Assembly (NCBI RefSeq): GCF_006345805.1
Contig: NC_043011.1
Location: 17,186,464 to 17,250,463 of the forward strand
Reading direction: 5' to 3'
Origin: Octopus sinensis
Lineage: Eukaryota
DNA length: 64,000 nt
The position numbers and the translations under genes were made by a program. Shown here piece by piece: positions 1 through 64,000 of the stretch; position 1 is the first letter of the stretch, and every line of letters starts with the position of its first letter. The notes under the pieces are model-generated. The model saw only the letters and a program-made list of their open reading frames with translations. It made no database searches and had not been told where the DNA came from.

Positions 1-202
1 GAGGAAAATTAATTGGAAGAAGTGTTGTCGAGAAAGGCTTGGCTGGAACAGATTGTATATGGTGGTGTACACAGACCTCCTTTTTTTGTTGAGATGGACA
101 AATCTTGAGTACAACAAATCACCAATCATCTCAGTCACTTGTTACCATTTCTATGAGGCTTAACATTCTGAGGATGGTATTCACTGTTTAAGGCAGTGAA
201 CT

Positions 203-619
203 GGGGAGCTGGCAGAAACGTTAGCACACCGGGTGAAATGCTTAGCGGCATTTCGTCTGCCGATACGTTCTGAGTTCAGATTCCGCCGAGGTCGACTTTA
301 CCTTTCATCCTTTCGGGGTCGATAAATTAAGTACCAGTTACGCACTGGGGTCGATATAATCGACTTAATCCATGTGTTTGTCCTTGTTTATCCTCTCTGT
401 GTTTAGCCCCTTGTGGGTGGTAAAGAAATAGGTATTTCGTCTGCCGCTATGTTCTGAGTTCAAATTCCACCGAGGTCGACTTTGCCTTTCATCCTTTCGG
501 GGTCGATTAAATAAGTACCAGTTACGCACTGGGGTCGATATAATCGACTTAATCTGTGTGTCTGTCCTTGTTTGTCTCCTCTGTGTATAGCCCCATGTGG
601 GTAGTAAAGAAATAGGTAT
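203..619 (+). mobile_element. SINE family A (Deu/Nin-type central domain), head plus 2 tandem 184-bp units
   Basis: Head GAGCTGGCAGAAACGTTAGCAC; GTCGACTTTGCCTTTCATCCTTTCGGGGTCGAT resembles the Deu/Nin SINE domain; unit restarts at 250 and 434. Confidence 0.8.
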
Positions 620-939
620 TCACTGTTTCATCCCACATTCACTACTTTTCCCCCATCAAAAGATTCCATCTATATTTAGCAATCAGCACTTCTTTTTGCA
701 GCTGTCATCACATAACCATACTAATGCAGCATCCTCTCTTTCATTCCACATCAGATTCCTCTTATACCTAATTTTTCTCTCAGCATGTTTGCACTTAGTC
801 ATTGATGCACACTGATGTTGTATATTCAGCAAAGCAATGCTGTCTCCTTTATTTCTAGACTTTGCATGCCCTCTGCATTTATGGCCCATGTTTCAAGACC
901 TGTTGAGGTAAGTGAAAATCAAAATCAAAATCGAAATCG

Positions 940-1345
940 ATCAACATCAATGGAAATTGTAGCTGTGATACAAGTGCTGGTGGCACATAAGAGAACCATC
1001 CGAACGTGGCCGTTGCCAGCGCCGCCCCGACTGGCCTCCATGCCGGTGGGATGTGAAACGCACCATCCGATTATGGCCACTGCCAGCCTCGTCTGGCCCC
1101 CGTGCCAATGGCACGTAAAAAGCACCATCCGATCGTGGCTGTTTGCCAGCCTCGTGTAGCACCTGTGCAGGTGGCACGTAAAATGCACCCACTACACTCA
1201 TGGAGTGGTTGGCGCTAGGAAGGGCATCCAGCCGTAGAAACACTGCCAGATCAGACTGGGCCTGGCGCAGCCTTCTGGCTTCCCAGACCCCAGTTGAACC
1301 GTCCAACCCATGCTAGCATGGAAAACGGATGTTAAACGATGATGT
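940..1345 (+). mobile_element. Family C non-autonomous element (RTE-like 5' motif, (GAT)n tail)
   Basis: GGTTGGCGCTAGGAAGGGCATCCAGCCGTAGAAA...GTCCAACCCATGCTAGCATGGAAAACGGATGTTAAACGATGATG; at least 12 copies in window. Confidence 0.8.
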
Positions 1346-2042
1346 AGCTTTGCTCTTTATTCACACGCATCACTCAATCACTGCAAGCCACAAGCCTTTG
1401 ATTACTAACTGATGTAATAGTTCTCTGAACTTTCTCCAACTAATTTCTATTCCAATAACCATACTTCAAGAAAATCCTCTTCCACTGCTAATGTAGTCCT
1501 TCATTGCTGATAAGTAGCAGAATCTATCATCTCTAAGAACTCACTTCAGCATTCAATAAAATCTATTTCCCTTATATTCTTTGTGTTTATTGCTCCTGCA
1601 AATCTTCCACAAACAGATGCCTTTTTCTCTCCAGAATCATTAATCTTTGTTAACCTTCTTGTGATTTCAATGCTCCTTTTATGTTTCTCTAGCTTGCACT
1701 GAGTACACCATATTGAATTTCTACCTGCACTTTCCTAAATATCAAACAAGGTGATTTTTCTAAATGGATTAACATCCTATCTCCTTTCCTACTAACTAGA
1801 ACTTTGGTCTTTTGTGTTCAAGTTAATTTGAAGCTCTTTGATTCCAGATCTTGCTTCCACACTAGGAATTTCTTCCCTAATTCTACTACAAACTCAGCTC
1901 AAAGAACAAGGTCTTCTACCTGGAGCAGTGCCCTTGGGCAACCTGCCTAAACACCACTCTAATCGCCTGAAGAACAATGATAAATAAGTGACTTAGAATT
2001 ACTAGTTGTATACTAAATTCATTGCTGTACTTGTTACTAAGT

Positions 2043-2390
2043 GAAGGCGCATGACTCAGTGATTAGAGTGTTGAGCTTACAATCGTGAGGTTGTGAGCTT
2101 GAATCCCGGACCGGGCTGTGTGTTGAGCAAAACACTTTATTTCACGTTGCTCCAGTTAACTCAGCTGTAGAAATGAGTTGCGACGTCACAGCTGCCAAGT
2201 TGTATCGGCCCCTTTGCCTTTCCCTTGGATCACACTGGTGGCGTGGAGAGGGGAGGCCAGTATGCATGGGCGACTGTTGGTCTTCCATAAACCACCTTGC
2301 CCAGATTTATGACTAGGAGGGTAACTTTCTAGGTGCAGTCCCATGGTCAGTGTCGTGACCGAAGGGGGTCCCGACCGACCGACCGATCGA
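2043..2390 (+). mobile_element. tRNA-derived SINE family D
   Basis: A/B-box-like head GGCGCATGACTCAGTGATTAGAG...GCTTGAATCCCGG; ends GACCGAAGGGGGTC; related copies at 27190 and 32695. Confidence 0.8.
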
Positions 2391-2811
2391 CCGACCGACT
2401 GACTTGTTACTAAATCTCACCTTACAGTGTAGCTTGACTGACTCTCACATGCCATTTGTTTACACCTGGCCTCCACACTAACCACCAGATCAGGGAGCAA
2501 AGGATCTTGTCAAAGGTTTCCCCCATGTCAATGAATACCAATTACAGCAGTTTACTTTGATTGTCTTACCAGAAAAGTGGTATCAGTAGTACCTCTTCTT
2601 TGTGCAAAAGCAAGCTGCATCCCTCCTAGGCTAACTCTCATCCTAATGAGTTGAGCTATAACTCTTCTGTAATGTTTATGACTTGGAGAGCAGGAATTTG
2701 ATACCTCTGAAACTACTTATCTCTAAGACATTACCCTTATTCTTGTAACAGTTGACTATGATGCTACTACACAAGTTGTAGGGCATGACACTTTTTGTAC
2801 AACCAGTTTAA

Positions 2812-3019
2812 CCTTTTCGTTACTGTATTTATTTTGAGATGCTTTGTGTTTCTTTCGATTCCTTTAAATATAATCGAGAAATTTGTAAAATAACTTAGTT
2901 ATCATTCAGCTAGTGTTAGGACCAAATTGTGACTAAGGTTTGGTGGTAGATTTTAATTCAAAACTTATAAAAACATGACATTTGTACTCAGAGCCAGAGC
3001 CGGGTTGGTAAAGAAAGGG
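2812..3019. mobile_element. piggyBac-like MITE
   Basis: TTAA on both sides; imperfect TIR CCTTTTCGTTAC / GTAAAGAAAGGG. Confidence 0.6.
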
Positions 3020-3654
3020 TTAATTATACAAGTGAGTAGGCTATCTATTTTAAGCATCTCAGCAGTAAATCTAGATGAACCAGAGAATTTCCCATCCTCA
3101 TCATTAACGGCTTAATTGATCATATTGCTGTCAACTAGAATGGCCGTCCTCTCTGTCAGGTTTACATTAGGAAAACTCTCTTTCTCTCATGCATTCTCCA
3201 CATTTAGTAGCTTTTTATATCAGTCTCTTCAAAATCATTAAATGCAAGTGCCCATGATCTAGCCATACACACTTCTCTCTCAAAAAAGCTTGATTTTTCT
3301 TCGATATGCTGTCTTGAAATTCAGACAACTTACGCCTCTGTTTCTTGTGCTGTCAAACATTGGCAAATCTCTTCCTTTCTGCCTCCCTGCTTGCTAAATA
3401 TACCTGTCACCCTGCTTCTCTTCTACCTCTCTGATAATATCCTCTATTACCCTGCTTTCTACAAACCTTTCTAACCCCTCTCTTTGCTTTTATGGTTTAC
3501 CTCCTTTGCACTTTCTGTTGGTCTAACTGGAATATTGCACCAACCGCAGATATGTTCTGCAGTTTTCAGTAGGTTGTTCCATAGAAATTTAGTTGTTCTC
3601 TGTAGTATGTGTTAGTAACTCCACTTGTCAAGTGCTTCAATTGGAACTTTCTTA

Positions 3655-4245
3655 TGTGTATACACACACACACACACATGTATATAGGGTATGGTGATCA
3701 TGTCTGTGTATACTCACACACACACACACACATGTATATAGGGTATGGTGGTCATGTCTATGTAAACATACACACACACACACACACATGTATACAGGGT
3801 ATGGTGATAATGTCTGTGTATACACACACACATGTATATAGGGTATGGTGGTCATGCCTGTGTACACACACACACACACACACATATGTATATAGAGTAT
3901 GGTGGTCATGTCTGTGTATACACACAGACACACATACACACACACGTGTATATAGGGTATGGTGGTCATGTCCATGTAAAAACACACAGACACACACACA
4001 CACACACACACATGTATAGAGGGTATGGTGATCATGTCTGTGTATACACACAGACACACATACACACATGTATATAGGGTATGGTGGTCATGTCTATGTA
4101 AACACACACACACACACATGTATATAGGGTATGGTGGTCATGTCTGTACACACACACACACATGTATATAGTCTATGGTGGACATGTCTGTGTATATAAA
4201 AATACACACAAATGCATGTATTTAGGGTATGGTGGTCATGTCTGG
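3655..4245. repeat. Minisatellite, 11 units of ~45-65 bp with variable (CA)n
   Basis: Core CATGTATATAGGGTATGGTGGTCATGTCTGTGTA seen 11 times, separated by CA runs. Confidence 0.9.
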
Positions 4246-4664
4246 AATGCCTTAGATCAAATTTTTGCTCAATCAGGATTGACCCAAAGCTAAACAACAG
4301 CAACAGTTCTGATTTGTTAAGAAATGACAGTCACATCATACCAAAATTACAAATTACCTTTTTGAAGAAGGGCATATTGTTTTTAAAAAATATACATGGA
4401 ATGATTATTGGTGGAACACATTTGATCATAGGGTTGTTTCCACACAGCTGACCTGGGATTAAAACAATCACAATGACTCATTTCCTATATCTAACCATTG
4501 TGCTCTTAAAATGTTTGTATTCCTGTGCATTTGCCTGAAACAATGAATTTCATTTTCTTTCAATGAATATTTATTGAGTAGTTTTTAAAATTTTTCTGGA
4601 ATATTCACTTCCTAATTTGCATTTCTATCATCTGCTCTTTTAGGTGTATTCTTTTCATTCTCAC

Positions 4665-4666
4665 AT

Positions 4667-4725
<59 letters not shown>

Positions 4726-4938
4726 CACATGCACATGCACACACATGTGCATACAAATCAATGATATACATATTTACACATACACACATATACATACATA
4801 CAAACATATATATATATATATACATATATATACATATTTATATATATATATAATATATATATAAATATATATAAATATATATAAATATATATATATATAT
4901 AATATATATAAATATAAATAAATATATATAATATATAA

Positions 4939-4971
<33 letters not shown>

Positions 4972-4995
4972 AATATATATAAATATATATATATA

Positions 4996-5048
<53 letters not shown>

Positions 5049-5210
5049 ATATATATATATATACACATGCACATGCACACATAATTATGTGTATATATAC
5101 ATGCATACACACACAGTGGTACATACAAAAGTCCTATATATTCATACATATACACGCATACTCACATACACATAGAGATATACACATATATGCACATGCA
5201 CACATATGCA
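4665..5210. repeat. Compound (CA)n/(TA)n microsatellite
   Basis: Direct reading. Confidence 0.95.
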
Positions 5211-5334
5211 CATGTATGTATTGCTTTGATGCCTTGTTTCAGTAATTTTACCAAATATATTGTTAGCCATGTTCCTGTTTGTATAAAACTAGTGACTATA
5301 ATCATACATAGAATGTGTCAGCTAAAAGGGTGCA

Positions 5335-5580
5335 TTGTGGAGGTGCATGGCTTAATGGTTAGGGTGTCATCATCATGATTGTAAGATTCTGGTTTCAATT
5401 CCTGGACCGGGCATTACGTTGTGTTCTTGAGCAAAACACTTCATTTCGCATTGCTCCAGTCCACTCAGCTGGCAAAAATGAGTAGCGCTGCAAAGTACTG
5501 GCGTCCCATCCAGCTAAGGAACACATGCGCCATAGAAACCAGGCCCATGAGCCTGATTAGGCTTTAAAAGGGCACATTTA
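5335..5580 (+). mobile_element. tRNA-derived SINE (family D-like head, different tail)
   Basis: GGAGGTGCATGGCTTAATGGTTAGGG...GTGTTCTTGAGCAAAACAC...GGCGTCCCATCCAG. Confidence 0.65.
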
Positions 5581-5759
5581 TTTATATTATTATTAAATGG
5601 GTGCATAAAGAGCTACATGTTTAAGAAGTTTATTTTGCAACCACATGGTTTGGGGTTTCAATTCTACTGTATGACTTCTTGAGCAAATATTTTTTCCCAT
5701 AGACTTGAGTTGAGTATTAGCAAACCTTATCATCCATATAATGCATTGTATTCAATAAA

Positions 5760-6190
5760 TGACTGCAGAACTGGCTGTATCTTTTTTTTTTACTCTTTTT
5801 ACTTGTTTCAGTCATTTGAGTGTGGCTGTGCTGGAGCACCGCCTTTCGTCGAACAAATTGACCCCAGGATTTATTCTTTGTCAGCCTAGTACTTATTCTA
5901 TTGGTCTCTTTTGCCAAACCACTAAGTTACGGACACGTAAACGCATCAACATCGGTTGTCAAGTGATGTTGGTGGGGGGGCAAACACAGACACAGAAACA
6001 AACACACACACGCATATATATATACATATATGTGACGGGCTTCTTTCAGTTTCCGTCAACCAAATCCACACAAAGCTTTGGTTGGCCCGAGACTATAGTA
6101 GAAGACACTTGCCCAAGGTGCCATGCAGTGGGACTGAACCCAGAACCATGTGGTTGGTAAGCAAGCTACTTACTACACAGCCACTCCTAT
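5760..6190 (-). mobile_element. SINE family B (internal TA/TG microsatellite)
   Basis: Reverse complement of AGGAGTGGCTGTGTGGTAAGTAGCTTGC...GGCACCTTGGGCAAGTGTCTTCTAC...GACTGAAACAAGTAAAAGAGT. Confidence 0.85.
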
Positions 6191-6465
6191 GCCTTGCAGG
6201 TACTTGATTTTGAGTTCAGTTCAAATGCATGGCACTTAAATGTATATGTGAATATCTTTTGATAATGTATGTCAGTAAGGGGACTTCATCAGCCTGAATA
6301 CCCCTAAAACAGTGTTTCACTAAAAGCCACTAAGTTACTAACATTCCCTGTCACTCACACCATTAGAAACACAATGAAGTTGTAACGAAAAGATGTTATT
6401 GTAAATTTAGTTATAAATTCAATAAAATGATGGAGTTTGTGTTTTATCAACAACTGCAAACTTAG

Positions 6466-6752
6466 TATAGTGGTTGTATACTGTCAACTCAATGTGAGAG
6501 TTCCGTAAAGGGAATCACACCACCGCTATTTGGCCCCAGGAAGCATTGACGCTTTCTATCAGCTTTGACACATTTCCTGTGTCCATGCTAATCCTAGCTG
6601 GCGGGGGTGCTTGCCTCCCCTTTACAAATATAAGGACACGGGAAATATGTCAAAGCCGACAGGAAGCGTCGATGCTTCCGAGGGCTAAATAGCGATGGTG
6701 TGATTCCCTTTACGGGACTGTCACGTTGAGTTGACAGTATGCAGCCACTATA
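6466..6752. mobile_element. Fold-back (palindromic) MITE
   Basis: Arms 6466-6584 and 6634-6752 are imperfect reverse complements (TATAGTGG...CCACTATA); 49-nt spacer. Confidence 0.85.
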
Positions 6753-7026
6753 TCGCCCCACCACTGTTCATGTCTCTTTGAGACATTTAGAAATTCAATA
6801 TTTCTAATTTTGCAAACTTAGTGTTTTATTAAAATCCAAACATTAGGTAATCGGAGTTGTTTTATTGGCAAATATTTGGAGTAAGTATAAGCTATTAATT
6901 AAATTTCTCTTCTAAAAGATATTGTCTTAATTGTATATGGAGACTGTCAGAATGGTATGGTCTCCTCTGATGGGAACCTGATAAGGTGCAAAAATCGATT
7001 AAAGTTGTTCATCAATATCGTCATAA

Positions 7027-7629
7027 AGGTGGCGAGCTGCAGAATTGTTAGCACGCCAGGCAAGATGCTTAGCGATATTTCGTTTACTGTTACGTTCTGA
7101 GTTCAAATTCCGCCGAGGTCGACTTTGCCTTTCATCCTTTCGGGGTTGATAAATTAAGTACCAGTTATGTATTGGGGTCGATGTAATCGACTTAATCCAT
7201 TTGTCTGTCCTTGTTTGTCCTCTCTGTGTTTAGCCCTTTGTAGGTAGTAAAGAAATAGGTATTTCGTCTGCCGCTACGTTCTGAGTTCAAATTCCACCGA
7301 GGTCGACTTTGCCTTTCATCCTTTTGAGGTCGATTAAATAAGTACCAGTTATGCACTGGGGTCGATATAATCGACTTAATCCGTTTGTGTGTCCTTGTTT
7401 GTGCTCCCTGTGTTTAGCCCCTTGTAGGTAGTAAAGAAATAGGTATTTCGTCTGCCGCTACGTTCTGAGTTCAAATTCTGCCGATATCGACTTTGCCTTT
7501 CATCCTTTCGGGGGTCGATTAAATAAGTACCAATTACGCACTGGGGTCGATATAATCGACTTAATCCGTTTGTCTGTCCTTGTTTGTCCTCTCCGTGTTT
7601 AGCCCCTTGTGGGTAGTAAAGAAATAGAT
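7027..7629 (+). mobile_element. SINE family A with 3 tandem 184-bp units
   Basis: Unit starts at 7077, 7261, 7445. Confidence 0.85.
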
Positions 7630-8844
7630 ATTGTTTTAACTGTATGTCATTTGGATCATACAAAACTTACAACCTTTTATACTGTATATATAAGGCTACA
7701 TGTGTTTGTAAGAAATTGAATAAATAACTTGCTGTCTAGTCGTTACACACTCAGATTTGTAGGGGAATGATTTGCCAAGAATATTAAGGAATTCAAATCT
7801 ACATTTTATATACGAGCAACATAAAAATGTTTTATTGAGAATTTTACTTGTCAGAAACTTTAAACTCTGTCATTACCGAGAAAGAGCACGTTTAGCTGAA
7901 GCGACCGTATAAAGAGGAAATTGGCATAACTAGTTATGATACATCTAACTATATCACAGCAATAATATTGACACAAGTAGAGGTCAGGTTCCACTCGTAA
8001 AACTATCAAGTTTAATGTTACAAGGGTAATATAGTTCTTGATCCAATGTACAGAATACTTCTTCGCTACTGCATCGAGCTGGATTTTATCCAGAAGCATT
8101 ATTTCAATCAATAGATCAATGATATACCAGAATCCTTTTAATGGAACCTATAAGAAAAGCAAACATTTCAATGTGTTGCATGCTTGTTTATGTCTGCTGT
8201 AAGAGAAATTCTCTGACTTTTAGACAATTTCCAATTTTCCATTGATGTTTCTTCGTAATTTTGGTTTTAGAGAAAGAAATTATTCTTTTATTTCTTGTGT
8301 ACACTGATAGTTCAGAGAAATATTTTGAGGATAATTCCCCAGAAACTATAATTTCTTTAAATATATTTATTTCTATATTTGCGACTGTTTGGAAAAGTTC
8401 CTACAATTCCAAGTAGGCTTTTATGGTTAAGATGATTCTTATGATTCAGTGTGTTTATGAAATAGTTTACTTACGTATATGATTATGTGCATGCATGTGT
8501 GTGTGTATTCGGGTATGCATTATTTAAAATTCAGAGATTGCATATTCTCTAGATGCTCATGTCTCTATGTCCAGAATAAATTTGCATGCAGAAGAGGTTT
8601 TGCATGCATCTCTGTAACACATGCTTGAAGAATATTTAATAGGTTGTGACTCTGAGAAGCAAAAAGGTTTGAAGTCATAAAAACCTTGCTCAAAATTGAT
8701 ATACAAGCTTTCCCTGATGTGCTGTGTGAAACTATGTGCCAGATGGAAAAGAATCACAGGATCACAAGTAGTGTGAAGTGACGAGAATTTTCCAAATCCA
8801 CGGCAGGTTCCAAAATTAACATAACATTTTTATTCCAAAACTGA

Positions 8845-9240
8845 CATAGGCATAGGAGTGGCTGTGTGGTAAATAGCTCGCTTACCAACCACATGGTTCC
8901 GGGTTCAGTCCCACTGCATGGCACCTTGTGCAAGTGTCTTCTACTATAGCTTTGGGCTGACCAAAGCCTTGTGAGTGGATTTGGTAGACGGAAACTGAAA
9001 GAAGCCCGTCGTATATATGTATATATATATATGTATGTGTGTGTATATATTTGTGTGTCTGTGTTAGTCCCCCAAACATCGTTTGACAACCGATGCTGGT
9101 GTGTTTACATCCCCGTTTGGCAAAAGAGACTGATAGAATAAGTACTAGGTTTACAAAGAATATGTCCTGGTGTCGGTTTGCTCAACAACTGGCAGTGCTC
9201 CAGCATGGCCACAGAAAAATGACTGAAACAAGTGAAAGAG
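8845..9240 (+). mobile_element. SINE family B
   Basis: Match to the other family B copies, with an internal deletion. Confidence 0.8.
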
Positions 9241-9263
9241 TAATAATGTTATGATAATAATGA

Positions 9264-9470
9264 GCTGGCAGAATTGTAAGCATGCTGGGCCATAAGCTTA
9301 GCAGCATTTTGTCCTTTCCTACATTCTGAGTTCAAATTCTGCTGAGGGTTGACTTTTACCTTTTATCTTTTCAGGGTCGATAAAATAAGCACCAGTTGAG
9401 CACTGGTGCTGATGTAATCGACTTACCCCTCCCCCAAAGTTGTTGGCTTTGTGCCAATATTTGAAACCAA
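9264..9470 (+). mobile_element. SINE family A variant (single unit, alternative tail)
   Basis: GAGCTGGCAGAATTG head, Deu-like core, tail GTTGGCTTTGTGCCAATATTTGAAACC. Confidence 0.7.
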
Positions 9471-9942
9471 TATGATACATAAATACACACATAGGATACA
9501 TATACATGCAGAATACAACTGAGAGAATTAAATAACCACTTATGTATCATACATAATGTATATATATTGTAGATAGGACAAGTTTTGTGGTACAACAGTT
9601 ATTAAAATAAAAGTATTCAGAACACAGAATGACATGTAACAAAAACAATTTGCAAACATATTTACATTCCCATATAACAGTTAAGAACATCACCATTATT
9701 GTATTGCGCATGCAATGTGTTTGTTCGACTAGGAGCTACTGGCTTAATTACATATGACTTAAGTTAGAGAAGGGGTGCATATTATACACAAGGTTTAGGT
9801 TTTTCAGAGGTACAGCCTCCTAAAAATCCCCTGTGTGTTATACTCAAGGGTGGACTATACTCGAGGATTTACAGTATATACACTCACACACAATCTCTCA
9901 CACGTGCACACACACACACACATACATATACATGCAGGTATA

Positions 9943-10463
9943 CAGAGGAACCTCAGCTTATGAATGCTTTTCATAATGAACAAATCAGTTTACAAAGAAC
10001 TTTTCAAACATTAAACGTCTTGGGTGACAAATAGTGTCTTGAGTAATACTGAAGCCTGCAATTCTGGTTGGTGCCAAGCAGGAGGGTGTCAGTTGCCGTC
10101 TAATTTTCCCTCTATGTACATCCTTGGCTGAAGTCTCCATACCTCCTCTTCAATTTCCAATGGGAAAATAGTTTTGGTTTATGAACATACTGGGTGATGA
10201 ACATCATGACCTTTAAGTTCACCATCATCAATCACTGCAGAGAAAGTTCACCATCATCTGTTCACCATTTTTTTTTTTCAATGAAATAGTTTTTAAATAT
10301 TAATGGTAAGATACTATGGATATATTTTCTCAGTAAACTTTCCTTGTGGTGAATTTTCCTCTCAGTGAACTTTCTTCAACAGTGAACTGATGGTGGTGAA
10401 CTTACCGGTAATTGACGAACAGCCTTCAGAATCAAATTAAATTTGTAAACAAAGGTTCCACTA
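9943..10463. mobile_element. Tigger/pogo-like MITE with nested inverted-repeat insert
   Basis: TA|CAGAGGAACCTC ... AAGGTTCCACTA|TA termini; inner 16-bp TIR pair 10215-10230 and 10388-10403. Confidence 0.6.
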
Positions 10464-10489
10464 TATGTAATAAATATTCACAGGGTTAT

Positions 10490-10998
10490 GAAGGCGCAAT
10501 GGCCCAGGGTTAAAGCAGTGGACTTGCGGTCGTAGTATTGCAGTTTCGATTCCCAGACTGAGCATTGTGAGTGTTTATTGAGCAAAAACACCTAAAGCAC
10601 CACGAGGCTCCGGTAGGGGTTGGTAGTGAACCCTGCTGTACTCTTTCAACACAACTTTCTCTCACTCTTACCTCCTGTTTCTGTTGCACCTGTATTTCAA
10701 TGGGCCAGCCATGTCACACTCTGTGTCATGCTGAATCTCCTCGAGAACTACATTAAGGGTACACGTGTCTGTGGAGTGCTCAGCCACTTGCACGTTAATA
10801 AATGAGCTGCGACGTCACTGGTGCCAAGCTGTATCGGCCCCTTTAACTTTCCCTTGGATACCATCAGTGGCATGAAGAGGGGAGGCTGGTATGTATGGGC
10901 GACTGCTGGTCTTCCATAAACAACCTTGCCCAGACTTGTACCTCGGAGGGTAACTTTCTAGGTGCAATCCCATGGTCATTCAAGACCGAAGGGGGTCA
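10490..10998 (+). mobile_element. Chimeric SINE: family E-like 5' part joined to family D 3' part
   Basis: E-type ACAACTTTCTCTCACTCTT segment followed by D-type AAATGAGCTGCGACGTCACTGGTGCC...GACCGAAGGGGGTC. Confidence 0.65.
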
Positions 10999-11379
10999 CA
11001 AAAACAATTCACAGGGTTAGTAATAAAACTAGCAAATACAAGAATCTGAGTATAATACAGATACTGAGAATAAGTATTTTGTTGTTAATGTTTCGTGAAA
11101 AACTGCAACGCATCTTGCTCTCATGAACTTATCATACATACAACTGTTTAAATTGAATCAGGGAGACATACTGTGAATGACTATGGAACAATGCAGACTC
11201 CATTAAGGGTTTCTACGTTCTATTTTAAGAGATTTTCTCTTCCAAAGATTTCGTATTGACACAGTTTTATTTAGAAATTTATGTATACATGTAGGCAGGA
11301 ATAAAAAGAGAGAAAAACCAAAAGACATATGTAAGAGACAAAGTAACTGTAAATGTAGGGAAATACATATGTGCATAAG

Positions 11380-11381
11380 TA

Positions 11382-11455
<74 letters not shown>

Positions 11456-11460
11456 CCTTC

Positions 11461-11492
<32 letters not shown>

Positions 11493-11597
11493 ATATATAT
11501 TTATCTATCTATCTACTTATCTCACTCTCTCTCTCCATATATATATATACATATATAGATAGATAGATGTACATAAGTATTTATGTATATCCACATG

Positions 11598-11643
<46 letters not shown>

Positions 11644-11660
11644 CTTGTGCATGTGTGAGC
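11380..11660. repeat. (CTAT)n/(TA)n/(TG)n microsatellite
   Basis: Direct reading. Confidence 0.95.
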
Positions 11661-12059
11661 ATGTGTGTGTGTATTTATATGCGTAGAAAAAGAGATAATA
11701 ATCAGAAAATACTGAAAATGTAAACAAGAGAGTGCATAATAGAGTGAGAAAAGTATGAGATCTACAGGTAAAAATTTAAAATGCAGAATACCTATATATT
11801 GCAAAGGTGAAAAATACATCTTTAAAGAAAAAACAAAAAAAAACCTTAGAAAACAATAATAATGATTTCAAGAGACAATTTATTTCCAAAAAATTATCTG
11901 ATAGTCTGCTAGTAAATAAATGGATGAGATTTCAGGAATGACATTAAAACCTTATAAGTAATGAATTGATATATGCCTGCATATATATCTATATGTGTGT
12001 GCATGTGTATGTGTGTGTGTTTGTGTGTATATGTGTATCCTTAATCTTTAACTTTAACT

Positions 12060-12430
12060 CATCTCAGTCATTAGACTGTGGCCATGTGGCCATGTTAGAG
12101 CACCGCCTTCAATGATTTTAGTGGAACAAATCGCCCCTAAGACTTATTATTTTTTTTTTTTAGTCTAGTTCTTTTTCTGTTAGTATCTTTTGCCAAATTG
12201 CTATGGTATGGGGATGTAAACACACCAACACCAGTTGTCAAGTACTGATAAAGGAGGAGACAAACACAAAGACACACGCACATATGCATATATATATATA
12301 TATATATACACAACAGGCTTCTTTCAATTTCTGTCTACCAAACCCACTCACAAAGTTTTGGTTGGCCCAAGGCTATAGTAAAAGATACTTGCCCTAGGTG
12401 CCATGCAGTGGGACTGAACCTGGGACATTG
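12060..12430 (-). mobile_element. SINE family B
   Basis: Diverged reverse-strand copy. Confidence 0.75.
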
Positions 12431-12476
12431 TAGTTGGGAAGCAAATGCATGTGTTTGTGTGTGCATATATATATAT

Positions 12477-12573
<97 letters not shown>

Positions 12574-12654
12574 TATATATATAATATATATGCACATATA
12601 TATTAAAGAAGCCTGTTGTGTGTATATATATATATATATGTATTCATATATATT

Positions 12655-13690
12655 CAGTGGTGGGCACGGTTCTGCTAATCGATTAACAGATAATTAGTGA
12701 AGCTAACTTTTTGTTTAGCAAATTTGCGTTTTCATTAAATTTGGAAACCATTTACGGACCAACTAACTTCTGCTAAATTTAGTTTCACTAACTTTAAATC
12801 TGTTAATAAAATTCATACATTTGTTCCTGTCTGTTGGGTGCATGTCTTGAAGAGTCCGTCAGGCATGCTATTGGCTGACTACATTTACATGTGACAAGAC
12901 ATGATTGATCGATGGAGCAGCAGCTAGCTGAGCGGCATTGTTTAATTCTGCAGTTTAGAGTTGTGTTCACTTACGACGTTGTCACATTACAGGTAGTCTT
13001 ACAGTGTCAGTGACAGCACTGAATGTTATTGGCTTATCAAGTTATCGCTTATTGTTATGGAAGGTGAAGACGTTTTTGTTTGGTCTGAGGATGAAGGGCC
13101 TGTTGAGGAGTCTGTAACAGCTGTAGGTGAGGCAGAGGCCACTCAGGTTGAGAGCCAGGAGTCTCAGAATCCGTTCCCCACCTGGAAGACTACTTTGTCC
13201 TCACACCATGGGATAAAAGGAACGCCAAAATCCTGTACTTCTGGGGTGTCATGTGCCAGCCCAAGGAGACCCCCATCAGGTGACAAGCAGTGAGCCTCTA
13301 CAACTTGAAGTCACATGTCAAGAGGAAACGCCAAGTGCTCGTCATCCAGTTTGAGGTGGGGATCAAGGCTGGATCTTCCTCTGGGAAACACAGGCAATCT
13401 TCTGGTAGCAGTGCCAGTAGCCAGTCATCACAGCCATGTGCAAAGAAAGCACACCAATGCATCAGCCCAAACTGCTGGCACTGGCATCCGTCAGTCTATT
13501 GTGAACAGATGGATTCTAGACCTGTTTGTTAACAACATGCTACCGCTGCATGTAGTGGAGTCCCCCACCTTTGTCAGACGGATCAAGATGCTGAACCCCA
13601 GCAAGACGTCGAAGTCCCACCGCACCCTGGGCAGAATTATCTTGGCCAGCCATAAACAGTTGAAGTATCTTACAAGATATTTATGAATTA
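12655..13690 (+). mobile_element. hAT DNA transposon 5' remnant with frameshifted BED-finger transposase
   Basis: Terminus CAGTGGTGGGCACGG; fragments MCQPKETPIR, SLYNLKSHVKRK and ILDLFVNNMLPLHVVESPTFVRRIKMLNP match hAT/ZBED N-terminal motifs. Confidence 0.75.
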
Positions 13691-14029
13691 AAATTATACA
13701 TGTTTATTAAATTATTATCATGGCATACTTCATATTTTCTTAATTTAATTTAATTATTTATAAAATAATAATTTTTTTAATTAATGTAATAAAATGTATA
13801 ATATCTAATTGAAATAAATGTCATAATATATAATATGCGGTATATTCCACTAATGTTTAAGTCTGCACAGCCAAAACAGCAATATTTAATGTAATAATGA
13901 ATAAACGAACCTTAAGTTCTGAAATTATCAAATTCTGATCATCATTCCATCTCCCATCTCAGTTATTCCCCTCCCCACACAAATAATCTTTTACAGTGCA
14001 ACGTTTCTTTTGTATTCTATATATATACA

Positions 14030-14110
<81 letters not shown>

Positions 14111-14327
14111 ACACATACACACACAGATGCAGTATGGAATTTTGTCAGTGAACAGGTCACGGTTTCAAAGCGGCAAAAATATTTTGACATATTAAATTTA
14201 AATGTTGAAGTGAATCTAACGGCTTTTGTGTGTTTTTAAATGGCTTATAAACATGTTCCATGGTGTAATTGTTTTTGTTTAAGCATACAATCTCAGATCA
14301 AGTCACTTGCTATGCAAGTACATCTCC

Positions 14328-14366
<39 letters not shown>

Positions 14367-14496
14367 TTAAGCTTTTAATTTTACAATTTATGTCTCTTAA
14401 CAATTTAGCATTTTGGTGAACTGGCTGGACCCCAAAACCTACATGGGACAACATGCCATCCTGGCCTGTTCTATAGAACTGAAAGAAGCCTGTCGA

Positions 14497-14536
<40 letters not shown>

Positions 14537-15439
14537 ATAGGTATAAGATTGTGTGCCTGTGTTTGTCTCCCCACCATCGCTTTACAACTAGTGCTTGTGT
14601 GTGTCTGGCAAAAGAGACTGAAATTTAAGTACGAGGTTTAAAAACTAGAAAGAAATACTGCATTGATTCATTTGACTAAAAAATTTTCCAAGGCAGTGCC
14701 CCAGCATCTCCGCAATCTAGTGACAGAAACAAGTAATAGATAAAAGATAAACGAATATGGGAATGATATTTGCAACTGAGACTCAACAACCATATCTGAT
14801 TCCTTAAGTGCTTCACTTCTGTATGTGTACATACATCTATTTGATTGCTGACATTTAAAAATGGTTCCTTTCATTGATGTGATATGTTATTTTCTATTAT
14901 TAATAAAACTGTCGGCATTTTTCATGACACAGGTATGCTAGTTAGTAAATAATACAGCAATATTAAAATGCTGATATTAAAATAAGATAAATATCTCCAA
15001 TAGTCAATGTGGAACTAGAAAGAAAATAATACCGATGTGAGAATAGTTCTCTGAAGGCAGAAATAGAGTACATTTAGGGAAATTATAAAATATGGATTTG
15101 TGCCAGTTACTGTTGAGATGTCAGGTGTTCTAGGAACCCATACTAATGATTTCCTCTGCAAAAAAAGGGATAATGGTGACCCATTGGAGGAATGGGCCCT
15201 ACAGTGGTGACCACATCATTATGGTTACCACCACGGAGCATGGCTGCACACACCATTTGTTCAGGGATTTGTGGCCATCGCCCCACCTCCATCGCCCACC
15301 ACTTTACCCTGCCTCTTTTTATTTCATTTTCTTTCTTTTCCTTTCTTATCTCTCTTCTTCCCTGTTTGTTTGTATTTAAATGTCGTAATAAAATAAAGAT
15401 GATTCTTTTGATTAAAAACAAAACTATTAAACAAGTTGA

Positions 15440-15760
15440 AATGTTGTTGTTTGTTTCTTTGTTCCTTCTCGAGCCACACCTGGCTCATAAGGGCCAGTTT
15501 CCCGGTTTCCTTGGCATATAGGATCCCCACCTGGACGGGACACCTGTCCATCGGAAGTGAGCTGCAAGATGCAGGAGGAAAGAGTGAGAGAAAGTTGTGG
15601 CGAAAGAGTCAGCAGAAGTTCGCCATTACCTTCTGCCGGAGCCGCATGGAGCTTAGGTGTTTCACTCATAAACACACACATCGTCCGGTCTGAAATTCGA
15701 ACCCACGATCCCTTGACTGTAAGTCAACTGCTCTAACCACTAGGCCATGTGCCTCCACAA
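15440..15760 (-). mobile_element. tRNA-derived SINE family E
   Basis: Reverse complement of GTGGAGGCACATGGCCTAGTGGTTAGAG...GGCTCGAGAAGGAACAAAGAAACAAAC. Confidence 0.85.
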
Positions 15761-16269
15761 CATGTTTAAATGACTATAAGGCATAAGAAGAGGGCAGAAT
15801 CAGAGCATGGGTAAAGTAACTAACTATTGATTGGAAGTGTAAGGCGTTGGTTATAACTGTAATTTGGATTTAGAACACAAAACTTGACTTCTGTAGTGCT
15901 GCAGATCATGCTAGTATGATGTGCCAGCTGTTGAAAAATAACATGATTGCTGATTGTAATTAATTTGAAAGGGAAGTAAACTTCTATAAGTACAAGTTCA
16001 AATTATGATTACAACACAATGTAGCATTCCCTTTTACAATGAATTGGCAACATATCAAATGTAAATTGAAAATAGAAAACAAGGTGATTTTTAATTGAAA
16101 TCTCTTTAGAAAGTAAAAGAAAGACAAATGATTTTGTAAATGCTAGTGGAATGGCAGAACATATGGTATTACAAGAAAAAAAGGAAGAATGAGAGATAAG
16201 GAAAATTGAGAGATTAGGGAGATGAGAAAAGTAACATATAGAAAATGAGAGAGAAATAAAGAGAAAGAA

Positions 16270-16990
16270 TGAAATAGAAAAGGAGAGGTATTTCGTGTTG
16301 CAAGACTGTGTGAGACTGTGTGAGAGACAATCATGATGTCATAGGAGAGAAATGTGTCTGCATGGATGATGGCTCACTTGCAGGCTGTAAAGAGAGAGGT
16401 TTGGATACGCCATTATGAAAGGTTGCTAAATAAAGAGAATGAATGGGAGAAAGAGAGTCTGCTGAATGCTGACCCAACAGAGGGACCAGCTATCAGAATT
16501 GATAGTACCTTGGTAGATAAAGCAATTAAGGGTATGAAGACAGGGAAAGCCTCCAGCCCATCAGGAATCGCTGCAGAGATGCTCAAAATATCTGGCAGTG
16601 TAGGCTATAGCCTAGTCACCTGTATAGTCCACCAGGTGATACATGAAGGAGTCATACCCAATGACTGGTGTAGCAGCACCATAATCAACTGCTACAAAGG
16701 TAAAGGTGGCACATTAGATACAAAAAATTACAGAGGTATCAAGTTGTTAGATTAGGTAATGAAAGTCACAGAGAGGGTCATAGCCCAACTAATTAAGGAG
16801 GGAGTCAACCTAGATGAGATGCAGTTTGGGTTCATACCAGGTAAAAGCACCACTGATGCTATATTTCTGGTAAGGCAGCTGCAGGAGAAAATACCTAGTC
16901 AAAGATAAACCTCTGTACCTGGCTTTCCCTGATCCTTTATCTGGTTGGCAATGAGGAAACCAGGTATAGATGAATGGTTAGTGAGAGCGT
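16270..16990 (+). mobile_element. RTE LINE reverse-transcriptase fragment
   Basis: KASSPSGIAAEMLK..IPNDWCSSTIINCYKGKG..NYRGIKLL*VMKV..QFGFIPGKSTTDAIFLVRQLQEK. Confidence 0.9.
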
Positions 16991-17390
16991 GACAGTTGCC
17001 AGGGCAGCTGACTGGCTCCTGTGCCAGTGGCATGTAAAAAGTATGATTTGAGCATGATCTTTGCCAGTGTCGCCTTACTGGCACCTGTGCTGGTGGCACA
17101 GGAAAAACATTTGAGCGTGGTCATTGTCAGTGCCACTGGACCGGCTCTTGTGCTGATGGCACATAAAAAATACCATTTGAGTGTGGTCCTTGCCAGTACC
17201 ACAGCACCACGTAAAAGCATCCACTACACTCTCAGAGTGGTTGGTGTTAGGAAGGGCATCCAGCAGTAGAAACTTTGCCAGATCAGACTGAAGCCTGGTT
17301 CAGCCATCTGGCTCACCAGTCCTCAGTCAAACCGTCCAACCCATGGCAGCATGGAAAGTGAATGTTAAACAATGATGATGATGGTGATGA
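16990..17390 (+). mobile_element. Family C element
   Basis: GGAAGGGCATCCAGC core and (GAT)n tail. Confidence 0.8.
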
Positions 17391-17773
17391 ATTTAGCAGT
17401 TTGATAAAACAGATTAATAGAAAAAGTACCAGAATTTTTAAAAAATGGTAAGAGGATCTATGTTTTCATCTAAACCCTTAAATGGCTGCAGTTCAATGAT
17501 TGAAACAAATAAATTATAAAGGACAAAAATAACTGTCCTTGGTGTTAATTTTTGAATATTAGACGGGGAGGGGGGGGCAAAGCAGATTTTTAAATTCAAA
17601 ATCATGTAGGAACAAGTGTTTTGTGCTGGATCAAGATAGATGTGGAGAAACTGAATGAAGAAAGGAATGGAAAAAATTAATATAGAGGAATGAGAATTGA
17701 AAGATGGATGAAGAAAAGCAAAGAAGATCAAAGCATAAAACTGGTTTTCTATATTTTGTAATTCAGTGCTTAC

Positions 17774-17848
17774 ATTCACAGAATGGTATCTTTGAAGTGT
17801 CTTCTTCAGTTGAATACAAGCAACATTTTCTGAATGGATTATTCTTTC
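17774..17848 (-). other. Candidate orphan exon (75 nt)
   Basis: Acceptor TTTTTTGGGGTTCTTTCACTATAG and donor AT|GTAAGC; two frames open (ERIIHSENVACIQLKKTLQRYHSVN or KNNPFRKCCLYSTEEDTSKIPFCE); protein not recognised. Confidence 0.35.
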
Positions 17849-18294
17849 CTATAGTGAAAGAACCCCAAAAAACAAAGAAACTGAGCAAAATCAAAATGAA
17901 CTAATATTTAATTACAATTACAGAAAATCAATAATTTATTAATGATATAAGTTTATAATACATAATACATTCTGATAAAAGCTACAAAATACATGATGAT
18001 ACAAAAATTCTGATGAAAGTTAAAAATATATGATGAATCAATGAAATAAGACATTTATATCTTTTGCTTTAACTTTAATTAATAATATTCATTTATAAAT
18101 TTATATTTGCTAATTTAGATCTAAAAGAGAAAAGTTGCAAACATTGGATCTTAGCACTTCCAAAGACAGGCTTCTGTTTATTGATGGAAGAATGTCTGAC
18201 TTATATTCTGATCCTAACAAATATTTTATGCAAAAGTGCCCGAAATATAAATTTTGTTCCTGATCAAAATAATCATTTAAGAAAAATGACTATA

Positions 18295-18700
18295 TAGGCA
18301 TAAGAGTGACTGTGTGGTAAGTAGCTTGCTTACGAACCACATGGTTCTGGGTTCAGTCTCACTGCATGGCACCTTGGGCAAGTGTCTTCTACAATAGCCT
18401 AGGGCCAACCAAAGCCATGTGAGTGTATTTGGTAGACAGAGACTGAAAGAAGCCTGTTGTATATATGTATATATATATGCATGTGTGTATGTATTTGTGT
18501 GTCTGTGTTTGTCCCCCCCCAACATCGCTTGACAACCGATGCTGGTGTGTTTACATCCCCGTAACTTAGCTGTTCGGCAAAAGAGACTGACAGAATAAGT
18601 ACTAGGCTTACAAAGAATAAGTCCTGGGGTCGATTTGCTCAACTAAAGGCGGTGCTCCAGCATGACCACAGTCAAATGACTGAAACAAGTAAAAGAGTAG
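18295..18700 (+). mobile_element. SINE family B
   Basis: Full-length match. Confidence 0.85.
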
Positions 18701-19406
18701 AGTATATCCTTTAGCACTAAGCACCCACTAAAGCCCCCTTTTGAGTTCAGAATTCCTTCAAGTGGGCACTATCACAGTTTAACAATTACTAGTCTAGAAT
18801 AAATCCATATCAGGTGCCCATTTCATTGCCAGTAACATAGTAAAAATACAACCAGTTAACTGGTAAGTGGTTGGTTACAGAATGAGCTTTCAGGTGTGGA
18901 AAAACATTTGTAAACCAATACATTATAAACTGCAACATAGGGTACTGGCTTTTGAGAAGGGTAACTGAATTTTGGCCAAATTTTGGCACAGGACCAGCAG
19001 TCAGGGGGGAGCTGATCTACATCAGCCTCAGTACTTGACTCGTACTTATTTTATCAAACTACAAACTACATGTTTCTTACATTTATTAAAATGACTTATT
19101 GAAGAGCACTTTTGTTTATAATCTCCTCCCTGATGAGACCGATGCATTTTTCCACATTATTCTTCCTCTCAGATTTATTTCAATGCATCTATTGAAACAT
19201 ATGTCGGTGATATGGTGGTATAAACGATTTGAATAACATTTTGAGTGTTTGTTTTCATTTTCCATTATTCTTATATGAAACTCTTTAACTCTTTTACTTG
19301 TTTCAGTCATTTGACTGCGGCCATGCTGGAGCACCGCCTTTAGTCGAGCAAATCGACCCCGGGACTTATTCTTTGTAAGCCTAGTACTTATTCTATATAT
19401 ACATAC

Positions 19407-19522
<116 letters not shown>

Positions 19523-19658
19523 ATATATATATATATATACATGATACAGTGAATAAACTGTTGCCTAAATTATGCAGAAATGAAAATAACACCATCTCAT
19601 CTTCACAAATATACTTATGAAATTACATAAAAATATCTTGAAATACTAAAGAGTAAAT

Positions 19659-20350
19659 TTATTCAATACAATCACCATTGGCTTCAACCACGGCCCCCAG
19701 ACAACTTCGGAATCTTCTGTAACTCTTCTGGGTGGTCTCCTTGTTTAAGATGGTGAATGCTCCCATATTCTTTGCCTTCAGTTCATCTTTGGTGTTACAA
19801 AGAGTTTTGTTAGTCTCTTGCTCAACTGGTGGTGATGTTATGCCTTCATTCATCTTCCCACATGGCCTCACACTCAACACAGAGCCGTACATCAAGTGCC
19901 TAGAGAAGGTAGTGCTCCATACATAATAAGGAGGTTGCAGTCTGGGGAGTTAAGTGGCCAGATGTTAGGGGTGATGAGATCACAGAAATTGTCTGACAGC
20001 CACGACTGGGCTCTCCTGCTTGTGTGGCATGGTGCAGATTCCAGCAGCCACCCTCTTGACTCGGGGTAGCACTTCCTCCTCCAGGCACTTGATGTAGGAC
20101 ACCATGTTGAGTGTGAGGCCATGTAGAAAGATGAATGTAGGCATGACATCACCATCACTAGCGATCATTCAAAACACCATGATGTGAACTGGATATTTGA
20201 TATTTATCACTCTCGATACATATCCTCAGATTGTACTGTCCCCAGATTGACACCCAAACACTGAAATGTTCGTATTGTAGTTTCTGGTGTGAATGCCAAG
20301 CAACACAGCATGTTGTTACTAAATTTCTGGCTGTTGTTTTTCTCACAGAT
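19659..20350 (-). mobile_element. Tc1/mariner DD37D (maT-like) transposase remnant
   Basis: SDGDVMPTFIF..SAPCHTSRRAQSWLSDNF..WPLNSPDCN..KETTQKSYRRFRSCLGAVVEANGDCIE*; spacing fits D(37)D; frameshifted. Confidence 0.85.
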
Positions 20351-20479
20351 GGTGCTCAACTGACCCTACTATACTGTGTAGTCAACAAAATCCAAAACAA
20401 ACAATACACATGCACAATATTAGAAATATCAACTGGTGACAATTTACCCATTGCACCTTGTATATGTAAGTATATATAA

Positions 20480-20529
<50 letters not shown>

Positions 20530-20643
20530 TCATCATCATATTTTAACATCTGCTTTTTCCATGCTAGCATGGGATGGACGATTTGACTGAGGACTGGCGA
20601 ATCAAATGGCTGCACCATGTGTGTGTATGTATATATATATGTG

Positions 20644-20688
<45 letters not shown>

Positions 20689-20748
20689 TGACAAGCACAT
20701 ATATACATACATGCATGCATACATACATACATACATACATACATACAT

Positions 20749-21450
20749 TTTATGGCTGCCCCCACGTTATCAAGTATGGCCATTGCACGAAGCTTAACTG
20801 TTATTGGTGCTGTGATCAAATGTGACTTTTTAGCCCAGCTAAAGATCTACAGTGTCTTGTACAAATTGGCAACTAAAACCTTTACTGATAATAGCCGGCT
20901 GTAGTTGTAACTGGGCTTCATGTACCTTTGCATGTCGTTTAAGTCCTCCTGCCGAATTACACTCTCTTCCACATGCCTGACAGATATGATTAGTATGGTG
21001 TGTTACACCACCACCAGTGGCCAGGTTGTCACTCATCTGCCTTGTTTTATGACTACGAATATGACTCATGAGTCCAGCTTTACTGAGGCAGGGTCTTTCA
21101 CAGACATTGCATGTCAGAATCAAAGGAAGACCCTTCCCTTCTGGAAGTGTAACAGTGATGCCCTTCCTGATATCCCTCCTTACTTTCTCATGTGCAACTC
21201 GAGATTTCTCAAATGTGGCTGTCCCCTCATTCACAATCCTTCTCCACCTGCTACGATCAATAGCTATGCCTTCCCATGTGTCAGGAGAGATGCAAGCATC
21301 TCTTAAGGAAGCCTTCAGCAAGTCCTTATACCTCTTTTTTGGTTTATGTGGAGGTCGTTCTCCTTTAGCTAACTCTCCATAAAAGAGTTGTTTTGGCATC
21401 CTTGAATCCTTCATTCTGACCAGATGACCACTCCATCTGAGCCTTTGCTC
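20749..21450 (-). mobile_element. RTE (BovB-like) LINE 3' end with C-terminal C2H2 zinc fingers
   Basis: QRLRWSGHLVRM..PKQLFYGEL..RYKDLLK..DRSRWR; CNVCERPCLSKAGLMSHIRSH and CQACGRECNSAGGLKRHAKVH; (TGTA)n after the 3' end. Confidence 0.9.
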
Positions 21451-22484
21451 ATACATACATACATACATACATACATACATACATACAAACATACATACAT
21501 ACATGTGTACACACAATCAAACATACATACATTCATGTGCACACACAATCAAATTTTTATATATAATAATAAATGCAAATATGACACATACAAAAGAATC
21601 CAAGATGATGTTATTTAAGACTGAAATATAAGCTCTATCACTTTCTTTGGAAAATGTATAAAATAACTGATTAAAATAAGAGAAAGTAAAATTTTCACAT
21701 TTTCACCATTCTGTTTATCAAAATAAAAATCTAAATTAGAAATCTTTGCATATCAATTTTCCTGGATGTTGATATAGCGAAATTTGACAGATGAATAACA
21801 GATTTTGTATTGAAATTCTAGTGAGTTTACAATAGATACACATTTACAAAACAACGTATATTTGATGGTAAAGATTAAAAAGAATGAAAGGAAGACAAAG
21901 ATTGCTGAAGAAAAATGGGGAAGGAAAGGAAAGGAAGGAAATAATATAGATAATATTTGCAGAAGCAAATAAATGATGTCTAGTTATTCAGTAGGAATGG
22001 AAGAAAAACCTTCCCTTGGGGGATAATAAGAATATGGATATAGTTTTCATATTTGTATTGAGCTTGATTTGTGATAATGTAAACTTCGATGATAATCAAA
22101 AAGTTTTGTTCGGTTTTAACAACAAATAAGATCCTTTTTTTTTTCCCTGTTATTTATTTGGCTGTTACTGGTTTTTGATATTGGACTGAGGCCATGCTGG
22201 AGCGCTACCTTCAACGGCATTTTTCAATCATATTTATCTCATACTTGCATCAATAAATGTTCTCCATTTACTGAATATTGAGATAATTTAACAGCTACCG
22301 TTTTGTATAAAGTGATGCAACTCAATGCACCATTTTTTTCCTAAACACAAGAATGAACATCTACACACACTATGCAAGGGATATCTACTCACATACACAC
22401 AGTTACATACCTATATATGGTGAGCTTCTACAGCATATCCATCAAGCAAATTTCTTTTACATCACAAAATATCAGTGAACATAA

Positions 22485-22658
22485 GGCGTAGGAGTGGCTG
22501 TGTGGTAAGTAGCTTGCTTACCAACCACATGGTTCCAGGTTCAGTCCCACTGTGTGGCACCTTGGGCAAGTGTTATTTACTATAGCCTCAGACCGACCAA
22601 AGCCTTGTGAGTGTATTTGGTAGACGGAAACTGAAAGAAGCCTGTCGTATATATGTAC

Positions 22659-22710
<52 letters not shown>

Positions 22711-22962
22711 GACTGGCTTCCGTGCCGGTGGCACATAAAAGGCACCTACCAATCATGACCATTGCCAACCTTGCCTGGCATGTAAAAAGCAACCACTACA
22801 CTAACGGAGTGGTTGTCATTAGGAAGGGCATCCAACTGTAGAAACACTGCCAGATCAGACTGGAGCCTGGTGCAGGCTCCTGGTTTCCCAGTCCCCGGTC
22901 AAACCATCCAACCCATGCTAGCATGGAAAACGGACGTTAAACGATGATGATGGTGATGAATG

Positions 22963-22994
<32 letters not shown>

Positions 22995-23210
22995 ATGTAT
23001 GTTTGTGTGTCTGTGTTTGTCCCCCCAACATCGCTTGACAACTGATGCTGGTGTGTTTACATACCCGTAACATACCGGCTCGGCAAAAGAGACCGATAGA
23101 ATAAGTACTAGGCTTACAAAAAATAAGTCTTGGGAGCGATTTGCTCGACTAAAGGCGGTGCTCCAGCATGGCCACAGTCAAATGACTGAAACAAGTAAAA
23201 GATAAAAGAA
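22485..23210 (+). mobile_element. SINE family B split by a family C insert (22712-22960) in its (TA)n
   Basis: B 5' half, (TA)n, C copy, (TA)n, B 3' half. Confidence 0.85.
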
Positions 23211-23690
23211 TAAGGTTTATTTGAAGTTACTTGTCCAAGTAATGTGTTTGTAAAGTAAACTTCTTTACTACACAGCCATGCTTGCCCCTAAATTTTATAT
23301 TTTACACCATCAATGGTAGTGCTTTAAGCAATGTTGCTCAACTATCAAGCATCTTCACCAGTAATAGAAAAGTGGTTGTGCAGGATAATAGGATGTACCA
23401 CATATTACTCCATGTCTAAGGAATATAGTCTACTAATGTGTCTACTAACGGAGACATTCATCATAACTCATTCTCAGTCATGTCTCTATGAATTAAAATT
23501 CTTTTAATTTATTATAATTATGCATTTATTTTATAAATTTCTCATGATGAAATATAAGGTAAATAAATTTATCGTATATTGCATTGTATATAGGAATAGT
23601 GATTGAGTGTTATCTTTGAAATAGGAGTAAAAGTGTGAATATATATCTATGATCATTTATAAGTAACTGAGTGTGTATATAATGAAGGCA

Positions 23691-23729
<39 letters not shown>

Positions 23730-23749
23730 TCTCAAAGACTATACTCTCG

Positions 23750-23923
23750 GAGACTACACTCTCAGAGTGATTGGTGTTAGGAAGGGCATCCAGCTGTAGA
23801 AACTCTGCCAGATCAAGATTGGAACCTGGTGCAGCCATCTGGTTCGCCAGTCCTAAGTCAAATCGTCCAACCCATGCTAGCATTGAAAGCAGACGTTAAA
23901 CAATGATGATGATGATGATGATG

Positions 23924-23925
<2 letters not shown>
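23750..23925 (+). mobile_element. Family C 3' part
   Basis: GGAAGGGCATCCAGC core and (GAT)n tail. Confidence 0.8.
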
Positions 23926-23954
<29 letters not shown>

Positions 23955-24121
23955 CATTAAATTTTTATCGACAATTTTTTGTTTTGGCGTATCTGGCATT
24001 AGAATTTTTCTTCTGCCCTTATCTTGTAAATTATGTATAAATTTTACCTTTAAATGCATTTTTTGATATGCTGGCCATTGATAAAATTTTTTTCCCGAAA
24101 AAAATTTTATCCTATATCAAT

Positions 24122-24159
<38 letters not shown>

Positions 24160-24559
24160 AATGCTATACAATTGTGTATGTGTAATGATGTTTATTTTCC
24201 ACATTCTGCTGCTTTGTGTTTGACTTGAAAAATTTTCATCACTTATCATAACTCTGTTTGCGTGATTCCTGCTGATATAATTCTAATCCACTTTCCTGAT
24301 CACTTCCAATCAGCCCCATAATATTTTAATCTATTATCACAGTTGTGTACCATTGTGGTTCATTGAACTATTTCTCCTATCCATCATCTTGATCACTTCT
24401 ATCCCCTCATCTATATTTTCTTTATAATTGTCTCTCTCTTTATATGTAGCTATTTAGTTTTTTATGGAATTGCACCTGACCTGGAGTTGATTTACAAAAC
24501 CCAGTTGTTAAGCTTTTTCGCTTTTTAAATGAGAACCCATTTTAACTTAACTTTTGTAG

Positions 24560-25210
24560 TAGGCATAGGAGTGGCTGTGTGGTAAGTAGCTTGCTTACGA
24601 ACCACATGGTTCCGGGTTCAGTCCCGCTGTGTAGTACCTTGGGCAAGTGTCTTCTACTATAGTCTCGGGCTGACCAAAGCCTTGTGAGTAGATTTAGTTG
24701 ACAGAAAAGGCGGCGAGCTGGCAGAATCGTTAGCACGCCGGGCGAAATGCGTAGCCGTATTTTGTCTGCCGCTACCTTCTGAGTTCAAATTCCGCAGAGG
24801 TCGACTTTGCCTTTCATCCTTTCTGGGTTGATAAATTAAGTACCAGTTACGCACTGGGATCAATCTAATCAACTTAATCCCTTTGTCTGTCCTTGTTTGT
24901 CCCCTCTATGTTTAGCCCCTCGTGGACAATAAAGAAATAAGAAACTGCAAGAAGCTCGTCGTATATATGTATATATATATGTATATATGTGTGTATATGT
25001 TTGTGTGTCTGTGTGTCCTCCCAACATTGCTTGACAACCGATGCTGGTGTGTTTATGTCCCCGTAACTTAGTGGTTCAGCAAGAGAGACTAATAGAATAA
25101 GTTCTAGGCTTACAAAGAATAAGTCCTGGGGTCGATTTGATCGACTAAAGTTGGTACTCCTGCATGGACACAGTCAAATTACTGAAACAAGTAAAAGGGT
25201 AAAAGAGTAG
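24560..25210 (+). mobile_element. SINE family B split by a family A insert (24707-24940)
   Basis: B sequence resumes at AAGAAACTGCAAGAAGC after the A copy. Confidence 0.85.
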
Positions 25211-25312
25211 CAGCCCTTTATTGTATGTTCCTTTCACCACAGGAAAATTTGTCCCATTTATTTTCACCATAAACATTTTGTAAGTGGTATTTCTGTCATA
25301 AGTGGTATCTCT

Positions 25313-25553
25313 GAAGGTGACGAGCTGGCAAAAATGTTAGCACGCCGGGCGAAATGCTTAGCGGTATTTCGTCTACCATTACATTCTGAGTTCAAATTCT
25401 GCCGAGGTCGACTTTGCCTTTCATCCTTTCAGGGTCGATAAATTAAGTACCAGTTACACACTGGGGTCGATGTAATCAACTTAATCCGTTTGTCTGTCCT
25501 TGTTTGTCCTCTCTGTGTTTAGCCCCTTGTGGGTAGTAAAGAAGTAGGTATTT
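25313..25553 (+). mobile_element. SINE family A (1 unit)
   Basis: Head plus a single 184-bp unit. Confidence 0.85.
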
Positions 25554-25591
25554 CTGTCATAAGAATTTTTACCATAAATATTTTTGACGCC

Positions 25592-25685
25592 AGGTCAAAT
25601 TATAATACTGGTCAAAATATAATACTGGCCAAAATATAATACTGGTCAAAATATAATACTGTCAATATAATACTGTCAAACTATA
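25592..25685. repeat. 17-bp tandem repeat, about 5 copies
   Basis: ATAATACTGGTCAAAAT starts at 25602, 25619, 25636, 25653, then a degenerate copy. Confidence 0.85.
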
Positions 25686-26299
25686 GTACAGAAAATGAAT
25701 GTACCTGGTCCGATGTTGCAATTTAGTTTGTTATCTTCCTGTTAGAGACCTTGCATTTTGCTTGTTTTAATTCTTTCATTAGTTCACAATCTTCTGTGTT
25801 ATTACAATAATTTTTCTCATAATTTGATAAACAAAGTGTTTTGCAGCTGAACAAGCAAACTATGAACCTCATTGTAAGTTGTTTAAGTTGAAGTATAATG
25901 AAATGTATATAAATATTTATAAGCAACTGTGCAAGTATGATACTTACAAACGTGTCTGTCTGTATGTGTATATAGGCTTGATTGCTTGAACTCATCAAGA
26001 CATTGTTCCAACATGGAGCCATGTAGAAAAAATATTAAAAGATATATGTGATTACTATCACATGCTCATGATATTGTGACACAGTTGGAATTCTGTCTTG
26101 TTTTCATGACAATGAAAAAAATTAAAGAAAAAAATGATGCATCAGATTATTTTCAAATCTAATTTCAGATATATTTATTGTCATAAAGGGAACATAAGCA
26201 TTTAACTCTTCACTACATTTATGCTAATATTTAATGAAGCTAAGGGTATTCGATAATGAAAGAATTCAAAGAGTGAATGTACTTGATAATAAGATTATG

Positions 26300-26480
26300 C
26301 TACACTGCCGGTGGCACGTGAAAAGCACCCACTACCCTCTCGGAGTGGTTGGCGTTAGGAAGAGCATCCAGCTGTAGAAACTCTGCCAGATCAAAACTGG
26401 AGCCTGGTGCAGCCATCTGCTTCACCAGCCCTCGGTCAAAATCGTCCAACCCATGCTAGCATGGAAAGCGGACGTTAAAC

Positions 26481-26510
<30 letters not shown>
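26300..26510 (+). mobile_element. Family C 3' part
   Basis: Core motif and long (GAT)n tail. Confidence 0.8.
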
Positions 26511-26513
<3 letters not shown>

Positions 26514-27189
26514 TATCCAATAATGCAAATGCTTTTGAAGAGTTGTCAATATTTTGATGCAAAATTTGGAATTTTCAGTTCAAAACTAGGGATTCAAACT
26601 GGCTGCTCAATGAAACTGCTGCTAGGAGTTGGCCATTTTGCCACTGTATGCGGGTCCTTTGAGAATTCTTGCTCTGTGATTATGATTATAAGTTGTGAAA
26701 ATGTAATTGTGCACATAAAATTTCTTACAGATAAAGTGAGGATGATTTTTGCTTCAGTCTAATGCCATGATGAAAAGCAATAATGACATGAGATTCCTGA
26801 ACTGCTTCAAATTCTTTTGATATGAACATAATATTTTCAGGGACAAATGTGCAAATGTATTCCTTAATAAAGAGATCCAAAGATTATATTACTTATCCTT
26901 GATGAACCCCTCTGTAATCGCTGAGCATAAATCTTAGATTTTACCTTACTATATACCAAATTCTGTTGATATTGTTGGTTAGCAAATATTAATCCTCAGA
27001 ATTAATTTTATGATAAACGAATTGGTAATTCAAAATTAGATTGACTAAACAGATGGAACGCAATATCTAGAAGTGAATATTTTTCAAATATCTGGCAATC
27101 AGTATAGCCTATAGCAGTACCCAGGTGTTTGTGTATGGAGACTGGTTTGCATCATAGTATATATATATTTTTTCTTTTAAGACCCCTCA

Positions 27190-27611
<422 letters not shown>

Positions 27612-27759
27612 ATCATAGCTTTTGTCTTTAAAAAAGTAAGTGATCTGTTCCCAATGCATCCCAATGAATATCTTTTACTACAATCATACGTGAGACAAAG
27701 GATGTTTTTTTAATTGGACTATAGATGAATTCAACCATCCTAAAACATTACTGTAGATC

Positions 27760-28160
27760 ACCTGATAAGTAGCTTGCTTACGAACTACATGGTTCCAGGT
27801 TCAGTCTCACTGTGTGGAAAATTGAGCAAGTGTCTTCTACTATAGCCTTGGGCCAACCAAAGCCTTGTGAGTGGATTTTGGTAGACGGAAACTGAAAGAA
27901 GCCCGTCATATATATATGTATATATATATATATATGTATGTGTGTGTATATATTTGTATGTCTGTGTTTGTCCCCCAATATCACTTGACAACCAATGCTG
28001 GTGTGCTTGCATCCCTGTAACTTAGCGGTTTAGCAAAAGACACTGATAGAATAAGTACTAGGCTTACAAAAGTAAGCCCTGCGGTCGATTTGCTCGACTA
28101 AAAGTGGTGCTCCAGCACGGCCACTGTCAAATGACTGAAACAAGTAAAAGTGTAAAAGAG
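27760..28160 (+). mobile_element. SINE family B
   Basis: Near full-length match. Confidence 0.8.
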
Positions 28161-28930
28161 TATATGATACTGATAAACTATAATAATTTTTTTTTATAGT
28201 AACATGCCTTTTATATAATAATATTCATTAATACAAGTCTATGCTTATATAATAACACATTTTATTATATAAAGTAAAACCATGTTTGTTCTTTGCTGGA
28301 GGTCATTGTTTTTCACCAAGCTTGCTGAAATGTTCCTCTAGCTAGCTGAAATTTTCACCTAGCTAGCAGAAATCATTTCAAGAGGAATGTAATAGGCTAT
28401 GCAACTTTTCTTATACTTTCTATGTTCTCAGAAAATCTGAGAATACTGTATGGCTCAGAGTACTACAGTAGATGTCGGAAAAAAGTTACAGACTTGAAAA
28501 ATAAATCAGTTACTCTAATTATTTAATTTATTTAAATTAGTGTAATTATTTAAATTAGTACAGGACTTTGACAATAAAAGCAATAAAAAACAAAAACAAA
28601 AACAAAGAAACAAACATTTGATGCAAATAGAGAAACAATAGCATTTTATGAAGCTCATCTCGAATTATATACTGAATGATTTCTACACAATTCTGGATAA
28701 GTGATCATAAGCTGGGTAAAGTGATGTCAGTCAAATGTTTTTAAATCAATATATTCATGTAATTGTAGTGTGGCTGTGTGACAAGGAGTTTACTTCTCAA
28801 CTACATGGTTTAAACCCACTGCATAGCACCTACAACAGGTGTTTTCAGCTATAGCATAAGGCTGACCAATGCCTTGCGAGTAGATTTAGTAAATGGAGAC
28901 TGAAAGAAGCCCATAGTGTATATATATATA

Positions 28931-29415
28931 AGTTCAGCAAAAATTTAGATTCAGATGAATATGGTACTTAAGTTAAAGGCACCAGAATTTGGTATGGTAT
29001 TATCCATACAAATCAAATGGGGTGATTATAATCAAAATAAGCAACAAGGATATCTAAAGGTAGTGTAGTACAATCGTTTAATGCTACTTCATTTATTTAA
29101 ACAATGTAAGTATTACATTAATTTTAAAATGTAGAGCACTCTTCAGCCACACATGGAATTTTAAAAATTAATTTGACAATGTTCATTTTTTATACTTATA
29201 CCATTTGCTGACATTACAAAGAGGGTAGGTATATAGAAGTATAAAAAAATGAACATTGTCAATTTAATTTTAAAAATTCCATATGTGGCTGAAGAGTGTT
29301 CTACATTTTAAAATTGATGTAATACTTACATTGTTTAATTAAATGAAGTAGCATTAAACAGTTGTACTACACTACCTTTAGATATCCTTGTTGCTTATTT
29401 TGATTATAATCACCC
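28931..29415. mobile_element. Asymmetric fold-back element flanked by (TA)n
   Basis: Arms 29020-29197 and 29237-29415 (~178 bp) are reverse complements; extra 89 bp on the left only; homologous to 42939-43134. Confidence 0.85.
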
Positions 29416-29423
29416 TATATATA

Positions 29424-29685
29424 TCATCATCATCGTTTAACGTCCGTTTTCCGTGCTAGCACGCATTGGGCGGTTCGACCGGGGTCTGGGAAGCCAGGGG
29501 CTACACCAGGCTCCAGTCTGATCTGGCAGTGTTTCTACAGCTTGATGCCCTTCCTAAAGCCAACCACTCAGTGAGTGTAGTGGGTGCTTTTTTACGTGCC
29601 ACCTTCCCAGGTGCCAGGGGGGGTCTGGCATCGGCCACGATCGGTTGGTGCTTTTAACGTGCCACCGGCACGGAAGCCAGCCAAT
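29424..29685 (-). mobile_element. Family C element
   Basis: CATCATCATCGTTTAACGTCCG...GATGCCCTTCCTAAAGCCAACC. Confidence 0.8.
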
Positions 29686-29700
29686 ATATATATATATATA

Positions 29701-31535
29701 TTGATCAAAATAAAATAAAAACATGATGCGAAGGATTCAGCGGTACATATGTTTCGGGCCATTATTAGACAGATTTATAACAATGCATAATGTATGTCTG
29801 TGGCCTTCTTCAGCCGCGCACAACAGCTTCCACAAGGACATGTGTTACATCAAAAATTCTTGGTTGGGGATGCGAATCCTCTCATTCGCGTACGACATAA
29901 TGCGGCAGCAGCATAGAATTGAAGCGTCCATCTCCTTCTTCTCTCAATGTAGAATGAGGAAAACTGGATGTTGAGGTAATGTAAATAAATAAATACATAT
30001 ATAGACGTGAAGATGGAGGGGCGAGAATTCGGGACCAGGGATAACAAATGTATAAAAGGTGTAAGTATAGAAAAATATAAAAATGTAGAGCATAAAGATA
30101 TAAGAGTTATAAGGAGATGTAAAGGGGGTATAAAGGATATAAAGAAATATAAGTAAATGTAAAGGCATAAGGTTATAAAGTAAAAATAGAAATAGAAATA
30201 AGAGTAAAAAAACATGATAAAAACATGATAAAAATGTAAAAGAATGTAAAGATAAGGGATGTATAGAGGTTACGGACCAAGCATGGTGGTCAGGAAATTG
30301 ATACAATTTAGTTGTAGAATTGTCAGTAAATCAACAGTTTCGTCTGGGGACCTAATGTGTTGTAAATCAGAGTTGATGAGCATTTAATCTGGTTTCTTGA
30401 ATTAAATGGACTTCTAGTACATACATATCATCATGGATACATACACCCACATACACGCGTACATATACGCCTCCAAGCCTATAAGCATACACACGCACTC
30501 GCGTGTAAACATGTACATAAACACACACGCACCCACACGCACGCGCGTACACACACATACATACAACAGAATATCCGCATGCATACACGGACACTATACG
30601 CGTACACACTCACATGTACATACGCGCCCATCCCTACATACACACACGTATATGCCCACGCCTCTATGTCTAGATATAAGATATTAAAGGATGTATATAA
30701 GAACGTATGTAAACAGTCACGTACTCATGTCTATACGTGCACGCACACACGGCTGTGTGTCCGTATTCGCGTGCACATATACACTCACATACACAGAGAC
30801 ACACGCGCACATGGGTATAGCTATAAGATATCGAAATATGCATGTACATATATGCGCGTGCATATGTATGTATGCGTATACACACGTACGCGGACGCTCG
30901 TATAGTCAAAAAGTGGATCTATAGGTAAGTAAATAAACATATATAGAGGTATAAAGCGATAAGTTAGGGGTAAGGATGTGGGTAAGGGTAAAAATTAGAA
31001 ATAAAAAATACAGTATAAAAAATAAGAAATACAATGTAATAGTTAGAAATGAAATATAAGAATTATAAAAATTATAAGAGTTAAGGTAAGGGATGAAAAT
31101 AAAAATGAGAATAAATGGAAGTAGAATAAAAGTAAAAATAAAGATAAATGGAAGTAGGATAAAAGTAAAAATAAAAGTAAAAATAAAAATAAAATAAAAT
31201 AAGATAAAAATATAATTTGGTAAAATTTAACATGAGATGAAGGTGGTTGAAAGTTAGAGGTGTGTGTTAAACGTAGGGGCGGGCGGGGGGAACTGAAAAT
31301 TGGAAGGGTGGGAAGTGGAGTTTGGCGGTGTGCGTTCAACATCCGAGTTAGAAATGTGAAAGGGTATAGATATAGGGAATTAAAGAGACTATATAGGGAG
31401 GATATGGGTGTAGGAGAAGAAATATTTAGGGAAAAGAAGTCATATATGGGAGACAAAATTTGTATATATAGGAGGAAAATGCAGGGAACCGTATATGCAC
31501 ATACACACACCCACACACACACACACACGCACATG

Positions 31536-31566
<31 letters not shown>

Positions 31567-31790
31567 GTACACGTATGTGCACATACACACACATACACAC
31601 ACACATACGCATATACACGCACATATAGGAAAACGGGAAGTGCTGGAGCCGATAGGTTGCACCGGGTGGGAGGAAATTGCATGGGGGAGTTGGTATAAGA
31701 CCTAAGCTTTGTAGTATTTGAAAGTATTAATAAGTTTGTGTATACAGGATGGTTTGAACTCTGACCTTTTGTACTCACCCCGAATTTATA
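29701..31790 (-). mobile_element. Putative Penelope-like element 3' portion (low-complexity UTR with hammerhead)
   Basis: Bounded by (TA)n on both sides; CpG-retaining segments; pyrimidine-rich on minus strand; hammerhead ~40 nt from the 3' (TA)n; no convincing ORF. Confidence 0.5.
29740..29817 (-). ncRNA. Type I hammerhead ribozyme motif
   Basis: Minus strand GCGG-CUGAAGA-A-GGCC...GGCC-C-GAAA-CAUAUG-U-A-CCGC: complete core, stem I GCGG/CCGC, palindromic loop III, GUA cleavage triplet. Confidence 0.75.
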
Positions 31791-31913
31791 TATATATATA
31801 TATATAACAATTTAGGAATGGCCTAAACAGGCCATTCGTCCACCAGAAAGAGCAGCCAGAACTCCTACCGCCAAGTAGTGTAATTCGGAAATAAGGTGAA
31901 ATTTAAAAACATT

Positions 31914-31974
<61 letters not shown>

Positions 31975-32694
31975 GTATGTGTGTGTGTGTGTGTGTGTGT
32001 GTATGTCTTCATGTTTGTGTTGTCCCCCACCATTTCTGGACAACTGGTATCGATGTGTTTAAGTCCCCATAATTTTGTGATTCAGCAAAAGAGAACCATA
32101 GAATAAGCACCAAGCTCGGAAAAAAAAAAATAGTTCTAGGACCGATTTATTCAACTAAAATTCTTCACGGTGGTGCCTCAGCATGGCTGATGTCTAATGA
32201 CTGAAGCAAGTTATAAAGTAAAACAATAAAAAAAAATTACATTTCAATAAACATGCTGATAATCTATAACTATCATAAAATAATTGTCTCAAATTTCGGC
32301 ATAAGACCAGCAATTTTAGTGGGTAAGGCTTAATTGATTACATAAACTCAGTACTTAAGGGGTATGCTATTAACCCCTGCTTGAAAGGATGAAATGCAAA
32401 GTTGACCTTGGTAGGAATTGAACTCATGACTGGAACAAAGAATGCACAGCATTTTTTCTGATTCTCTAATAATCCTAGCAGCTGGCTGCTTTACTGTAAT
32501 AAAATAATCCTTTCTACTATAGGTGCATGAGTGGCTGCACACACACACACACACACACGCACGCACGCACGCAGAGTGAAAAGATTCAAGAAATAATTTT
32601 TGAGAAAAAATTCCACATTGTGAATTGTAGTGAAAAAATATGGAAAGAAGGAAAATGCACAGAGATTTCATGTCGGACAACACATACACCTAAG

Positions 32695-33025
32695 ACTCCC
32701 TTTGGTCATGAATGACCATTGGATTGCACCTAGAAAGTTACCTTCCGTGGCACAAGTCCGGGCAAGGTTGTTTGTAGAAGGCCAGCAGTTGCCCATGCAT
32801 ATCAGACTCCCCTCTCCACACCACTGATGTTATCCAAGAGAAAAGCAAAGGCTGATACAACTTGGCACCTGTGACGTCGCAACTCATTTCTCCAGCTGAG
32901 TGAACGGGAGCAACGTGAAATAAAGTGTCTTGCTCAAGAACACAACATGCAGCCCGGTCCGGGATTCAAACTAACAATCTCACGATCGTAAGCTCGTCGC
33001 TCTAACCACTGAGCCATGCATCTTC
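32695..33025 (-). mobile_element. SINE family D
   Basis: Reverse complement of the 2043-2390 type. Confidence 0.85.
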
Positions 33026-33249
33026 ACATACATACACACATACATAGATAACTATTTATGTTAAGTAGTTGGTAATAATGACCACTTTCCCATATGCTAA
33101 ATAATTAATAATAATGTTACAATTTCTTGCAATCATAATAAGTTTTCATTCCATGCTAGTAGAAGGAAAGATGTTTTGTACATGAATCAGGAGACAAATA
33201 TATATACATGCATATATATATATGTATATGTATAAATATATATATATCA

Positions 33250-33720
33250 TCACCATCATCGCTTAATGTCTGCTTTCCATGCTAGCATGGGTTGGACGTA
33301 TGACTGAAGCTGGTGAACCAGATGGCTGCACCAGGCTTCAATCTTGATTTGGCAGAGTTTCTACAGCTGGATGCCCTTCCTAATACCAACCACTCCGAGA
33401 GTGTAGTGGGTGCTTTCATGTGCCACCGGCATGGGGCCAGTCCAGCAGCACTGGCAACGACCTCGTTCAAATCTTTTACACATGCCACCGGCACGGGTGC
33501 CAGTAAGGTGATGCTAGTAACGATCACGCTCGAATGGTGTCATTTATATGCCACCGGCACTGAGGCTAGATAGCCGCTCTGGCAACGATCATGGTCGGAT
33601 GGTGCTCTTTATACCCTACTAGCACGGAGCTCAAGTGCCAGTAATGCGACGCTGGTAATGATCACGCTCGAATGGTGCCTTTTAAGTGCCACTGGCATGG
33701 AAGCCGGTTAGCCACTCTGT
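33250..33720 (-). mobile_element. Family C element (long form with internal subrepeats)
   Basis: Repeated GCCACCGGCAC / ACGATCACGCTCGAATGGTG units. Confidence 0.8.
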
Positions 33721-33799
33721 CAATGATATATATATATACAAATATAAAAAAAAAAACATGTATGTGTGTGTGTGTGTGTGTATGTGTGTGCACATGTAC

Positions 33800-34165
33800 T
33801 CTTTTACTCTTTTACTTGTTTCAGTCATTTGGCTGTGGCCATGCTGGAACACTGCCTTTAGTCGAGCAAATCGACCCCGGGACTTATTCTATCGCTCTCT
33901 TTTGCTGAACCGCTAAGTAACGGGGACATAAACACACCAACATCGGTTGTCAAGCAATGCTGGGGGAACAAACACAGACACACAAACATACACACATATA
34001 TACATATACACGACGGGCTTCATTCAGTTTCCGTCTACCAAATCCACTCACAATGCTTTGGTCAGCCCGAGGCTATAGTAGAAGACACTTGCCCAAGATG
34101 CCATGCAGTGGGATTGAACTCGGAACCATGTGGTTGGTAAGCAAGCTACTTACCACACAGCCTGA
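33800..34165 (-). mobile_element. SINE family B
   Basis: Reverse-strand copy. Confidence 0.85.
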
Positions 34166-34396
34166 TTCATAAGATGTGCTAAATTACAAAACATCAATAC
34201 ATAAATGTATTGTATTCCTTATTTATTATAACTGAAAGGTTCATAATTGCCAGTTTTCTGAATACCATGTTTCTGCTCATTCTGCTGTAAATATGACCGT
34301 TTCTTTTTAATTATCTACTGCTTGAATATGTTTTTTAAATATGAAAGCTATAAAAAAATCTTTACATTTATGTTTGTAAATAATCTTGCATGTATA

Positions 34397-34560
34397 GACA
34401 TAGGAGTGGCTGTGTTGTAAGCTGCTTGCTTACGAACATCATGGTTCCAGGTTCAGTCACATTGTGTGTCACCTTGGGCAAGTGACTTCTACTATAGCCT
34501 CGGCCCGACCAAAGCCTTATGAGTTGATTTGGTAGACAGAAACTGAAAGAAGCCCATTGT
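34397..34560 (+). mobile_element. SINE family B 5' half (3' half at ~37770-38007)
   Basis: Ends GAAAGAAGCCCATTGTATATA; resumes GTTTGTGTGTCTGTGTTTGTCCCCCC after ~3.2 kb of inserts. Confidence 0.85.
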
Positions 34561-34561
34561 A

Positions 34562-34635
<74 letters not shown>

Positions 34636-34637
<2 letters not shown>

Positions 34638-34843
34638 ATGTTGATTCGTTAGCTACTGCACGCATTTTTTTTCTCTCCTTCTTTCTGTGTTTTTCTCTCT
34701 CTGTGTATCTTTCTGTTGAAGAGCGTAGGCTCGAAACGTTAAAGACTTGTTTTATTTATATTTCCTGAGCGCCATACTAATACAATTGTTCGTTTGTTTT
34801 CCACCTGCCTTCGTCTTTTGTTTATTTTCATAAAGCTTCCCGT
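34636..34843 (+). mobile_element. Short PLE-like 3' tail fragment between (TA)n tracts
   Basis: T-rich, CpG-retaining, contains a hammerhead-like motif, ends in (TA)n. Confidence 0.5.
34708..34745 (+). ncRNA. Minimal hammerhead-like motif (variant core)
   Basis: UCUUU-CUGUUGA-A-GAGC(GUAG)GCUC-GAAA-CG-UU-AAAGA; stems I and II pair; core A6 replaced by U. Confidence 0.5.
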
Positions 34844-35044
34844 TATATATATATATATAATTGTAAAAAATGAAGTTCGAAAATGCTGCTGTATTATACA
34901 ATTTTTAATTTTTATATATACATTATAACATGTTTCAGTTCCTGAAATGAACCTTATCAAAAAAAGTTATATATAAAAAAGACAGCTCATGCCGTCAAAC
35001 ACAAGAAATTCATTTATAATACACAACGGAGTCAGACATCTTAG

Positions 35045-35136
35045 AGTTCATGTATAGTTGATATATAGTTCATGTATAGTTGATATATAGTTCATGTATA
35101 GTTGATATATAGTTCATGTATAGTTGATATATAGTT
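35045..35136. repeat. 22-bp tandem repeat x4 (x2 in the right arm, ~37487-37534)
   Basis: AGTTCATGTATAGTTGATATAT starts at 35045, 35067, 35089, 35111. Confidence 0.9.
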
Positions 35137-35268
35137 TGAAGTATATGTTCAAAGTGTTCGATGCAGTGGCCCACGGTGGCGATACGTATTCAATACAAAA
35201 AACAGATCAAAGTGGTGGAAAGCGGTCAATACAGAAGATTGATGTTTCCGAAAGAGCGAGGAATTCAT

Positions 35269-35352
35269 TTTTACCTTAAGCAATTGTGATGACCCATGGT
35301 GGAAGTTCGCTGGGTGGTTCTAGTGAGTTTTTGTGAAATGCTCGGTTTTATA
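35269..35352 (-). promoter_or_regulatory. Mirror copy of the pLTR core promoter, facing leftward
   Basis: Reverse complement: TATA 35352-35346, Inr A 35324, ATG 35297, donor after 35275. Confidence 0.7.
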
Positions 35353-35978
35353 ATGCCTGTTAGGTGGTCAATCTAGCGTAGCGTGACGTCATCAATGTTT
35401 TGACCAATCGTTTCGTTAGGTGGCTTTAATCAAGTAGAACGGGACGTCATCATTATTTTGACCAATCGCTGCATTATAACTCCCTCTTGTTTGTTTCCTG
35501 TTTTGACCAGTCGCTTCGTTAGTCAAGTAGAACGGGTCGTCATCATTATTTTGACCAATCGCTGCATTATATCTGCCTCTTGTTTGTTTCCTGTTTTGAC
35601 CAGTCGCTTCGTTAGTCAAGCAGAGCGGGACGTCATCCAGATTCTGCCCAATCACGACTTATAGCTACATTAGATCTGCCCCCTGTCTGTACTTGTTAGG
35701 TGACTATTCAAGCAGAAAAGGACGTCATCAATATTCTGACTAATGACTGTCCCCTGTTTGTATCCTGTCCATTCTAGCAGAGCTAGACGTCATCAACTTG
35801 TTGACCAATCAGAATCGGGTCTGACCCTTAGCTGTATCGTATATATCAGGGTCAGATTTGCACGAAAGAATTTTTTTCCTTTTTTACTAAGGCATATTTC
35901 CGTCAGAGTGAGTGTCTGTTTGAAGCAGCGGCCGTGGTGGAACCCCGCTTCTCCCTTTCGGAGGACTTATCTTTTGTT

Positions 35979-36275
35979 TTAGTATTCTTGGCCCAGGGTG
36001 TTTAAACTTGGTCTAAATTTTTTTATGAAATATAGTTCTTTATTTTGGCGTTGTGTGAAGGTTGCGTTGTCACTGAATTTATAGAGCGGGTTAGTTGTAA
36101 ATTTCGGATTTACATTTCCAGCACATCTATCTATGTGTCCGCTGACCGGTATTTTGCGGTAATCAGGGTTTCTAATTTGTGATTTATGCACCGCCATCCT
36201 GTTACGTAAGCTATTTTTTGTATGGCCTATATACTGCCTATTGCAGCCTGCGCATGTTATGACGTAAATTAAGTT
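35979..36275 (-). pseudogene. PLE GIY-YIG endonuclease C-terminal fragment (left arm)
   Basis: NLIYVITCAGCNRQYIGHTKNSLRNRMAVHKSQIRNPDYRKIPVSGHIDRC...RQNKELYFIKKFRPSLN. Confidence 0.9.
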
Positions 36276-36285
36276 TATAAATTAA

Positions 36286-36645
36286 GAATTTATACTGGAA
36301 CAAGGCCACCAGTTCACCATTAGAACAAACTTCACCTGCGCATAAGAAAACTTAATTTACGTCATAACATGCGCAGGCTGCAATAGGCAGTATATAGGCC
36401 ATACAAAAAATAGCTTACGTAACAGGATGGCGGTGCATAAATCACAAATTAGAAACCCTGATTACCGCAAAATACCGGTCAGCGGACACATAGATAGATG
36501 TGCTGGAAATGTAAATCCGAAATTTACAACTAACCCGCTCTATAAATTCAGTGACAACGCAACCTTCACACAACGCCAAAATAAAGAACTATATTTCATA
36601 AAAAAATTTAGACCAAGTTTAAACACCCTGGGCCAGGAATACTAA
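36286..36645 (+). pseudogene. PLE GIY-YIG endonuclease C-terminal fragment (right arm plus spacer)
   Basis: EFILEQGHQFTIRTNFTCA*ENLIYVITCAGCNRQYIGHTKNSLRNRMAVH...HIDRC...KELYFIKKFRPSLN; CxxC between IY and YIG plus two His (PLE CCHH motif); in-frame TAA at 36343-36345. Confidence 0.9.
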
Positions 36646-36814
36646 AACAAAAGATAAGTCCTCCGAAAGGGAGAAGCGGGGTTCCACCACGGCCGCTGCT
36701 TCAAACAGACACTCACTCTGACGGAAATATGCCTTAGTAAAAAAGGAAAAAAATTCTTTCGTGCAAATCTGACCCTGATACATACGATACAGCTGAGGGT
36801 CAGACCCGATTCTG

Positions 36815-37239
36815 ATTGGTCAACAAGTTGATGACGTCTAGCTCTGCTAGAATGGACAGGATACAAACAGGGGACAGTCATTAGTCAGAATATTGATGAC
36901 GTCCTTTTCTGCTTGAATAGTCACCTAACAAGTACAGACAGGGGGCAGATCTAATGTAGCTATAAGTCGTGATTGGGCAGAATCTGGATGACGTCCCGCT
37001 CTGCTTGACTAACGAAGCGACTGGTCAAAACAGGAAACAACAAGAGGCAGATATAATGCAGCGATTGGTCAAAATAATGATGACGTCCCGTTCTACTTGA
37101 CTAACGAAGCGACTGGTCAAAACAGGAAACAAACAAGAGGGAGTTATAATGCAGCGATTGGTCAAAATAATGATGACGTCCCGTTCTACTTGATTAAAGC
37201 CACCTAACGAAACGATTGGTCAAAACATTGATGACGTCA
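36815..37239 (+). promoter_or_regulatory. Enhancer array: 6 x (reverse CCAAT)-N12-CRE
   Basis: ATTGG at 36815, 36972, 37064, 37157, 37215 (ATTAG at 36880), each followed 12 nt later by TGACGTC at 36832, 36897, 36989, 37081, 37174, 37232; mirrored in the left arm. Confidence 0.75.
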
Positions 37240-37270
37240 CGCTACGCTAGATTGACCACCTAACAGGCAT

Positions 37271-37354
37271 TATAAAACCGAGCATTTCACAAAAACTCAC
37301 TAGAACCACCCAGCGAACTTCCACCATGGGTCATCACAATTGCTTAAGGTAAAA
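37271..37354 (+). promoter_or_regulatory. pLTR core promoter and first mini-exon (TATA, Inr, Kozak ATG, splice donor)
   Basis: TATAAAA 37271; TCACT with A at 37299; CCACCATGG (ATG 37326); AG|GTAAAA donor at 37349. Confidence 0.7.
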
Positions 37355-37769
37355 ATGAATTCCTCGCTCTTTCGGAAACATCAATCTTCTGTATTGACCG
37401 CTTTCCACCACTTTGATCTGTTTTTTGTATTGAATACGTATCGCCACCGTGGGCCACTGCATCGAACACTTTGAACATATACTTCAAACTATATATCAAC
37501 TATACATGAACTATATATCAACTATACATGAACTCTAAGATGTCTGACTCCGTTGTGTATTATAAATGAATTTCTTGTGTTTGACGGCATGAGCTGTCTT
37601 TTTTTATATATAACTTTTTTTGATAAGGTTCATTTCAGGAACTGAAACATGTTATAATGTATATAAAAAAAATTAAGAATTGTATAATACAGCAGCATTT
37701 TCGAACTTCATTTTTCACAAATATATACCTACTCGTATACGAGCTAATCCTATTATAAATATATATATA

Positions 37770-38007
37770 TATATATGTATGTATGTGTGTGTATATGTTT
37801 GTGTGTCTGTGTTTGTCCCCCCAATATCACTTGACAACTGATGCTGGTGTGTTTACGTCCCTGTAACTTAGAAGTTTGGCAAAGAGGGCCAATAAAATAA
37901 GTACTAGGGTTACAAAGGATAAGTCCTGAGGTCGATTTGTGCGACTAAAGCTGGTGCTCCAGTGTGGACACAGTCAAATGACTGAAACAAGTAAAAGAGT
38001 AGAGAGT
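37770..38007 (+). mobile_element. SINE family B 3' half
   Basis: Continues the copy that begins at 34397. Confidence 0.85.
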
Positions 38008-39753
38008 ATTAGATGTAAAAATGTCTACTTCATGCTCACAACTTTCATTTCTTTTTTAGCTCTTGCGGGAATACCCCAAACATCATAGAATTGTAATCAG
38101 CTTGTAAACTCATACAATGCAGGTCACTCTAAGAACTGCCCTCTGAGAAAATTATGCAGTTCAAGCAATATTTACAAAAACAGTAACAATCATTTTAAAA
38201 ACACACTGAAACAAATGTTTTCTTCATTTTCCTTGAATAATGTCTAAAATAAGTAGATGGTACTTTCACAAAATGCACTTTGCTCCATACATTCAAGGCG
38301 ATAACATTTTAGTTCTTTGATGCAAACCATTATTTCCTTGAAACAAAATTCTTAAGTTTTGGTCCAAAGAAAGACACACAACAATTTTTATTTGAAGCTG
38401 CACTTCTTGTATGGGTTTGTCTTATCTATAATCGTCTGCACAGTTCTGAATTTTGATGAGTTGTCTCACATAAACAGTGTATAAATTTTGACAACGCTAT
38501 AGTGGTTTTTTTTCATTAGAGCTGATTAATGTATGTTTGTGCTTATAAAATCGATTTTTGAATGTCAGTTCAGTTATTCCAATACATACTTTAGGTTCAT
38601 GCCTGTTGATTTTTCCTACTTTACTGTTGTATACTATCAACTATGCAAAACAATTCTATCTAGTTTTCACAAATATTGTTGCATGATTAATATTGGCCAG
38701 TTGTTTTGCCTATTGTTTTCATTTGGCCTTCCAGCAGAGAACAGCTGAACTTCGTACTAGCTAAATTACTAATTTTAAAACATAGCCTATTGACTATTCA
38801 ACTATACTTATGCTTTGGCATCAGTATAGTCAAATAGTCAATTTATTAGATTCAGAAATTCTCTATCTACTTTAGATTTTACTCATAGATCAAATACTGG
38901 GTTGTACAATGAAAAGTTCTTTTGCCTATTCTTATGCTGTGTGCTTTCAATGCCTTTTATCTATCTTATTTTATCAAAGAATCTTTCACTCTCACTCTCA
39001 CTCATTCTTGTTAACTCTCACTCTCTTTCTCTTCTTCTCTCTCTCTCTCTCTCTCCCACTCTTTGGCTGGGTACCCAGGGACCTCCTCTACAGCAAGACA
39101 TCTGTTTCTGCCGCTCTGTCACACTAATCTTTCATCATCTACACAAGATCACCTCCACCAATACCCCCCCCTCTCAAAGACTCTTGGTGACCCCGGCAAT
39201 ACAGGTGTAACTTAAAAGCACCCAATCTACATTGTAAATTGGTTGGCATTTGGAAGGGCATCCAGGTGTAAAATCAATGCCAAAACTGATCTCACATATG
39301 CAAATGCCACGTAAAAAAGCACTTGGTCCACTCTACCGAGTGGTTGGTGTGAATTTCACTCTTATGAACACTATCATACACTTCCATGAACGCATCAAAC
39401 AATTTCTTCTTAAGTTTCTGAACCTGTTTATTCATCATTATTGAAAAACAGAAATGATTTCTTTTGTATTCATAATCACATTAACGTTTGATTTACTAAA
39501 GTCATTGACTGTTTACACAAAATCTAAGGCCCTTTTAACAAAGATTTAGATTTATTTGCTTGAATCTACAGTTTACCCCTCTTTTATTCTGTAAGCCATT
39601 TCAGTACTTCTGAAATGCAGCGCCATAAATTTAATGAGACTCCTTTTATTCTGGAAATGTTTTCTTCTAATATTCTTTTACTAATGATACCCAACTCTTG
39701 GTTAGCTGGGTTAATTAAACTATACTTAAGGTTATATTTGAAGTTTACTTTAA

Positions 39754-40334
39754 CCTTTTAGCATTTAAACTGACCATATCAATCCTAAATATTCTACCTA
39801 TTTTATGTTCAATCTAACAAGATCTGGCTACTCACACCTGCCACACCTGTCCTACAATGTCACTGTAAAAATAAATGATCACATCATCAAAATCTCAGAG
39901 CTACAAGATAATGCCATAATTAATCCAAAACAATGTGAATAAATTTGTTTTGCAAGTTTTTTGAAGTGAAATTGTGTGTTGAAACAGATGTTGTATTTAG
40001 GACACACATACAGATATATGCATGCACAAATGAAGACACATACAATATAAATACAAAATACAAAATGGCTGACCGTTAGTAAGGAGAGACACACAAATAA
40101 GAAAGAAGAAAGCAAAGGACCACTGATGAGGTCACAGGAGTGTGACGAAAGAACTCTAGCCGAAATATGATTAAGATTAATGTAAAAAATAAATAACGCT
40201 GAAGCAAAGTAACACTAAATATATAGTGCATGTGTTTTTATTGGCTAAACTGACAAAATGACCATTCCGAAATACAACAACAAATGTGAATAAATATGCT
40301 TTACATTTGACAAAATAAACTGAATGCTAAAGAG
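39754..40334. mobile_element. piggyBac-like MITE
   Basis: TTAA|CCTTTTAGCATT ... AATGCTAAAGAG|TTAA. Confidence 0.55.
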
Positions 40335-41119
40335 TTAAAGTCTTTATGTATTTAAGGGGGCCAGGACGCTAGGTATTCTACCCTACCATCTAGTTTCAGT
40401 TTTACTGCCTACTCTTTGGTTTCCAGTTGAATAGACTTATTAACCTCGTTTCTAGACTTCATGAAAATGTTATGTCATTTGATAAAAGCTTTCCATATGA
40501 GCTAACTGCTAAGCTTTACAAGTTCCTTGTTTTGTCAGTGACAACATACATCTTCATTTGCACCAAGACATCAAGTGCTTATTCAAATTACTTTGAAAGC
40601 CGTTGTGCACCATATGAAATTTGATTCTTTTTAAGATGTTTAAAAGGTACTCTTCAAATATTGCTACATCTTTGTTTAATAGTGGATTCTAAAGCCAAAT
40701 TTGATGCAGTTATAATGTCCAACCACTCAGTTCTCAAAGAAATATATGTGTTACTTCAATTTTCATATAAACTATTCCATTTTCTCCTACATACATTTCA
40801 TTTAATACTCCCTCAGTGGAATTGTAATGCTTTTGTGTGTCTGCATAAATGTCAATTCAGCTTGTCTTCGTAAGCACTTTCTAAGTGAAAGACAGTAAAA
40901 TTGTTTCTTTTCTCCAGTGAACAAATACACTGTAGTTCTCCAAATATATGAAACAAAAAATTGGTAAAATTCAAAAATAAGTTAGGGTTGGTGACAGAAA
41001 GAGCAACAAACGACAGTAAATCTGCCTCAATAAAATTTCCTGTAACCCATGTCAATATGAAAAATATGGATGCAAAACTCATAATAAGATAATGAAGAAT
41101 GTGATAATGTACAAAAATA

Positions 41120-41120
41120 C

Positions 41121-41151
<31 letters not shown>

Positions 41152-41440
41152 TGTATGTATGTATGTATGTATGTATGTATGTATGCATGTATGTATGTAT
41201 GTATATTTGTATGTATGTATGTATGTATGTATGCATGCATGCATGTATTTTTGTATGTATGAATGTATGTATGTATGTATGTGTGTATGTATCTGTGTGT
41301 ATGTATGTATGTATGTATGTTTATATGTATGTATGTATGTATGCATTTATGTATGTGTGTGTATGTATGTATGTTTGTATGTATGTATGTATGTATATGT
41401 ATGTATATATGTATGTATGCCTTTATGTATGTGTGTGTGA
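41120..41440. repeat. (TATG)n microsatellite
   Basis: Direct reading. Confidence 0.95.
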
Positions 41441-41705
41441 CTCCTGTGCAGGTGGCACGTAAAAAACACCATTTGAGCATGGCCAGACTGACCCTCATGC
41501 CGGTGGCACGTAAAAGAACCTACTACACTCTCGGAGTGGTTGGCATTAGGAAGGGCATCCAGGTGTAGAAACACTGCCAGATCAGATTGGAGCCTGGTGC
41601 AGCCATCTGGTTCGCCAGTCCTCAGTCAAATCGTCCAACCCATGCTATCATGGAAAGCAGACGTTAAATGATGATGATGATTATGATGATGATGATGATG
41701 ATGAT
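41440..41705 (+). mobile_element. Family C element
   Basis: Core motif and (GAT)n tail. Confidence 0.85.
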
Positions 41706-41997
41706 GTGTATGTATATATTTTACTGAATTTGGAAGTTTGTCTCATGAATCAAATTTTATGCAACTATGATCAATGGGGTGGAACTCAATTCATGAAGCA
41801 AACTTTCACTTTTTATAAAAATAATATTTATTGATCACCCTTCTCATTCACTTAACACAACTCAGCATAGGAATATGCGTGAATGTGTGGGTATTGCATG
41901 CCTACATATCTGTATATACACATGTGTTTTCACATGCGTTTATGTATTTATGTAAACGGACATGTGTGCATTCTCACCCACATGTTTATACACATGC

Positions 41998-42165
41998 ATC
42001 ATCATCATCATCATTGTTTGACCGTGGTCGAGACAATGGAATTTACTATGCTACGCCAGACTTCACGGTCCATCATAGCATTACGGAGGTCCTGTTGCTG
42101 GATGCCTGTATCCCTGGAGATTACATCAGGGTAGGAGAGTGTGCGCCCTCTGGTATCACAAGCAT
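41998..42165 (-). mobile_element. RTE LINE extreme 3' end
   Basis: RGRTLSYPDVISRDTG..DLRNAMMDREVWRSIV followed by a (GAT)n tail. Confidence 0.8.
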
Positions 42166-42213
42166 ATGTAAATGTGTGCATGTGCATGTGTGTGTGTGTG
42201 CGTGCGTGTGTAT

Positions 42214-42520
42214 TGTTGTATAGTGAAACTGTATACCCCACCCGGTTAAAAGTGGTAGGATCTAGCCATTATAAGTAGACCAGTGGCTTGTCCTCAAGAG
42301 AGGGTCGAGAGTCAAAGAGCTGAGAGTCAACAGTTCTAGTCAGTGTCTTGTGGAACTATCAGCGATAGTAAAACAGAAGTTAGTGTATTTACTTTCCTGG
42401 TACCAAGGGGTACAACGATATCCAATGACTAGTAACTATTGTGGCTACTAGCATAAAACAGCGACTACAGGACAATGGCAGTCACACATTACACCAGTGA
42501 AAGGAACCCACTTTACAACA
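42214..42520. mobile_element. Solo-LTR-like element (307 bp)
   Basis: TG...CA ends with inverted termini TGTTGTATAGTG / CACTTTACAACA; flanks TGTAT and TATAT. Confidence 0.5.
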
Positions 42521-42540
42521 TATATGTATGCATATGTATG

Positions 42541-42586
<46 letters not shown>

Positions 42587-42595
42587 TATATTATT

Positions 42596-42868
42596 GCTTT
42601 TGTATTTATATTCGTGTGGCATCGTCCGTTTTTCTGTCCCTGTTTCGTATACATTCGATCCTTTTTCCAAGAAATCTAATGCTCGTAGCTTAGTTTTTCC
42701 TTGGGGTTGGCCGGATCGGAGCGATCTCAAGATTAATCAGCCGAAATTCTGAGGATGATCCGGTTCTTGACTGAAGATTGAAGGCTTTGAATGTCCCGTC
42801 CGTGTTTTTTGTATCGTCTTCTAAATGTTTTGCGTTCTTGTCCCAGTTTGTATTTTTTTACATATACG

Positions 42869-42870
<2 letters not shown>
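42596..42870. mobile_element. Unclassified CpG-rich insert between (TA)n tracts
   Basis: Sharp composition change, many CpGs, bounded by (TA)n. Confidence 0.45.
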
Positions 42871-42938
<68 letters not shown>

Positions 42939-42939
<1 letters not shown>

Positions 42940-43134
42940 AAAATAAGCAACAAGAATAACTTTGGTAATTTGGTACGATCGTTTCACACTACATTCGTAC
43001 CAAATTACAAAAGTTATTCTTGTTGTCTATTTTGATTATAATCACCCCATGGATTTATATGGATAACACCATTCAAAATTCTGGTGTATCTAACTTAAGT
43101 ACTATATTCATTTGAATCTAAATTTTGCTGAACT
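42939..43134. mobile_element. Asymmetric fold-back element, same family as 28931-29415
   Basis: 40-bp arms 42939-42978 and 42995-43034, 16-nt spacer, plus 100 bp matching the reverse complement of ~28931-29030. Confidence 0.8.
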
Positions 43135-43181
43135 CTTATATATATATATATGTATATATATATATACATATGTGTATAAAA

Positions 43182-43221
<40 letters not shown>

Positions 43222-43276
43222 AATATATATATATATATTATATATATATATGTATATATATATACATATGTGTATA

Positions 43277-43316
<40 letters not shown>

Positions 43317-44831
43317 TATATATGTATATATATATATGTATATGTATACATAAATATATATATATATATGTATATGTGTGTGTGCATGCACATATCTATA
43401 TCTATATCCATATCTATCTATCTCTATATATATATATGCATAATACATAATGATATTCTACTTTCATAAATACTTCATGTGTTTTTTAGATGGTAGAATA
43501 ATATTTGAGATTGATTTCACCGCAGTGCTGGGTCATATCTCATCAACTGACAAACCATAGAATTAATTACTCATTCAAAGCTAAATCGGAGTTACACAAC
43601 AGGAACAACAATGCAACTCTTATATATATAGTAATACATTTCTTTGAATGAAACATACTGAGTCACTTCAAAAGACTTTATCTAATTACAAGACCACCTT
43701 CTTTTAATGATGATATTAATTAATGATCAGATAGTTGTAATTAATTAACAAATCATTCACAAGGCACCAATAGTATGAGGAGTAACTACTTCAAAGACCT
43801 TGTATTTGGAAAACCTTAGTAACACGACATGTGGTTGACATTATGCAGTACAAAATGTCCTCTAGCTAAGTAAGACAAACTATTTTTTGTCCTTTAAAAA
43901 AGTTTAAATATCATATACCCAAATTGAAAATCCTAACACATCATACCTTTGTCAAAATGATTTAACTATATTTCAGAAATATTTTCAATGCAACTGAAGC
44001 AATTAATGTAAATATACATTCTTATCTAAGTTTTACATTAATTTTCATTTTATCATAATTGATCACAAGAATTTTATGAGTCAAATGTTTAAGATCTTGA
44101 AAACTGAAATAAATTGCAAATACAAGAGAAAATATACAGAAACTTCTAAAATTTCATATATATTTTGTGGGATATTTTATGTGAATATGTGTATATTTAT
44201 GTATATGGATAAGTGTGTGTAAGTTACATCTGTAGTATTCAGCCTATTTGCTTTTAAATTTCAGTGGTTTAAAAAATTTTAGAACTTGTTTAAATTATGC
44301 TGGCTTATGAAAATACACATATAGTTATGTTCTAATTTCTTTCATGATTTTATAACTTCGAGTTGTTAAATTAAAAATTTACATAAATTTTAAATAAAGA
44401 AAGAGAATTTATATCTTCTAATTACACAAATGTTGATAATAATATTTAAGTGCTGGAAGTTATTTTATGAAATAGATATTTGAGTTAGAAGAACTTTAAT
44501 GAAATTTTGCCCATGATTTCACAGTAACAATGTTTAGTATGTTAGCAGTAATGTCAGAAGAGAGATCTTGAAAAGCTGTATTTATTTGAATATGCAAACC
44601 TATTCAGGGAGCCTGAATACTTCATAGATCAAAACACTGCTTTACAAATGTTTCAATGAATTAGTCATTTCATTTCTTAACTCCAATAATAAGTTAGCTA
44701 TGATTTCATTGGCTGTAAACCAATATATGGCTTATAGCCAATGAAAACATGTTAATAAGGACATCAGATCTGATAGAACTGGTAACCAAATCCTCTAAAA
44801 TCACACCTTTGTATTATACGTAATATTTTTT

Positions 44832-45025
44832 TCAAATTTTGGCACAAAGCCTGCAATTTGGGAGATGAGGGCAAGACAATTAAATCAACCCCTGTGTACA
44901 ACTGGTACTTGTTTTATCGACCCTAGAAGGATGAAAGGCAAAGTTGACCTTGATGGAATTTGTACTCAGAATGTGAAGATAGGATGAAATACTGCAAAGC
45001 ATTTTGCCTGGGAGGGCTAATGATT
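44832..45025 (-). mobile_element. SINE family A variant
   Basis: GGATGAAAGGCAAAGTTGACC core on the reverse strand. Confidence 0.7.
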
Positions 45026-45605
45026 CTGCCTGGATTGGAGGAAAAACCAATATAGGTTTTGTGCCTATAGGGGAAAAGATTATTTCTTTGATTCTCTTTG
45101 ATTCAGCCTCTCTCTCTCTTCTCAGTGGCTTCTATTATGGTTTCTGTTGAGTCAGATCTCTCCTATATCATGCACTAGTAGTCTATTGTGTTTCAGCTCT
45201 TTTAATGGGAAGCAATTTGATGCTCTTGATGATAAGAGATCCTCTAAAATTTGTTGATTATGTAGATGTTTGGTATGGAAACCTCATAGCTAGGTTGCCT
45301 AAGAGCTCTATTTGCCTCTTGTTTCTCATATGTACGCCCAGAAAGTTCTTTTCTGATTGCTTCATTGCAGGGTATATTAATATGGTTTCTCCTCCAATCC
45401 ATTCATTTACAATAATTGAAACAATGGAATAAATTTGAAGGATATTTAAAATGGGATTTGAAGATAGAAGGGGTTTAAGAATAGGGAAGAAGAGAAGGTT
45501 ATGGAACAAAAGAAATTGTTGTAATATGTGGTTCTGTTGTTGAGGGAGCAACGATCTAAGAGAGAAGAAAATAAAACAACAGCAGCTTTGAAAAATGTTG
45601 AGATG

Positions 45606-45815
45606 AAAGAAATAATCTTTTCTCCTATAGGCACAAGGCCTGAAAATTTTGAGGAAGGGGGTTAGTCGATTACATCGACCCAAGTGCATAACTGGTACTT
45701 AATTTATCAAACGCAAAATGATGAAAGGCAAAGTCCACCTTGGTGGAATTTGAACTCATAACGTAGCGACAGGCGAAATTCTGCTGAGCATTTCCTCCAG
45801 CATGTTAATGATTCT
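45606..45815 (-). mobile_element. SINE family A variant
   Basis: GATGAAAGGCAAAGTCCACC core on the reverse strand. Confidence 0.7.
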
Positions 45816-47068
45816 GCTCACTCTCTTGAGATGAAAGAAATAATGACAGGGTAACAATGTACAATGTACATGCACCCACACACCCATGTAACACATACTC
45901 ATGTATATAAAATACCTACTCATACACATGCATAGGCAGATGATTAAATTGATAAGTGGATAAGAACTGAGGGATGGTTAAGGTGAGAGAAGAAGGGATA
46001 GATGGATATTTAATTATATTCATTACACTACAAAGATACCTTTTAACAAAGCTGAATTCTCCACACAAAGTTTGTATAATTTGGCTTGTTATACAATAGA
46101 TTAAGGAAGAAAACTAAATTTTAACAACAAAGGCATAGAAAACAGTTATAAATAAATATTGAAGGAAAGAAGATAAACACGATGAATGTAATGGTTTTAG
46201 CCTTATCTCTCTTTCAGAGCATTACTGATATAAAGGATATAAAAGTGATGGGATGAAGGGAAAGAAAATGGGAAAATGGGAAAATGGTTCTAAAGCTTGA
46301 AAGAAAGGTAAGTTTGAGAAGAGACAAGAGAAATATGTATGCATGCATGCAAGTACATATGTATGTATGTATGTATGCATCAATGTAGGTTCTCTTTTAT
46401 CTTTAATTAGTTAGATTCCTCCTCTTAGAAAGAATTTAAATAATTACATCTACTACATATGTGGAAATCTGTGGGTGTGTTTGTTTGTGGCGTTGTTATC
46501 TGACTCCTCCTACATCATTTTATCAATTTGGATGAAACTTGAGACATGAGTAGAGCTCATCTCTGGAAAACTAGTGATATACTTAGATTGTTGAAAAAAT
46601 CGATAATAGGGCTCCTGGAAGGGATTCTTATATCTACTACATATAACTTATATGTTATCTTTAAACATCCAAGGGAAATAACCCATTCACTCCTGAAAGG
46701 GATCCTTATATATAGTCAAGGGAAATAGCACATTCATGTTTGCAAATTATTTCGTATAAATCAAAATGAGTATGGTTATTTCTTAGTATTTGAACTATTT
46801 ACTGTTCTGTTAATAGATTATATTTGTAATGTGCACGTCAACATATTGATTTCTTTTTCTGAAAATCTTAGCCTTTCCAAATTGTCACTTAAGCATTTAT
46901 GAACAATATTGAGTGTTCCTTATTTTTAGTGAAAATATGAATTTATAATTTGGATACAGAAGCTGAAGGTTTTGAAGCTCTTTTTCATAGTTATCATCTT
47001 TGATTTTCAAAGACATATTCACATTAACAAGGCAATTGACCTTTATGATGGTACAAATGTTTTCTTGT

Positions 47069-47860
47069 CTATCTTAAACAATTCAATCCAACCAGTTGTA
47101 CTTTGCTTGGTAAAAGTTTCACTATGAATGTTTCACAAATATTTTTTGTGCTTATATCCAATATCAGGGAATTCTTTATATTTATCCCAGGACAGTCTTT
47201 TTTACAGATGTATATTCTTTTAGTGACAATACCATGTTGCACTGGAAGAATGTAACTTGATGATATATTTGGGCAGTGGTTGATCATGTATAATGTCTTC
47301 CACAGAAATGTGACATAACCTTAACCCTAATTTCCAGTTGCAATTTGGGCATCAAAGGATTCAAAGCCTTCAGTTTCTCTTTTATTCATAATGTATTTTG
47401 TAGCAATCTCCTGTTCTTGGCTTTCAAATGTATAGCCTTCCTAGTATGATGTGATGAAGTAGTTGTAAGTCTAAATATGGCTGCATTTCAAGTCAATATT
47501 TTTGTCATCCTCAAGTCTGCAAGAAACATACTCATGCATAACCTGTTTTAGGCATGTTAAGTATTTCACATCCACATCCTTGAGATATGTTAATCCAGTT
47601 ATTTTGTTATTGTATGGGAAGTCATCAGGAATAGGATAGTTCCTGAGGAACTCACTGCCACCTTGTAGGCTGTTGAGCTCTTCACTTTCTAACATTAGGT
47701 TTATATATTTATTTTTGCTACGGTTGTTTAGCAGGTGCTGTCCGAGATGTATACCGGAAGCTTTTGCTTTATGGACGTAATGCATTTCCTAAATCTGGTT
47801 GTAAAGCAAAATTCCTTTATGTAAAATTAATTTTCCAATCAATTTTCATATGAGTTCCTT
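47069..47860 (-). pseudogene. Degenerate ~260-codon reading frame of unrecognised origin
   Basis: ORF-track 47471-47785 and 47069-47287 share one frame, linked by protein-like sequence with scattered stops and no frameshift. Confidence 0.45.
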
Positions 47861-47909
47861 CAGACTTTTTCACACACAAAAGAGCAGCATTAAGGAAACA
47901 GAGGAAAAC

Positions 47910-48260
47910 ATGGATTTGGTAGACGGAAACTGAAAGAAGCTATCGTATATATGTATATAGTTACAGGGACATAAACACATGAGCATCAGTTGTCATATAT
48001 GTATATACACACACATACATATATGTGTGTGTATATGTTTGTGGGTCTGTGTTTGTGCCCCCAACATCGCTTGACAACTGATGCTCATGTGTTTATGTCC
48101 CCGTAACTTAGTGGTTCGGCAAAAGACACCGATAGAATAAGTACTAGGGTTACAAAGAATAAGTCCTAGGAGCTATTTGCTCTATTAAAGGTGGTGCTCC
48201 AGCATGGCCACAGTCAAATGACTGAAACAAGTAAAAGAGTAAAAAGAGAGTAAAGAGTAT
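47910..48260 (+). mobile_element. SINE family B (rearranged)
   Basis: 3' two-thirds with an internal inverted fragment. Confidence 0.75.
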
Positions 48261-48534
48261 AGCACATATTTTACGTTTTGTATTTGAATTTTGATTTACT
48301 TTAAGGAGAAAACATAAAAATAAAACTAGTCATTTAGAATAGTCGTTGATATATTTCAAAATTTGACTAATGCTGTTTATTTAACCCTAGACCAGATCTA
48401 GTTGAACTACTCTTTGATCAAAGATATTCCAGTCATAGCCATCGCAGCTTTTGGAAAATTCATGTGATTATTGTCCATCTCATACAATCCTTTTTTTTCA
48501 ACTGACAATGAATGTATAGGTTTGAAGAGAATGG

Positions 48535-49010
48535 TTTGCCATATTCTGAATGCCTTACTTCCCTGGGCCTGGACACATTGAAACTCCGACGTCTGGCAGC
48601 TGACTTGGCAGACATCCATAAAATTATTAACCATCTTACTAATAATAACTCTTAGCACCTTTTCAAACTCCACCTGTCTAACACCCATGGACATGTTTAC
48701 AAAGTCAGAAAACAGCACAGCTCCCATGACTTTAGGAAACATTTTTTCATGCTAAGAGTTGCTGAAGCATGGAACAAACTGCCGGCATGAGTTGTTAGTT
48801 GTTGGAGAACTGCATCCTTCAAAACTTCTATGCTTCCTGAGATTCGCCAACACTACACCTGATTTTCTTCCCTCCATACACACGCAAGCATGTCTCTGAC
48901 TCATACGCTGTTCATTTTCCAGACATTTGTACATTACTGCATATACTTTATACACACTTTTGACAAGTTGTGGTGCACCTGAGCACTGTATACAATAATT
49001 TAATTATTAT
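48535..49010 (+). mobile_element. CR1/L2-like LINE 3' end
   Basis: LTSLGLDTLKLRRLAADL..HDFRKHFFMLRVAEAWNKL; 3' UTR ending ACAATAATTT. Confidence 0.8.
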
Positions 49011-49621
49011 TAGTATTTTTCAATACAAACCATTCACTTCAAACCCATATATTTTTCAACAATCTTTCAAAAATTGAAATTGTTTACTATCTGTTATAAA
49101 GTAAAAAAGAAATTCAGACAAAGGCTTGTGAGTGGATTTGGAAGACGGAAACTGAAAGAAGCCTGTTATATATATGTGTGTGTGCGTGTGCTTTGTATTT
49201 GTGTTTGTCCCCCATTGCTGTTTGACAACAGGTGTTGGTGTGTTTACATCCCTGTAACTTTAAGGTTTGGCAAAGAGACCGATAGAATAAGCACTAAGCT
49301 TTAAAATAGTCCTGGGGTCAAATTGATCAACAAAAACATGTGAAGGCAGTGCTCCAGCATGGCTGCCGTCAAATGACTGAAACAAGTAAAAGGAAAAAGA
49401 GAACTGAAATAATTTAACTTGGTGTATATTTAGATATCATTAGTAACTATTGTAACAATTCTTATACATCGTCCTTTGTGCTTTTTTGTACAGTATTTTA
49501 GTATAGTGAAGAGCTGGTTTAATTTGCATTTCCTCAAGCTGAAATTTAATAATTAAGATTTCCCACACATGGCATAACTATGTACTTCTTACTTGTAGCG
49601 CATTATTATTAACTTCAGAAG

Positions 49622-50150
49622 AAGGCGGTGAGCTGGCAGAAACATTAGCATGTTGAGCGAAATGCGTAGCCGTATTTCGTCTACCACTACGTTCTGAGTT
49701 CAAATTCTGCCAAGGTCGACTTTGCCTTTCATCCTTTTGGGGTCGATTAAATAAGTACCAGTTACGCACTGGGGTCGATATAATCGACTTAATCCCGATG
49801 TCTGTCCTTGTTTGTCTCCTCTGTGTTTAGCTCCTTGTGGGTAGTAAAGAAATAGGTATTTCGCCCACCGCTACATTTCTGCTGAGGTCGACTTTGCCTT
49901 TCATCCTTTCGGGGTCGATTAAATAAGTGCCAGTTACACACTGGGGTCGATATAATCGATTTAATCCGTTTGCCTGTCCTTTTTTGTACCCTCTGTGTTT
50001 AACCCCTTGTGGGTAGTAAAGAAATAGATATTTTGTCTGCTGCTATGTCCTGAGTTCAAATTCCGTTGAGGTTGGCTTTGCCTTTCATCCTTCGAGGTCA
50101 ATAAATTAAATACCAGTTGAGTACTGGGGTCAATGTAATCAACTTGCCCC
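49622..50150 (+). mobile_element. SINE family A with ~3 tandem units
   Basis: Units restart at ~49674, 49857 and 50028; the third has the alternative tail. Confidence 0.8.
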
Positions 50151-51319
50151 TTCCCCTATAGTAGAAAAGATTATTTACTTCAGCTTAAAAGTTGATTGCT
50201 GTGGAAATGTGTTTGTAGGTAAAGGCTAATTTGTTAGGCATTGGCATGACTGAGTAGTAAGGAGCTTGCGTCTCAACCCTATGGTTCTGGGCTCAATCTC
50301 ACTGCATGGCACCTTGCGCAAGTTTCTTCTGTTATAGCCAGGGGCTTACCAAAGCGTTGTGAGAGGATTTGGGAGACAGAAACTGAAAGAAGTCCAGTGT
50401 GTGTGTATGTGTTTGTGTGTATGTGTGTGTGTTTTTGTACAGTATATATTTATGTGTATATATTTTTGTGTCTGTGTTTGTTTCCTCTTGCTGCTTGACA
50501 ACCAGTGTTGGTATATTTACATCCCTGTAACTTAGCAGTTCAGCAAAAGTGACTGATAAAATAAGTTATAGGCTCAGAAATAATTAGTCCTAGGGTTGAA
50601 ATGTTCAACTAAAATCCTTCAGGGTTGCAGTCAAATGAGTGAAACAAATAAAAGTACAAGAAATTTAGATTTGTTTTATTGTCTGATGTAGTCTACATTA
50701 TGGAGTATATTTAGATTATACTATTGCTTGTGTTTGTTTTAGTCCTGAAGAAATATCTTGAAGCATTTAATACTAGTGTGATGTGGACAAAGAACATAAA
50801 ATGAACCCTCAGTTTTGTTGAGAAGAATTTGAGATGTTACCAAAACTAGTTATGCCTACTGTGTGAGGCTTGTATTATGTATTAACCTTGAGAATGCACT
50901 GTCTTATATGTTTTCCTGAGACCCCACAAGCAGAGTTTCAGACTATTTCAACAAAGTGACATCAATGATAAGTGTAACACTACATTGGCTGAGGTGAAGC
51001 AAAAAGTTGATGAAAGAAGGAAATTTCATTTGGAAGAATTCTTTTAGTAAGAGCCATTTATGAGGTGAGAACTTGTAACTGGAGAATATTGTTCTGGAGA
51101 GAGCTTTGAGCATTAAAGCCAGCATAATTCAAGATTCTTAGTAAAGTCTAACATTTGAGATACTCACATTACCACTCAATATCATAAAATTATAAAGTGT
51201 GTAATGAGAATCCCAACTGTTATTATAGTACAGAGTGAAACATCTGGATTCACAATTTTCACAATCAAATTCTGAATGCAAATGAAAATAAAGGATCTAT
51301 ATTGGGAAGGGTTACATAT

Positions 51320-51630
51320 TCATCATCATCATCATCATCATCGTTTAACGTCCGTTTTCCATGCTAGCATGGGTCGGACGGTTCGACAGGGATCTGGGAA
51401 GCCAGAAGGCTGCACCAGGCTCCAGTCTGATCTGGCAGTATTTCTACAGCTGGATGCCCTTCCTAATGCCAACCACTCTGTGAGTATAGTGGGTGCTTTT
51501 TACGTGCCACCGCCACAGGTGCCAGGGGAGGCTGGCAATGGCCATGATCGGATTGGTGGTTTTTACGTGCCACCAGCACGGAAGCCAGTCGAGGCGGCGC
51601 TGGCATTGGCCACATTCAGATGGTGCTTTT
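51320..51630 (-). mobile_element. Family C element
   Basis: (CAT)n then CGTTTAACGTCCG core. Confidence 0.85.
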
Positions 51631-51829
51631 TAAAATAATAATAATGAATAGTATTTGATACAGAAAGAAAATATTAGCCATTAAACCACTGTCGCTAATG
51701 AAATTCTTGATGAAAGTTGGCACACAACACAGAAGGTGTTTGGAGAATTGGGTAGTTGCTTTGCATTTCCTATTAGATGCAACATGCAGCCAAATACAAG
51801 ACTTAACTGCTCTGCTGTCAGATATAGCT

Positions 51830-52420
51830 ATGGTGCAGCCTCGCCTGGAATTTGCATCACAGGTCTGGAACCCCTATCTTGCCCAGGATATTAATCGTCT
51901 GGAAACTGTTCAGTGACAGGCAACCAAGAGAATACCCTCCATCAGGCATTTGCCATATTCTGAACACCTTACTTCCCTGGGCATGGACACATTGAAACTC
52001 CGACGTCTGGCAGCTGACTTCGCAGACACCTATGAAATTATTAACCATCTTACTAACAATAACTCTGAGCACCTTTTCAAACTCTACCTGTCTGACACCC
52101 GTGGACATGTTTACAAAGTCAGAAAACAGCACAGCTCCCATGACTTTCAGAAACATTTTTTCATGCTAAGAGTTACTGAAGTATGGAACAAACTGCTGGC
52201 ATCAGTTGTTAGTTGTCGGAGCACTGCATCCTTCAAAACTTCCATGCATCCTGAGATTCACCAACACTACACCTGATTTTCTACCCCCCATACACATGCA
52301 AGCATATATCTGACTCATACACTGTTCGCTTTCCAGGCATTTGTACATTACTGCATATGCTTTATACGCACTTTCCAACAAGTTGTGGTGCACCTGAGCA
52401 CTGTATACAATAATTTCATA
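51830..52420 (+). mobile_element. CR1/L2-like LINE 3' end
   Basis: QPRLEFASQVWNPYLAQDINRLETVQ..MPYSEHLTSLGMDTLKLRR..DTRGHVYKV..WNKL. Confidence 0.85.
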
Positions 52421-53341
52421 ATATTATATATTTATTAAATTATCTTTACCCTTCAGCTGACAGATCAAAATCGTTTACAAACAAATCATTATGAGTTTTA
52501 ATTACCCTAATATCAAATGATGATTATTTTTGTACATCCCCTTGCACATATTCCTGAGAGTTAGATGGTCCAAAGTAATATAGAATAAAAGACGCTTTCC
52601 TAAAATATAATGAGATCCCTTTAGAGAATTTTAAATTAACTTGGCTTAATAGCTAATCTATTAGGCACTTTGTCACTTCAGAATGAGTAGGCATTGTATG
52701 TTTATTATAGGTTTCCCAAGTCATATTATAAGACGGCTTCATTTGCAAGCACGTTATTTAATTATTCCAGACCACAACATATAGACCAGAACCGTAGCAT
52801 ATAAATTAACAAGTAGAAGTTACCTGTATAATGAAGTGCCAAGTTTATATAATTGGAAGAAATTTGCAAAAGGGGAAGGTCAAAGTGGGGTGCATGAGAA
52901 GTAGTGGATACAGCAACTCTCAAGAAACTGAAATTATGAATCAGATGACACAGGACTACAATAAGTGGATACTGTGCTGGAGAAGACCTGCTGGTCTAAG
53001 CAAACATAGAGAAACAGATGGAGGATGATTATGATGATGATCATAATGATGATGATGGTGGTGGTGGTGGTGGTGGTGGTGACGATGGTGGTATGAGTGA
53101 TGTGGTGACGGTGGTGCTTATGATGCGGTTGCTGATGTTAATGATAAGCAAATATATATTTATAAGGTTTTTAAAATATTTTTTCTTTCAACATAGGTGC
53201 AGGCTTGGCTGGGTGGTAAGAAGCTTGCTTCCCAACCATATGGTTCTGGGTTCATCCCCACTGTCTAGAACCTTGGGCAAATGTCTACTACAATAGTCTT
53301 GGGCTGGCTGGTGAGTGAATTTAGTTGGTGAAAACTGCCTG

Positions 53342-53376
<35 letters not shown>

Positions 53377-54899
53377 AATTGGGTGTGATGGGTAAATTGT
53401 CGACATTTTGTATTTTTAATTTCGTGCATGCATATTGTTTGTTTTCGATTTTTGTCGATTACACAGCATAGTAGGGTCAGTTGGGCATTCTGAGTTCAAA
53501 TTTCGCCGAGATCGACTTTGATTAAATAAGTACCAGTTACGCACTGGGGTCGATGTAATCGACTTAATCCATTTGTCTGTCCTTGTTTGTCCCCTCTGTG
53601 TTTAACCCCTTGTGGGTAGTAAAGAAATAGCTATTTTATAGATCTCGAAAGGATGAAAGGCAAAGTCGACTTCAGCAGAATTTGAACTCAAAACATAAAG
53701 ACGGATGAAATGTAGTTAAGCATTTTGTCTGGTGTTCTAGCAGTTCTGCCAGCTTACTGCTAAAATACTGTTGACGTTTTGTCTTAGATTAACTTTTATT
53801 TTAATGTATCTATGACCAAAGACTCGTCTCATCACGATCATCCTGTCTTTATCAAGTATACCGTGGTAAAGAGTACATTTTCTAATAAGTTCTCCCCCGC
53901 TTTTTTTTTCTTCAAAATTCTAGGGTATAATTGAAATGATAATTGGATGTTATTTCTAGCTGGTTCAACAACCTCGGAGAAAAGCTCCATTATAATTTTT
54001 TAGTTGCAGTTGCCTGTAATATAATATTCTTTATAAAAGAACTATTACAACTGTGACATCATTGTTGCTTTCTCTATTTGCTGTGACCTCTTCTTTCACT
54101 AGCTGCTGCTGCTTATTCCCATTACATGTTAGTACAACTGCAAGAAGCCATTTTTCATCATTAAATATGATGGTAGGTGAGAGGGGAATGGCACAACATT
54201 TTTATGTGTCAGTATCACTGAAATGGCAATATTTTTATACTAAAAACACCACTCAATGGATATTTTACTGTGATGTAAATTCACTTAAAATTTTTCCCCT
54301 GCTCATCATTTTGCCATAAAAATTCTTTTATATTGACAGGACTCCAAATCCAGGGAGACAGGTTTAATAAAAAAAAAAAAAAGTGTTAAATTCAGATTTT
54401 TATTATTAATACTGATTTCTAACATTGGTTCAGTCAGAAATATTTCACAGGAGTTTGTGTTATATTACTGGTATTTATTTTATTGACTTTGGAAGAAAAT
54501 GACTTAATTTTATTGACTTTATAAAAATGACTTTGGTGAGATTTGGTCTCAGGGCATAAATGCAAATCAAGAAATAATGCAATACATTTAGTTCCTCCCA
54601 CTTCTGTTTCTGTTAATCTCGCTTCGATCATATTCTACCATTTTAGCAAAAATGACGTATTGCATAATGTAGTCTTGAGTTTATGCACTTAGGAAAATGT
54701 AGGAATAGTTACAGCTGTAATGGTTATGTACTTTGGTCTATTCAACCAGGACTATGCAAAAACACCAAATGCAATTCTAAGGTTTTTCTAAGATAATCAA
54801 TACTAATAATAATACTTGACCATTCACAAATTTTGGAGAGATGTTAAAATAATCAAAATCATTTCCTGATTGGCACTTATATTATAGTGTGTGTTCCTT

Positions 54900-55190
54900 C
54901 TCGACCCACGCCTGGCTCATTAGGGCCGGTTTTCCCAGTTTCCTTGACATATAGGTTCCCCACCTGGACGGGACGCAGGTCCATCTCAGGTGAGCAGCTA
55001 GATGCAGGAGGAAAGAGTGAGAGAAAGTTGTGGTGAAAGAGTCAGCAGAAGTTCGCCATTACCTTCTGCCGGAGCCATGTAGAGCTTAGGTGTTTCACTC
55101 ATAAACACACATACTGCCCACTCTGAAATTCGAGCCTGCAATCCCTCGTTTGCCTGTCTGCTGCTCTGACCACTAGGCCATGTGCCTTCA
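54900..55190 (-). mobile_element. SINE family E
   Basis: Reverse complement of the family E type. Confidence 0.85.
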
Positions 55191-55869
55191 CACTTATATT
55201 ATAGGTCCCATAAACATCAGACAAATTTGTCTTACAAAAGTATGATTTGAACTAGGCATAAAATAAAACGCTCAGATTACCCACATCACACAGCCCTTGA
55301 TTCTTCCTTTAATTAGTTACAGGTGTCTTAATGTGGCTATGGGCATTGCTCTTCTGCTTCTAATAAAATTAAAACAAACTAAAAAACAAAAAGACAAAAA
55401 AATTACATAATTTTTATAGACAACCAAAATTTTGTTTTAAAACATACTTCTACTCAAAAAAGCTATTTTCATAATATTAATAAGTCCTTGCCTTGACACC
55501 ATAAAACCGCACATTTACAAGGGAGGTGGGTGTAAGACATTGAATTCCTGCCAGTTTTTGACTGGCATCAAATGTATCAATCCTCAAATAATAAAGCTAA
55601 TTGATTATGGCAAGTATTGAACTGTAATTGCGGAGAAAAGGAAGAAGGTATTTTGTTGAACCTATTCTCTCTATCCTAAGGAAAAAACAGATCAAGCCAG
55701 TGAGGAAATGTTTATGAGCTTACTTGATATGGGAGAACTAGCAGCCAAATGTTCCAATGACTTAAGAAAATGTAAGCTTACACTGGATAAAGTTGTCCAA
55801 GATAAACAATGCAGCTAACTAAGATGGGATAGACATAATTCAACTCAATCAAGGCCAATATCTCATTCT

Positions 55870-56165
55870 CGCTCACAACATCATAAGCGGAAAGTGTAAC
55901 CTCTCAAAAGAGCTGTTCTTCACTCCTGCTCCAGAGCGTCGGCTGCGGGTCACTCCGAAAAGCTCTATCTGCAACAATTTCATCTCAATCGAAGGAGAGG
56001 TGCTTTCTCCATCCGGGTTGCGGATCTGCGGAATAAGCTGCCAGACGAGATAGTGAAGATGCCGACGACTGCTCGGTTCAAAGTCTCTCTTGACCAGAAA
56101 TGGCTTGAACTCTTTATATGAACACCCCCCCATGTCCCCCTACATGGCCTTGCTTTTGCTTTTTG
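55870..56165 (+). mobile_element. CR1-like LINE 3' end (different subfamily, CpG-rich)
   Basis: ELFFTPAPERRLR/HSEKL..RRGAFSIRVADLRNKLPDEIV..FKVSLD. Confidence 0.8.
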
Positions 56166-56464
56166 AGCCAAATAATTGACTTAACTTAACTATATAAATG
56201 TAAGAGATAATACCATAAAATAGTTTAAAACTATTACATTGACTAATAAAAACCTGGACTGATTGAAGAAGACAGACCACAGTAAAAGAATATGTATTTG
56301 ATGTATAAACATTAGCCCAAATATTGACTTTCTAAAAAAGACTTTCTGTACATTTCATATTATACTATTTCATCTGAATGTTTCCATTAATAGTATTGCA
56401 TGAAAACCTTTCCTATTAATGTAAAAAAAAAATTATTTAAGTAAAAAATTATTATTATTTATGT

Positions 56465-57050
56465 AATAATTTATTATATATGACTGACTCCTGTGCAGGT
56501 GGCATGTAAAAAGCACCATTTGAGCATGGCTGTTGCCAGTACAGCCAGACTGGCCCTCATGCCGGTGGCACGTAAAAGCACCCACTACACTCTCGGAGTG
56601 GTTGGCATTAGGAAGGGCATCCAGCTGTAGAAACTCTGCCAGATCAGATTGGAGTCTGGGAAGCCATCTGGTTTGCCAGTCCTCAGTAGAATCGTCCAAC
56701 CCATGCTAGCATGGAAAGCAGACATTAAATGATGATGATGATGTAAAAAATTATTATGTATAAGAATTCATGAAGAAACCTTCCTTGTTACGGTAGTTTA
56801 CAATGACATTTTATCATTATCATCATCATCGTTTAACGTCCGCTTTCCATGCTAGCATGGGTTGGACGGTTCAACTAGGGTCTGGGAAGCCAGAAGGCTG
56901 CACCAGGCCAAGTCTGATCTGGCAGTGTTTCTACAGCTGGATGCCCTTCCTAATGCCAACCAGTCCGTGAGTGTAATGGGTGTTTTTTACATGCCAGATG
57001 AGGTTGGCAACGACTACGATCGGATGGTGCTTTTTACGTGCCACTGTAAC
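56465..57050. mobile_element. Two family C copies tail-to-tail (56465-56745 plus, 56815-57050 minus)
   Basis: (GAT)n and (CAT)n tails face each other. Confidence 0.8.
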
Positions 57051-59727
57051 ATATGAATATAGAACATATGTATGTATATTGCTGTATATTATTATTATAT
57101 ATTATTATTATGTATATGTATATATATATATGTATAGAAGTATGGGTATATGCACTCATATGTATGTGTATATTATATATTATGGGTATGCACCCACTCT
57201 TATATGGGTGTACCTCCTCTGATTGTCATGTTTAATTTAGTTTGTTCTTCATAATCTCTGAAGAGGCCTTGGGATATTTTTGTAAGTGTCTCATTTATAA
57301 CTACATATTAACCTATCACACATGGCTAATATGAGCATAATGAGGCACCCATATCTGCATGGCTGAAACAGCTGTAAGATGTAGTTTATATTTATATTTG
57401 TATTTATTTATATTCACTTATACATACTGTACTTATTGTATCATATTACTCATTGATGTGCATTGTTTTGTTCTATATTATTATGTTTGACCTTAATGTA
57501 GTGGTTCAATAAATTATGTGATTGGGTATTATTTGGTAGTTGATTATTGATTAAGAGGTATTTTTCCATTTCCTTATTTTGTATTATTAATTTGTGGTAA
57601 AACATTTTACCTTTGCCCATATAATACAGTGAATGAATTAATTGCATCGCACTTCTTAACATTTATGTATTAACTTTGTTGGGTACTTCTCTAGCAGTAT
57701 ATTGGATACATGTTATCTCATGGTGGGTTGCACTCACAACCCCTATCTCAATTTATATATATATATATATATATATATACGTGTATATATATGTATGTAG
57801 ATGAGCATGTATATGTGTGTGTATATACATATATATATATATTTATAAACACACACACATGTACTGACTCATGTTCCTACATTAACTCACCAGATTAACT
57901 AACTTTATATGCATGTTTTTAACTCCATGCATGTGTTAGTACTCGGATATGTGTGTATATATGCACATGTTTAATGAAAGTTAGTTGTACTTCTTGTGGT
58001 AAAAGAGGTCCTGCAGGTGCAATTAATTATGGGAAAAAAAACAACAAAAAAAACAAAAAACATTTCAACATTTCTTTTTAAACTAATAGAATAATCCTCA
58101 TAAAACCAGAAAAGCAAGAACATGACTATTAGTCAGGCTTTTCTGATTTAAGATTGTGTTGTTAAATTAAAGACTTTAAATCCTAGATGTTGGTGATGGT
58201 TGAAACATAGGTGGAGCAGATAGATGTAATTGCACAAGGTGTTTGTTGTTGCAGTAACGGTAGTTCTGGAGGTGGTGAGCGGTACTTGATTAGTGCTGAT
58301 TTTAAATGCTAAAACTAATGAGCATGAAAGATGCGAGAATAGAAGTGACTTGACTGAAGCTTAATTAAGATTTTAAAATAACATTCCTTGCAGGGATATT
58401 TCTTGTTTTCTTTCATGATGCTAATGATCTATGGCTGCAAAGAAATATAAAATAAAATAAAATGCTGGCTTCGTTACCTCACTCGAGGAATTGCGAACAT
58501 ATGTTCGTAATTATCAGGAATATGTTGATCAGGACTTGAGAAATGTCCTCTGCTATATCAAGCACACACACAGTTCTATAATATTTCAGAAAAATGAGTT
58601 AAAATTTCCAAGCAATTTGATTTGTTCTTCATTCAGTTAAATTTATATTTGTATTTGTTTTGTTGTTTTTTTCTCTGAGAGAGCGAGAGAGAGAAAGAAA
58701 GGGAGAGAAAGAGAAAGATAGAGAGAAAAAGACAGAGAGAGAAGTGTATAGAAAGAAAGGTATGTAGAAAGGAAGAGAGAAGCATAGTGAGAAAGGTGTA
58801 CATATAAACAAAGAGTTAAAGGAAAGTTTGATATGTCTGTAGGAAGTGAGCTTATAGATGCTATTCTGTCATTAGTATGTAATGGTTTTAGTAAGTGGGT
58901 GGTCTTACTAGCAGTTACTGATTGAAGCAGCAGAGCAGATGTATAAGTTTGGAAATAGTTTGTGTTTATTAGTAAGTTATTTGCAAGGAAGATGTCAATT
59001 GAATGGCGAAGTGCATTAGAAGAGATTCTGAGGAAGTTGTAATACAAGTAGGAAGAATGATGAAAGCAAGCTTTTGTTGCGTCAGCATTTATTAAACAAA
59101 TTCGTTATCGATGGTGTTCCAGTCATGACAACTGGAATGAGTACTAGGCTTACAAAGAATAAGTCCTGAGGTCGATTTTGTTGACTAAAGGTGGTGCTCC
59201 AGCATGGCCACAGTCAAAAAATGACTGAAAAAGTAAAAGAGTAAAAGTATATGATTGAAAGACAGGAAAAAAAATTCCCTGCCGATTGTCATAGAGAGAG
59301 ATTGTCAGTTATTTGTTGATCCTTTCAGATAAGGAAAGTGAGGGGACAATAATTATGTCTGATCATATTTTAGGGAGTATGGTGGACTTCTTTCATTGCA
59401 CTTGCTAGGTCTGGAGAAAGGGTCAGTAGCTACGGTCTTCACAGGACCAAATATTGTGTACAGATGGGTGAGACTGATGCAATCAATGTTTCTTTTTTAA
59501 GCCTCTGTAAGCCAACATTTACAGGATAGACATTAGCTGGAAGGGAATTACAGGGTGCTGATGTTCCTGGGAAGCAGGGACTGGATGTAGTGACTAGTGC
59601 AGCACTGGGGAGTGTTTGGTGCAACAAGAGTGGGAAGATATGAGTGAGTTTAGAAAGTTAGCAAGGGCATGGCAGGAGCCCAGCCAGCTCTGAGAAGATG
59701 TGGAACATTATAGTACTTGTAACAGAG

Positions 59728-59961
59728 AGGTGGCGAGCTGGCAGAGTCATTAGCATGCTGGGCGAAATGCTTTGTGGTATTTTGTCCGCCACTGCATTCT
59801 GAGTTCAAATTCCGCCGAGGTCGACTTTGCCTTTCATCCTTTCAGGGTCGATAAATTAAGAACCAGTCACACACTGGGGTTGATGTAATCGACTTAATAC
59901 CTATGTCTGTCCTTGTTTGTCCCCTCTATGTTTAGCCCCTTGTGGGTAATAAAGAAATAAG
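59728..59961 (+). mobile_element. SINE family A (1 unit)
   Basis: Head plus a single unit. Confidence 0.85.
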
Positions 59962-60179
59962 TACTTGTAACAGAGAAAGAGAGAGAGATTGAGAGAGAGA
60001 GGGGGGAGAGAGAAAGAGAGATAGGTAGATATAGAGAAAGAGAGAGAGAGAAGGAGAGACAGATAGAGAAAGAGAAAGAGAGAGTGATGACAGTACATCG
60101 TGGGCCTTATGCTTGAACATATATGTGTGCATGTGAATGGCTTTCTGTATTTATGACAGAATGTTTAGGATTTACCCTT

Positions 60180-60890
60180 TTACTTGTTTCAGTCATATGA
60201 TTGTGGCCATACTAGAGCACCGCCTTCAGTCGAGCTAATCGACCCCAGGACTTATTCTTTGTAAGCCTAGTACTTATTCTCTCGGTTTCCTTTGCAGAAC
60301 TGCTAAGTTATGGGGATGTAAATGCACCAGCATCAGTTGTCACACGATGTTGGGGGGGGGGACAAACAGAGACACACAAACATTCACACACACACACATA
60401 TATATATACATATATACGATGGGCTTCTTTCAGTTTCCATCTACCAAATCCACTGAGAAGGCTTTGGTTGGCCTGAGGCAATAGTAGAAGACACTTGTCC
60501 AAGGTGCCACGCAGTGGGACTGAACCTGGAACCATGTGGTTTGTAAGCAAGCTACTTGTGGAGGCACATGTCCTAGTGGTTAAAGTAGTGGACTCACGGT
60601 TGAGGGATCGTGAGTTCAAATCTCAGATTGGGCGATGTGGGTGTTTATGACTGAAACACCTAAGCTCCCCGCGGCTCCAGCAGAAGGTAATGGCAAACTT
60701 CTGCTGACTCTTTCACCACAACTTTCTCTCACTCTTTTCTCTTGAAGCTCACCTGCGATGGACTAGCTTCCCACCCAGGTGGGGAACCTATACGCCAGGG
60801 AAACCGGGAAACTGGCCCTTATGAGCCATGCATGACTTGAGAAGAAACAAACAAAGAAGCTACTTACCACACAGCCACTCCTATGCCTAT
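60180..60890 (-). mobile_element. SINE family B interrupted by a family E copy
   Basis: Reverse-strand B copy resumes after 60865. Confidence 0.8.
60558..60856 (+). mobile_element. SINE family E with 9-bp target-site duplication
   Basis: AAGCTACTT at 60549-60557 and 60857-60865. Confidence 0.9.
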
Positions 60891-61091
60891 TTGTGGAAGT
60901 TTGGTTGCTGTTTGTAGATCAATCACATAGAAGATCTGTTGTGAGTTAGGAAATTAAATTCTAGAATGTTTTAGGTGAATATCATAATTGTGATCATTGA
61001 AGTCCTCAAAGATTAATGCCTTACACATTTGAAATATTTGATCAAAATTGTTGTTGTTGTTGTTATTGTTGTTTTGCTCCAAGTCAGTCCT

Positions 61092-61311
61092 GAGAGAACA
61101 ATACCTATTTCTTTACTGCCTACAAGGGGCTAAACACAGAGAGGACAAACAAGTACAGACAAACGGATTAAGTCGATTATATCGACCCCAGTACATAACT
61201 GGTACTTATTTAATTGACCCCGAAAGGATGAAAGGCAAAGTCAACCTCGGTGGAATTTGAACTCAGAATGTAACGACAGACGAAATACCTATTTCTTTAC
61301 TACCCACAAGG
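61092..61311 (-). mobile_element. SINE family A fragment
   Basis: Reverse-complement unit without head. Confidence 0.8.
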
Positions 61312-62004
61312 GTAGATCTTTCCCCAATTACAATGTTAGCATTTGATATGAGTTCAATTTATTTAATATATTTATCAAGTAGAGTAATAGCAGAAGCTCA
61401 GATGCTAGTTAATTTTCAAGTTGCTGGATTTAATGGGAAAAATGTATGAGCTAACATACACAAAGTCTATTCCAGTCAGCTGATCTTGATTCAATGCTGG
61501 ATGAAACCACATCAAGTCATTGTCAGCTTGACCGGTGCTGTTTTGAGACCTACTTGTTCAGACTAGTCAGCTACTAATTGGAAGGGTTCTCCCATAGCTG
61601 AGTGATCAATACTGGCTATAATTCAGAACAGAGAGCCAGGACAGATACTGCAATGAATCATATCTGATGCCCTAATAGTTCCTTTTGACCACTTCGTTAA
61701 TTAACTCCAAAAAGCAGTCCAGCTATGATCATCACGCCTTTATAGTTATGGTTTATATCAGATTACACTGCCTGTTGTATCTATTCTTGTATTTTCAAGG
61801 TGAGTCTAATTGGAGGGAGATTTGGCAGTTATGAAACATATCTAGTGACCACAAAGATACCTTAAACTGAAATTCATGTGCTGAATGAAACTGGGGTGAG
61901 AAGAATGAATAGTAGAAACAGTGTAAGCAATTTCATCTATGTATGTTTCTGAAGAATAGGGACTCTGTGTATGGCTTATGAACATGAATTAAGCATGAAT
62001 TAAG

Positions 62005-62420
62005 CATAGGCGTAGGAGTGGCCATGTGGTAATTAGCTTGTTTACCAGCCGCATGGTTCCAGTTCAGTCCCACTGCATGGCACCTTGGGCAAGTGTCTTC
62101 TACTATAGCCTCGGGTCGACCAAAGCCTTGTGAGTGGATTTGGTAGACGGAAACTGAAAGAAGCCTGTTGTATATATGTATATATTTATATATGTATGTA
62201 TGTGTGTATATGTTTGTGTGTCTGTGTTTGTCGCCCCAACATCGTTTGACAACCGATGCTGGTGTGTTTATGTCACCGTAACTCAGCAGTTCAGCAAAAG
62301 AGACCAATAGAATAAGTACTGGGCTTACAAAGAATAAGTCCTGGGGTCGATTTGGTTGACTAAAGGCGGTGCTCCAGCGTGGCCACAGTCAAATGACTGA
62401 AACAAGTAAAAGAGTAAAAG
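62005..62420 (+). mobile_element. SINE family B
   Basis: Full-length match. Confidence 0.85.
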
Positions 62421-62849
62421 TATATGATTGAAAGAAAGGAAAAAAAATTCCCTGTCGATTGTCATAGAGAGAGATTGTCAGTTATTTGTTGATCCTTTCA
62501 GATGAGGAAAGTGAGGGTAAAATAATTATGCTACAAGGGCTTTACAAATATGTGGTATCCCTTGTTGTTGCTTTGGCCCTGGACATTAATAATTAAGTAA
62601 ACTTATGATTAAAAGGGATTCAACCAAAACCTTTATATTCTTTTCTGACTATATCAAGAAATATATTATAAAAATATTTAAATCTTCTGGTTTTGGTCAT
62701 TTTACTATGACCATGTTGGAGCTTTTTTCTCAAGGGATTACATATCAACTCAAGTACTTAGTTTCATATTTAATTTTATCACTATCTATTTGTTCTTCTG
62801 CTAAGTTACCTGTACTTCATTCTTATAAGATGATAGTGTGACTTCAAGG

Positions 62850-63075
62850 AGATTTGGCTAATACTCGAAAAATGTTGGGAGAAATGTTGGGCTTAAGAAG
62901 CATCAGATGTGGTGTGCAAGAGAGACGACTGCGCTGGTATGGTCATGTGGCAAGAATGGATGAAGATAGGTGTGTGAAAAAGTGCCACACCCTAGCGGTT
63001 GAGGGAACCTGTGGAAGAGGTACACCCAGGAAGACCTGGGATGAAGTGGTGAAGCACTTAAACGATGATGATGAT
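62850..63075 (+). mobile_element. RTE LINE 3' fragment
   Basis: EMLGLRSIRCGVQERRLRWYGHVARMDEDRCVKKC..EGTCGRG.PRKTWDEVV, (GAT)n tail. Confidence 0.85.
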
Positions 63076-64000
63076 GGTGATGATTTCTAGAACACTGAGA
63101 AACTATATAGAAGCTTCTTAAATGGTCTTCGATCTCTCATTTGGTCCAGTTATCATGTGGAGTCTCAGATGGAAATTAGTATCTAATGATGAAACTCTTA
63201 GCACCTGTCAAATGTATGACAATTGGTGATAAACCACCAACACAAAGAAAAAAGTAAGTTTGGAATGATAGAGAAGCGAAATTCTGAAAGTTTGGATATG
63301 GCAAAAGACTTTAACTTGAAACACTTCAGAAACTGTAATTGTTGTCTATTATTTCTTGTCTGTAAACTTTATTCGACTTAGTCTTGTTGTGGTTGTTTAA
63401 CACCAAGTTAAACTTGATCCAGCCGATGTAGAATCAACCAGGTTTGATGTGGAGCTAAACAGCACATATGAAATATAATGCACAAAAAAATTTTCTTTCT
63501 AAGTTTCCTCTATTAAACTGAGATTTATTGTTTTGCTTCTGGCTAAAATGAGTTTAAACATTTGAACCTAACTCAGACACTTAGAGCCAGACCACATTAA
63601 TTAAATTATTTCCTCTGCATGTTACATGTTATATACTACTATAACAGTCTACATTATATTCATACTTTCTAAAGTACTTATACTGTCAGAATTATTTATA
63701 CAACAAAACTAATGATATCTATTGAATTAACTTCAGGAATGTAACTGCTACTAATTTTGAATTCCAGAGTAAAGAGACGTAGAGATTGCTTCAGGTTCAC
63801 TGTCAGCTTTGGCATTGGTGCCTGATACAGCTTTACAGATCCTGTTAAACCATCCAACCTCAGCCAGCACCAAAAATGGACGTTTAATGACGGTAAGGAT
63901 TATGATGCTCTGGTTTGGTTTGAACTGGTAATGGAAGGAAATATAACTTAGTATTTTAGTCTTTTACACAACAAATTCTTAACCATACAAGTGCAGACAT

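What the first reader, a model, noticed from the sequence alone, without database searches (positions are those of the whole stretch)
36815..37239. Six CCAAT-CRE modules with invariant 12-nt spacing
Seen: ATTGG-N12-TGACGTC six times (one ATTAG), at periods of 65, 92, 92, 93 and 58 bp. The spacing is fixed although flanks diverge, and the last module has a full TGACGTCA. Established: these are NF-Y and CREB/ATF sites. Inference: a selected composite enhancer making the element cAMP, stress or neuronal-activity responsive, present twice at this locus.
Basis: partly seen in the sequence, partly recalled or inferred. Interest (0 to 1): 0.75.

Follow-up and report, generated by a model that had tools for sequence, protein, structure and literature searches.

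The report
Tandem promoter repeats of a Penelope-like retrotransposon
The six CCAAT/CRE-like modules are real, but they are the units of a tandem repeat in the non-coding end of a young, broken Penelope-like retrotransposon inserted as two back-to-back copies in an octopus-type genome. They are most likely the element's own upstream promoter, and nothing shows them to be a host enhancer for neuronal or cAMP signalling.

Summary
ATTGG-N12-TGACGTC occurs six times at 36815-37238 (+) and six times mirrored at 35385-35809 (-), against 0.19 expected by chance.

The two sets are the arms of a 1.4-kb palindrome (34854-36276 / 36348-37727; 8 substitutions, 4 indels). Each arm is a 5'-truncated Penelope-like element (PLE). 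It reads: GIY-YIG endonuclease tail, stop codon, 170 nt, module array, TATAAAA 31 nt after the last (full) TGACGTCA, a minimal hammerhead ribozyme, then the element's end in a (TA)n microsatellite.

The modules are units of a 46/93-bp tandem repeat in the PLE pseudo-LTR. Across units, GATGACGTC is invariant and ATTGG is 93% identical, while the flanks are 38-57% identical (P = 0.0006). There is no RNA structure.

Eight related PLE loci lack the N12 composite. Their pseudo-LTRs are nevertheless strongly enriched in ACGT-core sites (18 observed, 2.4 expected), and one carries CCAATGACGTCA.

Best reading: this is the element's Pol II upstream promoter/enhancer, built from NF-Y-type and bZIP-type sites, analogous to tandem enhancer repeats in other retroelements. 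cAMP, stress or neuronal inducibility and any host function are untested. Both copies are dead, and one module has already mutated.

Interest is modest: a new member of a known kind.

The parts
34843..34853 (.). Left flanking (TA)n microsatellite, the target site of the insertion
   Evidence: Sequence read. The boundary with the element is ambiguous by a few TA units.
34854..36276 (-). Left arm: an inverted, 5'-truncated PLE copy that mirrors the right arm
   Evidence: It aligns to 36348-37727 with 8 substitutions and 4 indels, including 44 nt (two extra 22-nt repeat units).
34927..34960 (-). Minimal hammerhead ribozyme motif of the left copy
35346..35352 (-). TATAAAA of the left copy, reading leftwards
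   Evidence: mirror of 37271-37277.
35385..35809 (-). Mirror array of six modules. The module at 35536-35559 has TGACGAC, a substitution at 35537 that arose after insertion.
36277..37727 (+). Right arm: a 5'-truncated PLE copy. Its first 71 nt (36277-36347) form the 'spacer' of the palindrome and are still endonuclease coding sequence.
   Evidence: The spacer translates to EFILEQGHQFTIRTNFTCA and aligns to P0001 ELRLEQGQRFTIRTDFTCA.
36286..36645 (+). Remnant of the C-terminal GIY-YIG endonuclease ORF. It has an in-frame TAA at 36343-36345 and its natural stop at 36643-36645.
   Evidence: Pfam PF01541, E = 1.4e-7. It is 66% identical to P0001, and relatives carry RVT_1 immediately upstream. Two Cys residues lie inside the GIY...YIG core (LIYVITCAGCNRQYIG), as in PLEs (PMC8557442).
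36815..37239 (+). The finding itself: six ATTGG-N12-TGACGTC modules, with starts at 36815, 36880, 36972, 37064, 37157 and 37215
37017..37030 (+). Degenerate half-module GCGACTGGTCAAAA (no CRE); a second one lies at 37109-37122. They show that the 93-bp unit is a dimer of an ~46-bp unit.
   Evidence: (period 45).
37271..37277 (+). TATAAAA, 31 nt downstream of the last module's TGACGTCA. The predicted transcription start is around 37296-37306.
   Evidence: The start-site position is an inference.
37326..37352 (+). ATG in the context CCACCATGG, an 8-codon reading frame, and a splice-donor-like AAG|GTAAAA at 37349. Its function is uncertain.
   Evidence: The parallel to the 5'-UTR intron of Penelope (PMC2377424, PMC8557442) is an inference only.
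37478..37534 (+). 22-nt tandem repeat: 2.2 copies here and 4.2 copies in the left arm (35045-35136)
37620..37653 (+). Minimal type-I hammerhead ribozyme motif: UUGAUAA / GGUUC-loop-GAACU / GAAA-CAUG-U-U, the U3-A8 core variant
   Evidence: The descriptor hits only the two arms in 64 kb (0.085 expected). Nine relatives share the architecture, with compensatory changes in helices I and II and at the 3-8 pair.
37728..37760 (+). A 33-nt segment present at the right end only, containing the palindrome CTCGTATACGAG. It is a candidate PLE 'tail'.
   Evidence: The tail concept comes from PMC8557442 and PMC11167929. The assignment is inconclusive.
37761..37776 (.). Right flanking (AT)n microsatellite

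Best explanation
The array is the tandemly repeated upstream promoter/enhancer of a Penelope-like retrotransposon (PLE). It lies in the element's pseudo-LTR, the non-coding stretch between the endonuclease stop codon and the hammerhead/ORF-start region of the next tandem copy.

Shown: each ~46/93-bp unit carries an inverted CCAAT box and a CRE-type ACGT-core site 12 nt away. The last unit, with a full TGACGTCA, sits 31 nt upstream of a TATAAAA.

Inferred: in a functional partial-tandem copy, an NF-Y-type factor on the CCAAT boxes and bZIP dimers of the CREB/ATF class on the CRE-like sites would act together over several units. They would recruit Pol II to a start site about 30 nt past the TATA box. 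The transcript would run through the 5' leader and the hammerhead into the downstream ORF.

At this locus the element was inserted into a (TA)n microsatellite as two 5'-truncated copies joined 5'-to-5', a known PLE insertion outcome. The array is therefore present twice in mirror image. Both putative promoters point outwards into flanking DNA, and neither drives an intact ORF.

The fixed 12-nt spacing is inherited by duplication of the unit and kept because the whole 24-nt core tolerates no indels. It is not a constraint shared with other PLE families.
For: 1. Element identity. The arm encodes a GIY-YIG domain that is 35-66% identical to endonuclease domains lying directly after RVT_1 domains in other contigs. 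A minimal hammerhead lies 975 nt after the stop codon and about 85-105 nt before the element's end, the same geometry as in relatives (L003: 98 nt to its (AT)n) and in the Anolis PLE (PMC11167929). The 5' truncation, inverted twin copies and (TA)n target also fit (PMC8557442).

2. Promoter context. TATAAAA lies 31 nt after the last module. PLE transcription is known to start in the pseudo-LTR (PMC2377424, PMC8557442, PMC11167929).

3. Motif-specific conservation among units. GATGACGTC is invariant in 6 of 6 units, ATTGG is 93% identical, and the flanks are 38-57% identical; the run of 9 invariant columns has P = 0.0006. Four of six units also fit the extended NF-Y consensus YSATTGGYYR (read; the consensus is from memory of Mantovani 1998).

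4. Recurrence in relatives. ACGT-core sites are roughly ten-fold enriched in the stop-to-hammerhead interval of six related families (18 observed, 2.4 expected, P < 0.0005). Examples are CCAATGACGTCA in L003 and TGACGTTACGTTACC in L002/L007.

5. No RNA-structure signal. RNAalifold finds only a 4-bp stem at -2 kcal/mol with no covariation, and Rfam reports nothing.

6. In the Anolis PLE the upstream pseudo-LTR is dispensable for reverse transcription in vitro (PMC11167929), which leaves transcription as its likely role.
Against: There are no expression, start-site, chromatin or binding data, so the promoter function is an inference.

No other copy of this exact family could be retrieved. Selection therefore cannot be tested across copies, and both arms derive from a single insertion event.

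The one experimentally dissected PLE promoter (D. virilis Penelope) is TATA-less and internal (PMC2377424), so this architecture is not the documented PLE norm.

Unit 2 has ATTAG and unit 3 has a poor flank, so at most 4-5 of the 6 CCAAT boxes are good NF-Y sites. Five of the six CREs are 7/8 variants.

The conserved block extends beyond the two motifs (TCTGCTTGA), so other or different factors may be involved.

The ATG and donor site after the TATA box lead to no ORF in this copy.
Confidence: 0.6

Rival explanations
1. Neutral minisatellite. The array is just a tandem duplication in the PLE non-coding region, and its resemblance to CCAAT and CRE sites is fortuitous. Apparent conservation reflects recent duplication or gene conversion among units.
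For: The units are plainly a tandem repeat, and u4 and u5 are nearly identical. The spacer is also fairly conserved at 73%. The same arm holds another unstable repeat (22-nt units, 2.2 versus 4.2 copies). The N12 composite is absent from relatives.
Against: Conservation is concentrated on the two motifs even between the oldest units, which are only 38-57% identical in their flanks (P = 0.0006). The last unit abuts a TATA box. ACGT-core sites recur at the equivalent place in six other PLE families.
Confidence: 0.2
2. RNA-level element. The repeated UGAUGA/ACGU-containing units act in the transcript, for example as a ribozyme core, a C/D-box-like motif, or binding sites for the PLE protein during RNP assembly or reverse transcription.
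For: The units contain UGAUGA, which resembles the hammerhead CUGAUGA box and the C box. There is a weak Rfam hit to snoRNA sR4 (19.6 bits, gathering threshold 50). The region is transcribed as the 3' UTR of an upstream tandem copy.
Against: No unit has C at position 3, a helix II or a GAAA box. The real hammerhead lies 380 nt downstream. RNAalifold finds only a 4-bp invariant stem. In the Anolis PLE the RNA needed for reverse transcription lies in the first 172 nt of the ORF, not in the upstream pseudo-LTR (PMC11167929).
Confidence: 0.07
3. Host-exapted inducible enhancer. The two arrays have been co-opted at this locus to make a neighbouring host gene responsive to cAMP, stress or neuronal activity.
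For: The outward-facing TATA-linked arrays could in principle drive flanking transcription. A CRE close to a TATA box is the configuration associated with cAMP inducibility (from memory, Conkright et al. 2003).
Against: The insertion is very young: the arms differ by 0.6%, and CpG observed/expected is 0.92-0.95 against 0.43 for the rest of the window. One module has already been hit by a substitution. The flanks are microsatellite and SINE-like repeats with no nearby ORF. No data on expression or population frequency are available.
Confidence: 0.05
4. Assembly artefact. The mirror copy of the array is a fold-back chimera from long-read sequencing, so only one array really exists.
For: The palindrome is near-perfect, with 693-nt and 499-nt blocks reported as 100% identical. 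Complex PLE insertions are known to trouble assemblies (PMC8557442).
Against: The arms differ by 8 substitutions, three 1-nt indels and two 22-nt repeat units. The centre is asymmetric: 71 nt of extra coding sequence belong to the right copy only. A 33-nt segment is present at one end only. Inverted 5'-truncated twin copies are a documented PLE insertion product (PMC8557442, PMC2377424).
Confidence: 0.05

Closest known systems
Pseudo-LTR promoter of Penelope-like elements (D. virilis Penelope; Chlamys-3_cRei; Anolis Poseidon PAc)
   Same: Located between the endonuclease stop codon and the hammerhead/ORF start. Transcription of PLEs starts in the pseudo-LTR of an upstream partial copy. Shares the hammerhead motif, the partial-tandem or inverted copy structure, and insertion into AT-rich or (TA)n DNA (PMC2377424, PMC8557442, PMC11167929).
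   Different: The dissected Penelope promoter is TATA-less and internal, with a downstream RGACGTGY element. Here there is a TATA box preceded by a six-unit tandem array of CCAAT/CRE-like modules, and the pseudo-LTR is expanded to about 975 nt against 60-460 nt in the relatives examined.
Tandem enhancer repeats of other retroelement promoters: ERV-9/LTR12 U3 repeats bound by NF-Y, mouse LINE-1 5' monomers, and the CRE-like 21-bp repeats of deltaretrovirus LTRs
   Same: Short units carrying transcription-factor sites, repeated in tandem directly upstream of the element's start site. [quoted passage not shown]
   Different: A different element class (PLE), a different host phylum, and a different unit sequence and partner motif (a CRE-type site rather than GATA/MZF1). 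No binding or activity data exist here.
NF-Y composite elements with stereo-positioned partners: E-box or TRE 10-12 bp 5' of CCAAT, and ERSE (CCAAT-N9-CCACG) / ERSE-II (ATTGG-N-CCACG)
   Same: A CCAAT box with a bZIP/bHLH ACGT-type site at a fixed short distance. Read on the CCAAT strand, the bZIP site lies 5' of CCAAT, as for the human stereo-positioned partners (PMC7793273, PMC3730095). The relative orientation ATTGG-then-ACG-core matches ERSE-II.
   Different: The spacing and partner motif differ: N12 to TGACGTC, against N9 or N1 to CCACG, and against an E-box starting at -12/-11. The ERSE definitions are from memory. Membership is not met.
Minimal hammerhead ribozymes of PLEs (Cervera and De la Pena 2014)
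   Same: The arm carries one at 37620-37653, with a 4-nt palindromic helix-III surrogate (CAUG) and the U3-A8 core covariation described for Cercyon PLEs (PMC4209133).
   Different: It is not the finding. The six modules are not hammerheads: they lack C3, helix II and GAAA. Relatives also show an A3-U8 core pair, which is not mentioned in the parts of that paper I read (about half of its text).

Membership tests
Canonical (C-terminal EN+) Penelope-like element | [quoted passage not shown] | tested here: met
   PF01541, E = 1.4e-7. LIYVITCAGCNRQYIG is read, and the ORF ends 36643-36645.
Canonical (C-terminal EN+) Penelope-like element | Telomerase-like reverse transcriptase upstream of the endonuclease in the same ORF | tested here: inconclusive
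   Absent from the window because both copies are 5'-truncated within the endonuclease domain. Relatives at 50-55% endonuclease identity have RVT_1 directly upstream (L002, L005), and the more distant L003 locus (35% endonuclease identity) has an RVT_1 ORF about 2.3 kb upstream.
Canonical (C-terminal EN+) Penelope-like element | Hammerhead ribozyme motif in the pseudo-LTR | tested here: met
   Minimal hammerhead at 37620-37653 and 34927-34960. The descriptor hits only these two sites in 64 kb (0.085 expected). Relatives show compensatory changes in helices I and II and at the 3-8 pair. Rfam hammerhead models do not detect it.
Canonical (C-terminal EN+) Penelope-like element | 5' truncation, tandem or inverted copy structure, an optional 30-40-bp tail, and an AT-rich or microsatellite target | tested here: met
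   Inverted twin 5'-truncated copies and (TA)n on both sides. The 33-nt one-sided segment is only a candidate tail.
NF-Y (CCAAT-box) site | Intact CCAAT pentamer with consensus flanks (YSATTGGYYR on this strand) | tested here: inconclusive
   Five of six units have ATTGG (unit 2 has ATTAG), and 4 of 6 fit the extended consensus. Protein binding is not testable here.
cAMP response element (CREB/ATF site) | TGACGTCA palindrome or a functional half-site, close to a TATA box; inducible by cAMP through CREB | tested here: inconclusive
   The full palindrome is present in 1 of 6 units, 31 nt from TATAAAA, and TGACGTC (7 of 8) in all six. Inducibility and binding are not testable with these tools.
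ER-stress response element (ERSE / ERSE-II) | CCAAT-N9-CCACG or ATTGG-N1-CCACG | tested here: not met
   The modules are ATTGG-N12-TGACGTC, with no CCACG at N9 or N1.
Hammerhead ribozyme, as an explanation of the UGAUGA in each module | CUGANGA box, helix II, GAAA box and a cleavage site | tested here: not met
   The box reads A/U/G-UGAUGA, with no helix II or GAAA following. Rfam reports no hit.
Tandem-repeat enhancer of a retroelement promoter (LTR12-like, L1-monomer-like) | Units with transcription-factor motifs repeated directly upstream of the element's start site; promoter activity scaling with the units | tested here: inconclusive
   The arrangement upstream of a TATA box is met. The start site and activity are not testable here.

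The most novel reading that the evidence does not exclude
A cephalopod PLE family has replaced the TATA-less internal promoter known from Drosophila Penelope with a TATA promoter. That promoter is driven by a six-fold NF-Y/bZIP composite with ERSE-II-like orientation, moved out by one helical turn (N1 to N12). This would make the element's transcription inducible by cAMP/CREB or by ER-stress bZIPs (ATF6, XBP1, CREB3 class). Because PLE insertions are usually 5'-truncated and often inverted, the family would then scatter outward-firing inducible promoters through the octopus genome. The single, nearly identical module found in a non-PLE context in another invertebrate contig (L011, 25/26 nt) would then hint that the composite was captured from, or converges on, a host promoter type.
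Probability: 0.1. Interest if true: 0.55.

Novelty: new member of a known kind. Interest (0 to 1): 0.3.

Why it matters
PLE transcriptional control has been dissected in only one element (D. virilis Penelope), and it is unknown in molluscs. Yet the O. vulgaris repeat annotation lists 31 Penelope-like families, with 336 insertions, in its table of active elements (PMC13282606).

A TATA-linked tandem array of NF-Y/bZIP sites would show that PLEs can evolve LTR-like enhancer repeats. It would also give a concrete, mutable sequence for testing how these elements are switched on.

At the level of this locus the finding is ordinary: a dead, recently inserted transposon fragment whose repeated motifs explain themselves.

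As a by-product, the related loci provide a small comparative set of PLE minimal hammerheads with three alternative Watson-Crick pairs at core positions 3-8.

Tried and rejected
1. Hammerhead, snoRNA or other RNA family for the modules. Rfam at gathering threshold over the whole window found nothing. Rfam at E <= 10 over 34600-38000 gave only sub-threshold miRNA-hairpin hits caused by the palindrome and (TA)n, plus sR4 at 19.6 bits. RNAalifold on the six units found a 4-bp stem only. Rejected.

2. Other copies of the element in the window: none.

3. Other copies of the same family elsewhere. An exact-protein look-up of the window's endonuclease remnant and of the O. bimaculoides fragment P0002 found nothing on record. 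The best protein relative is only 66% identical. A JGI metagenome protein-pattern scan found nothing.

4. The N12 composite in relatives. A scan for ATT[GA]G-N6-20-TGACGT in L001-L005 found none. Later loci L006-L010 also have none by inspection.

5. A DNA-pattern scan of metagenome contigs returned one hit, L011, which is not a PLE: tblastn with the endonuclease proteins is negative and no hammerhead is present. Rough chance expectation is about 0.06, on my assumption of a collection of ~10^12 bases, so it remains an unexplained lead and is not used as evidence.

6. MAFFT alignment of the hammerhead regions was not structural. Pairings were therefore computed directly.

7. Looking for an ORF continuing from the ATG at 37326 through plausible splice acceptors, by reading the sequence: all frames stop, so the ATG and donor were left as uncertain.

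8. The accession prefix of L011 was not found in the literature library.

Full report
**1. The observation**

The pattern ATTGG-N12-TGACGTC (up to 1 mismatch) occurs 12 times in the window, against 0.19 expected; none of 100 shuffles reached 12.

Six copies lie on the + strand at 36815, 36880, 36972, 37064, 37157 and 37215. The second has ATTAG, and the last has the full TGACGTCA at 37232-37239. The periods are 65, 92, 92, 93 and 58 bp, as reported. Six more lie on the - strand at 35385-35809.

Tandem Repeats Finder calls the region a repeat of period 93 with a sub-period of 45. Two degenerate half-modules (GCGACTGGTCAAAA, no CRE) sit between full modules. The repetition and the constant spacing are therefore inherited by duplication of an ~46-bp unit.

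I anchored the six units on ATTGG without gaps and measured pairwise identity:

| Segment | Pairwise identity |
|---|---|
| 5' flank (20 nt) | 38% |
| ATTGG | 93% |
| 12-nt spacer | 73% |
| TGACGTC | 100% |
| Next 26 nt | 57% |

The invariant run GATGACGTC (9 columns) has P = 0.0006 under column permutation. So the two motifs really are the most conserved parts. The spacer and a downstream TCTGCTTGA block are also conserved, so 'flanks diverge' is only partly right.

**2. What surrounds it**

The two arrays are the arms of a large palindrome. Arms 34854-36276 and 36348-37727 align over 1425 columns with 8 substitutions and 4 indels.

Reading the right arm 5' to 3':
- **36286-36645:** the C-terminal part of a GIY-YIG endonuclease ORF (Pfam PF01541, E = 1.4e-7). 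[quoted passage not shown]
- **36643-36645:** the ORF stop codon, followed by 170 nt.
- **36815-37239:** the module array.
- **37271-37277:** TATAAAA.
- **37326:** an ATG in the context CCACCATGG, followed after 8 codons by a donor-like AAG|GTAAAA.
- **37478-37534:** a 22-nt tandem repeat.
- **37620-37653:** a minimal hammerhead motif.
- **About 37727:** the end of the arm homology, then a 33-nt segment found on this side only, then (AT)n. The left arm abuts (TA)n directly.

The 71-nt 'spacer' of the palindrome is further endonuclease coding sequence belonging to the right copy. It aligns to residues 58-79 of relative P0001 and carries an in-frame TAA at 36343-36345.

Several features argue against an assembly fold-back: the arms differ by two 22-nt repeat units, three 1-nt indels and eight substitutions, the centre is asymmetric, and the extra terminal segment is one-sided. 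They fit the documented PLE habit of inserting as 5'-truncated copies with an adjacent inverted copy, often into (TA)n (PMC8557442, PMC2377424).

CpG observed/expected is 0.92-0.95 throughout the element, against 0.43 in the rest of the window. Together with 0.6% arm divergence, this marks a young insertion. The window shares ~80%-identical repeats with an Octopus bimaculoides chromosome segment, so the host is an octopod.

**3. Relatives**

Protein searches with the endonuclease remnant, and then with a three-sequence profile, found 13 proteins. I fetched DNA for nine (L001-L010). RVT_1 domains lie directly upstream of the endonuclease domain in L002 and L005, and about 2.3 kb upstream of it in L003. 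These are canonical PLEs with a C-terminal endonuclease.

*The hammerhead is shared.* All but L009 carry, shortly after the stop codon, a motif with the same architecture as 37620-37653: a 7-nt core, a 3-5-bp helix II, GAAA, a 4-nt palindrome (CAUG or CCGG), then U and H. Compensatory changes are as follows:

| Feature | Variants seen |
|---|---|
| Core pair 3-8 | U-A (window, L001); C-G (L005, L003b, L006); A-U (L002, L007, L008, L010) |
| Helix II | GGUUC/GAACU, ACCA/UGGU, CUGU/ACAG, ACA/UGU, CUUC/GAAG, UCUC/GAGG |
| Helix I | CCCC/GGGG, CCC/GGG, CGCUAA/UUAGCG, 10 bp in L003 |

A descriptor of this architecture hits only the two arms in the 64-kb window (0.085 expected). This matches the minimal PLE hammerheads, including the U3-A8 variant, described in PMC4209133. 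Rfam's hammerhead models miss it.

The distance from hammerhead to element end is about 85-105 nt here and 98 nt in L003. This agrees with the Anolis PLE, where the hammerhead sits at the ORF start and reverse transcription begins 111-118 nt into the ORF (PMC11167929).

The modules therefore lie in the pseudo-LTR, upstream of the hammerhead/ORF-start region. In this family that region is expanded to ~975 nt, against 60-460 nt in relatives.

*The composite is not shared.* None of the relatives has ATTGG within 6-20 nt of TGACGT.

*ACGT-core sites are shared.* The stop-to-hammerhead intervals of six related families are strongly enriched in ACGT-core sites: 18 observed against 2.4 expected from shuffles (P < 0.0005). 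In L002, L005 and L008 the density is about ten times that of the coding parts of the same contigs. Examples:
- CCAATGACGTCA in both copies of L003.
- TGACGTTACGTTACC in L002 and L007.
- TACGTTACGTTACCGTTGACGACGTT in L008, and a closely similar stretch (GTAACGTCGCGTTACCGTTGACGACGTT) in L010.
- ACGTCACGTT, TTACGTCCC and CCACGTGG in L005.

A CRE-like or ACGT-core element near the hammerhead is thus a recurrent trait of this PLE clade. The CCAAT partner at N12 and the six-fold amplification are peculiar to the window's family.

**4. How it most likely works**

PLE transcripts start in the pseudo-LTR of an upstream partial copy (PMC2377424, PMC8557442, PMC11167929). In the Anolis element the upstream pseudo-LTR is not needed for target-primed reverse transcription in vitro (PMC11167929).

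The array sits immediately upstream of a TATA box. Its last and best CRE is 31 nt from that box. Its most conserved positions are exactly two classic Pol II upstream elements. Four of six units also fit the extended NF-Y consensus (read; the consensus is from memory of Mantovani 1998).

I therefore read the array as the element's upstream promoter/enhancer. This part is inference: an NF-Y-type factor and CREB/ATF-class bZIP dimers bind each unit, the units act additively or synergistically, and transcription starts around 37296-37306 and proceeds through the leader and hammerhead into the next ORF of a tandem copy.

NF-Y is known to be stereo-positioned with bZIP and bHLH partners lying 5' of CCAAT, and to occupy tandem CCAAT repeats of LTR12/ERV-9 (PMC7793273, PMC3730095). 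That makes the design familiar. The exact spacing here matches neither the E-box position (-12/-11) nor ERSE/ERSE-II.

At this locus both copies lack an ORF, and the putative promoters face outward. One module in the left arm has already mutated (TGACGTC to TGACGAC at 35537), as expected for neutral decay.

**5. Rivals**

- **Neutral minisatellite.** Weakened by the motif-focused conservation, the TATA context and the recurrence in relatives.
- **RNA-level function.** There is no helix II or GAAA, no covariation, and the real hammerhead is elsewhere.
- **Host-exapted inducible enhancer.** No evidence supports it; the insertion is very young and already decaying.
- **Assembly artefact.** Argued against by the differences between the arms.

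**6. Comparison and novelty**

The closest known things are the PLE pseudo-LTR promoter and the tandem enhancer repeats of other retroelements. The PLE promoter has been dissected only in D. virilis, where it is TATA-less and internal (PMC2377424).

I found no description of a CCAAT/CRE tandem array in a PLE in the papers searched. This is a limited search, not proof of absence. I rate the finding a new member of a known kind, of modest interest. cAMP, stress or neuronal responsiveness remains an untested guess.

**7. Loose end**

A scan of metagenome contigs for ATTGGTCARAAYANTGATGACGTC returned one contig (L011). It carries a single CTGATTGGTCAAAACAATGATGACGTCATCA, which matches unit 6 at 25 of 26 nt. 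The context is not a PLE: a C1q-domain exon lies nearby, and TATA-like boxes sit on both sides. Naive chance expectation is about 0.06, on my assumption of a collection of ~10^12 bases. I treat it as unexplained.

Noticed in passing
window 37620-37653 (+) and 34927-34960 (-); L001 ~1545-1580, L002 ~1722-1750, L005 ~1733-1766, L007 ~1064-1092, L008 979-1010, L010 784-813, L003 ~12318-12342: A minimal type-I hammerhead ribozyme motif of the PLE, missed by the Rfam models. Across relatives the core 3-8 pair is U-A, C-G or A-U, and helices I and II show compensatory changes.
   Followed up: yes
window 34854-37727: A 1.4-kb-arm palindrome, 99.4% identical at aligned bases. If transcribed through, it would form a long hairpin RNA, a possible small-RNA source against this PLE family. 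Its centre gives a spurious sub-threshold Rfam MIR7996 hit (57.8 bits, gathering threshold 119).
   Followed up: partly
L011 3141-3171 (contig JAAUYA010110332.1): A single CTGATTGGTCAAAACAATGATGACGTCATCA, 25/26 nt identical to module 6. It lies in a non-PLE context about 1 kb from a C1q-domain exon, with TATA-like boxes on both sides. It could be chance (~0.06 expected) or a host promoter of the same design.
   Followed up: partly
window 35045-35136 versus 37478-37534: A 22-nt tandem repeat (AGTTCATGTATAGTTGATATAT) with 4.2 copies in the left arm and 2.2 in the right. This is the largest difference between the arms and shows repeat instability since, or during, insertion.
   Followed up: partly
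window 37728-37760: A 33-nt segment present at the right end of the insertion only, containing the perfect 12-nt palindrome CTCGTATACGAG. It is a candidate PLE 'tail' or reverse-transcription start hairpin.
   Followed up: partly
L002 ~1680-1694, L007 ~1013-1027, L008 ~925-950, L010 ~745-770: A conserved ACGT-rich block (TGACGTTACGTTACC / TACGTTACGTTACCGTTGACGACGTT) about 35-55 nt upstream of the hammerhead in a related PLE lineage. It may be that lineage's counterpart of the CRE-like sites.
   Followed up: partly
window 250-620, 7076-7632, 49705-50033: Tandem arrays (2-3 copies) of a 172-184-bp unit containing a tRNA-like B-box (GTTCAAATTCC), presumably an octopod SINE arranged in tandem. Similar SINE-like pieces flank the PLE insertion (33874-34006, 37778-37910).
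   Followed up: no
window 16354-16755 (+) and 20839-21516 (-): Fragments of non-LTR retrotransposon ORFs: a reverse-transcriptase-like N-terminal region and a C-terminal region with C2H2-type zinc-finger motifs. The first is about 80% identical to a stretch of O. bimaculoides (L004 10719-11358).
   Followed up: no
L003 10334-10488 and 11839-12020: A 26-nt tandem repeat (CAGATCAGGGACCCCAATACCAGAAT, 6-7 copies) inserted inside the endonuclease coding region of both tandem PLE copies in this unrelated contig.
   Followed up: no
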